In this document: in pieces, positions 1 through 64,000 of the stretch | Layout of the letters: every line of letters begins with the position of its first letter | How positions within the stretch are numbered: position 1 is the first letter of the stretch | NCBI GenBank assembly: GCA_965214775.1 | Contig: OZ243974.1 | Location: forward strand, 2,592,001-2,656,000 | Direction of reading: 5' to 3' | Source of the DNA: Nitrosopumilus sp. | GTDB taxonomy: Archaea > Thermoproteota > Nitrososphaeria > Nitrososphaerales > Nitrosopumilaceae | Length of the DNA: 64,000 nt | Notes under the pieces: generated by a model | Database searches by the model: none | Seen by the model: only the letters and a program-made list of their open reading frames with translations | Told to the model about the DNA's origin: nothing | Translations under genes and position numbers: made by a program

Positions 1-283
1 AGATGTTGAGCATGTTTGTCTTGTATAGAATGATGCCGACGACTATACCGATTACCGTGGCAACTGCAAAGTGCAACAGTGCACCCACTGTCGGCTCTGA
101 GGATCCCAGGATTTTTGCCGCAGCCGCCCAAAACAGGCCAAACTCGGAGCCGGACGCATCTGAAAAAAACGCGGGCAGAACCATCACAACTGCGCCCAGA
201 ACCGAGCCAATTGTGATAAAGAACACCTCCCTTTTTATCGAAAAATCAACGATAAGCGACTTCATCCCCATCCGCCTGAACAT
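1..283 (-). CDS. Membrane protein, N-terminal part (runs off window edge)
   Basis: Manual translation MFRRMGMKSLIVDFSIKREVFFITIGSVLGAVVMVLPAFF...LLHFAVATVIGIVVGIILYK has hydrophobic segments; the listed + ORF 3..641 is its antisense shadow. Confidence 0.7.
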   Translation of the reverse strand, partial: MFRRMGMKSLIVDFSIKREVFFITIGSVLGAVVMVLPAFFSDASGSEFGLFWAAAAKILGSSEPTVGALLHFAVATVIGIVVGIILYKTNMLNI

Positions 284-698
284 GTTTTTGATGGCCGAAT
301 ATAATAACAGTTTTACCAAATTCAAGGTAAAAGTTTGCCCCTTTACCTTCGTATCATTTAGGTTGAACACGAGGGCAATTTTTGATCATCACTTGGATCC
401 ATATGTGACCAGACCATATCTGTATTCATTGCCTGATTCAGAGACCAAGATACTGCACAACGAGTTGGCCTGCACCATATCCGAATCAGGCAGGAAGGAT
501 AGAGTCATCTCAGACAGGGATCGGGCAATAGTCGGGCTTACCGAGCAGCTGACCGAGGCATCGGTGACAATCCTGATGCAGGCGACACAGATCATCTGGT
601 TCAAGCAAAAGGGATCCACCTCAAGGGGGCCAGAGAGGTGATCCAAAATTAGAGACCGTACGAATTTTTTCAAGTAATTTCACAGATAACTTGTATTT

Positions 699-2208
699 CA
701 GTAGTTCCCAGATGTACTTTTGAAGGCACGATAATTACGTAATTTGCCGAGATTTTTTGACCATTACGATCTTAGATCAGAAGGTGTGTCAAACATCATC
801 ATGATGATACCAACACAAAACGATGTGTTTGCACACCAGTATGACATAGCATCACGACAGTTTAAAACATTGCGACGGCGGTTCCACAAGCTCGAAATGG
901 CAGTCTCAAAGAGTCACAACGCGGTGTACGGCCATGCCGACGTACTGCGCGTGCTAAGCCTCATGTCTGATAGGAAGATGTTTTTCAGGTCTGCCGTGAC
1001 GCATCTTCGCAGGAAGGCCTCAAAATACCGCAGGCAGCAGCAGCATGACGGCGGGACTGCTACTACTACTACTACTGCTGCTGCTACCTTCTCCAAGAAG
1101 GGCGGCGCATACAGCTCCCGTACGCCCCACCCGGAGTGGATCTTAAAGACCATCCGGAGCGTCAGCCCGGATCGGATGCAAAGGTGGTGCAACTCCATGC
1201 TACAGCACACGGTAAGAAACGGCCGCAGGTCCGGCATGTTACACAACACGGACGTAGTGGCAGTGGATGTCACCGACGTCGAATACTATGGCAAGGGCCT
1301 AAAGGACGTCGCCAGAAAGTCAAAGCCCAAGAACGGCACGTCTACTTTTCTCTCGCACATTACCGTGCACGGAGTAGGATCAGATGACGGCTCAGACCTC
1401 GTGCTTTCCTCGCTGCAGCTTCCAAAAGATGCAAAACTGGCCGATTTCGTGCCTAAAATGATCCGCAAAGCGTCCAGATCAGGGACGAAGATCAGGATGT
1501 TCCTGTATGACCGGGGATTCTTTAATGTCAACTGCATGGTGGCTGCAGGCAAAAGCCAGGGCTTCTACGTCATGCCTGCCGCCAAGAACAAGAGGATAAA
1601 GGCGGCAATAGAGGAGCACCACCATAAAAAGCGCGACGCGATATCTGACTATACCATGACTAACAAGGAGGGCAAAAACGTCACGTTCAGGCTGGTCATT
1701 GTAAAAAAGGAGGAGGAAGACGAAAATGAAAATGAAAATGAAAACAATGACACAGCAAAAGAGGAATGCACAGAAAAAAAGAAGGAAAAGAAAAAAGAAA
1801 CGGCAGACGAATACCTGGTCTTTGCCACCAACATGCCTGCCAAAAGCGTAGAGGACGTCATAGCTCAGATACCAGAAGAGTACCGCATGCGGTGGGGAAT
1901 CGAGACCGGGTTCAGGGTGATCAAGGGAGTAATGGGCAAGACATGCAGTAATTCGCCGGTCGTCAGGATGTTGTTATTCTACATGCCCCTCATACTGTAC
2001 AATCTCTGGAGGACTGCCATATTCATTGATGTGGAATCCAAGTGGGACGGATTTGCGGGAGGCAAGGATTTTACCATGATGTTGTTTGCCGCGTGCATTA
2101 CAGATGCAGCTGACTCGTTTGTAAACGATCGCGGAAAGTAGTAGTAGTAGCGGCGGCAGTGGTGCCGTGTCAGGAGGCAGTCTGCAAAAGTACACCTAGG
2201 AACTACTG
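699..2208 (+). mobile_element. ISH3-family insertion sequence, apparently complete
   Basis: 23-bp TIRs CAGTAGTTCCCAGATGTACTTTT / CAGTAGTTCCTAGGTGTACTTTT; flanking duplication ATTT (695-698, 2209-2212). Confidence 0.88.
744..2141 (+). CDS. ISH3-family DDE transposase
   Basis: Motifs VAVDVTDVEYYG, LYDRGFF, YRMRWGIETGFR. Confidence 0.88.
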   Translation: MPRFFDHYDLRSEGVSNIIMMIPTQNDVFAHQYDIASRQFKTLRRRFHKLEMAVSKSHNAVYGHADVLRVLSLMSDRKMFFRSAVTHLRRKASKYRRQQQHDGGTATTTTTAAATFSKKGGAYSSRTPHPEWILKTIRSVSPDRMQRWCNSMLQHTVRNGRRSGMLHNTDVVAVDVTDVEYYGKGLKDVARKSKPKNGTSTFLSHITVHGVGSDDGSDLVLSSLQLPKDAKLADFVPKMIRKASRSGTKIRMFLYDRGFFNVNCMVAAGKSQGFYVMPAAKNKRIKAAIEEHHHKKRDAISDYTMTNKEGKNVTFRLVIVKKEEEDENENENENNDTAKEECTEKKKEKKKETADEYLVFATNMPAKSVEDVIAQIPEEYRMRWGIETGFRVIKGVMGKTCSNSPVVRMLLFYMPLILYNLWRTAIFIDVESKWDGFAGGKDFTMMLFAACITDAADSFVNDRGK

Positions 2209-2244
2209 ATTTTGTTGGTATTTTGAGCCGTTCTATGCAAATTC

Positions 2245-2654
2245 GTTCACAGATAATCAGGGTTTGCTAATTGCGAATCCACTCTGTCCAATGCCGAATA
2301 TGGCAGATGCCACGTCCTGCGTGATGTACGTCCTATAATAGAACAAAGACAATAGAAGACTCTCCTTTAGGTTCAGGACAGTCGGATGTCCTGCAGCACC
2401 GACGATGTCACGCTTGCGGTCTTTTTTGGCAGAAAGCCTCTTTCTGTCCATCTTTGGGTGTTTTTTTGCCACTTGCATACAACAAATCAAATTCGTGGGC
2501 AGTCATGCCGGCAAACATCTTCTTGAATGTCCGTGGGTTTTTTTGACAATTTATCAAACAACTTCATGAATTGTACATTTTACTGGCATTTGGATCGGGT
2601 TGGTGTACATTATGTGTCTGTTTGATCAAAATTTGCTAATTTTGAACCAACTCT
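2245..2654 (-). mobile_element. Remnants of IS5-family (ISL2-like, family B) element: left end plus degraded HTH N-terminus and a second end
   Basis: Close match to 61040-61403; translation LLLSLFYYRTYITQDVASAIFGIGQS; end motif AGAGTTG(G/A)TTCAAAATTAGCAAA also at 4176, 21532 and 48690-48716. Confidence 0.7.
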
Positions 2655-2922
2655 CAGTCTGCAAGGCCATAGCAGCGATGCCGGATCATGGCCACCGCCT
2701 TTTTCATGAATTTCCGTATAGGGACTGCTGATATCCTAAAAACAAAAGTACCTGCCATCGACACTTTACAGCCAGCATCCATTTCCGCGGTCTCAAGCGC
2801 ATGCAGACAGGCAGTGACAGGATCCGACCCAGTGTGGACTCTTGCCTTTTGGATCCACGAACGGGCCCGGCCGTCTTTGTGAGAGGCAGGATTGGGGACA
2901 TCATAAAACTAGAAAAAACCGG

Positions 2923-3345
2923 TCACGCGCTTCCAGTCATCTTGTGACTTCCGCACGAACCGCCTTCTTTGACAATCGGTTCGATCAGCTGTTCGCCGGT
3001 ACCTGCATCAAGAACATGAATTGTCTTTGCGTTGGATTCAGCATAGTCAACCAGCTTCCATACGAGGAAATGCTGGCCAGAGTCGTTTACGGCCTTTGTG
3101 AGCCTAGCCTTGTCAACGTCATATCCCTGCAGTGCCTGCTCCTCTGAAATTGCAAGATCCCGGACATCGTCAATGTCGGCATCCGGCGAAACCTCTATCG
3201 TTCCCTCTGCCTCGCCTATCGGGACAGCCCAGCTTCGTTTGTAGGACTTGTTCTCCGAGTCGGCCAGCGCAGGGGACATAGAACCGAGCACCAAAACTGC
3301 CGTCAGAAGAGACAGCAGGAATACAGGAGCGAGTACCTTTTCCAT
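2923..3345 (-). CDS. Secreted PepSY-like domain protein
   Basis: Signal peptide; ISEEQAL...FLVWKLV...HVLDAGTGEQL matches the PepSY pattern. Confidence 0.6.
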   Translation of the reverse strand: MEKVLAPVFLLSLLTAVLVLGSMSPALADSENKSYKRSWAVPIGEAEGTIEVSPDADIDDVRDLAISEEQALQGYDVDKARLTKAVNDSGQHFLVWKLVDYAESNAKTIHVLDAGTGEQLIEPIVKEGGSCGSHKMTGSA

Positions 3346-3387
3346 GCAAGTGATTGTTCAAGACTGTATATAAAGAGTATGGACGGT

Positions 3388-3696
3388 TTACAAAGTTTCA
3401 CAATGTACCGGCACTAGTTTATGTTTTGATTTATCAAACAAAATCATCATTTGGACTATTTTGTTTCCTATCCCACTATGTGAGACATTTAACAGATAGA
3501 GATCATCCATGCATTCATCACAAACTCTGTTGGGATATTTTCTCCAAGGCTGTTTGTAGTATACCATGTTATGCAAAGCACTATCAACTTGCCACCGGTA
3601 TCCTGCATCTAGTTTACGATAAGATGTAACCCATTCTTTTTCTTGCTCCTCGTTGATAAAACTAATTTTTCAGTATTCTTTAGAAGGATTTTGCAT
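3388..3696 (-). pseudogene. Degraded ORF with RelE/ParE-like pattern
   Basis: One stop and one frameshift give ...KEWVTSYRKLDAGYRWQVDSALHNM...LYLLNV...QMMILFDKSKHKLVPV. Confidence 0.3.
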
Positions 3697-3782
3697 GTAA
3701 TACTTTCATGTACTTGCTATATGAAGGGTATACTCGTTGTTTTTTTGACTCTAGATGCCTTTGAATTCTTTTTGCAATTTTG

Positions 3783-3893
3783 GTAACTGATCGGGCTCTG
3801 GAAGCTGTTTCTGATTTTAGGCACAAATTCTGTTTGAACAGTCCTTTTTGGTGACAAAATTCATGCATGAACTTCCAGAGCCCGACCTGTTAC
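3783..3893. mobile_element. MITE family A (111 bp)
   Basis: TIR GTAAC(T/A)G(A/G)TCGGGCTCTGGAAG; 8-bp TSD CAATTTTG. Confidence 0.92.
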
Positions 3894-4335
3894 CAATTTT
3901 GGTATGCTTTTTACTCCAATCGGGAACGCGTTGTTGCATATTGTTAAAAAGCATAACAGGTTTAAAATCTTCTACGTTCAAATAGTCTGTTTGTACAACT
4001 CGATTTTTTTTTTACTTGAATTTGCCCTAAATGATAAATCCGGATAAAAACCACCGTTGATTTCGGATCCATTCGTGATCGAAATCAGGAATTTTTTGAC
4101 GAAAAAGGAAGTCATGCCACAGACTACGATGGCTTGCATGCAAGGCAGTGCCGGGTCGCAAGAGTTCATCCATCTGAGAGTTGATTCGAAATTAGCAAAT
4201 TCGGATCATACATAAACAAACTTACATTAAATCGATTAAAATGCCTGCAAATGACAAGTCATCTGTCAAATTACTTGATAAATATACAGAAAAATCAGGG
4301 CATTTGCGCGGTTTCTAATTTCAAATCATCTCTCT

Positions 4336-4412
4336 GTCACCACCATTGCCACCGTCACCACCATTGCCACCGTCACCACCATTGCCACCGTCACCACCAT
4401 TGCCACCGTCAC
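4336..4412. repeat. 18-bp tandem repeat, about 4 copies (GTCACCACCATTGCCACC)
   Basis: Seen directly. Confidence 0.9.
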
Positions 4413-4639
4413 TACTACCAGAATGACTGTTTGTCAGAGATCTTTTGCTAAACCCGAGTCATTGAGGCTGTAAACGAAACCAATGTAATTACTTTTTAAA
4501 AAAAAGTTGTTTGAGATGAGATTGGAGATTGGGCGTCTTTCAACAATGACTGGCACTGCTGCCTCCAAGATTCAACAAGGGTTTTCTGCCCGGTTTTTCA
4601 TTGCTGAATCTATAAATAGAATTCAAAGGTGGACAATCT

Positions 4640-4786
4640 GTGCCAGTAGATCCCGTGTGCGGAATTGAGCTTGATGAGGATCTAGCTTTGCCATACAAAC
4701 ATGACGGAAAGGAATTCTATTTTTGTTGCAACGGATGCAGGCGAATCTTCATCAAAAAGCCCAGAAAATACAAAAACAATTCCTAG
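4640..4786 (+). CDS. YHS/TRASH-domain small metal-binding protein (48 aa, absent from ORF track)
   Basis: GTG start; MPVDPVCGIELDE...GKEFYFCCNGCRRIFIKKP. Confidence 0.85.
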   Translation: MPVDPVCGIELDEDLALPYKHDGKEFYFCCNGCRRIFIKKPRKYKNNS

Positions 4787-5730
4787 ATGGGAAAGGCCCC
4801 GCACATTCCGCAGAATCTAGAGTCCTTAACCTCGTGCCTGCAGTATGGGCACGCGCGTTCTGGATCTTTTGATGCAGGCGAACCGAACATTTTCTTAAAA
4901 ACTTCATAGTAATGCATCGATTCCCTGGTTCTAATTGTCACGTTCTCTTTGACTTTAACCGTTAGTTTTTTTTCAACAAATTTCTCTTCATCAACGACTG
5001 ATTCAAAGAGATTTGTAAGCCCTGCAGTGCCAGAGCCGTCCTGCATGGGCGACTTTGCCCTCCATGCAATTTGCTTGGGAATGTGTCCTTCAAACGTCTT
5101 TCTCAGAATCCACTTTCCGTATCTCTTGCCATTTTCATTTTTGACTTTGAGGTTTGCAGGAACGTTTTTTGCAAACTCGACGACCCTTTCGTCGAGAAAC
5201 GGCGATTCTATCCTTATGCCTAGTGCCCTGCCTATCTCTTGGGTTGGAAAATGCATTACAGAACACACCCTTTTGATTTCTGGCTCTAACTCGCTTTCTG
5301 GCTTGTTGGCCAGAAAATCATATCCTGCAAACAGCTCATCGGCACCGTCTCCTGTGATAACGGAGTCAAACCCATTATCCCTTGCAGATCTTACTGCCAG
5401 ATACATCACCACGCTGTTTCTAATTTCAATGTCGTTAAAGTTTTTTAGAATCTTGATGGTGTTTTTAACTGCATCAAGTATTTCTGCAGTGCTCACACTG
5501 AAAATAGACAGCTGCAGTCCCAGTTTCTTTGAGATCATCTGTGAATATGTCAAATCACTAGATACAAAATCCTCCGTAATTATTGCAATTGCCTTTGGAT
5601 TTTTGTCCCTGAGAAGAAATGCCAGAACAGAGCTGTCCAATCCACCTGACAATGAAAGAAGATTCGAGGTGCATTGATTGCACGATTCCTCTAAGAGCGC
5701 ATATAGGTTCTTGGAGACATCATCCAACAT
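4783..5730 (-). CDS. Asparagine synthase C-terminal domain protein
   Basis: LSGGLDSS, ITGDGADELFAGY, PFLD, GKWILRK. Confidence 0.9.
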   Translation of the reverse strand: MLDDVSKNLYALLEESCNQCTSNLLSLSGGLDSSVLAFLLRDKNPKAIAIITEDFVSSDLTYSQMISKKLGLQLSIFSVSTAEILDAVKNTIKILKNFNDIEIRNSVVMYLAVRSARDNGFDSVITGDGADELFAGYDFLANKPESELEPEIKRVCSVMHFPTQEIGRALGIRIESPFLDERVVEFAKNVPANLKVKNENGKRYGKWILRKTFEGHIPKQIAWRAKSPMQDGSGTAGLTNLFESVVDEEKFVEKKLTVKVKENVTIRTRESMHYYEVFKKMFGSPASKDPERACPYCRHEVKDSRFCGMCGAFPI

Positions 5731-5813
5731 TGTTAAGACGCTTTTGAAACTAAAATAGCTATGCCTAATTGATTTTTATAAACTTTAAATCCCTTATCAG
5801 TTTCTTTGGAGAT

Positions 5814-6230
5814 ATGTTGCTGCCAGCTGAGATTGAATCCAAAACACTGATCCCGGCATTGCGTGCAATTCTTGCAAAAAAACTGGCCGAGGATCACAAC
5901 ATCAGAGAGGATGAAATTTCAAAGATGCTCGGCGTAACTCAGGCTGCAGTAAGCAATTACATTCGCGGTACAAGGGGCGATCCTTCTTTGATTGCAAAAC
6001 TTTTAGCTGAAAAACAGGTATCAGAATTAATTGATGAGCTGAGCCATAACCTGTCTTCCAACATGGCGTACACCCCGTCCGGTCTTTCAAAATTCATTGG
6101 CCTGTGTAACTATATTAAATCCAGCCTTTTGATATGCGATATTCACCACAACCTGGAATCAGACATCGATGAGCAAGTCTGCAAGGAATGTGAAAACATG
6201 CTTCTAAAAGGCCCCGGAAGCGTTTACTAG
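5814..6230 (+). CDS. HTH transcriptional regulator with C-terminal Cys/His cluster
   Basis: ISKMLGVTQAAVSNYIRGTRG; CDIHH...CKEC. Confidence 0.85.
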   Translation: MLLPAEIESKTLIPALRAILAKKLAEDHNIREDEISKMLGVTQAAVSNYIRGTRGDPSLIAKLLAEKQVSELIDELSHNLSSNMAYTPSGLSKFIGLCNYIKSSLLICDIHHNLESDIDEQVCKECENMLLKGPGSVY

Positions 6231-6544
6231 GTTTTTGTCAGGACAATCTCGATTGTTGACAACATTCTGCCAATTCCCGGCTCTTGTGCCGTATCTAGCT
6301 TGATATCCTCAATCTTGGAATTGCCCTTTAGCATCTTTTCGGTGACAATGTTTGCAACAGCTACTGCATTTGGAATCGAATTTCCCCTGGCCCTTAAAAC
6401 CACCTGGCTTTTGCCACCCAGCATTGCAAGCGTATCTACGGCAGACTGCATTACGGGGCCACTGCCAATATTCACGGCATTGTTATCCACAGACTTTTTG
6501 GTCTGCTCTTGACCGCATCGCTTGCCTGTCTCGTTCATGAGCAT
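6227..6544 (-). CDS. Alba-family DNA/RNA-binding protein
   Basis: VNIGSGPVM, VVLRARGNSIPNAVAVA, STIEIVL. Confidence 0.85.
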   Translation of the reverse strand: MLMNETGKRCGQEQTKKSVDNNAVNIGSGPVMQSAVDTLAMLGGKSQVVLRARGNSIPNAVAVANIVTEKMLKGNSKIEDIKLDTAQEPGIGRMLSTIEIVLTKT

Positions 6545-6595
6545 TGTTCAACAATCAGCAATTTTTTGTTCTTTTAAGTTTTATCGACCATTGAT

Positions 6596-7084
6596 TCATT
6601 TTTGAAAATAATCGATAGGAATGTTCTGATAATCCCCGTTTGGAAGAACCCTTCTAATTGTGATGGGGATCACCCTTTGATCCAGCTCTTCCATCGAGAT
6701 ATCTAGCGAAATTCTGGCGGTTTTTGGAATCGGGATGAATGGCGGTGCACCCAATGACAGTTGCAGTGCCCTTGCACCCATTATTCTTGCCTTTTCAAAT
6801 CTTGTCAGGGTCGGAGGCCCGATTGTAATCTTGTTTTTCTCGCATAGTATTTCGACTGGGTCATGGTCCTCGACTCTTTCTACCACTTCACGTTCCTCAA
6901 TTTGTTTAAGCCTCTTTTCTAGATCTTCCTGCTCTTTTTCAGTAAGATCTTCTGCCCCGTCTTTCTTCTCGATTAATTTTCGATAGGTATCAAGTGCTTT
7001 GCTTAATCCGGCATTTTCTTCAGGTTCTTCAGAATTTTCAGATTCTGCAGGTTCGATCACTTCAGTCTCTTCGGAGGCAGACAA
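6596..7084 (-). CDS. rpoK: RNA polymerase subunit Rpo6 (K)
   Basis: LTRFEKARIMGARALQLSLGAP, PITIRRVLPNG. Confidence 0.95.
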   Translation of the reverse strand: MSASEETEVIEPAESENSEEPEENAGLSKALDTYRKLIEKKDGAEDLTEKEQEDLEKRLKQIEEREVVERVEDHDPVEILCEKNKITIGPPTLTRFEKARIMGARALQLSLGAPPFIPIPKTARISLDISMEELDQRVIPITIRRVLPNGDYQNIPIDYFQK

Positions 7085-7541
7085 GTACGGGATTTTCCTT
7101 AAAACGTTATTTAATTGTACATTTTATTGTATTTTCATTTGATAAAATCATGAATTTTGTGCCTAAAAACTACCTTGGTTTTTGGACTGTGATCCTATAA
7201 TTGTTGAATTAGATTCATTTTCAACAAATCAGATCCCCCAAATATCTCTATTTTACTCGATCCTCGTCTAATTAATCTGAAAATTCATCAAGATTATGAT
7301 TGTCTAAATTATCTATGGAAAAACTTCATTTGATCCAAATATTGGCTTTGTCTGTTCTAATGTTTGCAATATAACATTTTTTTCTATTTTAGATAATTTC
7401 TTGGCAAGTAAAAAAAGATTGAGTTATTTTTATCCTACCATTCTGGTAATAATGCATGATTGATTCTGAAAACGGATTGACAAAAGAAAAGATTTTGCAT
7501 ATTTATCAGTACATCTTTGGTAAAAAAGTAGGCATTGTACG

Positions 7542-7671
7542 GGGGTTGTCGCCTAATTCCACCTGCCGGACTCAATCCGCACGTTTTTCTGAATCTCCGC
7601 CATTTTTGCACGCCTAGTCCGGATAACATCGTATGATTTTCAGAAATTCTGATGAATTAGGCGACAACCCC
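7542..7671. mobile_element. MITE family B (130 bp)
   Basis: TIR GGGGTTGTCGCCTAATTC; 8-bp TSD ATTGTACG. Confidence 0.92.
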
Positions 7672-7689
7672 ATTGTACGAGGAGAATTA

Positions 7690-7800
7690 GTAACAGGTCG
7701 GGCTCTGGAAGCTGTTCCTGATTTTAGGCACGAATCTACACGGGAGGCCTCCCCGAGATAACAAAACTCGCGCCTGAACTTCCAGAGCCCGACCTGTTAC
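7690..7800. mobile_element. MITE family A (111 bp)
   Basis: TIR GTAACAGGTCGGGCTCTGGAAG; 8-bp TSD GAGAATTA. Confidence 0.93.
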
Positions 7801-8019
7801 GAGAATTATACGAATATTTTGTTTTACGCGCATTGTACGATCATGCACAAGACTCATCACTGACTAAAGAAGACATTAGAAAACATATTGAAGAAGATTA
7901 TAACTTAACTCATATTCCAGATATCCGTTTACAATCTGCCTATGCTAATTTACAAAAGAAAAAATTTGTAATTGGAACTGAAAAATTCTCTTTATCCTCT
8001 GACAAACTTATAGAAATTA

Positions 8020-9210
8020 TAGCAACGGTCACAAGTAATTGAGGGTTTTGACCGGCGATCTGTAAATGTACTTGTACATGCAAAGGTGGGCAAATGACAC
8101 CGTCCTGTAATACTCGGATGTGGTGTGCCGCAGCTCTCTGATCCTTCTGTACACTATCCTCATGAAAACAAAATGCTTTCCCAGGTTCCAGCATTCTTCC
8201 ACGACATTGAGGTACGGCGATCCCCTAGGGATCATTATCAGTCTGACGTCGGGGTGACCAGCCAGATATTTTGCGACATCAGTAGATCTGTGCACACTCC
8301 ACCTGTCGCAAAAGACGGCAACCTTGCCAAACTTGGCGCGCAACGCCTCCAGACATTCTATGAACTGCACCGACGTAAAGGATCCCGTAAACGTCCTGAA
8401 CAGCCTTCTGCCGTCTTCTGCGATGCTTCCAAACACGGCCACCTTTGTGTGGTCTCCAGAGTAGACTTTATGCGTAATCGACCTGAATGAGATGAATTTG
8501 TTCGTAATGGTCCTAGATCTGAATAGATTACGCATAAAGTCTAGTACAATGCCACGCTTCTGGTGCCGACCGTACCCCATACGTATCTGTCATATGCGCC
8601 CTGCACGAAGAATGACTCATCAGATGACACCAGCGTAAAACCGTCGTTTTTCAGGCACGGAATACGCACGTTTTCAAGGTATCGCTGCCACGAATATACC
8701 GAGCTTGGGGTGGCATGGTTGACATGTATGTTTTGCACCTTGCGGCGCGACAGGCCGTGCTGGTGCATCATTCTCCGGACATGTTCTATACTGTATTGTA
8801 TCCCGGTGGCATCCCTTATGTCATTGCGCATCGTCATGACATCGGTACTTTTGCATGCAGTGGACAGGTCCATTATGGCTGCAATACTTTTCCTGTCCAC
8901 CTTTGGTCTGCATCCGGAACGGGGAAGATCCCGGAGACCGTCCATGCCGTCCTCCGAAAACCTCGCCGGCCGGCTGTGCACGGAATTCTCACTGCACCGG
9001 ATCCTTCTTGCAGTCTCGGGCACGCCCATGTCGTCTTCTAGCATAAACATCAGCGCCATGATCTTCTTGTAGACTTTGGCATCCTTTTCTTTGCGCATGG
9101 CCTCTGACAGGCTTTTGTCTGTTTCTTTTGCCATGTCATTGCGCCGGTTAGGCGATCCATATACTTTTCGAATGATCCCGTTTTGGCTCAAAGACTTCTG
9201 ATCATTGCTA
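8020..9210 (-). mobile_element. IS630-family element; transposase (9134 to 8029) interrupted by MITE D
   Basis: Imperfect TIRs TAGCAACGGTCACAAGTAATTGAG / TAGCAATGATCAGAAGTCTTTGAG with TA flanks; SSDESFF, CDRWSVH, SPYLNVVE motifs. Confidence 0.9.
8463..8542. mobile_element. MITE family D (80 bp)
   Basis: TIR AGACTTTATGCGTAATC; 3-bp TSD AGT. Confidence 0.9.
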
Positions 9211-9212
9211 TA

Positions 9213-9395
9213 CTGTTCTACCTGTCGCTTGGAATGTCTAACATCTGGATGATCGCAAGATCATGGTGCAAAAAAAAGAAGGAGATCAAGCTCAAGGTGC
9301 TGCTTGCCCACATTATAAGATGGTGTACAAGACCATGGAACAAAAAGCCCCCTGATCCGGGCTAGGGCAGGCCGGGGTCGCAATCGGAACTACTG
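9213..9395 (+). mobile_element. ISH3-family 3' remnant
   Basis: C-terminal LFYLSLGMSNIW...KPPDPG, then end motif GGAACTACTG as at 2199-2208. Confidence 0.65.
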
Positions 9396-9490
9396 ATTTT
9401 ATCGTGTTTTTTATTTGAAAATGGTTCCTTTTACCAGATTCAGATATGTCCTATGATGTTATTTTCTAATTTGAAAATTTTTCAAAATAA

Positions 9491-9742
9491 TTATTTGTAG
9501 ATGTTTTCTCTGTTACCCATCTCCACCACAAAAATAATCAGTTTTCCTTGTTGTAAATCCAAAATTACACGGTAATTTCCAACTCGCAGTCTGTAAAATT
9601 TGGAATTTTCTAGTCTTAGAACTGCTGGAAATGGATTTTCTTTGATATCTTCGATTTTATCTCTGATTCTACGGGCTGTAGTTTTATCTAATTTCTTTAG
9701 TTGTTTTACAGACTTTCCAGACCATAGCACTACCCAAGCCAT
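9491..9742 (-). CDS. RelE/ParE-family toxin
   Basis: KQLKKLD...RIRDKI...NP...YRLRVGNYRVI. Confidence 0.92.
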   Translation of the reverse strand: MAWVVLWSGKSVKQLKKLDKTTARRIRDKIEDIKENPFPAVLRLENSKFYRLRVGNYRVILDLQQGKLIIFVVEMGNRENIYK

Positions 9743-9748
9743 TACAGG

Positions 9749-9976
9749 TCATAATCCTAATTCTTTATCTAGTTGTTCTGTGGTGTAGACTCTGCCTGCC
9801 TTTATGTCTGCTATTCCATCCTCGATATTCTGCATGGTTTCTGGTGATATTATGTCATCATAGTCTTTTTTTGCGAGCAATCTCTGTACCACATCATCAA
9901 ATGGTTCGTTTGGGTACAATCTTTGCTGTTCCAGATTGGTCTTTGTTTCATCTTTGAGTTGAATTGTTGTAGGCAT
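9749..9976 (-). CDS. Putative antitoxin of RelE toxin
   Basis: Small acidic ORF directly upstream; MPTTIQL...EPFDDVVQRL...DIKAGRVYT. Confidence 0.82.
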   Translation of the reverse strand: MPTTIQLKDETKTNLEQQRLYPNEPFDDVVQRLLAKKDYDDIISPETMQNIEDGIADIKAGRVYTTEQLDKELGL

Positions 9977-10159
9977 CTATGGTTTGTTATAACAGATTAT
10001 AGTATAAAAAATATGCTGTTCTGCTATATGTGAGAGTTTACCACTCCTCCAAGATACGACGTGGCAGGCGTGACCATGAAGGCTCCTGCCAGCAGTGCCG
10101 CCTGAGGGGTAAACTCTTACCTGCCATATTGGCAATTCAGATCACGATAAGAGCATAAT

Positions 10160-11285
10160 AGACCTTGTGCGTAATCGACAGGATTGTGTTATATGAAAAT
10201 TAGGTTCGTTAGTCATTGATGTCCCTCTCCATCCATTTTGGGTAGCTTTTCCTGATCGCTTCTGTGGCCTCCCTTGCCAAAAAGGCCTGCAGTGGCGTCT
10301 CACACTTGTCGATATCCAGCGCAAAGTGCAGCCTGCGCTCGTTATAGTATTTCACATATGCAGCCAGGCCCTCATAGTAATGGATTTCCTTCTCTATGCT
10401 GCCGTGGAATCGCTCCAGCTTGCCGTGGGTCTCCGGATGGTACGGTCTTGAGTTTATCAACCCGATGTCCCTGTCCAGCAGCTCGGCCTCAAATGCAGTC
10501 GGCGTCCATGTTCCCTTTGACATGTTCTTCTTGCTACGGCCGCCGTTGAAGCACCAGCCGTTGTCAGACAGTATGGTGGCCAGCGTGCCAAATCTGTCTA
10601 TGGCATCCCTGAGTGTTATCATCACGTTTTCTGATGTGGCCTCGGCAAACGTCCGTGCCGCCATGACACACCGGGATGAATCGTCCAAAAACGTGACTAG
10701 ATTGAGCCCTCTCAGGCGTGGATCCTTCATATCATGCCAGTCTACGTGCCACATTGCGTTGGAGTACTTGCGCTCATAGCGCAGCCACTTGCGCTGTCCG
10801 GATCTTGCAGCAGGCTTTGAGACCAGCTTGTTCTCACTCATTATCCTGTATACAGAGTCGTAGTATGTGGTCACGTCCCCCTACCATCTAGGCACGAAAA
10901 TTACAATCATGCACGCTAATCCGTGCCTAGCTGATGGGGGTAGGTGACCTCGTACGAGTCGTAGCTTATATTCAGTTGCTCCCTTGCTGCCTGGCCTCCC
11001 TCTTGTACTGCATCTTCTCCTCCCTGCACTGTTTGACTTCCTCCTGATCCTGCCTGTGCCTTTGCCTGCACTGCTCATTCTCTTTCCTCAGTTGCCGTAT
11101 AAGCACGGTCTCGGATTTTGCCATCACTCCTGTTCGAGAATGGATCCCGGATCTAAATTAACCGACTGAAAATAATCGCAGTTTTGATCAAATATCTTGG
11201 ACAATGCGAGGCGCTGCCTGCCAGCCTGATGCATGATCAGCTTGCAAACATGATATTTCGATCCGGGCGATTACGCATAAAGTCT
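10160..11285. mobile_element. Internally deleted ISL2-like (family D ends) element carrying a nested IS481 fragment
   Basis: Ends AGACCTTGTGCGTAATCG and GATTACGCATAAAGTCT; coiled-coil N-terminal stub MAKSETVLIRQLRKENEQ on - strand near 11125. Confidence 0.6.
10209..10874 (-). pseudogene. 5'-truncated IS481-family transposase
   Basis: WHVDWH, FLDDSSR, LSDNG, PYHPETHGKLERFH; paralogue of 14156..15124. Confidence 0.85.
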
Positions 11286-11419
11286 ACTGTTAATTTTTGC
11301 AATTACTTTGTATTGGTATTCTATCTTGGCCATGATGGTTGAATTATGATTTTATTAAATAAAGATGGCAAAAACAAGCAATTAAAACGTTATATAATCT
11401 AATCATTTTAAAGTACGAA

Positions 11420-11806
11420 TTGGACACGTTGTCAGTATCCAGAAAACAACTGATTCTGGAAATTCGGGGAAGATCAAAAATTGCATGCGAACTCAAACGT
11501 CATCTGTCTCCTCGAACTGTTGGGACGATTGCAAGATCCCTGCCATTAGAAGGACATGCTCATCTTCTAGGCCAGAGCATCCTGTATTTTGAAACCAGTA
11601 TTGATTCTGGAATCGAAAGATCAAGATCCGAATTCAAGAGAGGCGATGTCGCCTTTTTGCCATCATCAGGCAGCGTCTGTTTTTTTATGAACGACGTGAC
11701 AACGGCAAAAACCATGACGCCAATTGGAAGATTAGACGGTAATGTTGATGCGCTAAACGATGTAAGGTCAGGAGACGTGCTTTGTGTCTATGAGGAGGAT
11801 GCCTGA
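11420..11806 (+). CDS. Cyclophilin-like fold protein
   Basis: RHLSPRTV...LPLEG...GDVAFLP...VCFF...MTPIGRL. Confidence 0.75.
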   Translation: MDTLSVSRKQLILEIRGRSKIACELKRHLSPRTVGTIARSLPLEGHAHLLGQSILYFETSIDSGIERSRSEFKRGDVAFLPSSGSVCFFMNDVTTAKTMTPIGRLDGNVDALNDVRSGDVLCVYEEDA

Positions 11807-12099
11807 TACAGATGGTGTCCCGAATAGCCGCCAACCTTTTTTAAAGTCCCCTTTTCAGCAGACTCCTTGAGGAATCTGTTTGCCGCAGAAATTTTTACGC
11901 CTGTCTGCCTTGCAAGATCATGTGCCGTGATTACTTTGGCACCTTGAATGATTTTTGTCGCTTGTTGCTCGTTGACCATCACGGTAACTTCGGCTTTCTT
12001 TGGACCTCCCTCTGCCTTGCCTTTCTTGCCTTTCTTGGAATCTTTTGATCCTGCAGGTCTGTCTGCCTTTGCCGCAGTTGGTTTCTTTGCGCCACCCAT
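11788..12099 (-). CDS. rps25e: 30S ribosomal protein S25e
   Basis: MGGAKKPT, ITAHDLARQTGVKISAANRFL. Confidence 0.9.
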   Translation of the reverse strand: MGGAKKPTAAKADRPAGSKDSKKGKKGKAEGGPKKAEVTVMVNEQQATKIIQGAKVITAHDLARQTGVKISAANRFLKESAEKGTLKKVGGYSGHHLYQASSS

Positions 12100-12201
12100 G
12101 AGGCCTCAAAAAGAGATTCCTCTTATAAACGATGAATCATTCTGCTGAAAATTTCACAGATGATTTTTCAAATATAAATAGCATCTTTGCCCAGTCTGTT
12201 C

Positions 12202-12414
12202 ATGGGGGTTGTGTCCAAAGGAGCCAAGTGCAACATTGATGGGTGTGACAAAGACGGGGTCAGATCCTTGAACACGGCAAAAGTAGAGAATGCCGGCCTC
12301 AGAGTCAGTTCTGCCGGCAAAAAGACGGTCCTTTGCAAGGAATGCTACAAAGAGTACAAGAAGAATTCCAAGGAGGACAGAAAACTTGAGCGAGCCAGAT
12401 ATGACAGGTTTTAG
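12202..12414 (+). CDS. Small Zn-binding hypothetical protein
   Basis: CNIDGC...LCKECYKEYKK; TATA box upstream. Confidence 0.75.
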   Translation: MGVVSKGAKCNIDGCDKDGVRSLNTAKVENAGLRVSSAGKKTVLCKECYKEYKKNSKEDRKLERARYDRF

Positions 12415-13514
12415 TTTTTCCCCTTTGATTTCTTTGCTGTTGTTGTTTTGATACTGGGATTTTCAGAATAATCTTTGCCTAGCTTGTCATATAATTTCCC
12501 TAGTTTTCTGTACAGTCTTTTTGGTCTTCTTGGATTTTGATTGGAAAGAACATACAGTGCCAGTATTGGAAATGCAATGGTTGCATCTGCGTAAACTGTG
12601 ACTACTCCTTTATGTGAATCCTGGACTTTGCCCCAGCTCTTTCCCTCTTGCAGCGTTGCCCCCGATAATCCTCCGGTGTCTGGACGGGCATCAGTGATCT
12701 GAATTATGTAATCCTGACCCCCGTCATTCCGTCTTAGAATTTGATCAAGCAGCGGCCCTGTTTGTTGGGCAGCATTTTTTGGTACCCCTCCGCCAATCTC
12801 CAGAATTCCCGACTTTTTTGAATCGTATAGGATTGCAGCCTGCTCTATGATTTCTCTGACAAAATCCAGGTTGTAATTTTTGCCGGCAAGTCTGTGAACT
12901 GCCAGGTTTAGGGCAAGCGACGAATCCTTGATTGTCGAGATGTAGACAGGCACGTCGTATTCGTATGCAGCAGTTACAAAGCTCTTTTCAGGATGCGTGG
13001 AGTTTTCCTTGCTTAGTTTTCCCATTAAATTGCAAAATTCCGCAGTCGTAAACGGCTCATCTGGAAAATCTTTTCCAAACATTTTCTGCACCACTTGATC
13101 CTGGGCCTCAAGAGTCTCATAAAATTTAACGTAGACATCCCTAATCCTGACAATCTCATTCTCGTACAGTTTCATGTCATCGACATCAAAACTCCCTTGT
13201 TTTACTGGCAGTCCCCAGGCAAAGTGATCCTCATGGTATACGTTTGCCCCCGTTGAGATGATCCAGTCGACAAAGCCCCTTTCGATCAAGGTTTTGATGA
13301 TTCCCCCAAATCCCACAGGAGTCATTGCCCCGGACACCGTTAAGCATATGGTTGCGTTTTCCTTTATCATCTTGGCATAAAGCTTTGCAGCTTCTCCCAA
13401 CTGCCTGCCGTTAAATCCGGAACTTGCAAAAACATCAACAAGCTGTTCTATTGTCATTTTTGGATCTAGTTTGATATGTGGAATGTCTTTTCCGTGAAAT
13501 TTGTGTGGATCCAA
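12411..13514 (-). CDS. dys: Deoxyhypusine synthase family protein
   Basis: SGAMTPVG, STGANVYHE, GGGVPKN, GGLSGATLQEGKSWGK, DATIAFP. Confidence 0.92.
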   Translation of the reverse strand: MDPHKFHGKDIPHIKLDPKMTIEQLVDVFASSGFNGRQLGEAAKLYAKMIKENATICLTVSGAMTPVGFGGIIKTLIERGFVDWIISTGANVYHEDHFAWGLPVKQGSFDVDDMKLYENEIVRIRDVYVKFYETLEAQDQVVQKMFGKDFPDEPFTTAEFCNLMGKLSKENSTHPEKSFVTAAYEYDVPVYISTIKDSSLALNLAVHRLAGKNYNLDFVREIIEQAAILYDSKKSGILEIGGGVPKNAAQQTGPLLDQILRRNDGGQDYIIQITDARPDTGGLSGATLQEGKSWGKVQDSHKGVVTVYADATIAFPILALYVLSNQNPRRPKRLYRKLGKLYDKLGKDYSENPSIKTTTAKKSKGKN

Positions 13515-13614
13515 TTTAACAAAAATGGATTTCTGTTGTAATTAACACTTGCGCAAGTCTCGGTGGGCTTTTAGCAGTCATCATTTATGTACTGATGGCG
13601 TAAACTAGTTCTCA

Positions 13615-13977
13615 ATGGATGTTGTTGATCTGCATGATCCATCCCGAGTCTCTCGAACTCCAGATGACATCAAAGTATTGTTGTTGGGAAAGTTTCCTCA
13701 GGATGAGTTTACCGTAACTAGAGTGGAATTAAGACTGTATAATGAAAAGACAGATGAAAAACTGGGTGCTTATTCCCTGATTACGTCTTTTGTTCAGACT
13801 GATTTGGGTTCAATAGAAATGGTTTATGATGAAGGGTTTAGGGGGGAGAACTCCCTATCTAGATCAGCGGAGTTTCTTGCCAGTAATTTGGGGGTCTCCG
13901 GCCTGATACTGCGTTCTGTAATATCATTACGGCATAAAAAACGTAACAGCTCAGACTCTGAAAGAGATCATTTCTGA
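13615..13977 (+). CDS. Hypothetical protein
   Basis: 120-aa ORF with core-like composition, divergent from dys. Confidence 0.7.
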   Translation: MDVVDLHDPSRVSRTPDDIKVLLLGKFPQDEFTVTRVELRLYNEKTDEKLGAYSLITSFVQTDLGSIEMVYDEGFRGENSLSRSAEFLASNLGVSGLILRSVISLRHKKRNSSDSERDHF

Positions 13978-14103
13978 TTTTAGACACGAATTCTATTTAA
14001 TTGTCATTTATCAGTAACAAAATTCACTTCCGAACTTCCAGAACACGAGCTGTTATCTATGTGGCGTAGTCCAGAATTTTTCCAGAAATCTATCGATAGA
14101 TTA

Positions 14104-14140
14104 TAGACGCTATATGAAATCTTATCTGTATCCTGTGATA
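14104..14140 (+). mobile_element. Isolated IS110 left end
   Basis: Reverse complement of 42766-42802 with one mismatch. Confidence 0.75.
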
Positions 14141-15205
14141 TGTATTATATGAAAATTATGTCGCACCATCACCAATGTCCTCCTCCATCCATCTTGGGTT
14201 GCTTTTCCTGATCGCTTCTGTGGCCTCCCTGTCGGAGAATGCCCGCAGCGGCGTCTCGTAGTTGTCGATGTCAAGCGACCAGTGCAGCCTGTCCTCGTTA
14301 TAGTAGTCGATGTATGCAGACAGACTCTTGTGGTTCCATATCTCCTCCTCGATGCTCCTGTGGAATCTCTCCAGTTTGCCATTGGTCTGCGGGTGATACG
14401 GCCTGGAGTTTATCAGCCCGATTTCGCAGTTGAGCAGCTCCTCCTCAAAGGCAGTGGGCCTCCATCCGCCCTTGGGCGGACTCTTCTTCTTCTTCGGATC
14501 CGAGCGCGCCCCGACAAAGCACTTGCCGTTGTCTGAGAGTATGGTGGCAGGCGCGCCGAACTGGGCCACGGCCTGCCGCAGGACCGCCACGACGTTTTCT
14601 GAGGTGGCCTCCCTGAACAGGCCCGCACCAGTCACGCACCTGGACGAGTCGTCTAGGAACGTGACCAAATTGAGCCCTGCAAAGCGCGGATCCTTCATGG
14701 TATGCCAGTCCACGTGCCACATGGCATTGGAGTATTTGCGCTCAAAGCGGACGTATTTTCTGGGCATTGATTTTGCAGCCGATGGCGTCACCAGCCCGTT
14801 TTCTTTCATTATCCTGTATACCTCGTAGTAGCTTATATCGAGTTGCCTTCGCAGCCTCTTGGCCGTATGAACCACCCCTGCTGCACTGTGTTTGTACTCC
14901 TCCAGGACTGCGCGCACGTCCCCGTCGGGAACCGGGGCGCTCTTTTTCCTTCCCGGCTTGAGCGGCACGTGGTGCGTGTCGCCTGTCTTCCTGAACCGGG
15001 CATACATCCGCTGGACGTGCCTTGTCGTGACGCCTATCTCCGGGGCCACCTCCGAGGGCTTTCGTCCCCCTGCACATTGCGTCACTGCGTATCTGATCTG
15101 CTTTGCCTCGAGCCTTACAACCATCGGTTTTCTTGATCGGTAAAGCCTAAAGTAATCCTTTGCAATCCTCCTCAAATTAGTGCGACCTAATTTTCGTACA
15201 ATAGA
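14141..15205 (-). mobile_element. IS481-family element; transposase probably 15124 to 14156
   Basis: 25-bp imperfect TIRs TGTATTATATGAAAATTATGTCGCA / TGCGACCTAATTTTCGTACAATAGA; HTH plus integrase core DDE (WHVDWH, SDNG, QTNGKLERF). Confidence 0.9.
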
Positions 15206-15539
15206 ACAAAAATGTGGCGGTCCGACCATACATGCAAGGCCGATAACATCACATGACGTGTACACGTGAAGTATCTGATAAGATCAAAGCCCAAAAAGGG
15301 AACAGGCAGGTTCGAGGCGTATGCGACCATGCAGACAGTCGACTTTTGCAAGATAGTCGGACAGATCAACGCAGGGAAACTCGGGATGAGCGGCGATCGT
15401 GGTTTGTGATGTGCATGCTGACGTGGAGTGAAAGGGGCAAATCCACAACAGACGATGTCCTAAAGCTAGTTTAGGGGCGTGGCCTCATGCACGCCTAAAA
15501 GTGAAAGGTTTAATTCAATTATCCTGTCTGTTTGGAATC

Positions 15540-17429
15540 ATGAGAATACTCCAACTTCACTGTGACAGCATTGAATACACTCCAACAAAAAAAGAGATCA
15601 AAGCTGCCGAGGAAATAGAGAATACAGAGACTCAAAGACTAGAAGAAGTGGTAGTGGCGTTTGTTGCAATCGAAAACGACGACGACTCTTCAGTTGCACA
15701 GGATGCAATCTCTCAGATAAAATCATCCATGAAAAAAATCGGCTGTAAAAAATTACTGTTGTACCCTTATGCACATCTAAGCTCCAATCTTGCAAAACCG
15801 TCAACTGCAATGTCCCTGCTAAAGGAGATGGAGGAACACGCCTCCGAACTTGACGTATCTCATTCCCCCTTTGGCTGGACAAAGTCGTATCACGTACAGG
15901 TAAAAGGACACCCCCTTGCCGAGAGCTCCAAAACAGTCACAAAGGATTCCTCAAAACAATCAAAATCAAAAGAAGAGGAGGAGGGGGATGAGGAACACGC
16001 CTCTGAGGCTCTCAGAGGCGAGTCAACCATCCGTTCCCACTGGAAGATAATGTCGCCTGACGGAACAATGGCAAACATTGGCGATTTTGATTTTAAAGAC
16101 CACAAAAAACTAGAGATCCTTGCAAAATACGAATCTGCAAAATCCAGGCTTGTTGATGAGCCCCCGCCACATGTCGCCCTGATGAAAAAGCTTGGGATTG
16201 CAGACTATGAACCGGCGTCTGATTCCGGAAACATGAGGTTCTTTCCAAACGGCAGACTGATCAAATCATTGATTGAAAGATACGTTACAGACAAAGTCAG
16301 GGATTACGGGGGTTATGAGGTTGAAACCCCGATCATGTATGACTCTGAGCATCCAAGCATGATTAGTTACTTTAATCGGTTCCCGGCACGGCAGTACAAC
16401 ATTGATTCGGAGGGCAAGAAGCTGTTTTTGAGATTTGCAGCCTGTTTTGGGCAGTTCCTAATGGCAAACCACTTTCAAATGTCTTACAAGAATCTGCCCT
16501 ACAAACTCTACGAGCTTACACGATACAGCTTTAGACGGGAGCAGTCAGGTGAACTAGTCGGTCTGAGAAGGCTGCGTGCATTTACAATGCCAGACTGCCA
16601 CGCATTTTGCAAGGACTTGCCGCAGGCAGTAGGCGAAATCAAGGTCAGATTTGACTTGTCCAAATGCGTGCTCCAAGAGCTTGGAATTGAAGAATCCGAT
16701 TATGACATGGCAATTCGCTTCACCGAAGATTTCTACAACGAAAACAAGTCCGCAATTGAGGAACTGGTCAAAAAGCACGGACGGCCGGTTCTTGTTGAGA
16801 TGTGGAAGGAGAAGTTCTTTTACTTTGTGCTAAAGTGGGAATTTAACTTCATTGACAATCTTGGAAAGGCTTCTGCATTGTCTACTGATCAAATCGATGT
16901 GGAAAATGCAGACAGATACGGAATTGAGTTTATAGATGAAAATAACACCCCAAGGCACCCGATAATTTTACACAACTCTCCTAGCGGTGCAATTGAGAGA
17001 ATCATCTATGCCTTGCTAGAAAAGGCGGCAAAGGATTCCCAGGAAGGCAAAAAGCCATTGTTTCCCTTATGGTTGGCCCCCACGCAAGTCAGGATAATCC
17101 CCATAAAAGAGGAGTTTCACAGGTACTGTGAGTCACTAGAGCAAAAAATCTCATCTCACGGCATTCGGGTCGACATTGATGACAGGAATGAAAGCATCGG
17201 CAAGCGAATCAGGGGAGCTGAAAAGGAATGGATTCAGTACATTCTGGTGATCGGAAAAAGAGAAACAGATGACAGAGTCCTGAGTATTCGCGATAGGAGA
17301 ACCGGCAATGTCAGGGAGATTCCCTTTGAGGATTTCTTAAAGGAGGTTGGCGACCAGACCAAAGACAAGCCGTTTACAGGCCTGAATCTGCCAAAACACC
17401 TATCAAAAAGACCTCAATTGATGGTATAG
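15540..17429 (+). CDS. thrS: Threonine--tRNA ligase (archaeal editing domain)
   Basis: MRILQLHCD, YPYAHLS, PFGWTK, LRFAACFG, FRREQSGE, HNSPSGAIER. Confidence 0.97.
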   Translation: MRILQLHCDSIEYTPTKKEIKAAEEIENTETQRLEEVVVAFVAIENDDDSSVAQDAISQIKSSMKKIGCKKLLLYPYAHLSSNLAKPSTAMSLLKEMEEHASELDVSHSPFGWTKSYHVQVKGHPLAESSKTVTKDSSKQSKSKEEEEGDEEHASEALRGESTIRSHWKIMSPDGTMANIGDFDFKDHKKLEILAKYESAKSRLVDEPPPHVALMKKLGIADYEPASDSGNMRFFPNGRLIKSLIERYVTDKVRDYGGYEVETPIMYDSEHPSMISYFNRFPARQYNIDSEGKKLFLRFAACFGQFLMANHFQMSYKNLPYKLYELTRYSFRREQSGELVGLRRLRAFTMPDCHAFCKDLPQAVGEIKVRFDLSKCVLQELGIEESDYDMAIRFTEDFYNENKSAIEELVKKHGRPVLVEMWKEKFFYFVLKWEFNFIDNLGKASALSTDQIDVENADRYGIEFIDENNTPRHPIILHNSPSGAIERIIYALLEKAAKDSQEGKKPLFPLWLAPTQVRIIPIKEEFHRYCESLEQKISSHGIRVDIDDRNESIGKRIRGAEKEWIQYILVIGKRETDDRVLSIRDRRTGNVREIPFEDFLKEVGDQTKDKPFTGLNLPKHLSKRPQLMV

Positions 17430-17438
17430 GGAAATGAC

Positions 17439-18332
17439 ATGAGCTTTGTTGATTTGTATATGAACGGCAACCCTATGATCACCAGATCAGATGAGGATTC
17501 TGAACCAGTGGCAACTGTTTTCGGAGTTCCTTTTGATGCGACTCATTCATACAAACCTGGTTGCCGTTTTGGTCCGGATGCCATACGCGGCTCTTTTAAC
17601 AATATCGAGGTTTTTCACCCGGAATTGCAAGTTGATTTGGAGACTGTCAATATCGAGGATTTGGGAAATACAATGCATACAGTCGTTTCATCCGAAATGA
17701 CAGACATGGTAAAAAAAATTACAGTTGAGCTTGTCTCAAAGCAAAGACAGTTGTTCATTTTGGGCGGGGAGCATTCCATTACATATGCCAGTTTTACCAG
17801 TTTTCCAAAGGACACTGCCTACGTAGTGTTTGATGCGCATTATGACTTGCGTGATGAGTTTGCAGGCAGCAGGCTAAGCCATGCATCTTATCTGAGGCGG
17901 ATTGTCGAAGAGAGGGGATCTGAGAATATTTTGCATGTCGGTGCCAGGGCATTTGTAAAAGAAGAACTTGAATTCCTAAAAGAGCACAATATCAAAACGA
18001 TTTCAGACAGGGAGATCCGTGACGGCAGGGGCCCGGAACTAATTTCAGGATTTCTTGGTTCCTTTGGCTCTGTTTATACGAGCTATGATCTTGATGTTTT
18101 GGATCCTGCGTTTGCCCCCGGTGTCGGAAACCCCGAGGCAGTTGGCATTACTTCACGAGAGTTATTTGACATGATCAACTCTCTTAAAGATTCCAGAGTG
18201 ACCGGGGCAGACATTGTAGAATTGAATCCATACCACGATAATGGCGCAACTGCCACTTTGGCTGCCAAAATCATGTCTGTACTGATTGCACAGAATTTAT
18301 GTACAACATCAGGTCCTTTTTATACTGACTAG
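17439..18332 (+). CDS. speB: Agmatinase (last 10 codons supplied by IS66)
   Basis: GGEHSIT, DAHYD, DLDVLDPAFAPGVGNPE. Confidence 0.93.
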   Translation: MSFVDLYMNGNPMITRSDEDSEPVATVFGVPFDATHSYKPGCRFGPDAIRGSFNNIEVFHPELQVDLETVNIEDLGNTMHTVVSSEMTDMVKKITVELVSKQRQLFILGGEHSITYASFTSFPKDTAYVVFDAHYDLRDEFAGSRLSHASYLRRIVEERGSENILHVGARAFVKEELEFLKEHNIKTISDREIRDGRGPELISGFLGSFGSVYTSYDLDVLDPAFAPGVGNPEAVGITSRELFDMINSLKDSRVTGADIVELNPYHDNGATATLAAKIMSVLIAQNLCTTSGPFYTD

Positions 18333-20427
18333 GAAACTTTTTGCCCGGAACTTTTTGATCCTTCCGCATCTGCTGTGACAGACCCGCTACATCATCACCA
18401 CACGTCCCTTGTATATGCAAGACCGGCAGCGCGCAGACAACAGATTATTGGCAGACAACAGATTATTGGCAGACGGCACCTGCAGGAAACCAGCATTGTC
18501 AGATTTGCCAGGCGTTGTTGACTGGCAGACTTGCCTGCACGGCCGGATTCTTTGACATGAAGCTACGGGTTACGCCGTCCCGTAGGCGCCAGACGGATCA
18601 TGTTGTTACTATCGGAGCTACTACTGGTACGACGGCCATCCGGTCCCGGCGTACCGCTCCTCCTTCACTGCCTGCGTCATCATCGACTACAGGCCGCCAC
18701 ACCGGCGGCGGCCCGGGACACTCAAAGACGCTGTATCTTGTACCGTCCGTATTGGCAAGCGAGGACAGCAGGCGCGCATTATCATCATCATCTCCTGCTT
18801 CTGCAAAGACATCCCAGCCCGGATTCCGCAGGTATTTCAAGAGTCCGCCGGCAGGATGTATGTTTTGCTTGCGACATGTCATCGAAAATGTCAGCAGCGC
18901 AGAAGCCGTCTTTCTTCCCCCGTCAGTTACAATCTTGTGACGTGCATTGCGTTGTGGTATGATCCCGTCGCGTATGCACCGCTCCGTATCGTTGTTGTGC
19001 AGCGGCATTCCCCGATGCGCCAGACACGTAAACATGTTATGTATGGCGTTTAGCAGGTGTGTACGCACGTGAACGTCCTCATACGGGTTGATTATTTTGT
19101 ATACTTCCCTGGAAAGCTCCATGCATGTAAGCGGCGCAAGCGTCTTGATTTTATCTATCTTCCTGTAGAATTCCAGCAGCAAGTCATACCTTTTCTCGTT
19201 ATCGCCTTCGGGCATCTTTACTGCAAGCTTTTCTGCATACGCCAGAAGGTGCCTCCAACACCTCTGGATTGTCACAAAGAACAGCTTGTACTGGGCCAGT
19301 CCGTCTACGACTATGGGAGTCTTGGGATCCAGCCATCCAAAGTGCGTGTGCAGTACCTCAGAGGACCGGGAATCTGCAAATACCACAAAGCACGCCCCCT
19401 CGCAGTTGAGCACCCAGACGTATCCCATGTGTCCGTCGCCGCGCTTAAATCCGGTCTCGTCCATCTGTATCCACGGCCTGCCCGCAATGAATGACTGTAT
19501 GCGTTGTATCATGTTTTGTTGAATCGCCTCTGCCACTGCGTGCCGGGCGGCAGTCACGGTATTTGGGGCCATCTTGAATCCAAACATATACTGAAAGTAC
19601 TCTGCAATGTCCTCGTCTGTGTTTCCCTTCTCAAAGAACATCATGATTAGAGAGAGTGAGACGGGCCCAAGTGACGTGCCGCTTAGAAACGGGGTAGCTG
19701 CGACATGCACGGTATTGCACTGTGGACACACCGCGTTTTGGATGATGGCATTGGCAGTGAGCATGCGCATAAAACCGTCCAGGTCGTTTACAAGCTTGTG
19801 GATCGGCTTGAGCATCCGTAACTGGATGTTGCACTTTGGGCATATTTTGGAGCCAAGATCGTACCTTAATGTCATTGATGGCCGGTTGCCGTGCGATGTA
19901 CCATGGTGTCCGCACGGAGGGCCGCGTTTCTTGCCCCGAGCAGCATCGCCGGGACTGCCGCCGGGATCCTCGCCCCTTTTCTCCCTGAACTTTCTTCTGG
20001 CATCATTGTATAATGACGGCGTGGACGTGGGCATGTTGGGACTCTCGTACAGGGCAAGCCTTGCCTGAAGCTTAGAGTTCTCCTTCTTGACATCAGCATT
20101 CTCCTTCTTGACAATAGAGAGTTCTTTTTCCAGCCCGGAGATCTTCTCATCCTGCTCCATGATCATGACAAGTGCCTTTCCAGGATCCGTACAGTGTGCA
20201 AGCACGGCTTTGGAGTCCATATGTTACATCAGACAGGCAAGATCAAAAAAGATTTCCATCGAAATTCTTTGACCAAGATGCCGATATTATGTCACTCCCG
20301 TAAATTCCAAACCTGCAATATCTGATCACAAATGTCTGATGTTCAGCCATGTTCGCAGGGGCATCTGATCATAAGATGCTGCCCAAAAATGTTTGACTGT
20401 CAGTATAAAAAGGACCTGAAGTTGTAC
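18301..20427 (-). mobile_element. IS66-family element, single-ORF type, copy 1
   Basis: 29-bp TIR GTACAAC(A/T)TCAGGTCCTTTTTATACTGAC; 8-bp TSD GAATTTAT. Confidence 0.95.
18598..20220 (-). CDS. IS66-family transposase
   Basis: Coiled coil, STPS, CPKC/CPQC, MDETG, QRCWRHLL, HNNDTERCIR. Confidence 0.93.
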   Translation of the reverse strand: MDSKAVLAHCTDPGKALVMIMEQDEKISGLEKELSIVKKENADVKKENSKLQARLALYESPNMPTSTPSLYNDARRKFREKRGEDPGGSPGDAARGKKRGPPCGHHGTSHGNRPSMTLRYDLGSKICPKCNIQLRMLKPIHKLVNDLDGFMRMLTANAIIQNAVCPQCNTVHVAATPFLSGTSLGPVSLSLIMMFFEKGNTDEDIAEYFQYMFGFKMAPNTVTAARHAVAEAIQQNMIQRIQSFIAGRPWIQMDETGFKRGDGHMGYVWVLNCEGACFVVFADSRSSEVLHTHFGWLDPKTPIVVDGLAQYKLFFVTIQRCWRHLLAYAEKLAVKMPEGDNEKRYDLLLEFYRKIDKIKTLAPLTCMELSREVYKIINPYEDVHVRTHLLNAIHNMFTCLAHRGMPLHNNDTERCIRDGIIPQRNARHKIVTDGGRKTASALLTFSMTCRKQNIHPAGGLLKYLRNPGWDVFAEAGDDDDNARLLSSLANTDGTRYSVFECPGPPPVWRPVVDDDAGSEGGAVRRDRMAVVPVVAPIVTT

Positions 20428-20544
20428 GAATTTATCCCAAAATTCTCAGAATCCTGCATGAGCCTGATCTCATGATTTTTGACTTGGCACGGGCATGTTT
20501 TTTCTTCTGTTCACTTTATTAACAAGTATTGGTGGGGGTATCTC

Positions 20545-21117
20545 GTGCTAAATAATCTCAGAGATACGCTCAGACCAACATTGGAAAAGATTGGCAGGGG
20601 GTTTGCATCCACAGGACTGCCTCCAAACTTTTGGACATCAGTTGGTCTGGGATTTGCCATGGTTTCGGGAGTTGTGTACGGTCTTGGAATCGAATCGGGG
20701 CTGGTTATAGGTGGCGCGCTGTTGCTGGTCTCAGGATTTTTTGATGTTGTTGACGGGCAAGTTGCCAGGGTTGCCCAAAAGACATCCAGGAAAGGTGAAT
20801 ACCTTGACTCTGTGTTTGATAAAATTGCAGAAGTTGCAATTTTCTTGGGAATTTTAATTGGCGGTTATGCAGAACCCTGGGCCGTGTTTCTTGCAATTAC
20901 CCTGTCTTTGCTGGTCAGTTATGCCAGGGCAAAATCCGACATCATCAACATCAAGATGCAAGGAGTGGGAATAGGCGAACGGGCAGAACGGTTGCTGGTA
21001 ATTGCAATTGTCGGTATCATCGGGTTTATGGAGTATGCGGTAATTATCGTTGCAGTAATTGCAGGAGTCACGCTGGTTCAAAGAATGGTTATGACTGCCA
21101 GAAGCATCAGAGATTAG
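20545..21117 (+). CDS. CDP-alcohol phosphatidyltransferase
   Basis: DVVDGQVAR...GEYLDSVFD, SYARAK, ERAERL. Confidence 0.93.
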   Translation: MLNNLRDTLRPTLEKIGRGFASTGLPPNFWTSVGLGFAMVSGVVYGLGIESGLVIGGALLLVSGFFDVVDGQVARVAQKTSRKGEYLDSVFDKIAEVAIFLGILIGGYAEPWAVFLAITLSLLVSYARAKSDIINIKMQGVGIGERAERLLVIAIVGIIGFMEYAVIIVAVIAGVTLVQRMVMTARSIRD

Positions 21118-21121
21118 GAGG

Positions 21122-21409
21122 CTAGCGTAACTTTCCACGTTTTCTTCTGTTGTCTGCAGATCTGATTTTTAGAATCTTAAAGTGAATTGCACATGAAATG
21201 CAGTACCACTTTAGAACTGTGGGTGATGCAATGTACGCTCCCTGTGCACGCAGTTCTTTTGCCAGTGTGTGTTCCACAAGATTCAGTCGTGATGTGACTT
21301 TCTTTGCCTTGTCTTTGGGAACTGTCTGGCCACAGTTCGTACACTGTACAACACCTGATGATCCTTTTCCTCCCTTTGTACGGCCTCTGCTTGCACGCTT
21401 GAGTGGCAT
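21122..21409 (-). CDS. rps26e: 30S ribosomal protein S26e
   Basis: MPLKRASRGR, CTNCGQTVPKDKA, YCISCAIH. Confidence 0.96.
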   Translation of the reverse strand: MPLKRASRGRTKGGKGSSGVVQCTNCGQTVPKDKAKKVTSRLNLVEHTLAKELRAQGAYIASPTVLKWYCISCAIHFKILKIRSADNRRKRGKLR

Positions 21410-21451
21410 GAACATAAACTGATTTGCCTACTTATATTCTTGCGGATAATC

Positions 21452-21515
21452 AGCCAAGTGAAGAGCGCCCAAGATCCGGCGTCATGGAGGAGAGACTTGG
21501 GCTCCCTGAGACAAG
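21452..21515 (+). ncRNA. Candidate C/D-box sRNA
   Basis: GTGAAGA (21458-21464) and CTGA (21506-21509) at typical spacing; TATA-like TTATAT about 25 nt upstream. Confidence 0.35.
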
Positions 21516-21645
21516 CCGTCATATCCTCCTGAGAGTTGATTCAAAGTTAGCAAGTTTTGATCAAATGGGCACATAATAGACTTTATGCGTAATCGACCCA
21601 TCTGATCTAAAAATCCAACACAAAAGATCATAGTTTGCATACCTA

Positions 21646-21724
21646 TAGCAACTGGCAGAAGTCTTTGAGTCAAAGTAGGTCATAACTACACGTAAAAAAC
21701 CTCAATTATTTCTGCTCGTTGCTA
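21646..21724. mobile_element. MITE family C (79 bp, IS630-derived)
   Basis: TA|TAGCAAC...GCTA|TA. Confidence 0.88.
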
Positions 21725-21731
21725 TACAACC

Positions 21732-21861
21732 TGGGTTGTCGCCTAATTCATCAGAATTTCTAAAAACCATACGATGTCATCTGGACTAGGAGTGCAGAAA
21801 TGGAGGAAATTCAGAAAAACGTGCAGGTTGAGTAAAGTAGACGGAATTAGGCGACAACCCC
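21732..21861. mobile_element. MITE family B
   Basis: TIR GGGTTGTCGCCTAATTC; inverted relative to the 7542 copy. Confidence 0.88.
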
Positions 21862-22056
21862 CATCCAAGCATGAAAATCACAACTGCGTGCAAATATGTG
21901 CCTGATTGCTGCCTAGGCATGCTGCCAATTACAGCAACATCATGTAAATAAGAAAGCCAGCAAGCATTACTGGCTGGGAATATTCATCAAAAATTGTCGT
22001 GTATAGCTTTCGCTAAGCGATTCAAAAATGAACCGTCATGCATAGTCTCTATGTAA

Positions 22057-25060
<3,004 letters not shown>

Positions 25061-25201
25061 ATATTACACGACTATGCACGACGATCATCGCAAGCCTCCT
25101 GGCAGAGACCTGCTACATCCTTCATACATCACTCTCGTGATGCATTGCATCGATGGTTTGATGTGAAGACTAGTGCATCCGTACACTTTCCTTTTTTTTC
25201 T

Positions 25202-26674
<1,473 letters not shown>

Positions 26675-26892
26675 CTGAAATTTTGATTTTTGGTTATTAA
26701 AGTACTGTTGTACTTAATATTGGAATTGACGGATGCACATAATCTTCACATCTCAGATATTGATCACTTGATCAAATCCTCATTTTTGTATGCGTAACTG
26801 GAGGCCCGTGAATCACAAAATGGCATATTGCCACGCTTCATCACAAGCGCCGCCTATTGCGTTACGTATGCAGAAGCCAAAGATTGTAGAAT

Positions 26893-26910
26893 CCATATAA
26901 ACCATACGTA
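26893..26910 (-). promoter_or_regulatory. Probable rRNA operon TATA box
   Basis: TTTATA on - strand at 26896-26901, upstream of the 16S leader. Confidence 0.5.
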
Positions 26911-26977
26911 AAATCACGCCTGATCGACAGAAAACTTGCAATTCTTACAAGTTTTTCAAACCGGTCTGTACAGATGC

Positions 26978-27036
26978 AATAGCAGATCGGGGCAATAGCA
27001 GCAATAGTAATAGCAGCAATAGTAATAGCAGTAATA
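26978..27036. repeat. Low-complexity (AATAGC/AATAGT/AGC) microsatellite
   Basis: Seen directly. Confidence 0.7.
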
Positions 27037-27126
27037 TAGTGCTGCAGGCGGCGGCAACGCGCGGATCTGTGGCAGGCTACCTGATTTGAATCTCCTGGAA
27101 TTTGAAGCAGTTTTGTGCTGCAGTTA

Positions 27127-27205
27127 TGGCAACACGCAGAAGTCTTTGAGTCAAAACACGGTCAGGTTACCCGTGAAAGACCTCAATTACTTGTGACCGT
27201 TGCCA
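27127..27205. mobile_element. MITE family C, divergent copy
   Basis: CAGAAGTCTTTGAGTCAAA and CTCAATTACTTGTGACCGTTGC; right half matches the IS630 end at 8020-8043. Confidence 0.82.
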
Positions 27206-27312
27206 TATGGCAATGCCGAACCGGAGAAATTCGAGGCAAGATCGACCGAATCCCTCGATTTTCCGAGTATTCTGAAGGGTTAAAATTGCAGAATTTGTTT
27301 GAAAAGTTGCTT

Positions 27313-28605
27313 TTGGACAAATTCATTTCGGAATACAAAAAAAAGACAGGGGCTTCTGCAAGAATTTTTGCAAAGTCGGCCAGGCTTCACGTAAATGGCG
27401 TAAGTCACAACATAAGATTTTACAAGCCGTATCCGTTTGTCGTGAAATCATCGCTTGGAAAAAACCTGGTAGACGTGGATGACAACAGGTATACGGACTA
27501 CTGGATGGGTCACTGGAGTCTGATTTTGGGACATGCTCCAAAATCTGTAAAAGACCCACTTAGAAAGCAGATCGAGAAAAACTGGATGTATGGAACAGTA
27601 AATGAGCAGACCGTAAAGCTCTCCGAGGCGATTTCCAGAGCAGTGCCAGTTGCCGAGAAGATCCGTTATGTCACATCCGGGACAGAGGCCACGATGTATG
27701 CAGTCAGGCTTGCTCGTTCTGTTACGGGGAAAAAAATCATTGCCAAGATTGACGGGGGGTGGCACGGATATACATCCGATCTTCTAAAGAGCGTCAATTG
27801 GCCGTTCTCAGAGCCAGAAAGCAGTGGGGTCGTAAACGAGGAGAAGATCATCTCGGTTCCCTACAACGACCTAGAGGGCACTTTGGGAATCCTGAAGAAG
27901 CATGCAAGGAATTTGGCAGGGGTAATCATCGAGCCGGTACTGGGTGGCGGCGGATGCATTCCTGCAAAACCAGGGTATCTCAGGGGGGTTCAAGAGTTCG
28001 TTCACGAAAATAACTCGTTGTTCATACTTGATGAAATTGTGACAGGGTTTAGATTCAGATACGGATGCCTGTACCCCACAATGAAGCTGGATCCGGATAT
28101 CGTAACTCTTGGAAAGATTGTCGGGGGAGGAATGGCAATCGGGGTGATGTGCGGCAAAAAGGAGATCATGGAACTTGCAGATACGACGGGAAGGAAAAAA
28201 TCCGAGAGGTCGTATGTCGGAGGCGGGACGTTCTCTGCAAATCCGGCCTCGATGGTTGCAGGATACGCCACTTTGAACAGCCTAAAGTCAAAAAAATCAA
28301 TCTATTCAAAGATCAACTCCCTGGGGGAGTTTGCCAGAAAAGAGATCGCAGGGGCGTTTGATGGCAGGGTGGCAGTGACTGGAAAGGGTTCGCTTTTCAT
28401 GACGCACTTTCTTCAAGACGGGATTTCAGAGATCACAGATTCTGCCCAGGCCTCGAAATGCGACACCCGGAGGCTGCAAGAATATCACTTTAAGATGATC
28501 GCCCATGACGGAATCTTCTTTCTGCCAGGAAAGCTGGGGGCCATATCCGGCGCCCATTCCAAGGAGGATATAAAAAGGATCATCAAGGCATCCGAAGAAT
28601 TCTAG
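27313..28605 (+). CDS. hemL: Class-III aminotransferase, glutamate-1-semialdehyde 2,1-aminomutase-like
   Basis: [48 protein letters not shown]; start approximate because the ORF-track extension runs through a MITE. Confidence 0.8.
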
Positions 28606-29006
28606 GTGACAGGGTTTTCCTGGTCTTTCCAAGACATCAGTTTGTTAAAGACCTCCAAAAAGTCGTCAGATTTCGTGATGATGTGGACATGCGCGTACAG
28701 TCCGTCAAACTGAGACTCGAAGATCATCCTGCAGTCATTTTTGAAGAACGGGACAGATATTCCCAGTTTCTTTAGTGAGTGAAATTCGAAATCTTCGACT
28801 TTGACTGACTTGCCACTTACAGTAATCCTCTTTTTTTCAGGATTCTTGTTTACGGTTTCGTCCAATTGCCGTTTGACAGACTCGCTCCAGAGCGGAGTGT
28901 CATGAGGCCATCTATGCACAAACACCTTGTCTGCATAATAGTCAAAGCCGGAGGACAACAGCCAGACTCGATTCCAATCCAAATTAAGCGTATCCTTGAA
29001 TCCCAA
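28602..29006 (-). CDS. Hypothetical protein
   Basis: 134-aa ORF convergent with the aminotransferase. Confidence 0.7.
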
Positions 29007-29217
29007 GACGCAGGTCAGGCGATTGGCCCGGCTTCATCATGGTCTTCAGGGAATCCCTCCTACATGTAATGTCGAATGCAAACCGTCCGTTTTGAATGTT
29101 CGGCTCCGAGTCCCTGCAGGTTTATACAGTTTCATGCTTTTGCTTTTGCCCGACGTCACCACGCCACACAACGACGGCAACACATTTGATTCTAGCAGCA
29201 CCAGTGGATTTGGCGTA

Positions 29218-29296
29218 TAGCAACGAGCAGAAATAATTGAGGTTTTTTACGTGTAGTTATGACCTGCCTTGACTCAAAGGCTTCTGCCCGTTGCTA
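29218..29296. mobile_element. MITE family C
   Basis: 79 bp, TA flanks. Confidence 0.9.
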
Positions 29297-29383
29297 TACA
29301 AGTCACAGAAAAAAACCACAGACAGGAAATCACCATATTTGAAAAAACTAGGTTTTTATAAAATCAGATCCTCTCATGTAATC

Positions 29384-29500
29384 ATGAAGGAGAAGAAGGA
29401 GGAAAAGGAGGCCTATGCCACAGTGGATCCCACAGACACGTCTGCAAAGGAGCAGGAGGACTTGGCAAGAGAGGCAGTCAAGAAATTCAAGTCCTTGTAA
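29384..29500 (+). CDS. Small hypothetical protein (38 aa)
   Basis: MKEKKEEKEAYATVDPTDTSAKEQEDLAREAVKKFKSL; TTTATAAA box about 25 nt upstream. Confidence 0.55.
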   Translation: MKEKKEEKEAYATVDPTDTSAKEQEDLAREAVKKFKSL

Positions 29501-29542
29501 AAACCTAAACTTTCATTAGATGTGCAATCCTAGTGGGAAGAT

Positions 29543-30364
29543 ATGGGACTGTTTGGCTCTAAAGAAAAACCCGGGGATTTGATGGGTCGCGCAATGGAAA
29601 AGATGCAGAAAAAGCAGCCAAGAGCTGCAATCTCGTTATTTAACAAGGTGCTCAAGCAGGAACCACACAACACAAAGGCATTGTTCAAAAAAGGGCAGGC
29701 CCAAAACCAGGCTAAAAGATACAGCGATGCGGTGACCACTTTTGACAGACTGCTGGAAATCAACCCAAAGGATGCGGATGCACTTGGCAACAAAGGAGTC
29801 GCCTTGGCAGAGATGGGAAACATCCAAGATGCAAACGAGTGCTATGACAAGGCAATAGAGTCAGACCCAAGACATGCCGCATCCTATTGTAACAAGGGAA
29901 TCCTGCTGGCCAAACTACATGACAGGGAAGAGGCAATAGTGCTATTAGACAAGGCAATCTCAATGGACTCTAAAAGATCTAACGCGCTGTTTTGCAAGGG
30001 AGTCGTGTTAGGGGAGATGAAAAAGCATGAAAAGGCATTAAATTGTTTTGAAAAGGTATGCAAAAAAGAGCCAGGCAACATGGATGCCTTGTTTCACAAG
30101 GGTATGGAATTGGCAGGACTTGAAAAGCATGAAAAGGCAATCGAGGCATTTGACAAGATTCTTGAAAGGCACAGGGATGCTGCAAACATCATTTATGCCA
30201 AATCAAGAAGCAGGGCCGCACTAGGGCAGTACCCCCAAGCATTGGAACTTTTAAAACGAGCAGCGTCAAAAAACGGCAAAGACGTTAGGGTGTGGGCAAA
30301 AGAAGAGCCGATCTTTGTCAAGCTGCATACAAATGACGAGTTTAGAAAAATAGTCCGGTTATGA
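29543..30364 (+). CDS. Tetratricopeptide-repeat protein
   Basis: Repeated 34-aa units ALxxKGxxLxxLxxxxxAxxxFDxxxxxxP. Confidence 0.93.
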   Translation: MGLFGSKEKPGDLMGRAMEKMQKKQPRAAISLFNKVLKQEPHNTKALFKKGQAQNQAKRYSDAVTTFDRLLEINPKDADALGNKGVALAEMGNIQDANECYDKAIESDPRHAASYCNKGILLAKLHDREEAIVLLDKAISMDSKRSNALFCKGVVLGEMKKHEKALNCFEKVCKKEPGNMDALFHKGMELAGLEKHEKAIEAFDKILERHRDAANIIYAKSRSRAALGQYPQALELLKRAASKNGKDVRVWAKEEPIFVKLHTNDEFRKIVRL

Positions 30365-30372
30365 TTTTAAAA

Positions 30373-31083
30373 TCAGAGGATCTTTTTTCTGACAGAGTCT
30401 ATCCTCATAATGCGGACTTTCTTCTTTGGGCCAATCAATCTGGCTTCAAAGACGGGCACGTAAATTTCTGAGATCTCACGCAGGACAAACTCGTCAGACA
30501 AATCGCGCACGTCAGTCTCCAGCGGTTTTTTTAACAGGGATTGAAGCTTCCCCAATGCGGCGTCAACTGTAATTTCAGGCTTCCTGACGTTTTGGCCGTT
30601 TTTTTCCAGAATTTTTTTAGGATAGTTCTCTATGGTCTTGGAATTAATTTTGAACGGGAATTTTATCTCTCTTCCGTGATGATCAAAAAAGATTCTGTCC
30701 TCTTCCTTGACAAAGACATGCTCTTCTAACTTTATGTCAATCTTGTTTTTTCGGCGTTTTCCCGCAAGAGATTTTGCAAATCCCGACTTTGATCGCACGG
30801 GAAAAACCCCTCCTCCCAAAACAACTTCTTTGACATCGTATCCTACAGAAATTGCATGTGTTGCTTTTCTATAATAGTCGACCGTATACTTTCCAGAAAC
30901 TGCCAAAACGCATTCATAGTATAGTTTCAGGGAATGAACGTGAACCTGCTCCCTTTTTGGTCGCGAAAGAAGAGACTTGAAGGGGGATGTTTTCTTTTGC
31001 TCAATAATATCCATGGCCTCGTCCTCGTCAATGTTGTTCCTGAGGACGGTTGTTTTGACATCAAGTTTTGATTCTTTCAAGAC
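30373..31083 (-). CDS. Hypothetical protein
   Basis: Long ORF; start uncertain because the upstream extension enters ISH3. Confidence 0.7.
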   Translation of the reverse strand, partial: VLKESKLDVKTTVLRNNIDEDEAMDIIEQKKTSPFKSLLSRPKREQVHVHSLKLYYECVLAVSGKYTVDYYRKATHAISVGYDVKEVVLGGGVFPVRSKSGFAKSLAGKRRKNKIDIKLEEHVFVKEEDRIFFDHHGREIKFPFKINSKTIENYPKKILEKNGQNVRKPEITVDAALGKLQSLLKKPLETDVRDLSDEFVLREISEIYVPVFEARLIGPKKKVRIMRIDSVRKKIL

Positions 31084-31127
31084 CAAACAAAATACACATT
31101 TCCTGCTATTAAACCAATTCAGAAGAG

Positions 31128-32509
31128 CAGTCTTCCCAGAAGTAACCCAAAATGGCACATTTTGACCGAAACAGATCAATTAGGGCAGTCCCAGAAGGTA
31201 CTCATGCATCACCAAAAGAACCAACTGAGACGTGATGCTCTCAACAACCCGCGCATATATCAAGCTATACTGGAGACAGTCGGCAAAGGTATGGCCCCGT
31301 GCGTCAGGGTATCAGACAGGCACAATGCCATCCATGCTGCAGACGACTTTATCAGGTGCCTGACGCGCGCGGCCGTATCCAACGGGCAGGTGGCAGGCTG
31401 CACGATGTCCGCACTCGAGGTGCCGACGACCCCGGGAATATCCCGCAGTCCCACCGACGGGTGGATCCGCAGCGTCGCCATAAAATCCGAGCCCGGCCGG
31501 ATCCTGGACTGCCTTGCAGAAACCGTGGGCCGGCAGCTGGATCAGCTGAGGGAAACTGGGATGATCACAAGGGGTCAGAAGCTGGAGGCGGCAATAGACA
31601 TGCACCCGATGCCGCGCTACGACAAAAAGCACGGCGCGGGCTTGTGCACTCCAGGAAGAAGGGCAGAACGCATGTCTTTGAGCGCTACATCACCATACAG
31701 TGTATTGTAGAGTACTGCCGCCTCGTGCCGGGCGTACTGCAGATGCCTGCCCTTGAGGATACGGCCGGTTTCGTGCGCAAGATCATCGATTCTGCACGCC
31801 GCACAGGCGCCGATCTCGGAGTCGTTATGCCGGGCCGCGAGTTCTTCTCGGCAGCAGTCATCCCCGGGCTGGATGCGGCAGGAGTGAAATACGTCATACC
31901 ATGCAAGAACACGGACACCGTCGTTGCCACCATCAACTGGCACGATGACGGAAAGGGAAAAAGAAGGGAGGTCGAGTCGGTCATATCCAGAGATGCCCTG
32001 TCCGCACGATACGCGACGGTCATCACAAAGAGAAGGAAGAAGAGGTCAGGCAGGACCGGGGCAGAGAAGCTGCCGGCGCACGAGCGGCTCATCGGATTTG
32101 CAACCAACGTGCCCGGAATAGATCCTGACGAGTACGGCCGCAGGCGGCGAGGTAGAGACAGGATACCGGATGATAAAGAACGCAAGGGTCAGGACACACA
32201 GCAAGGGCCCGGCCGCAAGGATGCCGTGCTTTGTGTACTCGGCCGCGGTCTTCAACGCGTGGGTCATGGCAAACGCGATGATGAGGGACATGACGGGGAT
32301 TATAGCAACGGGTAGAAGTCTTTGAGTCAAAGCAGGTAATAACTACACGTAAAAAACCTCAATTATTTCTGCTCGTTGCTATAGTATCGAGGATCCCCTG
32401 ATCACCCAACAGTGCCTCAAGGACGTGATCATGCTCAACATAACAGACTGTAGGATGCTGCCCCAGCCCCCACCGCCGGTGCCTCCCTGAGTTACTTCTG
32501 GGAAGACTG
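31128..32509 (+). mobile_element. ISH3-family element with frameshifted transposase pseudogene
   Basis: 19-bp perfect TIR CAGTCTTCCCAGAAGTAAC; AAIDMHPMPRYDKK, GREFFS, FATN in different frames; no TSD. Confidence 0.85.
32303..32381. mobile_element. MITE family C nested in ISH3
   Basis: 79 bp, TA flanks. Confidence 0.9.
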
Positions 32510-32550
32510 GCTTTCCAGGTAGAATTATCTACCGATAACTTACCAGTTCC
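32510..32550 (+). repeat. IS6-like element end, direct repeat of 35783-35823
   Basis: 41 bp, one mismatch; ends AACTTACCAGTTCC. Confidence 0.8.
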
Positions 32551-32595
32551 ATTTGATCGCTATTTTTTTATTTATCTGCGAACATACAAAAAACA

Positions 32596-35031
32596 TTGAC
32601 TCCTGACAAAGGTTCTATATTCATCGTTCTTGCACTGATGTCTGCTATGCTACCACTGGCAGCGGCCTCTGAACAGACTGTAGATGAAGACTCCCCGGAT
32701 CCTGATGTTCTAGGAGACATAATTCCGGTGCTGCCTCCCGGGCACGTGGGAATGGTGGACGAACTGCGCAAGGCGCACAGCCTCGTAACTGACATCATGG
32801 TACACACGCAACAGGCAATTGTCGATGAGGGGTATGCAGACGAGGAGATTTATTTTGAGGCAGTCTGGGTTGACGAACAAACCGAGGAACTGGCGGTTAT
32901 CTTGGATCCGGCTCAAACCTTTTTTGATCTCATGGATGCCCAAGACATGCAAGAGGAGCTTGGTACCACCGTTCCAATCCGCATCGAGTATGGCGTGTTT
33001 GTTCCAGATGCTCCGTTGTCAGAGGCAACACCATGTCCTGCCGATGCAGGTTCGTCTATCTGCTATTACTGGGAACGCTACATTACAAGGTGCCTGCCAG
33101 AAACGACCACAAGCAGGTGCAATACATATGCTGCAATAATCGCTACTGCGGGCTATCCGTTGCCAACCCTGCTAGATGACAACAACGCTCCGACTGATGC
33201 AGACGGCGATGGCATAAACGATGACACTGATCAATGTGATGACCAGCCTGAGACGGTAAACGGATATCAAGATGAGGACGGCTGTCCTGACACTCTGCCG
33301 ACTACAAACTCGACTACGATATTTTCAGATGACTTTGAGAGCGGATTCTCAAAGTGGACACAGACCGGACAAGAGGAATGGCAGATAGGCCTATTGGACG
33401 AAAGCGTCTACATTGATGGTGATGCTACAAACAAGGTGGCAGAAGCTGATGACTGTGATGATGAGGCCTGTATCATAACCTCGCAACCCTTTACTCTGAC
33501 TGGCTATACCGATGCAACGTTGAAGTTTTATCGATTCGTGGATAACTCCCTTGACTCAGGCGAATATCTTGAAGTTCAAGTCGGAGACAACGGCACTTAT
33601 ACACAGATATTCTACTGGACAGACGGCGACGGCGATGATGATCAGTGGCACCATGAGACGTATGATCTTGGCAATTTCTTGAGCTCAAGCAGTGTCACCA
33701 TACGGTTCCTGACCGAAGAGTCCTCTTCTGGCGAAGACGTTGGCATTGATAACGTTACAGTTACTGGCACTGTGGATGACACCGTATGCGCGCTTGATGT
33801 CACAGCTGCGCTGCAAGACAATGGGGACATCCATATATCCTGGAATGACTGCGGCAGCGACGTCAGGCGCTACAAGGTGTATTATGCAGAAGATGAGGGC
33901 GTAAGGCGTTTTATTGATAGTGAGTATAACAATACCAGTCATACTTGGTCTGGGGCAAATGATGGTACCACATACACATTTTCAGTAAAAGCACAGTACA
34001 ACGATTACACATACACGGATTACTTTGCAAGCAACCAGATAGACGTGCCGGCATCTGATACGGTGCCTCCCCAGATTACCATGCCCGCGTCGCTCGAACT
34101 TGCGGCTCAATCGGCTAATGGAACTGTAGTTACATTTGTAGCGACAGGCTATGATCTGGTAGACGGCACAGTGCAAGTCACATGCGTGCCTCCCTCTGGC
34201 AGCCTGTTTGCGGCAAGCACCAACACGACTGTTAGCTGTAGCGCAACCGACAGTTCTGACAACAGCGTATCGGGCAGTTTTTGGGTGTGGGTCGGAGAAT
34301 GGAATCCACAAACAATCCCAGCTGGCGATGTTACAATTTCTGGCGGAACTCCCTATGTTTATCGATTTGATCGTCCTGATGGAAGCTACACTACTAGTGG
34401 AGGAACAATAGCAATGGGTGCCACGCAAAATAACGCATCGGGCTTTGTGACTACGATGCATTCTTTCATTACAGAATATACTCCAACCAGCACTCAGCAG
34501 ATCGAGGTGAACCTCAACGGAGTGGATCATAGCATAGCCAGTTTCACTCATGTCTATTCACGTGAGCAGCATCACGAACAGATTGCCGATGCGGCATTTG
34601 TTCCACTAAATAATGCATATGAAATCCCTGCCGATTATCTGATTGACAGCCAAGACAACATCATCAATATCACTGGCACGGGCGGTCTGCACAGGAGTTT
34701 CGGAACACAGATTTCCATGCTAAACCAAACGCACACCATGAATGGTACGTTGACAATCTTCAATGTCACGATGCGGGATGATCGCCACATCACAAATCAC
34801 AATCAAATTCTAGGATACTGGAACAGCTCCGGTGGCAATAGCGGTGCTCCGATAATCACACGGGCGTCCAACAATAACGCAGAACTAGTCGGAATGCACA
34901 TTGGGCGCATATGCCAATACTTGGTAGAAACAGATATGCTCTCTGCATGGTATCCTACCAGTGGTTGCCAGACTGGCATTTCAGTATTGGCACCATGGGA
35001 AAACATCGTTGAATTCCTGTCGTTGAATTGA
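32596..35031 (+). CDS. Secreted multidomain protein with C-terminal trypsin-like (S1) protease domain
   Basis: Signal peptide; TSP3-like DADGDGINDDTDQC...DEDGCPD; FSDDFESG beta-sandwich; FN3-like; HYR-like DTVPPQI; candidate triad TTMHS / ADAAF / GGNSGAP. Confidence 0.75.
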   Translation: MTPDKGSIFIVLALMSAMLPLAAASEQTVDEDSPDPDVLGDIIPVLPPGHVGMVDELRKAHSLVTDIMVHTQQAIVDEGYADEEIYFEAVWVDEQTEELAVILDPAQTFFDLMDAQDMQEELGTTVPIRIEYGVFVPDAPLSEATPCPADAGSSICYYWERYITRCLPETTTSRCNTYAAIIATAGYPLPTLLDDNNAPTDADGDGINDDTDQCDDQPETVNGYQDEDGCPDTLPTTNSTTIFSDDFESGFSKWTQTGQEEWQIGLLDESVYIDGDATNKVAEADDCDDEACIITSQPFTLTGYTDATLKFYRFVDNSLDSGEYLEVQVGDNGTYTQIFYWTDGDGDDDQWHHETYDLGNFLSSSSVTIRFLTEESSSGEDVGIDNVTVTGTVDDTVCALDVTAALQDNGDIHISWNDCGSDVRRYKVYYAEDEGVRRFIDSEYNNTSHTWSGANDGTTYTFSVKAQYNDYTYTDYFASNQIDVPASDTVPPQITMPASLELAAQSANGTVVTFVATGYDLVDGTVQVTCVPPSGSLFAASTNTTVSCSATDSSDNSVSGSFWVWVGEWNPQTIPAGDVTISGGTPYVYRFDRPDGSYTTSGGTIAMGATQNNASGFVTTMHSFITEYTPTSTQQIEVNLNGVDHSIASFTHVYSREQHHEQIADAAFVPLNNAYEIPADYLIDSQDNIINITGTGGLHRSFGTQISMLNQTHTMNGTLTIFNVTMRDDRHITNHNQILGYWNSSGGNSGAPIITRASNNNAELVGMHIGRICQYLVETDMLSAWYPTSGCQTGISVLAPWENIVEFLSLN

Positions 35032-35402
35032 AAAAATTCATTTTTATTCTCATTTTCTTTTGCTTTTCAATCCCGGCAGCTTTTGCTTACATTGACCTTG
35101 AAATTCAGGATAGTTATTGCCTGCACATAGGTCGGATTTACACTATGGAATTTTGCGGAACGCTGGAATCTGTAAGACAGTATGCCCTCGAGTATACATT
35201 CTGCTATGGGGAATCCAGGTCCACGTGCACCATACTCTATCCCTATGGCAGGTGCGAGCCTACCAACTATGGACGAATTCCGCAGTATCCGTGCATTTCA
35301 GAGTCCTGGCCAATCACGGAAAAGTCACACTTCAACGGATTATGGTGGGATTTTCGTTCATTGGAACATAGCATCTCTCTAGCCAATCCGGCAAATCACT
35401 GA
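35028..35402 (+). CDS. Small secreted Cys-rich protein
   Basis: Signal peptide MKKFIFILIFFCFSIPAAFA; 6 Cys in mature part; 4-bp overlap with protease stop. Confidence 0.65.
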   Translation: MKKFIFILIFFCFSIPAAFAYIDLEIQDSYCLHIGRIYTMEFCGTLESVRQYALEYTFCYGESRSTCTILYPYGRCEPTNYGRIPQYPCISESWPITEKSHFNGLWWDFRSLEHSISLANPANH

Positions 35403-35459
35403 ACAGATTAGCCTTCCCTCAACGCTGGTCTCAGACGGAGCTTCAAACTTTCACCATGC

Positions 35460-35823
35460 CTGGAGAAAGCAGTATAAACCAAGGAACTTTCTGCACAAGG
35501 ATGCCGAACACCGCAGGCACATCCACATGGCAGGCGATACGAACAACAACCAGATGGAGTCATTCAACGGCAACACGCTGAGGGCAAGGGAGAAGGTCAT
35601 TTGTGGCATCAAGAAGAACGACTCTGCCATACTCAAGTGGATGCAGCTTCACCACAACTATATCCGCCCACATCAGGGTCTTGACGGTGACACGCCTGCC
35701 GACAGGGCCGGAATCAGGATTCAGGGGGACAACAAGTGGAAAACCATGATTCAGACGCATCTAAAGATGGTGATCTACCGACGCTTTCCAGGCAGAATTA
35801 TCTACCGATAACTTACCAGTTCC
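35460..35823 (+). mobile_element. IS6-like transposase 3' remnant plus element end
   Basis: NNNQMESFNG, HNYIRPHQGLDGDTPADRAGI; terminal AACTTACCAGTTCC. Confidence 0.7.
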
Positions 35824-35866
35824 TTTGGCAGGAAAGAAATAATAGGTTTGAAAAAAATCACAAGTC

Positions 35867-36232
35867 ATGGCAGTTCCGAAAAAGGGAGGATACATCGGTA
35901 AATTCCTCAAGCGTGCAGACAAGGCATTGCAGGACGGAGTGAAAAAGGCAGATGAAATTTTAGATGACGCCGTTGAATTTGGCGAGATGACTGCAAAGCA
36001 GGCGGCAAAGACCAGCAGGGAACTGCAAAATCAGGCAAAGAAGGAGAGGATTGCACTGCAGAAAAGAGGGGCAAAGAAGATCAACGAAGGCATCACTGCC
36101 GCAAAAAAAATCACGTCAAATACTGACGAAGATTTAGCGACATTGGAGATGCTAGGAAGACTTAGAAAATCAGGAGTGATCACCGAAAGGGAATTTCAAG
36201 CAAAGAAAAAGAAAATCCTGGGAAGAATCTGA
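35867..36232 (+). CDS. SHOCT-domain protein
   Basis: C-terminal LEMLGRLRKSGVITEREFQAKKKKIL. Confidence 0.85.
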   Translation: MAVPKKGGYIGKFLKRADKALQDGVKKADEILDDAVEFGEMTAKQAAKTSRELQNQAKKERIALQKRGAKKINEGITAAKKITSNTDEDLATLEMLGRLRKSGVITEREFQAKKKKILGRI

Positions 36233-36694
36233 ATGGAAAAAACAAACATCGGCGGCAGGGGGGACCAGAGAAAGGTAAATCCAAACTGGTTTACAGGCAG
36301 AACATGGATGAAAGTGCTGTCTGAGAGGATAGGATCAGAGGATCAAGACATTTACCACGTTCACTTTCAAAATGGCTCCAGAACGAAGCTTCATTTGCAT
36401 ACCGGAAACCAGCTGCTCATTGCAACAAAGGGTATCGGAAGTCTGGAGATCTTCAGAAGATTCGGCAGTAAAAAAACAGAATTCAAGATTAAAAGGACCA
36501 GGAAGATCACGCTCAAGGAAGGAGACATCGTCCACATCCCATCAAAAATACTGCATACACACGGTTCTGTTGACAGAAAGAAGGAATTTGCGCACATTGC
36601 AATCAACATTCTGCCAAGAAAAGGCGCAGAATACAAAACAGTCTGGTACGAGTCTGATTTCAAATCAAGGGTTTCAGAAATTATCCAAACATGA
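36233..36694 (+). CDS. Cupin-domain protein
   Basis: TKLHLHTGNQLL; GDIVHIPSKILHTHG. Confidence 0.88.
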   Translation: MEKTNIGGRGDQRKVNPNWFTGRTWMKVLSERIGSEDQDIYHVHFQNGSRTKLHLHTGNQLLIATKGIGSLEIFRRFGSKKTEFKIKRTRKITLKEGDIVHIPSKILHTHGSVDRKKEFAHIAINILPRKGAEYKTVWYESDFKSRVSEIIQT

Positions 36695-37095
36695 CAATTC
36701 TGAGAAATTCTGAAATTCAAACGATTCATGGAAATGAAGGAACATACATCAAGCAGTATTTTCATCCACACAACACACTGAATGGAATTTCATACAGCAT
36801 TGCCCATTTCTCGCTTGAGCCAAACAAGGAGACACTGCTGTACAAACTGACATCATCAGAGATCTATTACATTCTAGAAGGCAGAGTGGTCTTTATCATG
36901 GGCGCAGAAGAGTCTGAAATCAGGAAAGACGACTCGATTTATGTGACGCCCAACGCAGAGCAAAAAATCAGGAACACGGGTGCGGATCTTTTGAAGTTCC
37001 TGTGCATTGTAGAGCCTGCATGGACACATGACTGTGAAAAATCCTGGAATAGCCGCCTGCAACACATGCAACTGTTTTTAAAATATGAGGGATAG
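36691..37095 (+). CDS. Cupin-domain protein
   Basis: SEIYYILEG, IRNTG...LKFLCIVEP; usual metal-binding His positions appear substituted. Confidence 0.8.
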   Translation: MTILRNSEIQTIHGNEGTYIKQYFHPHNTLNGISYSIAHFSLEPNKETLLYKLTSSEIYYILEGRVVFIMGAEESEIRKDDSIYVTPNAEQKIRNTGADLLKFLCIVEPAWTHDCEKSWNSRLQHMQLFLKYEG

Positions 37096-37103
37096 AGAAG
37101 TTT

Positions 37104-37778
37104 ATGAACAGGTACCAGGCCCAGCGCGTCTTGAATACAGGCCCGGACTCGTCACAAAACGAGATCAAGGCAGCGTATAGAAGACTGGTACTGGAGGTTC
37201 ACCCCGATAAAAGCCAGGACAAGAACAAAGACGAAGAAGAATTCAAAAAGATTACCGAGGCCTACAACATCCTAAAAGACGACAAAGTCCGAAAGGGATC
37301 CCGGGATCATACGAGCCCAAAAGACAGGACTGGGGCCGATTTCAAGGGAAATCCACAGTGGGGGGCACCAAAAGACAAAAAGACTCCGGAACAGGACTGG
37401 GGAAAGTATACCAGAGAATTTGAGGAGGGAGACCCTGATTTTTGGAAAGAGTATGAAAGAAAGTTCTGGGAGGATTACAATGCCAAGATAAGGGCCGATG
37501 GCAAAAACGGGGAATTTGACAAAGCAAAGGAGCCCAAAAGGCAGCCGAACCTTTTCGTTGATGTCGACAAGAGTCTGTGCATCGGCTGCTGCAGCTGCGA
37601 GATTATTGCGCCAGAGGTTTTTCAGATAGACAAGGAGGGAAAATTCAATCCAAAATCAACGGTGATTGATCAAAAGGGGGCGGGGGTAAACAAGATAATG
37701 AATGCCGCAGAAACGTGTCCGACAAAGGCAATCATTGTCGAAGACACAGACTCCAAGGAAAGGCTGTACCCCTACTAG
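37104..37778 (+). CDS. DnaJ-ferredoxin fusion protein
   Basis: J domain with HPD; C-terminal CIGCCSC...CP. Confidence 0.92.
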   Translation: MNRYQAQRVLNTGPDSSQNEIKAAYRRLVLEVHPDKSQDKNKDEEEFKKITEAYNILKDDKVRKGSRDHTSPKDRTGADFKGNPQWGAPKDKKTPEQDWGKYTREFEEGDPDFWKEYERKFWEDYNAKIRADGKNGEFDKAKEPKRQPNLFVDVDKSLCIGCCSCEIIAPEVFQIDKEGKFNPKSTVIDQKGAGVNKIMNAAETCPTKAIIVEDTDSKERLYPY

Positions 37779-37783
37779 GTTGG

Positions 37784-38198
37784 TCATAGTTTTAATTTGT
37801 CATGCAGCTCTTCAGTCTCAGATTCTGTCAGTTCGATCTTCGAGTCAAACATGCTGTGAATCGGACCTGCCGCATCAGAGCTGCTTCTTGGAACCAGATG
37901 AACGTGAACATGTGGGATTTCCTGCCCGGCATCCTTTCCGTTATGCACTGCCAGCAGTGTGGAGCCGTATATGGCATCCACCCGGGAAATCATCTCATGC
38001 ACCAGTGAAAACAAGTCAGCGTTCTCTTCTTTGCTCATGTCCTGGATTTTTTCATAGTGGTTTTTTGGAACTGCCAAGACGTGTCCCTTTGATAAGGGAA
38101 ACGCGTCCATGAATGAAGCAGAGTGTTCGGTCTGAGCCAGAAACTTTGCGGGAATTTCTCCTGAAATAATTTTGCAAAAGACGCAATCCATGACCATG
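37784..38198 (-). CDS. HIT-family hydrolase
   Basis: CVFCKI; AGQEIPHVHVHLVPR; start approximate. Confidence 0.93.
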
Positions 38199-38312
38199 TA
38201 AGAAACCTGATCATAATAGACTTTCCTTCTAGACGAATTAGGTGAAATTTCCAACTGGTACACGCCTAGCGATATGGAGGACGCCGGTCGCCACGGTTTC
38301 GGGACGCGGAAT

Positions 38313-38375
38313 GGAACTGGTAAGTTAACGTGTGTTTCTTCTCTCTGGAAAGTGTCGGGTGCTGGTATTCTGGAT
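38313..38375. mobile_element. IS6-like end
   Basis: GGAACTGGTAAGTTA; related sequence at 57767-57870. Confidence 0.55.
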
Positions 38376-38443
38376 TAGTGTCTTCCACTTGCTGTCTCCC
38401 TGAACCCTGATAGAAAACATAAAAAATAAGAATGGTGGCATGG

Positions 38444-38845
38444 TTAGTTTTGTAGTTGTAGCCTAGCCTTCATAAATGACCAGTCATGGGCGTAATTATA
38501 TCCCTCATGAGTACCAATATTCATTCCTCCATAGTGCTGATTAGAAATCAATATGATCGGTGCCCCGCTATCTCGGTCTTGGGTGCTTAGGCCAGATATT
38601 CTATACAAGTCACTGTACCAGGCCCCATCGAAGCTTTTCCATTGATTTACTTGTTCCACTCTCCCGTAGTCCAGTTGTTGTGTTTGGGCTCCGTATGTAA
38701 AGACCAGTGAATTTGGTTGTATGTCCGATTTGCCAAGAGTGACATAGTCCTGCGAGCCGACAGTTATTCTGGACGTGTTGACGGATCTGGAATCTGCCTC
38801 CACAAATCTACAGTCGCAGAAGGGTCCCCCATATATGCTACTATC
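38444..38845 (-). pseudogene. C-terminal fragment of trypsin-like protease, truncated by MITE B
   Basis: CDCRFV, DRDSGAPII...GGMNIG resemble the end of 32596..35031. Confidence 0.6.
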
Positions 38846-38975
38846 GGGGTTGTCGCCTAATTCCACTTATTTGACTCAATCTGCGCGTTTTTCTGAATTT
38901 CCGCCCTTTTACACGCCTGATCCATATGGCAACTCAATGGTTTTCAGGAATTCCGACGAATTAGGAAACAACCAC
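38846..38975. mobile_element. MITE family B
   Basis: TIR GGGGTTGTCGCCTAATTC / GAATTAGGAAACAACC; no TSD. Confidence 0.85.
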
Positions 38976-39180
38976 GCCCGTACCATACGGAGGATGACTC
39001 CATGACTCACTTTGCATTCTCCGGAATCCCTGCAAATGTCTACCTTATCTCGTCATCATTGTTGCCGACTCTTGTGTTGCTCAGCACCTTGCCTTTCTTG
39101 TCCATCACCGCGACCTAGATGAACTCCTTGTGCACGTCCAGGCCGACATGCTGCTGCACCGCCTTTGATTTCACACGTAT
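38976..39180 (-). pseudogene. IS110 transposase N-terminal remnant
   Basis: HVGLDVHKEFI*VAVMDKKGKVL...VMESSSVW with internal stops. Confidence 0.75.
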
Positions 39181-39272
39181 CCTCTTTTTTGGAGTAATCT
39201 GTCTGTTTGCACTGCCCTTTATTTTGGCACCATCTGAATTTTGTTTTTGAGACACATATGATTACATTTGAC

Positions 39273-40181
39273 TTAGCTGTTCCCGTAAAACCCCCCCAGC
39301 ACTGCTGCGCCCAGCATACCAGACGAGTCTCCTAGTCTGTTTTGCAGTATGGGCGTAGTATTCCTGTCCCCGTAAAGCGAATGACGGCGAACACTTTCCA
39401 CCCCCTCGTCGTACAGGAACCGTATGTTGGATACCCCTCCACCGACGACTATGACATCAGGATCCAGTATCGAGATGACGCCTGCCAGTGCCGTCCCAAA
39501 ATCGTCTAGGAACTCCTCCTTCCATCTCAGGCCGTTCTCCGATTCAAGAAGGGACGGCGATGCGACGATCGCTGGGACCGTTTCGGTGCCACCTGTGATC
39601 TCCGTCCATCTGCGTTCAAGCGCAGGGCCCGATATGTACATTATGGCGCATCCCTTTCTTCCGCAGCTGCAGTCGACGCCGTTGTGGTATAATGTTGCAT
39701 GTCCCCACTCCCCTGCCAGACCCATGCGCCCGTCCTGTATCGCCCCATCTATTACTATGCCGCCTCCTACCCCCGTTCCCATTATGATGCCAAACACGGT
39801 ACGATACTGCCGCCCTGCACCCATGGTGGCCTCGGCCAACGTGAAGCAGTTTGCGTCATTTTCGACAAAAACCCTCCGTGACAGTGACTCCTCCAAGCCC
39901 TTTCTTATGTATGCGGCGTATTCAGACGAGGGAGAACCTGGCATGCCGATGCCGACGGTGGCATCACCCCCCCCCCCTCTCCGTGCCGTTTCGGCGGATT
40001 CGACGTCACCTACAAGTCTGGTGATCGTCTCCACGGTGTCATTCAAGTCGTTTTGTGGGGCAGCAACGCGTTTTCTTGACACCATGTTGTACGAGCCGTC
40101 CAGACGCACCGCCTCGATCTTGGTGCCCCCGACGTCTACGCCTATTCTCCATTGTGCATCCGTCGCTTCCTGAAGCCCCAT
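39273..40181 (-). CDS. ROK-family sugar kinase
   Basis: GVDVGGTK, ENDANCFTLAE, GTGVGGG, AGEWGH, CSCGRKGC, GGGVS. Confidence 0.92.
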   Translation of the reverse strand: MGLQEATDAQWRIGVDVGGTKIEAVRLDGSYNMVSRKRVAAPQNDLNDTVETITRLVGDVESAETARRGGGGDATVGIGMPGSPSSEYAAYIRKGLEESLSRRVFVENDANCFTLAEATMGAGRQYRTVFGIIMGTGVGGGIVIDGAIQDGRMGLAGEWGHATLYHNGVDCSCGRKGCAIMYISGPALERRWTEITGGTETVPAIVASPSLLESENGLRWKEEFLDDFGTALAGVISILDPDVIVVGGGVSNIRFLYDEGVESVRRHSLYGDRNTTPILQNRLGDSSGMLGAAVLGGFYGNS

Positions 40182-40333
40182 AAGAATACCGTATGACGGT
40201 CGTATATATAGTGACGATTGAAAGTCTCTGAGTATGTGGTCGTAGTAACTATGCGTAGTAACCAATCATAAAAAGGACAAGAAAATTTTCACCAATAGAA
40301 CTATACTGACGATCATTGAAAATTTCGCCTTCC

Positions 40334-41320
40334 TTACACGCGGCGCTCAAGATATTTGTAGATGTCAACCTTGATGGAACACGTCCTAAAGTATTCTGAG
40401 ACGGCTCTTTTGAGGTGATCTGCCGTATCGTAAAAGACAGATGTGACCAGCCTGTACTTGGCGTCCTTCCAGATTGGCTCTATGCCACTCAGCTCCGGCC
40501 TAGCTACCGGCAGGTACAGCAGGACAACGTCGGGATTTTTCTTCAGGTACCTGCGGACCCTTCCGGTCTTGTGCTGTGCTGCGTTATCCATCACAATCAG
40601 AACCTTTCCCCACTTTTTGTGCGCCTGCTTGAGATAACGCACAAAGTTTATGCTGTTGAACTTGTCGTATGTGCGCATCAGCCTGGTTCCGTCGTCTGCA
40701 ATCGTTCCGTATACCACGACACGTTCCCTCCTGCCGGATCGTTGCACCTCGATCCTGTCCCCCACTGGCGACCAGAACTTTCTGCCGTCCCTTCCCGTAC
40801 TGACGAATATCGACTCGTCCTGTACGGTTATCCTAAATCCGCGCCTTTTTGCAAGCGCAATCGTGTCTTTTGCCTCCCTTTGCCACCGTCTTACCTCCTT
40901 TGCGTCGGCAGCATTTGCCAGCTTGGTAGTTGTCGTCTTTAGCGAGAATCCCATCGTGTGCAGGATTCTTCTGATGCTTCCCACGCTGTATGTGACATGC
41001 AGCCTGCGGCGCACCCAGTTGCACAGCTTCTTCGGGGTGAGCTTTTCCATCCTGCGCAACTTTGTGGCGATCTTTTTTATCCTGCCGACTGGGACCTTTG
41101 GCTTTTTGCCCCTGTCAGGGGAGTCACGAAGGCCGTCAACGCCGTCAAGCTCGAATCTATTGATCCACATCTGTACTGTACGCTGTGTCACGTTGGCAAT
41201 CTCTGCGGTCTGTGCGGTGGTGTTGCCAAGCAGTACGGAGCGCACCGCTAGGATTCTGGTATAAACTCTGTTATCCTTTTCGACACATATGGCATCCGTG
41301 AGGATTTTCGTCTTGTCCAT
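40334..41320 (-). CDS. IS630-family transposase
   Basis: QDESIF, MDNAAQH, LPVARPELSGIE. Confidence 0.92.
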   Translation of the reverse strand: MDKTKILTDAICVEKDNRVYTRILAVRSVLLGNTTAQTAEIANVTQRTVQMWINRFELDGVDGLRDSPDRGKKPKVPVGRIKKIATKLRRMEKLTPKKLCNWVRRRLHVTYSVGSIRRILHTMGFSLKTTTTKLANAADAKEVRRWQREAKDTIALAKRRGFRITVQDESIFVSTGRDGRKFWSPVGDRIEVQRSGRRERVVVYGTIADDGTRLMRTYDKFNSINFVRYLKQAHKKWGKVLIVMDNAAQHKTGRVRRYLKKNPDVVLLYLPVARPELSGIEPIWKDAKYRLVTSVFYDTADHLKRAVSEYFRTCSIKVDIYKYLERRV

Positions 41321-42062
41321 GTCAGGAGGGCCATGGATGGAGATCTCCCATATGAAATCGTACCTAATCCTACCGTGGACCCTTGCCAGCTCGATGTTCC
41401 GAATCAGGACAATGTTGCTATGCGATGCATCCTCTTATACTTTCTCTGCGTGAGAGTCTTGTTCTGAGTGCGGTACTCTTCTCCGGTGGTCAGCATGTGC
41501 CAGATTATCTCCAGCATATGCCTTGCAACTGCAATCTTTGCCTTCTGCCATCCTCGTCTCTTTCTTATCCTTTCATGTATCGCACCAAGCCTTGGGTCGT
41601 TTCGTGCTGCGACTGTGGCCGAGTTGACAATAGCCTGGCACAGCCACACGGATCCCTGCTTTGTTATGCCGCCTCCTTTGTGTCTGTCTGCGCTGTCCCT
41701 GCGCGAGGGAGTCAGCCCTGCATACGAGACGAGCTTCTCCGGAGTGGCAAACCTCCTGATATCTGCTATCTCAGAGATTATCGTCAGTGCAGAGACATGG
41801 CTTATTCCAGGCATGGTCATAATCGTCTTGGCCCTCGGATCGCTTTCGGATACGGAGGCAATGCTGCGCTCCAGATCCTTTATCTGATCCTGTATCCTCT
41901 TGATGTCATCAAGGTACATCTTCACCGTTGCCGCGTCAATCTCTGACATCTTTATCCCGTCTTGGATGTACTGTATGGCAGAAATCGTAAACGTCTTGTG
42001 CGTGGGCAGATCATAGTCATATTTTGCAAGTATTGCGTGTATCTTGTTCTTGCACCTGGTGG

Positions 42063-42173
42063 GTAACAGGTCGGGCTCTGGAAGCTGTTCCTGATTTCAG
42101 GCACAGATTCCATTTGATCGGCATTCATTAGTGGCAAAATTCATGCCTGAACTTCCAGAACCCGACCTGTTAC
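42063..42173. mobile_element. MITE family A (111 bp)
   Basis: TIR; 8-bp TSD CCTGGTGG. Confidence 0.93.
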
Positions 42174-42636
42174 CCTGGTGGCTTCTGCTGTCTTGCCGGT
42201 TCTGGTCCTGCCCAGCATTCTGAGGTCCCTATAGTGCTTGTCAGGCACAAACGACTCTGGCAGCATGTCTGCTCTGAGCAGGTCGGCAAGTATATTTGCA
42301 TCCACGCGGTCGTCCTTTATCTTGGCGTGCGCTATCACCTTGACCTTTGCCGGATGCACCAGCACGGTGTCTATCCCGCAGTCCTCAAGCGTGTCATGTA
42401 CGATAATCCAGTAGTTGGCAGTGGATTCGCATACTGCCCTGATTGGCAGCTGTCCCGGATATGCCTTTTTGAGGTTTGTTGCAAAATTCGTTGTTGCCAA
42501 AACGCTGTTCTCAAACTTGGATCGCTCAAGCAGCTTGCCCGAGTCGTCCTTTACTGCTGCAACGCATGTCTTTTTGTGTACATCTATTCCTGCGTTGATC
42601 ATGTTATCACCTCCTTTTTGATCAAAATGCCTGATC

Positions 42637-42757
42637 CAGGCGGAATCTCCCATTCACCGTCTTCTGCGCGGTATATTGCTTTCCGCCTGCTGTTGCGAGT
42701 CAGTCTACTGAACACCCTTGTACATGGTAAGTTCCAATCGACTCTCAGGCCCAACAG
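42637..42757 (-). ncRNA. Candidate IS110 bridge/seek RNA
   Basis: Two adjacent stem-loops with internal loops upstream of the recombinase; loop sequences match the element ends. Confidence 0.6.
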
Positions 42758-42864
42758 TAATAGTATATCACAGGATACGGATAAGATTTCATATAGCGTC
42801 TACTGGGAAAACCCTGCGGAATTTTTAATCACGGTCGATTACACATAAAGTCTAATAAATAATG

Positions 42865-43152
42865 TCATGGCTCAGATATGATAGCCCATGCCAGATCACG
42901 TCCAAACTTGATTGTCACTATGTCGCCAACATCCTTTGTGCAATCTTTAATGGTTTTAGGAACGTCGTCTCTAGTCTCAACATAGCATATCCCGTCTTGA
43001 TTTGCCAAGATTACGGTTTCCTCGAAGACATCCTCGCGGATAAGATTCCAAAACGGAAAGACGGCAGTTGAAATCACGATTCCTGCTGCAAGCAGCAGTC
43101 CGCCAAATATCAGGCCCCCTTTTTGGCCGGATGTCAATTCCATGCCTACCAT
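42865..43152 (-). CDS. Small membrane-anchored hypothetical protein
   Basis: N-terminal hydrophobic helix followed by a soluble domain. Confidence 0.75.
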   Translation of the reverse strand: MVGMELTSGQKGGLIFGGLLLAAGIVISTAVFPFWNLIREDVFEETVILANQDGICYVETRDDVPKTIKDCTKDVGDIVTIKFGRDLAWAIISEP

Positions 43153-43327
43153 GTCCCCCCGTCGCCGGCATTAGGATCAAGCTTCTTTGCAGGAACGTTG
43201 CCGTGGGCTTTTTTCATATGGCGTTTCAGTCTCTCAGGATCATGCAGTTCGGTCCCACACGTGTCGCATCTGGTCTGATTTTCTTTGTCTTTGCGTTTGA
43301 ACAGGCCCATATCTTGCTAAAAATTCG

Positions 43328-43430
43328 TGCATTATATGAAAATTATGTCGCAGTAATAGCAACAGTAGCAGCATTGCAGGCTGTGGCAATGTCCTCTTCC
43401 ATCCATCATGGGTCACTTTTTTGGATCACC
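43328..43430 (-). mobile_element. IS481 right-end remnant
   Basis: ATTATATGAAAATTATGTCGCA matches the 14141 TIR; WMEED C-terminus. Confidence 0.65.
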
Positions 43431-43566
43431 TCTTTGCCCTCTGCGGGAGCTCTCCTGTCTGTACTTTTCCCTGCAGAGGCGGCAATAGCCCGCGTTCTTT
43501 CTGCTGTTGCCCATTATGATATTCAGGATCGACTGATCAGAATCGTTTTGGGTGACATGCGCCCAT

Positions 43567-43678
43567 GATCTCCCATATGAAATCGTACCCAATCCTACCG
43601 TGGATCCTTGCCAGCTCGATGTTCCGAATCAGGACGATGTTGCTATGCGATGCATCCTCTTATACTTTCTCTGCGTGA
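43567..43678 (-). mobile_element. IS110 right-end remnant
   Basis: Near-identical to 41342-41453. Confidence 0.85.
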
Positions 43679-43679
43679 T

Positions 43680-44922
43680 AGTTTGTTGCATAACCCTTCC
43701 TAAAATTTGAAATCTGACTGAAAATCACCAAAATGATCAACTAATCCTTACCGAAAAAGTAATGGATCATGAGGATGCAACATACGGTACAAGTTGATAC
43801 ATACGGACAATGCAAAGTACGTAAAGAAGTGGGGCAGGCCCGATCGTCAAGTACGACCAAGGTTGAGAGAAGGATTTCAAGGTTGCCAACCGCCACAAGG
43901 AGGGTTCCCCGTTCCTGTATGCAGACGGCTTGATAATGGCTGGCGTTGTCCTCAGGATCGCATTCATGATTCCATACAGGCAGCTGTCAAGCATGCTCGG
44001 GGAGATGCCACGGGGCACGGATTCGCCGTGCCACACCACGATATACGGAAGGATGTAGAAGCTTGACGTCGACATTGCAGAGAACATAATTACGGTGCGC
44101 GACAAGTCCGGCGACATGGTCATGATAGATGACGCCACGGGCCTCAAGCAGCACGACTGGGGCGAGTGAATACGCAAGAAATGGAAGGCAAGGCGCGGAT
44201 TCGTCAAGATGCACCTGATGGTCGACGCAGACACCAAGCAGGTGCTGGCAGTATCTGTCACAGATGAGACAGTCGGCGACAACACTGAGCTGCCTGCACT
44301 GCCTGGGGAGGCGGCCGGGAACATCAGAGAAGAGGAAGAGGAGGGCTGCTCCGATAGTGCAGATGCAGTCAAGATCCCCAACATGTTTGCAGCCGGGATC
44401 TCGCCGCTTATCCTGCTCGGCACCGGCGAGGACCAGAGTACGCCTGGCAAGATCCCACTTGCAGGCGGCGGATACTGTTCAAGGAAGAACGTAGCCGAGT
44501 GCCACAAGCGCGGTACAAGGCCATTCATACGGCTTTTGACAAGCTGCACTGCAAGGGACATGGGCGCCGGCGACAAGTAGGGCATGCTTGTCAAAAGCCA
44601 TCTCGGGGGAGGCCCAGAGGAGGCTGTGGGCGATCTATCAAAGGAGGAGAGGCAGGAGAACCTGCGGTACTGGAAGAGCACGGCTGGCTATGGTGCAAGG
44701 TGGATAGTCGAGATCGTGGTATCTGCCATAAAGCGGATGTTCGGCGAGGACGTAAAGGCCCTCAAGTGGTCCAATATAGTGCAGGAGACAAAGTTGAGGA
44801 TATGGCTGTACAACAAGTGGATCACAGAGGAGGAGGAGGAGGAGGCAGCTGCCATGTAGGAACCTAGCGCCGGTGGGGATCCTGGAGGATTGACAGCTCT
44901 AGTCGGAGTTATGCAACAAACT
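43680..44922 (+). mobile_element. IS5-family (IS903-like) element, transposase pseudogene
   Basis: 15-bp TIR AGTTTGTTGCATAAC; IDDATGLK, KMHLMVDADTKQV, GYGARWIVE split by stops and frameshifts. Confidence 0.82.
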
Positions 44923-44967
44923 GCCCTTCACGATGACATTATATGGGATGTCAGGAATTTTGAAAAC

Positions 44968-46107
44968 ATGTCTATCCGGAACATCACTGTTTTGGGCTCG
45001 GGGGTAATGGGCCATGGGATTGCCCAGGTCTCTGCAACTGCAGGCTACAACGTGATCCTTCGGGACGTCGAGCAAGGATTTCTGGATAAGGCAATGGAAA
45101 AGATCAGATGGAGTTTGGACAAACTGGCCGCAAAAGAAAAAATTTCCAAGGAAGAAGGAGATGCGATTTTTGGAAGAATCACGCCGGTAGTAGATCTAAA
45201 CGAGGCAGTAAGAGATGCAGAGTTGGTTATCGAGGCAGTTCCAGAAATCATGGATTTGAAGAAAAAAGTTTATGCAGAATTGGACAAGGCAGCAGATTCC
45301 AAAGCAGTCTTTGCGTCAAACACAAGCACGCTGCCAATTACAGAAATTGCAAACACAACATCGCGCCCCGAAAGATTTATCGGGATTCATTTCTTTAATC
45401 CGCCGCAATTAATGAAGCTAGTAGAAGTAATCCCCGGAGAAAAGACAGATCCCCAAATCACAGAACTGACCCAAGAGTACGTCAGATCAGTTGACAAGCA
45501 GGCCGTGGTCTGCAGGAAAGATGTTCCAGGATTCATCATAAACAGACTCTTCATACCGATGGTTCACGAAGCATGCTTTGTCAAGGAGAGGACGGGGGCA
45601 ACGCTGGAAGAGATAGATTCGGCCGTAAAGTTCAAACTGGGATTTCCAATGGGGATTTTTGAACTGGCTGACTTTACCGGAATGGATGTGATTCACAAGG
45701 CGACAGTAGAAATGCACCTCAGAGACAAAAAAGCAGTCAACCCGCATCCGCTTGTTGAAAAGATGTTTGACGAAAAGAAACTGGGGCAAAAGTCAGGCGA
45801 GGGGTACTACAGATACTCAGACGACAAATACGAGAGAGTGGCACTGTCTGAAGGACTGGCAGAAGGATGCAATCCGGCCCAGCTGGTTGCAAGCATCGCT
45901 AACAACGCTGCATGGCTCGTAAGCAATGGCGCCAGCGATATTGACGAGATAGAAAAGGCTGCACGGCTGGGATTGGGACTGAAAAAACCGCTGTTTCAGA
46001 CGGCAAAAGAGATTGGGATTAGAAATATCATAGACGAGCTAAACAGACTTGCCGCAGAACACGGCGAATTTTACAAACCAGATCCCCTGCTAGAATCATT
46101 GCAGTAG
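44968..46107 (+). CDS. 3-hydroxyacyl-CoA (3-hydroxybutyryl-CoA) dehydrogenase
   Basis: GSGVMGHGIAQ, IEAVPE, ASNTS, HFFNPP, PGFIINR, PMGIFELAD. Confidence 0.94.
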   Translation: MSIRNITVLGSGVMGHGIAQVSATAGYNVILRDVEQGFLDKAMEKIRWSLDKLAAKEKISKEEGDAIFGRITPVVDLNEAVRDAELVIEAVPEIMDLKKKVYAELDKAADSKAVFASNTSTLPITEIANTTSRPERFIGIHFFNPPQLMKLVEVIPGEKTDPQITELTQEYVRSVDKQAVVCRKDVPGFIINRLFIPMVHEACFVKERTGATLEEIDSAVKFKLGFPMGIFELADFTGMDVIHKATVEMHLRDKKAVNPHPLVEKMFDEKKLGQKSGEGYYRYSDDKYERVALSEGLAEGCNPAQLVASIANNAAWLVSNGASDIDEIEKAARLGLGLKKPLFQTAKEIGIRNIIDELNRLAAEHGEFYKPDPLLESLQ

Positions 46108-46469
46108 ATATCCATTCACAGTCAACCTGCTTGATTCGTACATTGCCCTTCTTTGTATTAAGATAGCACCCAGCAAAAACAGTCAATTCTTCTCCAATTC
46201 CAAATTGCAGAGAACTTTTTTCTTCCACCACATGCAGGATTTTTTGTTCGAATCTGCCGTCTTGAAGAATTTGAATGTAGTCAATGCATAAAAAAATGGA
46301 TAATCTTGACAACTATTTTTGATCCAAACATTAAGATCAGGCAAGGAATACGCATATGCATGGGCAGACAGAGAAAGGAATTCGTAGCATCAGGAAGCAA
46401 ATTCCTGCCAAATACGTCACGCTCCTACCTGCACAAGGCATACAAAAAGGAGACAGACAAGAAAAAAAG

Positions 46470-48572
46470 GTACAACTTCAGGTCCTTTTTATACTGACTA
46501 GGAAACTTTTTGCCCGGAACTTTTTGATCCTTCCACATATGCTGTGACAGACCCGCTACATCATCACCACACGTCCCTTGTATATGCAAGACCGGCAGCG
46601 CGCAGACAACAGATTATTGGCAGACGGCACCTGCAGGAAACCAGCATTGTCGGATTTGCCAGGCGTTGTTGACTGGCAGACTTGCCTACACAGTCGGATT
46701 CTTTGATATGAAGCTACGGGTTACGCCGTCCCGTAGGCGCCAGACGGATCATGTTGTTATGGGAGCTGCTACTGGTACGACGGCCGTCCGATCCCGGCGT
46801 ACCGCTCCTCCTTCACTGCCTGCGTCATCATCGACTACAGGCGGCCACACCGGCGGCGGCCCGGGACACTCAAAGACGCTGTATCTTGTACCGTCCGTAT
46901 TGACAAGCGAGGACAGCAGGCGCGCATCATCATCATCTCTTGCTTCTGCAAAGACATCCCAGCCCGGATTCCGCAGGTATTTCAAGAGTCCGCCGGCAGG
47001 ATGTATGTTTTGCTTGCGACATGTCATCGAAAATGTCAGCAGTGCAGAAGCCGTCTTTCTTCCACCGTCAGTTACAATCTTGTGGCGTGCATTGCGTTGT
47101 GGTATGATCCCGTCGCGTATGCACCGCTCCGTATCGTTGTTGTGCAGCGGCATTCCCCGATGCGCCAGACACGTAAACATGTCATGTATGGCGTTTAGCA
47201 GGTGTGTACGCACGTGAACGTCCTCATACGGGTTGATTATTTTGTATACTTCCCTGGAAAGCTCCATGCATGTAAGCGGCGCAAGCGTCTTGATTTTATC
47301 TATCTTCCTGTAGAATTCCAGCAGCAAGTCATACCTTTTCTCATTATCGCCTTCGGGCATCTTTACTGCAAGCTTTTCTGCATATGCCAGAAGGTGCCTC
47401 CAGCACCTCTGGATTGTCACAAAGAACAGCTTGTACTGGGCCAGCCCGTCTACGACTATGGGAGTCTTGGGATCCAGCCATCCAAAGTGCGTGTGCAGTA
47501 CCTCGGAGGACCGGGAATCTGCAAAGACCACAAAACACGCCCCCTCGCAGTTGAGCACCCAGACGTATCCCATGTGTCCGTCGCCGCGCTTAAAGCCGGT
47601 CTCGTCCATCTGTATCCACGGCCTGCCCGCAATGAATGACTGTATGCGTTGTATCATGTTTTGTTGAATCGCCTCTGCCACTGCGTGCCGGGCGGCAGTC
47701 ACGGTATTTGGGGCCATCTTGAATCCAAACATATACTGAAAGTACTCTGCAATGTCCTCGTCTGTGTTTCCCTTCTCAAAGAACATCATGATTAGAGAGA
47801 GTGAGACGGGCCCAAGTGACGTGCCGCTTAGAAACGGGGTGGCTGCGATATGCACGGTATTGCACTGTGGACACACCGCGTTTTGGATGATGGCATTGGC
47901 AGTGAGCATGCGCATGGAGTCGTCCAGGTCGTTTACAAGCTTGTGGATCGGCTTGAGCATCCGTAACTGGATGTTGCACTTTGGGCATATTTTGGAGCCA
48001 AGATCGTACCTTAATGTCATTGATGGCCGGTTGCCGTGCGATGTACCATGGTGTCCGCACGGAGGGCCGCGTTTCTTGCCCCGAGCAGCATCGCCGGGAC
48101 TGCCGCCGGGATCCTCGCCCCTTTTCTCCCTGAACTTTCTTCTGGCATCATTGTATAATGACGGCGTGGACGTGGGCATGTTGGGACTCTCATACAGGGC
48201 AAGCCTTGCCTGAAGCTCGGAGTTCTCCTTCTTGACATCAGCATTCTCCTTCTTGACAATAGAGAGTTCTTTTTCCAGCCCGGAGATCTTCTCATCCTGC
48301 TCCATGATCATGACAAGTGCCTTTCCAGGATCCGTACAGTGTGCAAGCACGGCTTTGGAGTCCATATGTTACATCAGACAGGCAAGATCAAAAAAGATTT
48401 CCATCGAAATTCTTTGACCAAGATGCCGATATTATGTCACTCCCGTAAATTCCAAACCTGCAATATCTGATCACAAATGTCTGATGTTCAGCCATGTTCG
48501 GAGGGGCATCTGATCATAAGATGCTGCCCAAAAATGTTTGACTGTCAGTATAAAAAGGACCTGAAGTTGTAC
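46470..48572 (-). mobile_element. IS66-family element, copy 2
   Basis: Perfect 29-bp TIR GTACAACTTCAGGTCCTTTTTATACTGAC; near-identical to copy 1. Confidence 0.95.
46749..48365 (-). CDS. IS66-family transposase
   Basis: Nearly identical to 18598..20220. Confidence 0.93.
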   Translation of the reverse strand: MDSKAVLAHCTDPGKALVMIMEQDEKISGLEKELSIVKKENADVKKENSELQARLALYESPNMPTSTPSLYNDARRKFREKRGEDPGGSPGDAARGKKRGPPCGHHGTSHGNRPSMTLRYDLGSKICPKCNIQLRMLKPIHKLVNDLDDSMRMLTANAIIQNAVCPQCNTVHIAATPFLSGTSLGPVSLSLIMMFFEKGNTDEDIAEYFQYMFGFKMAPNTVTAARHAVAEAIQQNMIQRIQSFIAGRPWIQMDETGFKRGDGHMGYVWVLNCEGACFVVFADSRSSEVLHTHFGWLDPKTPIVVDGLAQYKLFFVTIQRCWRHLLAYAEKLAVKMPEGDNEKRYDLLLEFYRKIDKIKTLAPLTCMELSREVYKIINPYEDVHVRTHLLNAIHDMFTCLAHRGMPLHNNDTERCIRDGIIPQRNARHKIVTDGGRKTASALLTFSMTCRKQNIHPAGGLLKYLRNPGWDVFAEARDDDDARLLSSLVNTDGTRYSVFECPGPPPVWPPVVDDDAGSEGGAVRRDRTAVVPVAAPITT

Positions 48573-48970
48573 TAATCTTGGAACGTTGGGAGGCGTGTTT
48601 TTCTTGCAGCTCTGGCAGAACGGCCTCTTTTTTACGTATTTTGCCTATATTTTGAGATATTTTACGCAGATTCGTTCACAGATGGTTCAGAATTCGCTAA
48701 TTTTGGGGTCAACTCTCTGATCTGAAATACAATTGTAATGCAATACAGCCCACGGCCGCGTTACCCGTCTTGGGGTCACCAGCCAAATAACTTTCTGACA
48801 AAGTCCACAAGCATCCGAGTCCACGATCCTCAGGCACTGCGGACTCTGCTGCCCTTGTACACGTCATGTGATGCCGTCAGCTTTGCATGTATAGTCAGCC
48901 CGCCGTCGGAATATTTTGATCCGGTCGATTACGCATAAGGTCTAGTGTAAAAAAAGAAAGAGATTACAAA

Positions 48971-49555
48971 TCATTCATCAGATAGTTGGGTAAGTTTTTC
49001 TCTTAAATCAGCCTTATCCATAGTTCTTGATTCAAGTATATTTTTTGCCTCTTCACCCTCTAACAGGTATGTCGACTTTGTGACAGATACAGGATGGTAA
49101 GAATCACCCCAGATAGATCCCTCATCTTTACCAAGCAACATAACTACGTTATCTCCTTGTTGTAAGGTAATAGATTCTGTATATGCAGTTATCCCATCTA
49201 AAGTACCACCGTTCATCAACACATTAATAGATTGGTCAACTTTAGCGTCTCCTTTTATGACATGACTTATCTTGATTGCATACTTTGTCTGAATATATGG
49301 ATATTCATCACCAGAGTCTATCTTCCAAAAGGGAGATACTTCTTGTACTGTTCCTTCAATAATTAACAGAGCTCTATCGATTTCAATCTGTTCAGAAATA
49401 TCCTCTTCAATAGAGGACATGCCGATTGTTATTCCGGGATTGTTTGTAGCAAACTCTTTTCCAATTTTATCAGCATCTGGTGTTAATGTAATAAAAGCAA
49501 GTATTGGTATGATTACGGTAATTGCAATTATTGGGAATATTATTTTCTTGTTCAT
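48971..49555 (-). CDS. Membrane-anchored/secreted hypothetical protein
   Basis: N-terminal hydrophobic helix; IIEGTV...VIKGD...GGTLDG; AT-rich. Confidence 0.8.
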   Translation of the reverse strand: MNKKIIFPIIAITVIIPILAFITLTPDADKIGKEFATNNPGITIGMSSIEEDISEQIEIDRALLIIEGTVQEVSPFWKIDSGDEYPYIQTKYAIKISHVIKGDAKVDQSINVLMNGGTLDGITAYTESITLQQGDNVVMLLGKDEGSIWGDSYHPVSVTKSTYLLEGEEAKNILESRTMDKADLREKLTQLSDE

Positions 49556-49780
49556 ATCAATACATACCCCTTATTGTTGCCTTGTCATGACTGTTCAATG
49601 TTCTATCCACATAATTTGTTCCAATATATGCATTCATTGGAGAACCATATGTTGATGTATGGCCATGAATTCCAGCAATAGACTTTATGCGTAATCGGCC
49701 CATCTGATCTAAAAATACGACACAATAGATCATTATTTGCACACCAACAACCCTAAAGATCTGTATGATTCCCTAACTGT

Positions 49781-51052
49781 ATGGGCTCAAATGACAAGAC
49801 TCTCCAAGCATTTCAAGCGTTACAAGCGCAACACGAGATGCTAGTCGAGCAACACGAGATGCTAGTCGAGCAACACGAGATGCTAGTCGAGCAACACGAG
49901 CAGGTATCCAAGCAAAACAAACAGATGTCCAAGCAAAACGAGCGTATGAGGAAGCAGCTTGCGTTTGAGGACTCGTTGTGGCAGTCCGAAGAAAACAAGA
50001 CAAAAAGAGTCGTGCGCGGCGGGACGCCTCTGCGGATGCACGCAATCGAGGTTGCAGACGGCATAATCGGCGATCCGGTGCGCCTTCGCAACGTCACGGG
50101 ATGCACAAAGGAGTCATTTACGATCATACTGGAGCGCTTTACGGAAGAAGTCATGGACGACGAGGACAGACCCCTGTTCTGGGAGGACGACGTAAGAGGC
50201 GGCGATGCCGGAAACCGGTGCAAGCTGTACATCAGGCACGCGCTGCTTGCAGTACTCATGAGCATAAGGACCAAGGCAACGCAGCATCATCTGGCCGCAA
50301 CGTTTGACGTCGACCAGTCCACAATGTCCAGGTACCTCCGGTACGGTGCCGTGTTACTGCGCCGGCTCCTGCCTGCCTCCGAAAAGCTAACAAGCATCAT
50401 CTGCAAGACCCCGGCAGGCAAGCTGGAGGAGGTGCTGATCCCAAAAAAGACGCTCCTGATTGACGGTACCCTGACTCCGGTAGACAGGCCCGGGGACAGG
50501 ACCGCAAGAAAGACCAGATATTCGGGAAGAAAAAAGCGGCACATGTTCAACACGATAATTACCTCGAACCTGGACGGCCTCATACTGCACTGCGGCAAGA
50601 CTGTGGACGGAAGCGTCAACGACAAGGGCGTGATGAACGCAGGGGGCGGCCCGGACTTTGGAAGGCACACCGGATCAATGAGGAATGCAAAAAACGCAGA
50701 CGATCCGGAAGAGGCGTTTGTGATTTACAGCGACCTGGGATTTGAGGGCATTCAAAAGATGCTTCCGGGCGCCATACACAGGCAGCCCCCAAAGAAGCCC
50801 AGGGACGGGGATCTTACTGCAACGCAAAAGAGGCGCCGCAAGCAGATAAGCAGGGTCCGCGTCAGGGTGGAGCACCACATAGGGCGGCTCAAAAGATATG
50901 GCATTCTTACCATGCCGTTTGGCGGAACTGCCAAGGATCTAAACTATTTCATGCAGATAATCACGGGTCTTGAGAACCTCAAGACGATGTTGAAAAGGAA
51001 AAAACACTATGGCCAGCTGCTGCAGCAGCTGCATCTGCTGCCAGACACATGA
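49781..51052 (+). CDS. DDE_Tnp_4-type transposase
   Basis: FDVDQSTMSR HTH, IDGT, YSGRKKRH, DLGFEG, RVRVEHHIGRLK. Confidence 0.9.
   Translation: MGSNDKTLQAFQALQAQHEMLVEQHEMLVEQHEMLVEQHEQVSKQNKQMSKQNERMRKQLAFEDSLWQSEENKTKRVVRGGTPLRMHAIEVADGIIGDPVRLRNVTGCTKESFTIILERFTEEVMDDEDRPLFWEDDVRGGDAGNRCKLYIRHALLAVLMSIRTKATQHHLAATFDVDQSTMSRYLRYGAVLLRRLLPASEKLTSIICKTPAGKLEEVLIPKKTLLIDGTLTPVDRPGDRTARKTRYSGRKKRHMFNTIITSNLDGLILHCGKTVDGSVNDKGVMNAGGGPDFGRHTGSMRNAKNADDPEEAFVIYSDLGFEGIQKMLPGAIHRQPPKKPRDGDLTATQKRRRKQISRVRVRVEHHIGRLKRYGILTMPFGGTAKDLNYFMQIITGLENLKTMLKRKKHYGQLLQQLHLLPDT
49828..49900 (+). repeat. 21-bp tandem repeat, about 3.5 copies, encoding QHEMLVE
   Basis: GCAACACGAGATGCTAGTCGA. Confidence 0.9.
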
Positions 51053-51750
51053 CATACGGCGGTACGGACCGCCATTCTTTCTGACTTGTCAACGGGGCAC
51101 ATTGCCGTGCTGCATGGTTGCGCACGTTCTTTTGGTGCAACTGGCTTTTACGTGCGTCATGACACGAGATGCATGCGGTAATTTGATCCGATCAGCGCAT
51201 TTGCGTTTGGAAAAGCCTACGGAATTTTTAATCACGGTCGATTACGCATAAAGTCTAATATGACCTATTTCGTGAATAGATACTGTTTCATAATCATAAG
51301 ACCACCATCCTTGAGAGACATTAACATCACGAAAATCCTTATTGGAGTTAAACTCTAGTTTTGCATATGACATAGTACCACCATGAGCATACCAAGTAGT
51401 TACTGCCAAATCAGAAGAAAACCAACTAAATGATTTTGATTTAATATCTATATCTCCATTTGAATCATCACGTGTAAAATCCCACTAACTTCCTGAAACA
51501 CTATTCCATACATTAGCAGCATCTTCAAAATCTGTTGCAGGTGTAAAACTTTGATGTGAAATATTGTTCAAAGAGGAATGTATATCAAATGTCATATCTG
51601 TTTGCCAAGTAGATGTATTTGGGTGATCTGCAAACACATCACCAATACTAAATGCCAAAATTATTGTAGTAATCAAAGAAGCAAATAGGATTGTTTTCAT
51701 CGTTTTTGTAGTCATTGCCACATGGAGACCGCGATGCTATATAACCAACA

Positions 51751-51790
51751 TGTTTCATTTGTGTTCATTTGTATTCATTTGTGTTCACTT
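51751..51790. repeat. 10-bp tandem repeat x4 (GTGTTCATTT-like)
   Basis: Seen directly, just upstream of the metalloprotease TATA box. Confidence 0.8.
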
Positions 51791-51834
51791 CAGCTAAGTG
51801 AAATGTGAACGGAATTTGTTGTTTTGTCTTGCTA

Positions 51835-51913
51835 TAGCAACGGGCAGAAGTCTTTGAGTCAAGGTAGGTCATAACTACACGTAAAAAACCTCAATTATTT
51901 CTGCTTGTTGCTA
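51835..51913. mobile_element. MITE family C
   Basis: 79 bp, TA flanks. Confidence 0.9.
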
Positions 51914-51991
51914 TAAAAGGCGTCCATCCGGATTTGCCAAATGGTCCGACAGTGCTACACCCGTTTTGTGCATCGCGTTTTTTTCCAAATC

Positions 51992-52262
51992 ACAACAGCT
52001 CGGACTCTGAAAGTTCAGGAGTGAATCTTGCCGCCGAAGATGGGGGCTGTTTCCTAATTTGCTAGAATTCCTGAAAACCGTCAGTATGTCATATGATCAG
52101 GCGTGCAAAGTGATGAAGATTCAGAAAAACGTGCTGATTGAGCCAGATAAATAGAACTAGGCGACAGCCCTCTTTCTCCCCCCTTCCCTTCCCCGAAGAT
52201 GTGTATTCACAGACGTAGTTTGTGCTCAAAACCGTAAATCACTTCAAGCTCGAGCTGTTATC
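51992..52262. mobile_element. Degenerate MITE A containing nested MITE B (52043-52171)
   Basis: AACAGCTCGGACTCTGAAAGTTCAGG...AGCTCGAGCTGTTA around GGGGCTGTTTCCTAATT...TAGGCGACAGCCC. Confidence 0.75.
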
Positions 52263-52316
52263 TAAATCAGCAAGTTCCTGTTTTTTACCAGCATGACTTC
52301 CTCTTTCTTGCAACTG

Positions 52317-52856
52317 CTAGTGCTTGACTGAAAGAGGGGACTCATCAGACTGTGAGACAAGTTCCAAGATTTTCTCTATGGCCTCCTTGGGAGTGTCGGC
52401 ACCGTGGATCTTGACATTTTTTCTGTGATCAAGATATCCGTCAATGTATTGTTCGACAGATCCTCCGAGATTTCTCATTGCGACCATCGGTTTTTTGTGC
52501 ATATAGGCTGCACAGACCTCAGACAGTGTCCCGGAGCCTCCTCCGACTATGATAATGCCGTCTGCACTAAGCGCGTTCAGGAAGTCCCGTGTCAGCCCCA
52601 TTCCAGTTGGAATGACAATGTCACAGTATTCGTTTGCCAAAGATGCGTCATCCTGGGGAATTATGCCAATACTCAATCCATCAGAATCGCAAGATCCGTG
52701 AGAGGCGGCAGCCATCACTCCGCCCAAACCGCCCGTGATCAAGACAGAGCCTGATCTTGCAACCTCAGATCCGATTTCATATGCAATTCTTTCGTGTTCG
52801 GGAGTGCACCCATTAGTATTGTTTCCAATTACCAAAATCTGCCGTTTTTTTGCCAC
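52317..52856 (-). CDS. LOG/SLOG-family (TIGR00725-like) protein
   Basis: ITGGLGGVMAA, IPTGMGLTR, GGGSGTLSEV. Confidence 0.88.
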   Translation of the reverse strand: MAKKRQILVIGNNTNGCTPEHERIAYEIGSEVARSGSVLITGGLGGVMAAASHGSCDSDGLSIGIIPQDDASLANEYCDIVIPTGMGLTRDFLNALSADGIIIVGGGSGTLSEVCAAYMHKKPMVAMRNLGGSVEQYIDGYLDHRKNVKIHGADTPKEAIEKILELVSQSDESPLSVKH

Positions 52857-53175
52857 AGATTTGATTGAAAGACTGGTTTGAAATAGTTTTTCCCCAGTCC
52901 AGCTAAGTGAAAAGTAAATGAGATTTGTTGTTTTGTCCTGATATTGAGGCATCACGCCTCCTGTCCAGCTTCTGTTTTTACTCGATTTTTTAGTACTTTT
53001 CACTTAGCTGCAGTCTTCCCAAAAGCAATACATAAAGCGATTCTAAAACTCGAAACAGTTCAAACCAAGCTGCCTGCAAACTCACATATGGCCGACTGCA
53101 CCGCGATGAATCGGGTACATTTGGGAAGACTGTTCCCAGAGTAAAGGATATAGGAAAGCGTCACTAACTATCTTT

Positions 53176-53298
53176 ATGGAAAGGCGTTCAATACCAGTAT
53201 GTTTTACAGAAAAACAATACAAGACAATCGAAGGATATGCCAAGAGAAACGGCATGCTCAATGCAAGCCAGGCCCTTGAGAAAATCCTAAAGGAATAA
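53176..53298 (+). CDS. Small ribbon-helix-helix-like protein (40 aa, absent from ORF track)
   Basis: MERRSIPVCFTEKQYKTIEGYAKRNGMLNASQALEKILKE. Confidence 0.6.
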   Translation: MERRSIPVCFTEKQYKTIEGYAKRNGMLNASQALEKILKE

Positions 53299-53364
53299 CC
53301 ACTTTTTGTCATCTTCATTTTTATTTTGTCTACATTTATAGAATAATAATCTGTAGGAGATAGC

Positions 53365-53775
53365 ATGGGACTGTTTAGTAGGAAACCTGCAATATGCACA
53401 GTATGCAGCAAAAAACTTACACACAGACACAAGCCAAAGAGGGAATGGAACATCAAAGGCCCCCTGTGCGGGGACTGTCATTTTGAGAAGCAGAAAGAAT
53501 TCTACGAGGGCAAAGTCAGACAGCCATGTATAGTATGCGGCACAACCAGAAAAATCACCGAACTCTGGGAACCAAGATGGCAGTGGGACATGAATGGACT
53601 GTTGTGCAAAGACTGCTTTGATAAAAAAGAGGAGAACCATGCAAGAAAGAAAGACTTTTGCGCGTTGTGTAGTGGCAAAATGGGATTAATCAGGTACAAT
53701 CCCAAGGGCCATTGGAAAATAGAAGGACAGCTATGCAAAGACTGCTGGAATGAGAAAAAAGCAGAGCTGGGATAA
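53365..53775 (+). CDS. Triple Zn-finger-repeat hypothetical protein
   Basis: Three CxxC...W.I.G.LCxDC units. Confidence 0.82.
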   Translation: MGLFSRKPAICTVCSKKLTHRHKPKREWNIKGPLCGDCHFEKQKEFYEGKVRQPCIVCGTTRKITELWEPRWQWDMNGLLCKDCFDKKEENHARKKDFCALCSGKMGLIRYNPKGHWKIEGQLCKDCWNEKKAELG

Positions 53776-53776
53776 A

Positions 53777-53980
53777 TTGGGTTTTTTTAAAAAAATCAAG
53801 TGTGATGTCTGTGACAAAAAGTTTTCAAAAGAAGAGGAGATGATGAACCACAAGCAAATCATACATGGAAAGGACTTGAAATATGACTGCAAGAAATGTG
53901 ACAGATACTTTTCAAACATGGAAGACATGAGGACGCATCTGCAAAGAGAACACAGCTACAAAAAAGACGCAGACGGCTAG
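53777..53980 (+). CDS. C2H2 zinc-finger protein
   Basis: CDVCDKKF...HKQIIH; CKKCDRYF...HLQREH. Confidence 0.88.
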   Translation: MGFFKKIKCDVCDKKFSKEEEMMNHKQIIHGKDLKYDCKKCDRYFSNMEDMRTHLQREHSYKKDADG

Positions 53981-54180
53981 ACGGCTTTTATGGTTTTTAC
54001 AACCGGAGGTCGAACCTTGGTAAATACCCTAAATCCGCAGATACATTTGATTTCTGGAAGTCTTGACAACTCTGTATTTGAGACCATGGTTCCACATCTG
54101 AGACAGGAATAGTTTACCACGAAGGTTTCGGCGGTATTTTCCTCCATCGAATCAAGGTTTTCTTCGGCCATGTTTGTCAT
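53977..54180 (-). CDS. rpoP: RNA polymerase subunit Rpo12 (P)
   Basis: YSCLRCG...IKCICGFRVFTKVRPP; start uncertain. Confidence 0.9.
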   Translation of the reverse strand: MTNMAEENLDSMEENTAETFVVNYSCLRCGTMVSNTELSRLPEIKCICGFRVFTKVRPPVVKTIKAV

Positions 54181-54207
54181 CAAAATTCCCACAATTTAAG
54201 GATACCA

Positions 54208-54516
54208 CTATGTCAGAGACAGTTCAATATAGACATCATCGGGAATTTTCAGCCTCATCAGTTGTCTGATTGCCTTGTCATCAGCGTTGATGTTGATGAT
54301 TCTTCTGTGCATCTTCATCTCCCATTTCTCATAAGTTTCTGTGCCGTTTCCGCACGGTGATTTTCTGGTTGCAACATGCAGTCGTTTGACAGGAAGCGGG
54401 GTCGGACCCTTGACTTTGACGCCTGTTTTTTTGCCGATGCCCATGATCTCTCCACAAACACCGTCTAATTTTGGTAGGCTGGTGGAGGTGAGTTTTACAC
54501 GGGCGGCTTGCGTCAT
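54208..54516 (-). CDS. rps10: 30S ribosomal protein S10
   Basis: KGPTPLP, RKSPCGNGTETYEKWEMKMHRR. Confidence 0.96.
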   Translation of the reverse strand: MTQAARVKLTSTSLPKLDGVCGEIMGIGKKTGVKVKGPTPLPVKRLHVATRKSPCGNGTETYEKWEMKMHRRIININADDKAIRQLMRLKIPDDVYIELSLT

Positions 54517-54526
54517 TAAAATCCGC

Positions 54527-55825
54527 CTATGGCTTGTACTCTTCGGTAATTTCCTTGACGATCCCAGCTGCGATTGTTGCACCCATGTCTCTGAGAGCAA
54601 ATCTTCCCATTTCTGGAAAATTCTGGAATGTCTCGATCGGAGTTGGTCTTACCGGTCGAATTTTAACAATTGCAGAATCGCCAACTTTGAGGAATTTCGG
54701 GTTTTCTTCCTCAACTGCGCCGGTTGCCGGATTGATCTTTTGCAGAAACTCTGTAACAGTTGCTGCAACTTGTGCGGTGTGCGCATGCATGACCGGGGTG
54801 TATCCTGGTGCGATTGCCGTCGGGTGGTGAATTACAATGATTTGGGCCTTGAATTCTTTTGCAACGTTTGGCGGGGCATCAGGAGTTCCGAGAACGTCCC
54901 CTCTCTTGATGTCCTTCTTTTCAACGCCTCTGAGGTTAAAGCCAATATTGTCACCTGCTTCTGCAGATGGCATCTCTTGGTGATGGGTCTCGATGGATTT
55001 GATTTCGCCTGGAGCGCCAGAAGGCATTACAACGATTTTGTCGCCTGGTTTCATAGTTCCTGTCTCGACTCTTCCTACCGGAACGGTTCCAACACCCGTA
55101 ATGGTGTAAACGTCCTGGATTGGGACACGCAGTGGCTTTCCTACTGGTTTTTCTGCTACTGTAAAGTCATCAAATGCCTCAAGCAGGGTTTTGCCGGAAT
55201 ACCACGGCATGTTTTCAGATTTTTTAACCAGGTTGTCGCCTTTCCATCCGGAAACCGGAATGAATGGCACGTTATCTAGCTTGTAGCCTACAGATTTCAC
55301 TAGTTTTTCGCCTTTTTCCTTGGCTGCTTTAAATGCCTCCTCAGAATAGCTGCTGTCATCCATCTTGTTGATTGCAACGATTAGCTGGTTGACACCGAGG
55401 GTCTTTAGCAGGAAGGCATGCTCCCTTGCCTGTCCGCCTGCTGCAATTGCAGTGTCGGTTTCGCCTTCCTTTGCTGAAAGCACCAGAACTGCCGCATCTG
55501 CTTCAGAGGCGCCAGTAATCATGTTTTTTATAAAGTCCCTGTGACCAGGGGCGTCAATCAAAGTGAAAAAGTACTTTGGAGATTCGAATTTTTGGAATGC
55601 AAGATCGATCGTAATGCCTCTCTCCCTTTCATCCTTTATGTTATCCATTACCCAGGCATACTTGAAAGTATCACCTTTTCCGGTCTTTTCGGATTCAGTC
55701 GCATGGGATGCAATTGTTCTTTCATCTACAACGCCAAGATCCATCAAGAAATGGCCCATGGTTGTCGATTTTCCATTATCAATATGACCTGTAACTATCA
55801 GGTTCAGGTGTGGTTTATCTGCCAT
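54527..55825 (-). CDS. tuf: Elongation factor 1-alpha
   Basis: GHIDNGKST, ERERGITI, DAPGHRDF, NKMD. Confidence 0.98.
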   Translation of the reverse strand: MADKPHLNLIVTGHIDNGKSTTMGHFLMDLGVVDERTIASHATESEKTGKGDTFKYAWVMDNIKDERERGITIDLAFQKFESPKYFFTLIDAPGHRDFIKNMITGASEADAAVLVLSAKEGETDTAIAAGGQAREHAFLLKTLGVNQLIVAINKMDDSSYSEEAFKAAKEKGEKLVKSVGYKLDNVPFIPVSGWKGDNLVKKSENMPWYSGKTLLEAFDDFTVAEKPVGKPLRVPIQDVYTITGVGTVPVGRVETGTMKPGDKIVVMPSGAPGEIKSIETHHQEMPSAEAGDNIGFNLRGVEKKDIKRGDVLGTPDAPPNVAKEFKAQIIVIHHPTAIAPGYTPVMHAHTAQVAATVTEFLQKINPATGAVEEENPKFLKVGDSAIVKIRPVRPTPIETFQNFPEMGRFALRDMGATIAAGIVKEITEEYKP

Positions 55826-55954
55826 ATCAAGTGCCTCACAGAGGCTATTTATTACTGTTATGAATTTTAAAAAAAACCCAGCATTTTTTCAATTGTTTTT
55901 AAATCAAAAGGCTTTGGAAACTACACATAAATCAAAGGGGGAAAATTGGAAATT

Positions 55955-57091
55955 ATGAAGATTACAGTATCAGTCATCAAGGCCGACGTCGGCGGAGTCG
56001 GCGGCCATACAAAGCCAAGTGACGGGCTGCTGGGCGCAATTAGAGATACCGTCAGAAACTCAGCAGATCTGCTGATTGACCATTACATCGGATACTGTGG
56101 AGATGACACCCACATTGTAATGTCTCACACACACGGTGTGGACAGCCAGAAAATCCACAAACTGGCTTGGGATGCATTTATGGCAGGAACCAAGGTTGCC
56201 AAAGACGAAGGGCTTTACGGTGCAGGACAAGACCTGCTTAGGGACTCGTTTTCCGGAAATGTAAAGGGAATGGGGCCCGGAGTCGCAGAGATGGAGTTTG
56301 AGGAAAGGCCAAACGAGGCGTTCACGGTTTTTGCAGCCGACAAGACAGAGCCAGGCGCGTTTAACTATCCGATTTATAGAATGTTCGTAGATGCGTTAAG
56401 CAACACAGGGTTAATCGTAAACGAGAATCTTGCAAAAGGCGTCAAAATCAACATCATGGACGTAGAAAAGGCGCAGATTGCAGAACTAGAATTGTGGCAG
56501 GACAAGCCTACAATTGAAGCGGCACTGATGTATCCGGGAAGATATGTTGTTGACTCTGTTACGACCAAGGATGGCGAGCCGATTCTTGCGGCGTCCACGG
56601 ACAGGCTGCACAACATTGCAGGAACATACGTGGGAAAAGACGATCCGATCTGCGTCGTAAGAACACAAAAGGGATTCCCGGCAACAGAAGAAGTGGGAAG
56701 CGTGTTTAACAACCCTCACTATGTTGCAGGAAACACAAGAGGAAGCCACAACATGCCGCTGATGCCCGTAAGACTGAACTCTGCGGCAACAATCAACTTT
56801 TGCATTCCGATTGTAGAGGCGCTTGTCTTTAGCATGCACAACGGAAAGTTCACAGGTCCGTTTGACGGATTCTCAACGCCTGACTGGGACCTGATCAGGC
56901 AAAGAGCAACAGAAAAAGCAATGGCAATCAGAAGCCAGGGATTCATCCATCCGGCTACCCTTGTTCCGTCCGAGTTGGAGTATGCAGAGGGCTACAGGGC
57001 AAGAATGGGCGTTCTTGAAAGCAAGATGATGCCAATGGAAAAAAATACCTCTGGCGGAGCCAAAAAAGAAGACTATGAGGATCCAGACTAG
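55955..57091 (+). CDS. fbp: Fructose-1,6-bisphosphate aldolase/phosphatase
   Basis: SVIKADVGG, LYGAGQDLL, DKTEPGAFN, YVGKDDP, RGSH. Confidence 0.96.
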   Translation: MKITVSVIKADVGGVGGHTKPSDGLLGAIRDTVRNSADLLIDHYIGYCGDDTHIVMSHTHGVDSQKIHKLAWDAFMAGTKVAKDEGLYGAGQDLLRDSFSGNVKGMGPGVAEMEFEERPNEAFTVFAADKTEPGAFNYPIYRMFVDALSNTGLIVNENLAKGVKINIMDVEKAQIAELELWQDKPTIEAALMYPGRYVVDSVTTKDGEPILAASTDRLHNIAGTYVGKDDPICVVRTQKGFPATEEVGSVFNNPHYVAGNTRGSHNMPLMPVRLNSAATINFCIPIVEALVFSMHNGKFTGPFDGFSTPDWDLIRQRATEKAMAIRSQGFIHPATLVPSELEYAEGYRARMGVLESKMMPMEKNTSGGAKKEDYEDPD

Positions 57092-57209
57092 TAATTTGTG
57101 TGCTTGCCAATCACAGATAGGCAAAATGTGAGTCAAAAGGATCGTTTATGAACACGTGATACAAACACCCTTTGTCGATTTCAAATCCGTCTAACAAACA
57201 CTACAAAAA

Positions 57210-57722
57210 TCATCTAGTACAAAGGGACAATTCTATCTCAAACATTTGATGATCAAAAACAAAGTCAACTATTCCATACCAATCATCTGCCTCAAAGAAC
57301 GCCCGGATTGTGTCCTCAAGCCTTCTAGTGTTTAGATGAGCAATATGCTTGTAGCGACAAATTGGATCGCTACAAAATATGGGAGTCGAAACGTTCCACA
57401 AATCATCACCCGTCCTGAGAATATCAAACGAGTCAAAGTTTTTCTGGTTGTAAAACACGATCCATGCATGATGAGGGTTCTTGAAGTTCGGATCGGCAAT
57501 TACGAGATTCGCAGTCTCATCCAGCGCCTTTTGCAGATCAATGGACACCATCTTGTTGGGATTATCTGGTACGCGATCCATAATGCGGCCCTTGCAGTAA
57601 ACGATCTCCTGATATTGCGAATCTTTGCTCTGTGTGGATTTCTGCTCCCCCTTGTTGTCCTTTATACCCATCAACAACTCCCGGTCCTGCTTGGGATTAA
57701 TTTCCGTAGTAATCAAGTTCAT
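57210..57722 (-). CDS. Hypothetical protein
   Basis: 170-aa ORF, no recognised motif. Confidence 0.6.
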   Translation of the reverse strand: MNLITTEINPKQDRELLMGIKDNKGEQKSTQSKDSQYQEIVYCKGRIMDRVPDNPNKMVSIDLQKALDETANLVIADPNFKNPHHAWIVFYNQKNFDSFDILRTGDDLWNVSTPIFCSDPICRYKHIAHLNTRRLEDTIRAFFEADDWYGIVDFVFDHQMFEIELSLCTR

Positions 57723-57897
57723 TTTATGTGGTTACATTCCAATTTATTTAATGATTGCTAGGAGAGGGAACTGGAAAGTTTACGGTGGGTGGTTCTCTCT
57801 GGAAAGTGTCAGTAGATCGGAACTAGATGGTAACGGGAACTGATTTCTTCTGAAAAGTTTCGGGTGCTGGAAATTTCCGATTTTGAAGACTTAAAAC

Positions 57898-57975
57898 GTA
57901 ACAGGTCGGGCTCTCGAAGCTGTTCCTGATTTTAGGCACAAATCTGTCTGATCGGGCTCTGGAAGCTGGATTTTG
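57898..57975. mobile_element. Partial, duplicated MITE A left ends
   Basis: GTAACAGGTCGGGCTCTCGAAGCTG followed by a second GATCGGGCTCTGGAAGCTG. Confidence 0.75.
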
Positions 57976-58147
57976 ATACAATCTGCCATGTATTTCGGGA
58001 ATCAGGACTGCAGCTGCGCGCCGGATCGGAACGAATCCTCGTTCATACACCGCTTGCTGCCATCATCATTTGCAGAATTGTCCACATGTAATTAAAGTGA
58101 CAGGACATATGGAGGATCTTTTATGAGCAGGTAGTGCGCCTCTTGAC

Positions 58148-58423
58148 ATGCGCGCGGTGGTTAAAGTCAACATGACGTATTTCTGCCTGCAACACTCTGG
58201 TATTTTGGAGGATGGCCCGTTCAGCTGTGATCCGGATCCCGGGTGTGATCCCGCCGAGTTTGACAGGCAGTTGGAGCGTGCCATGAGTTATGATTTGCAC
58301 AAGTGTGAGCGTGAGGGTTGTGAAAAATACACGTGGTGTAAGGTGACTGACACGGGTTGTGTCAAATGGTTCTGTAGGAGTCATCACACAGAACGCGCAA
58401 TGGAGGCATCCATACCCACATGA
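58148..58423 (+). CDS. Small Cys/His-rich hypothetical protein
   Basis: CLQH, CEREGC, CRSH; overlaps the next ATG. Confidence 0.5.
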   Translation: MRAVVKVNMTYFCLQHSGILEDGPFSCDPDPGCDPAEFDRQLERAMSYDLHKCEREGCEKYTWCKVTDTGCVKWFCRSHHTERAMEASIPT

Positions 58424-58614
58424 ACTGCCAGAACCGGTGCAAAAAGTACAAGATACCCACAACGCGCCTCCATCCCGACAAAAAGTGGTGTGACGGGCGT
58501 GATGTATTCTTGTTGTGGGACGGGGCATTCTGTCCTTGTTGCAACTCCCGGCCCCGCATGAAGAGAGGCCCGCGCAAGTGCCGCTCACGCCAGATTGAAA
58601 TGTTGGGCATATAG
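58420..58614 (+). CDS. Small Zn-ribbon hypothetical protein
   Basis: CQNRC...WCDGRDVF...FCPCCN; stop supplied by MITE C. Confidence 0.55.
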   Translation: MNCQNRCKKYKIPTTRLHPDKKWCDGRDVFLLWDGAFCPCCNSRPRMKRGPRKCRSRQIEMLGI

Positions 58615-58690
58615 CAACGAGCAGAAATAATTGAGGTTTTTTACGTGTAGTTATGACCTGCTTTGACTCAAAGACTTCTGCCCGTTGCTA
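58612..58690. mobile_element. MITE family C
   Basis: 79 bp, TA flanks. Confidence 0.9.
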
Positions 58691-58810
58691 TAAGACGGTG
58701 ATTCCAGTACATGGTAATGAAATGCTAGGCAAAGGTTTGATTAACGAAATTCTCAAACAAATCAGATTATCTAGAGAAGAATATGAAAAACTCAGACGAA
58801 AAATGCAAGT
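58691..58810 (+). pseudogene. HicA-family toxin C-terminal fragment
   Basis: TVIPVHGNEMLGKGLINEILKQIRLSREEY. Confidence 0.7.
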
Positions 58811-59101
58811 CGTTAAAAAATCTACACTGGTAAATCTTCGGGGTTTTTCAGCAGGGTGTTAAGTTGAGGGTTTCTGGCGTTAACTTAGGAAGATGGACGT
58901 GACTGTGCCATAGCTTAGTTTTCAAACAGGCGATTCTATCCAGATCCGTCAAGCGTGTCTTGGAGTCCGGGTTTCCTTCTGTTCCTCTTTGCGGTTTTTG
59001 GCTTTTTAGGTTGCCTGGTTTTCCTCGCTTGTGATTCTTTTGCCGTCTTGGCAATTCTGGCATCAGACTTTCCGAGGTATGACTTTGGCTGTTTTCCCCA
59101 T

Positions 59102-61403
59102 AGGTGATCCGAAATTAGAAATCAGGCGCCCCGTCTGTAGCCGTTCTGCTGCCGCCACTTATTAGGCCGCAGCAACAGCAGCGATTCTGGCCGGCGCCCT
59201 GTCGTTGACCAGTCCGCACACGATACTGTTTGCAAGGTCATACTTTTTGAGTGGGTTTCGGTACCGGTCGCCCATGATCCTGTATGTCTTGACCCTGCGT
59301 ATGGTGTTCTCCACGTACACGCGTATCTTTGAGTGCGTGATATTGTACTCTTTTTCCGCATCGGTGAGCTTGCCGCCCGGTTTTTTCCTGATTGGGAGTA
59401 TGATGTCCGTGCCTGCATCCACTGACTGTGCTCCCTGGTATCCGCGGTCCATGTAGTGACGTAGTATCTACGTCAGCCATTTGTTCATCTTTACCACCTT
59501 TATCTCGCCCCTGCGCGTCATACTGCGCAGTGATCTCTGCATCTCCTTGACGGTCTTGTAAAGGCAGTTTGAAGTCGCCTTTTTGAACCCGCGCCACTGC
59601 CCCTCCGAGTTGTTAAGCTCCGGCGCGTACGGCGGCAGGTACTTTAGCACCACGTCCCCGTTCCACTTGGCCATCTTTCTATTGAGTTCTGCTGACTTGT
59701 GGTACGATGCGTTGTCGACAAACAACAACACCTTGCCGTACTTGCGGCGCAGTGTCCTGAGAAACTTGTAGAACGTTCCCGTGTTGGCCTTTTCGTAAAA
59801 GCGATAGTCAAACCTGTTTCTTGAGAGGGCCCCTATAACATAGAACCGCTTCCTGGACAGGCTGACGGGCGTATAGACCGGCTCTCCTACGGGGTACCAG
59901 CTGTTCTTGACGTTCCATCCCAGTATGAACATGGACTCGTCGCCTATCATTACCGTGTACCCCTTTTTTGAATAGTACTTTGCGCTCTGCCTAGCTTTTT
60001 TTTTGAACTCCTTTTTCTCGGATTCTGAGGCTGATTTTGGGTGTTTTGGCCTGGGCTTTCTGCATGAGAAGCCGATTCTGTGCAGCAGGTCGTACATGCT
60101 CGTTTCTGCATACGTGATGCCGAACTTCTTTTTGACGTGGGCAATGACCAGCGGCCCTGTCCATGTTGTGGCCTTAAAGCCGCAGTTGTCCGGGCCCTTG
60201 ATCAGGTCTGCGCGCAGCCGTTCAAGCTGTTTCTTGTCGAGCCTGCACGGGGCGCCATGCTTTATGTCAAACCTGCCCTCCAGGCCATGCTTGTGCGCAC
60301 GCACCAGCCAGTATCGTACGGTTCCATACGGCCTGCTCAGCTTCTCGGCAATATCATATATGCTCGCGCCGCACTTTCTCATGTGGTATGCAAGGAGCCG
60401 GATTGCCGCCTTGGCGTCCTTCTCGGACTTGTGCATCCTAAAAAGCTCGTCCTTGCTTGCTATCCCGTACAGGAACGCTGTTCCCGTCGGTAATTCCTTC
60501 TTTCCTTTCATGTGTATATATGGGACTAATAGCTCTTAGATCCTTTGGTTGAAAAAAATTGTCCTTTTTGTGATCAATTGGTAGCCGAGGATACTACGCA
60601 GCTTTGTGCACTTTTGTTGTTGTTGTGGCGCATCACCATCCCCGCTGCCGCCGGGACATTTTCTCTTTCTCTTTCTCCTTTCTTTGGCCGTACCGGAACG
60701 TGGGATGCCTCATCTGGTACATCGTGATGTCGTTTACGCGTCCCGGAGAGTGGGGCGTGTCTTGTGTACCAAGTCCGTGGATGTTGGTGATATACTGAAC
60801 CTTGACTGTGTGCGTGCCTGCCTTGCCTGAATAGTGCGATTTCTCCATGTCCTTTCTCTTGGACCTGCATATCTTTTGTTCTGAGGCATCTGTCAGGCAG
60901 ACAAGTTCCGGTAATACGTCCATTAGTTCCTCTACTGAGGATATTCTCTTGGTGCCCGAATAGATCTTTTCGGGGATCGACAGGCACCCTTTGAGAACCG
61001 GCGCAATCCCGTCTATCGAGCGCGAGACTGATGCCTGTCCTATTCCGAACATGGCAGATGCCACGTCCTGCGTGACGTACGTCCTGTAGTAGAACAGGGA
61101 CAGCAGAAGGCTTTCCTTTAGGTTCAGAGCAATCGGGCGTCCTGCACCGATGATGTCACGCTTGCGGTCTTTTTTGGCAGAAAGCAGAAAGCCTCTTTCT
61201 GTCCATCTTTTGGTGTTTTTTTGCCACTTGCATACAACAAATCAAATTCGGGAGCAGTCATGCCGGCAAACGTCTTCTTGAATGTCCGGGGTTTTTGATA
61301 ATTATCAAATAACTTTATGAATTGCACATTTTGCCTGCATTTGGATCGGGTTGGTATACATTGTGTCCATTTGATCAAAATTTGCTAATTTTGAATCAAC
61401 TCT
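59102..61403 (-). mobile_element. IS5 (ISL2-like, family B) element, degraded and interrupted by IS630
   Basis: TDASEQ, YSGKAGTHTVK, DRGYQG, RVYVENTIRRVK; family B end at 61380-61403. Confidence 0.78.
59468..60511 (-). CDS. IS630-family transposase
   Basis: GDESMF, VDNASYH, LPPYAPELNNSE; short IR CGTAGTATC/GATACTACG. Confidence 0.92.
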   Translation of the reverse strand: MKGKKELPTGTAFLYGIASKDELFRMHKSEKDAKAAIRLLAYHMRKCGASIYDIAEKLSRPYGTVRYWLVRAHKHGLEGRFDIKHGAPCRLDKKQLERLRADLIKGPDNCGFKATTWTGPLVIAHVKKKFGITYAETSMYDLLHRIGFSCRKPRPKHPKSASESEKKEFKKKARQSAKYYSKKGYTVMIGDESMFILGWNVKNSWYPVGEPVYTPVSLSRKRFYVIGALSRNRFDYRFYEKANTGTFYKFLRTLRRKYGKVLLFVDNASYHKSAELNRKMAKWNGDVVLKYLPPYAPELNNSEGQWRGFKKATSNCLYKTVKEMQRSLRSMTRRGEIKVVKMNKWLT

Positions 61404-61593
61404 GGAAAGAGCGTCAGAAAGAGTCATCCTACAACCGGCTCTAGGACTTTCCCCCTCCCCAATGAATGCGTCCGTCCCGGCCTCCTTGGCTCCCAGTTTT
61501 CCGTTTTTGCCATATTTTTGAGCATATTTTGCCCTTTGACCGAACCATTGGAAATAGTTAAAAGAAAACAGGCTCTAGTAAAACCGGTCTGCA

Positions 61594-62001
61594 ATGAGTC
61601 TTCAAAAGGTATTTGACTGGAAAACATACATCTTTACGGCACTGGCAGTCATTTCATTCTCAAACTTTGTCGCAGTACTGTTTGGCCAGACCATCCCAAA
61701 TATTATCTTGGACTTTTTCAAGATTGCAGGCGAATACGTGATCCTAGGCGCAGTTTTCATATTTGCCCTGGCCTGGCTGCTAAAGGCAAAGCCCCACAAC
61801 CGTCCAAAGAAATACTCGGTGGTAGTTTTTGACGTATATGGCAAAAAAAGCCGGATCGACGGAATCAGAACAGAGTTCAAGACGCATGATGTGGCATGGA
61901 GTTTTATGAAACAATACAAAAGGCAGTATCCGTTGTATAATTTTGCACTGGTCTCTGATCTTCCAAAATCAGACAGGCCCACAATCTTCAGATACATCTA
62001 G
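61594..62001 (+). CDS. Hypothetical membrane protein
   Basis: Two hydrophobic helices then a soluble domain; directly upstream of lig. Confidence 0.78.
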   Translation: MSLQKVFDWKTYIFTALAVISFSNFVAVLFGQTIPNIILDFFKIAGEYVILGAVFIFALAWLLKAKPHNRPKKYSVVVFDVYGKKSRIDGIRTEFKTHDVAWSFMKQYKRQYPLYNFALVSDLPKSDRPTIFRYI

Positions 62002-62038
62002 ATTCAGATTTTTATTCATGGTCAAACAAGGAAATAGA

Positions 62039-63805
62039 ATGGACTTTGCCATTTTAGCTGATGCGTTTAACAAGATGGAATCAACCAAAAAGAGATTAGA
62101 ATTAACACAGTGCTTGGTGGAGTTGTTTGAAAAAACGCCACAGAAAGTCATTGCGCAAATTGTGTACCTGCTCCAAGGAAAGCTGAGGCCGGACTTTGAG
62201 GGTGTGGAGCTGGGTGTTGCAGAAAAACTCGCAATAAGGGCCATCGCAAAATCATCAGGCGCCCCCGTCAAAAAAATCGAAGAGCAGTACAGGAAGGGAG
62301 GGGATCTGGGCCATGCGGCCTCGGCAATCCTAGAACAAAAGACCCAAACGACTTTTCTTGCCGAAGACATTACAGTTGAGCGGGTTTACGAAACACTTTT
62401 CAAAATAGCAAGGCTGGAGGGGACAAGATCACAAGACATGAAGATGAAATACATCTCTAGCCTGCTCAATGACGCAAATCCTCTTGAGGCAAGATTCATT
62501 TTGAAAATATTACTTGGGACACTGAGGCTGGGGGTTGCAGAAAACACTGTCATGGATGCGTTGGCAATTGCGTTTTCAGGCAACAAAGACAACAGGAAAG
62601 TTTTGGAGCATGCATATAACGTTTCAAGTGATTTGGGAAAGGTTGCAGAGGCAGTTTCTGAGAAAGGGCTGGAAGGAGTGGAAAGGTTTGAAGTCATTTT
62701 GTTTAATCCAGTCAGGCCAATGCTTGCAGACAGGGTAAAAAGCAAGGAAGAATCCGTAGAAAGGCTGGGAAGCAACTTTGCAGCCGAATACAAGCTTGAC
62801 GGGGAAAGAGTCCAGCTGCACGTTGAAGGCGACAAGGTGGTCTTGTACTCTAGAAGCCTAGAGAACATCTCCAGTTATTATCCAGACATTATAGAAAAAA
62901 TCCCAAAATCCATAATAGCTGATAATGCGATTTTAGAGGCAGAGGCAGTTGCAGTAAACGAGAACACGGGGGAATTTTTGCCGTTTCAAGAACTAATGCA
63001 CAGAAGAAGAAAATATAAAATTGAAAAAGCCGTTACACAGTATCCGATCACGGTGAATTTTTTTGATGTTTTGTTTTGCAATGACAAAAGTTGTTTGGAT
63101 CTAAGCTACGAAAAGAGAAGAGAAAAGCTTGAAAAGATAGTCAAGGAAAACGAATATGTCAAGCACATTCCGATGACAGTTGCAAAAAATGAAAACGATG
63201 TGGAAGAATTCCTCGAGAACAGCATCAATGCAGGAAGCGAGGGATTGATGCTCAAAATGCTAGACAAGCCATACCAGGCAGGGTCCAGGGGAAGTTATTG
63301 GTTAAAACTCAAACGGGAATATCAAAACGAACTTGGAGACAGCCTGGATCTTGTTGTAATCGGTGGGTTCTTTGGAAAGGGAAGAAGGGTAGGAAGCTAT
63401 GGAACGCTGCTTCTTGCAACATATGATGAAGACACCGACATGTTTACAAGCATATGCAAGGTAGGTACGGGATTTTCAGACGAAGACCTGGATCAGCTCT
63501 ATCAGATTCTGCAGCCCAAAGTCACAATCAAGAAAAATCCAAGAATAGAAAGCGAGATGGAAGCTGATGTCTGGTTTGAGCCAGAACTAGTAGTCGAAGT
63601 CGTCGCATCAGAAATTACCCTCAGTCCGATTCACAAGGCTGCAATGGACAGAGTAAGAAAAAATGCAGGGCTGGCATTAAGATTCCCCAAATTTACAGGA
63701 AAAATAAGAACGGAGAAGACGGCCGAAGACGCATCGACAAATGAGGAAGTCATATCACTTTACAAAGGTCAGAAAAAAGTGGCCCGCGACAAAAGCCTGG
63801 TTTAA
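62039..63805 (+). CDS. lig: ATP-dependent DNA ligase
   Basis: EYKLDGER, EGLMLK, WLKLK, KVGTGF, LRFPKF; alternative start 62018. Confidence 0.97.
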   Translation: MDFAILADAFNKMESTKKRLELTQCLVELFEKTPQKVIAQIVYLLQGKLRPDFEGVELGVAEKLAIRAIAKSSGAPVKKIEEQYRKGGDLGHAASAILEQKTQTTFLAEDITVERVYETLFKIARLEGTRSQDMKMKYISSLLNDANPLEARFILKILLGTLRLGVAENTVMDALAIAFSGNKDNRKVLEHAYNVSSDLGKVAEAVSEKGLEGVERFEVILFNPVRPMLADRVKSKEESVERLGSNFAAEYKLDGERVQLHVEGDKVVLYSRSLENISSYYPDIIEKIPKSIIADNAILEAEAVAVNENTGEFLPFQELMHRRRKYKIEKAVTQYPITVNFFDVLFCNDKSCLDLSYEKRREKLEKIVKENEYVKHIPMTVAKNENDVEEFLENSINAGSEGLMLKMLDKPYQAGSRGSYWLKLKREYQNELGDSLDLVVIGGFFGKGRRVGSYGTLLLATYDEDTDMFTSICKVGTGFSDEDLDQLYQILQPKVTIKKNPRIESEMEADVWFEPELVVEVVASEITLSPIHKAAMDRVRKNAGLALRFPKFTGKIRTEKTAEDASTNEEVISLYKGQKKVARDKSLV

Positions 63806-63871
63806 TCGAGCTCAATTTTTCGCGAAAAACATAGAGGATTTAAATTACCATGGCAATCCTTGGTTTCTGTT

Positions 63872-64000
63872 ATGTATAGCGGAGAGCTTGAGGTTCAGGC
63901 AAAAAGAAAGGCCATTGCAGTTTTGCAAGATGAGATTAATAGAATTCTGAACGCCGCAAGGGAGCTTGCAACGCTTCCTGACCTAATGATGAAAAAAAAC
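63872..64000 (+). CDS. DUF47/PhoU-like protein, N-terminus (runs off edge)
   Basis: MYSGELEVQAKRKAIAVLQDEINRILNAAREL. Confidence 0.6.
   Translation, partial: MYSGELEVQAKRKAIAVLQDEINRILNAARELATLPDLMMKKN

Follow-up and report, generated by a model that had tools for sequence, protein, structure and literature searches.

Background

To our knowledge, RNA-guided recombination of the bridge-RNA or seekRNA kind has so far been demonstrated for bacterial elements only. The closest described systems are those of the IS110 and IS1111 groups of insertion sequences. In IS621, following the available text of Durrant et al. 2024 (PMC11208160), the left end of the element encodes the RNA, each loop of which pairs through its 5' strand with the bottom DNA strand and through its 3' strand with the top one, and the subterminal repeats are 2-3 bp long. 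In IS1111-type elements, as far as the available text of Siddiquee et al. 2024 (PMC11187229) describes them, the top-strand match lies 5' of the bottom-strand match, the subterminal repeats are 7-17 bp long, and the non-coding region is downstream in nearly all cases, ISMtsp17 being one of the exceptions.

For archaea, Vaysset et al. counted 662 IS110 recombinases, and the accessible part of their paper does not describe the corresponding RNAs; the 2026 COMPASS preprint, according to its accessible part, searched the intergenic regions of bacteria and archaea for bridge RNAs. A literature search that covered papers outside their supplementary tables, which could list such elements, retrieved none linking bridge RNAs to archaea with Nitroso- names. 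The term 'IS110' does not occur in the available main text, as distinct from the supplementary tables, of a survey of thaumarchaeal mobile genetic elements (PMC6563490).

We describe here a non-autonomous IS110-family copy with a recombinase gene broken by a MITE. From the comparative evidence given below, its 5' leader very likely encodes a bispecific guide RNA of the bridge-RNA/seekRNA kind. Judged by its sequence, the family is a new archaeal representative of the known RNA-guided IS110/IS1111 recombinases and not a new principle. NCBI already has a family model under which the protein is called an RNA-guided transposase, and bridge RNAs have been mined on a large scale, archaeal genomes included, in published work.

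Results and discussion

An IS110-family element interrupted by a MITE

The window, by which we mean the whole stretch of 64,000 nucleotides that was analysed, belongs to a genome made of one 2.83-Mb contig. This genome encodes an archaeal AmoA (386 bits), and the host is therefore an ammonia-oxidising thaumarchaeon. An IS110-family insertion sequence occupies positions 41345-42801 of the window, on the minus strand, with the following coding features and neighbours.

42175 to 42602, minus strand: recombinase gene, N-terminal part with the DEDD/RuvC-like domain (PF01548, E 2.2e-25), running into the MITE
41404 to 42062, minus strand: recombinase gene, C-terminal part with Transposase_20 and the conserved serine, stop codon included (PF02371, E 4.1e-21)
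42063 to 42174, minus strand: 112-bp MITE bounded by terminal inverted repeats and missing from three intact copies
42175 to 42181 and 42056 to 42062, minus strand: 7-bp duplication CCACCAG flanking the MITE
40334 to 41320, minus strand: neighbouring IS630-like transposase gene (328 aa) with DDE_3 and HTH domains

The two halves of the gene thus carry the domain pair of the IS110 family, an N-terminal DEDD_Tnp_IS110 (RuvC-like) domain and a C-terminal Transposase_20 domain. Translation is predicted to start at the ATG at 42602-42600, which is preceded by a strong Shine-Dalgarno-like GGAGGTGAT. Three uninterrupted copies of the element, 98-100% identical to one another, are found in the same genome together with many fragments; each encodes 359 aa, counted from the ATG preceded by the Shine-Dalgarno-like motif. 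One of these paralogues is located at 2749955-2751031 of the genome. The N-terminal part of the window gene is 90% identical to residues 1-153 of an intact paralogue, and the C-terminal part 94% identical to residues 141-359. Compared with the three paralogues, the window copy has an insertion of 119 nt, made of the MITE, whose family gives about 106 BLAST hits in the genome, and of the 7-bp duplication. The first-pass annotation of this DNA had proposed that deleting the MITE and one copy of the duplication would restore a DEDD recombinase of 359 aa, so that the system could be rebuilt. The length agrees with that of the paralogues, and the rebuilding is moot because intact paralogues exist in the genome.

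The intact paralogue scores 253 bits (cut-off 140) on the NCBI model NF033542, 'IS110 family RNA-guided transposase', and matches the IS621 and ISCro4 chains of the PDB with an E value of about 1e-12. Seven residues are invariant in 25 homologues, namely D7, E59, D98, D101, G256, P259 and S264, that is, an acidic tetrad and a G-x-x-P-x-x-x-x-S motif; S264 aligns with the serine of the ESG motif of IS621. The IS621 residues that match the tetrad and the serine are those that we take to be its catalytic residues. Homologues with 41-68% identity occur in Nitrosopumilaceae, Nitrososphaeraceae and Bathyarchaeia.

Ends of the element and core dinucleotide

The ends were set by aligning 29 left and 14 right junctions from the host genome. 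Similarity among the aligned copies begins with AGACGCTATATG and stops at CATATGGGAG, and the features at the two junctions are as follows.

42802 to 42805, minus strand: left target remnant (LT) CAGT, flanking DNA matched by the left-target guide, as seen from copies with other flanks and from empty sites
42800 to 42801, minus strand: core dinucleotide AG of the left junction; AG(A) is seen at each of the two junctions, and a single time in the empty IS630-like target GGTTTAT-AG-ATCTCC
41345 to 41349, minus strand: right junction, made of the three closing bases of the element, GGG (41347-41349), where the left donor ends, and the core AG (41345-41346)
41335 to 41344, minus strand: right flank ATCTCCATCC, which belongs to the left end of the neighbouring IS630-like element and forms the right half of the target there
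42785 to 42794, minus strand: left copy of the subterminal inverted repeat, ATATGAAATC, located 5 nt from the core and exactly the reverse complement of GATTTCATAT
41350 to 41359, minus strand: right subterminal inverted repeat GATTTCATAT, 10 bp, 3 nt from the core

The four bases preceding AG vary by subfamily (CAGT, TTAT/TTAC, AAAC or TATG/TACG), and this variation tracks the loop of hairpin 1 described below. Where copies of the TTAT type insert, uninterrupted IS630-like copies read GAAGGTTTAT-AG-ATCTCCGCC. The empty site thus has a single AG and the filled site one at each junction, from which it follows that the element is bounded by the core AG. The target hit by TTAT-type copies lies in the left end of the IS630-like neighbour, and uninterrupted ends, GGTTTATAGATCTCC, occur at other places in the genome. 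The first-pass annotation had taken CAGT (42802-42805) and ATC (41342-41344) as parts of the element ends; the matches that it saw there are present, and copies with other flanks as well as empty sites identify these bases as target DNA.

Insertion therefore has the character expected in the IS110 family: it is site-specific, the tips of the element are devoid of terminal inverted repeats, and the only duplication is that of the shared core. The right end extends only about 60 nt past the stop codon. A subterminal pair of 10 bp equivalent to that of the window copy is also found in a clade of related elements whose core is TG. The sequence GTAACCATAT, found beside the three intact copies, has no empty-site counterpart in the host genome (0 matches to CCATATCAGTAGTTCC). 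In four sets of contigs of uncertain kind, forms of the element without the MITE and other copies were present, and a joint between right and left ends (RE-LE) was absent.

Fold of the leader and its conservation

The leader is about 200 nt long and contains two hairpins with internal loops, present in the sequence as well as in the centroid fold.

42603 to 42799, minus strand: left end, non-coding leader, reaching from right-donor base +1 (ACGCT...) up to the start codon
42690 to 42757, minus strand: hairpin 1, putative target-binding loop, with P1 (42752-57/42690-95), P2 (42739-44/42697-42702) and P3 (42726-29/42713-16)
42637 to 42689, minus strand: hairpin 2, putative donor-binding loop, with P4 (42681-89/42637-45) and P5 (42669-73/42655-59)
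42603 to 42636, minus strand: third small hairpin GATCA/TGATC (42620-42636), the Shine-Dalgarno-like GGAGGTGAT (42606-42614) and a 3-nt spacer (42603-42605)

The stems are CTGTTG/CAACAG and GAGTC(G)/(U)GACTC in hairpin 1, and CAGGCGGAA/TTCCGCCTG and (T)ACCG/CGGT(G) in hairpin 2; hairpins, stems and loop strands all lie on the minus strand as the first-pass annotation had written them. The motif GGAGGTGA is conserved among related loci. Taken as a single sequence, the leader does not fold more stably than its shuffles (z = -0.46). A permissive scan of positions 40000-44000 with Rfam 15 gave no match to the leader; the matches obtained were at chance level, and all lay either on the hairpin of the MITE (mir-3151, E 0.3) or beyond the leader.

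The evidence for a conserved fold comes from related loci. A covariance model (R1) was built from 23 seed sequences, with four helices; four sequences with a long apical insertion, misplaced by MAFFT, were left out of the seed and were recovered by the model. R1 gave 67 matches in 64 of the 80 related loci, all of them on the gene strand and just 5' of the gene. The 16 other loci consist of 5 distant bacterial homologues, 9 loci where the gene match is truncated at its 5' side and 2 where the upstream region is replaced. Within the host genome the model matched at 31 places, the window copy being recognised at 42634-42760 (122 bits). Both-side changes were found in 15 of the 20 base pairs of the model (7 of 10 in P2 and P3 of hairpin 1, 8 of 10 in P4 and P5 of hairpin 2), so that the covariance model of homologous leaders, the check proposed by the first-pass annotation, yields a fold conserved through compensatory changes. 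In the model alignment, which is biased towards the structure to which it was fitted, 98.7% of cells were paired, and double changes amounted to 206 cells; shuffles gave 63, and sliding the partner gave no more than 8. Three pairs are mostly G-U, which designates the gene strand as the transcribed strand. The register of the basal helix P1 is not conserved. A long-range CCU/GGG pairing proposed by RNAalifold was rejected, as it showed no double changes; the same run missed P1 and P4.

Loop strands and the DNA that they match

Each of the two hairpins carries two loop strands that correspond to DNA at or beside the element ends.

42705 to 42712, minus strand: candidate left-target guide TTCAGTAG, 3' loop strand of hairpin 1, identical to the top strand of left flank plus core
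42730 to 42736, minus strand: candidate right-target guide TGGAACT, 5' loop strand of hairpin 1, complementary to the top strand AG+TTCCA
42647 to 42653, minus strand: candidate left-donor guide ATGGGAG, 3' loop strand of hairpin 2, with the same sequence as the final 5 nt of the element followed by the core
42677 to 42681, minus strand: candidate right-donor guide AAGCA, 5 nt after the basal stem, pairing with left-end bases +2 to +6 (CGCTA)

Two of these identities had been pointed out in the first-pass annotation and are indeed present: CAGTAGAC occurs in the loop of hairpin 1 (42703-42710) and at the left junction (42798-42805), and ATGGGAGAT in the loop of hairpin 2 (42645-42653) and at the right end (41343-41351). 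In the window these sequences give 4 hits, for 0.72 and 0.97 expected, and 4 was reached in 1 and 4 of 100 shuffles. Within the window alone, the matches between loops and ends are weakly above chance; their weight comes from other copies and other genomes. An ordinary dead IS copy, with hairpins and matches produced by chance, would be compatible with this small excess (4 hits of 8- or 9-mers where about 1 is expected) and with the z value of the single-sequence fold. Such a reading is refuted by the comparative data, namely covariation, model matches and core concordance, and we consider it next to impossible.

For the left target, 44 unique pairs of flank and loop were compared over positions -5 to -1: 185 of 220 positions agree, compared to a mean of 81 after shuffling, and none of 20,000 shuffles reached this value, with the reservation, valid for all our permutation controls on guide/DNA agreement, that they ignore the kinship of the copies. 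Of 89 unique records, 58 contain the element's own 7-mer, as an exact match, within the 110 nt upstream, in most cases 39 nt ahead of where the model match starts; the 7-mers of other elements were found in 107 of 7,676 cases. There were 48 distinct left-target 7-mers, spread across many archaeal genomes. The pattern used to read the guides left out the TG-core clade, which was read by eye and from the alignment, and two copies from the host genome.

The right-target guide TGGAACT had escaped the first-pass annotation. Over 28 unique pairs, the mean longest match was 4.93, compared to 3.0 in shuffles, and none of 5,000 shuffles reached it. The intact copies have AG-TTCCTA at their right junction. 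In the TG-core clade, which belongs to Nitrososphaeraceae, the right-target match extends up to 9 of 9 positions (TGTTAAGTT), and the guide variants TGTTAACTT and TGTTAATTT, which differ by G/C/T substitutions, are mirrored in the flank. For several copies the right flank disagrees with the right-target guide, and 31 of the 89 records have no exact match to their own left-target guide; decay, recombination between copies or tolerance of mismatches must be invoked for these.

On the donor side, the left-donor strand is nearly invariant among AG-core elements (ATGGGAG in 37 of 39 parsed rows). It reads ATGGA-TG in the clade whose elements end with ...TTCATGGA-TG, and one locus, L054, has ACGGG-TG in its loop and ...CACGGG-TG at its end. 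The first-pass annotation had noted that the second donor guide matched poorly. This holds for the window family, where pairing is limited to the central 3 bp; in relatives it reaches 4-5 bp, and the guide, now placed at AAGCA, covaries with the left end. Over 22 unique pairs, 89 of 110 positions are paired, where shuffles have a mean of 65.7 (0 of 20,000 reach the observed value) and other registers give 26-47. The core dinucleotide was compared between the two loops over 59 rows: it was AG in both for 39 and TG in both for 16, with 4 rows unparsed and none discordant. The core is TG in one clade and AG otherwise.

A first alternative to guiding by both loops is that hairpin 1 alone guides, as a target-seeking 'seekRNA', while hairpin 2 serves as a scaffold or in translation and the protein reads the ends through the 10-bp subterminal repeats. 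The near-invariance of the left-donor strand, whose match to the end could then be shared conservation, the 3-bp pairing of the right-donor guide in the window family and the presence of long subterminal repeats would all fit, as would the short seekRNA of IS1111-type elements, which the available text of Siddiquee et al. (PMC11187229) defines by its target matches. Yet where the core of hairpin 2 changes from AG to TG, hairpin 1 and the real ends change with it, L054 has the same substitution in loop and end, and the right-donor guide covaries over its 22 unique pairs in a single register. This makes a guiding role restricted to hairpin 1 improbable, though of the alternatives it is the one to be taken most seriously.

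The identities between loops and ends might also be features of the DNA, such as copies of protein-binding ends or relics of nested insertions, with no functional RNA. Nested relics do exist: elements are found inserted in the left-target-guide DNA of other copies (2788363-2788481 of the host genome; L024:939-1013). Against such an origin, loop strands track flanking DNA outside the element, and the helices stay paired through the 206 double changes of the model-fitted alignment, including G-U pairs, whose counterparts on the opposite strand would be A-C. In each loop, moreover, one strand is identical and the other complementary to the DNA, as expected for pairing with both DNA strands. We regard a purely DNA-level explanation as very improbable.

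The preferred reading, in which hairpin 1 would be the target-binding loop and hairpin 2 the donor-binding loop of an RNA-guided recombinase, is supported by these comparisons. It had been proposed in the first-pass annotation, together with the covariation of loop bases with donor and target DNA as its test. All four loop strands do covary with flanking or terminal DNA, across 48 distinct left-target guides, and the helices show compensatory changes. The traits of an RNA-guided family, a structured RNA with loops that match the target, and likewise the joined ends, on both strands, are found here by sequence covariation alone.

Predicted targets in the host genome

Joining the two strands of the hairpin-1 loop gives a predicted target, the occurrences of which were counted in the host genome. 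Besides the strands of the window copy, this loop comes in TTAT/GTGATCT and TATG/GTAAACT versions. The target CAGTAGTTCC was found 33 times, at the outermost bases of three repeat families; TATGAGTTTAC 15 times, in the ends of other repeat families; TTTATAGATC 10 times, of which 8 in IS630-like ends; and CTTATAGATCAT 17 times, about 45 nt inside two further repeat families. Chance expectations are about 5, 1.4, 5 and 0.3, respectively, under equal base frequencies and for sites that, being repeats, are not independent. By these predictions, these loop variants each specify a sequence from the end of a different resident IS. Guides of the AAAC type are different: their predicted targets occur only 2 and 1 times in the host genome, and no such repeat family was found there. 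For the intact 359-aa protein with its leader RNA, the predicted target is TTCAGTAGTTCCA.

Comparison with IS621, IS1111-type elements and ISEc21

The strand order of the guides, reversed with respect to IS621, had gone unremarked in the first-pass annotation. We compared the archaeal family with three described systems, within what the available texts and entries report of them. Like the IS1111-type elements ISEc11, ISPa11 and ISKpn4, it has a DEDD/serine recombinase; its 10-bp subterminal inverted repeats fall within the 7-17 bp range of that group; and its loop strands follow the same order, the 5' strand (TGGAACT) being complementary and the 3' strand (TTCAGTAG) identical to the top strand. 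Unlike IS1111-type elements, it has its RNA upstream of the gene, which holds for 64 of 64 loci matched by the model, and the conserved RNA clearly includes a second loop, matching the donor.

With IS621 (PDB 8wt6), the archaeal family shares an RNA located in the left end, upstream of the gene, two internal loops in the order target then donor, a core dinucleotide present in all guides and common to both loops, a displaced or discontiguous right-donor pairing, and natural reprogramming of the guides. It differs from IS621 in the reversed order of strand pairing in both loops and in its core (AG or TG, compared to CT), and from the IS110 group in its perfect subterminal repeat of 10 bp, compared to 2-3 bp.

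As in ISEc21, an element of the IS110 type (PMC11187229), there is an upstream non-coding region, the target lies inside another IS (of the IS3 family for ISEc21, IS630-like and other IS ends for the archaeal family), and the protein has nearly the same size (358 aa for ISEc21, 359 aa here). The order of top- and bottom-strand matches is opposite, and long subterminal repeats, which ISEc21-type elements do not have, are present in the archaeal family.

At the protein level, the similarity to IS621 is limited to an E value of about 1e-12, and IS110-family proteins from enterobacterial plasmids are about 24% identical to the archaeal protein, which is thus similarly distant from the IS1111 and IS110 groups. 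Targets in the ends of other mobile elements, reported for IS4321/IS5075, are a further likeness between the archaeal family and IS1111-type elements. By sequence criteria, the architecture of the archaeal family is mixed, with the guide order and repeats of IS1111 and the RNA position of IS110.

Proposed mechanism and implications

We propose that the sense-strand leader RNA would fold into the two hairpins with internal loops, that the DEDD/serine recombinase would be supplied in trans by the three intact paralogues, and that strand exchange would take place at the common core AG, between the target and the joined ends of an excised circle. The predicted RE-LE junction of this circle is ...CATATGGG-AG-ACGCTATATG... 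That the RNA would be made and bound by the protein, that a circular intermediate would form, and what the chemistry would be, we infer from IS621 and from ISEc11/ISEc21.

A broader proposal, to which we give about even chances, is that Nitrososphaeria and some Bathyarchaeia have a bridge-type lineage of their own, of mixed architecture, in which at least four retargetings onto resident IS ends took place in one genome, and in which mini-elements of about 490 bp, with lengths from 486 to 496 bp and consisting of the RNA plus the ends, depend on three intact genes. If true, this would be a natural, multiplexed and trans-acting guide system in these archaea. We know of no genetic tools as yet for such ammonia-oxidising archaea, and the intact genes, present in an ammonia oxidiser of a cultivable type, are a native candidate for programmable insertion.

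Covariation would extend RNA-guided recombination to a well-defined archaeal clade, and it allowed four putative guides, the core and a predicted target recognition of about 14 bp to be mapped from natural variation. It also suggests that traits that separate IS110 from IS1111 (guide order, subterminal repeats and RNA position) can be recombined, and that a single genome may hold a natural series of guides retargeted against other IS elements.

State of the window copy

The window copy itself is probably immobile, although its RNA gene is intact, as its recombinase gene is interrupted by the MITE, which makes loss of mobility very probable. On the left, the flank CCAGTAG agrees with the copy's own guide at 6 of 7 positions. 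On the right, the flank (ATCTCCATCC, ATCTCC) fits the GTGATCT guide of sister copies and not the copy's own TGGAACT. This discordance of the flanks, which the first-pass annotation had missed, would be explained by recombination between two copies. On the other side of CAGTAG, to its left, the DNA is the end of a further repeat family, and elsewhere this family continues differently.

Junctions of the window copy and other fragments in the window

The right flank of the IS110 copy in the window (41335-41344) agrees with the right-target guide of its TTAT-type sister copies and is not matched by the copy's own right-target guide (42730-42736). On the left, the copy is flanked by a truncated end of a different repeat family, which has about 30 copies. 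On sequence grounds, the window copy looks like a recombination product of two element copies. Other features of the window are:

42063-42174, minus strand: MITE of 112 bp, interrupting the recombinase gene
42175-42181 and 42056-42062: duplications bordering the MITE
43567-43681, minus strand: solo right-end fragment of the same element family
14104-14141, plus strand: left-end fragment (38 nt) of the same element family

The MITE has terminal inverted repeats of about 24 bp, beginning GGGTAACAGGTCGGG, and its family gave about 106 BLAST matches in the genome. Guides of the ATGATCT type target AG/ATCATGGGCG, the sequence that comes after the solo right-end fragment.

Copies elsewhere in the genome

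In this genome, 31 matches to the covariance model of the leader RNA would be served by only three intact recombinase genes. Five deletion derivatives of 486-496 bp retain the complete guide RNA, the gene start and the right end, each scoring 117-123 bits with the RNA model:

2831288-2831783: deletion derivative
2726218-2726713: deletion derivative
2784512-2785007: deletion derivative
181541-182026: deletion derivative
807929-808421: deletion derivative

In all three intact copies (2746638, 2030280 and 2751234), GTAACCATAT stands directly left of CAGTAG, and the left-hand DNA beyond it is unrelated. A search of the genome for an empty site with the 10-mer GTAACCATAT returned 0 matches.

At 2788363-2788481, an element copy lies inside DNA coding the left-target guide of another copy, and the same arrangement occurs in a second genome (locus L024, 939-1013). 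Since the junctions of these nested copies read ...guide-AG/element, the guide-coding DNA itself serves as a target; the right side of this target is a poor fit.

Leader RNA and start of the recombinase gene

An ATG inside the left-donor guide (42651-42653, minus strand) is in frame with the recombinase gene, and for this reason ORF finders give 376 aa for intact copies. A downstream ATG, preceded by GGAGGTGAT, yields a protein of 359 aa with the usual start MINVGIDVHK. In the leader seed alignment without the four sequences with long apical insertions, RNAalifold paired a conserved CCU 5' of hairpin 1 (columns 12-14) with GGG in the left-donor guide (columns 127-129); this pairing showed no compensatory changes in that alignment.

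Related loci in other genomes

The archaeal-type element was also found on bacterially binned contigs, namely L023, L039 and L065 (Poribacteria MAG) and L037 (Dehalococcoidia MAG), all with full RNA-model matches of 114-130 bits. L037 and L039 closely resemble the Cenarchaeum locus L038. The presence of the element on bacterially binned contigs could reflect binning errors in sponge metagenomes or inter-domain transfer.

In a Nitrososphaeraceae/Bathyarchaeia clade (L034, L053, L054, L055, L058-L064, L067, L070, L072, L076, L085, L090 and L099), the core is TG, not AG. The change is concerted, as it affects both loops, the real junctions and the core complement in the right-target guide (CA, not CT).
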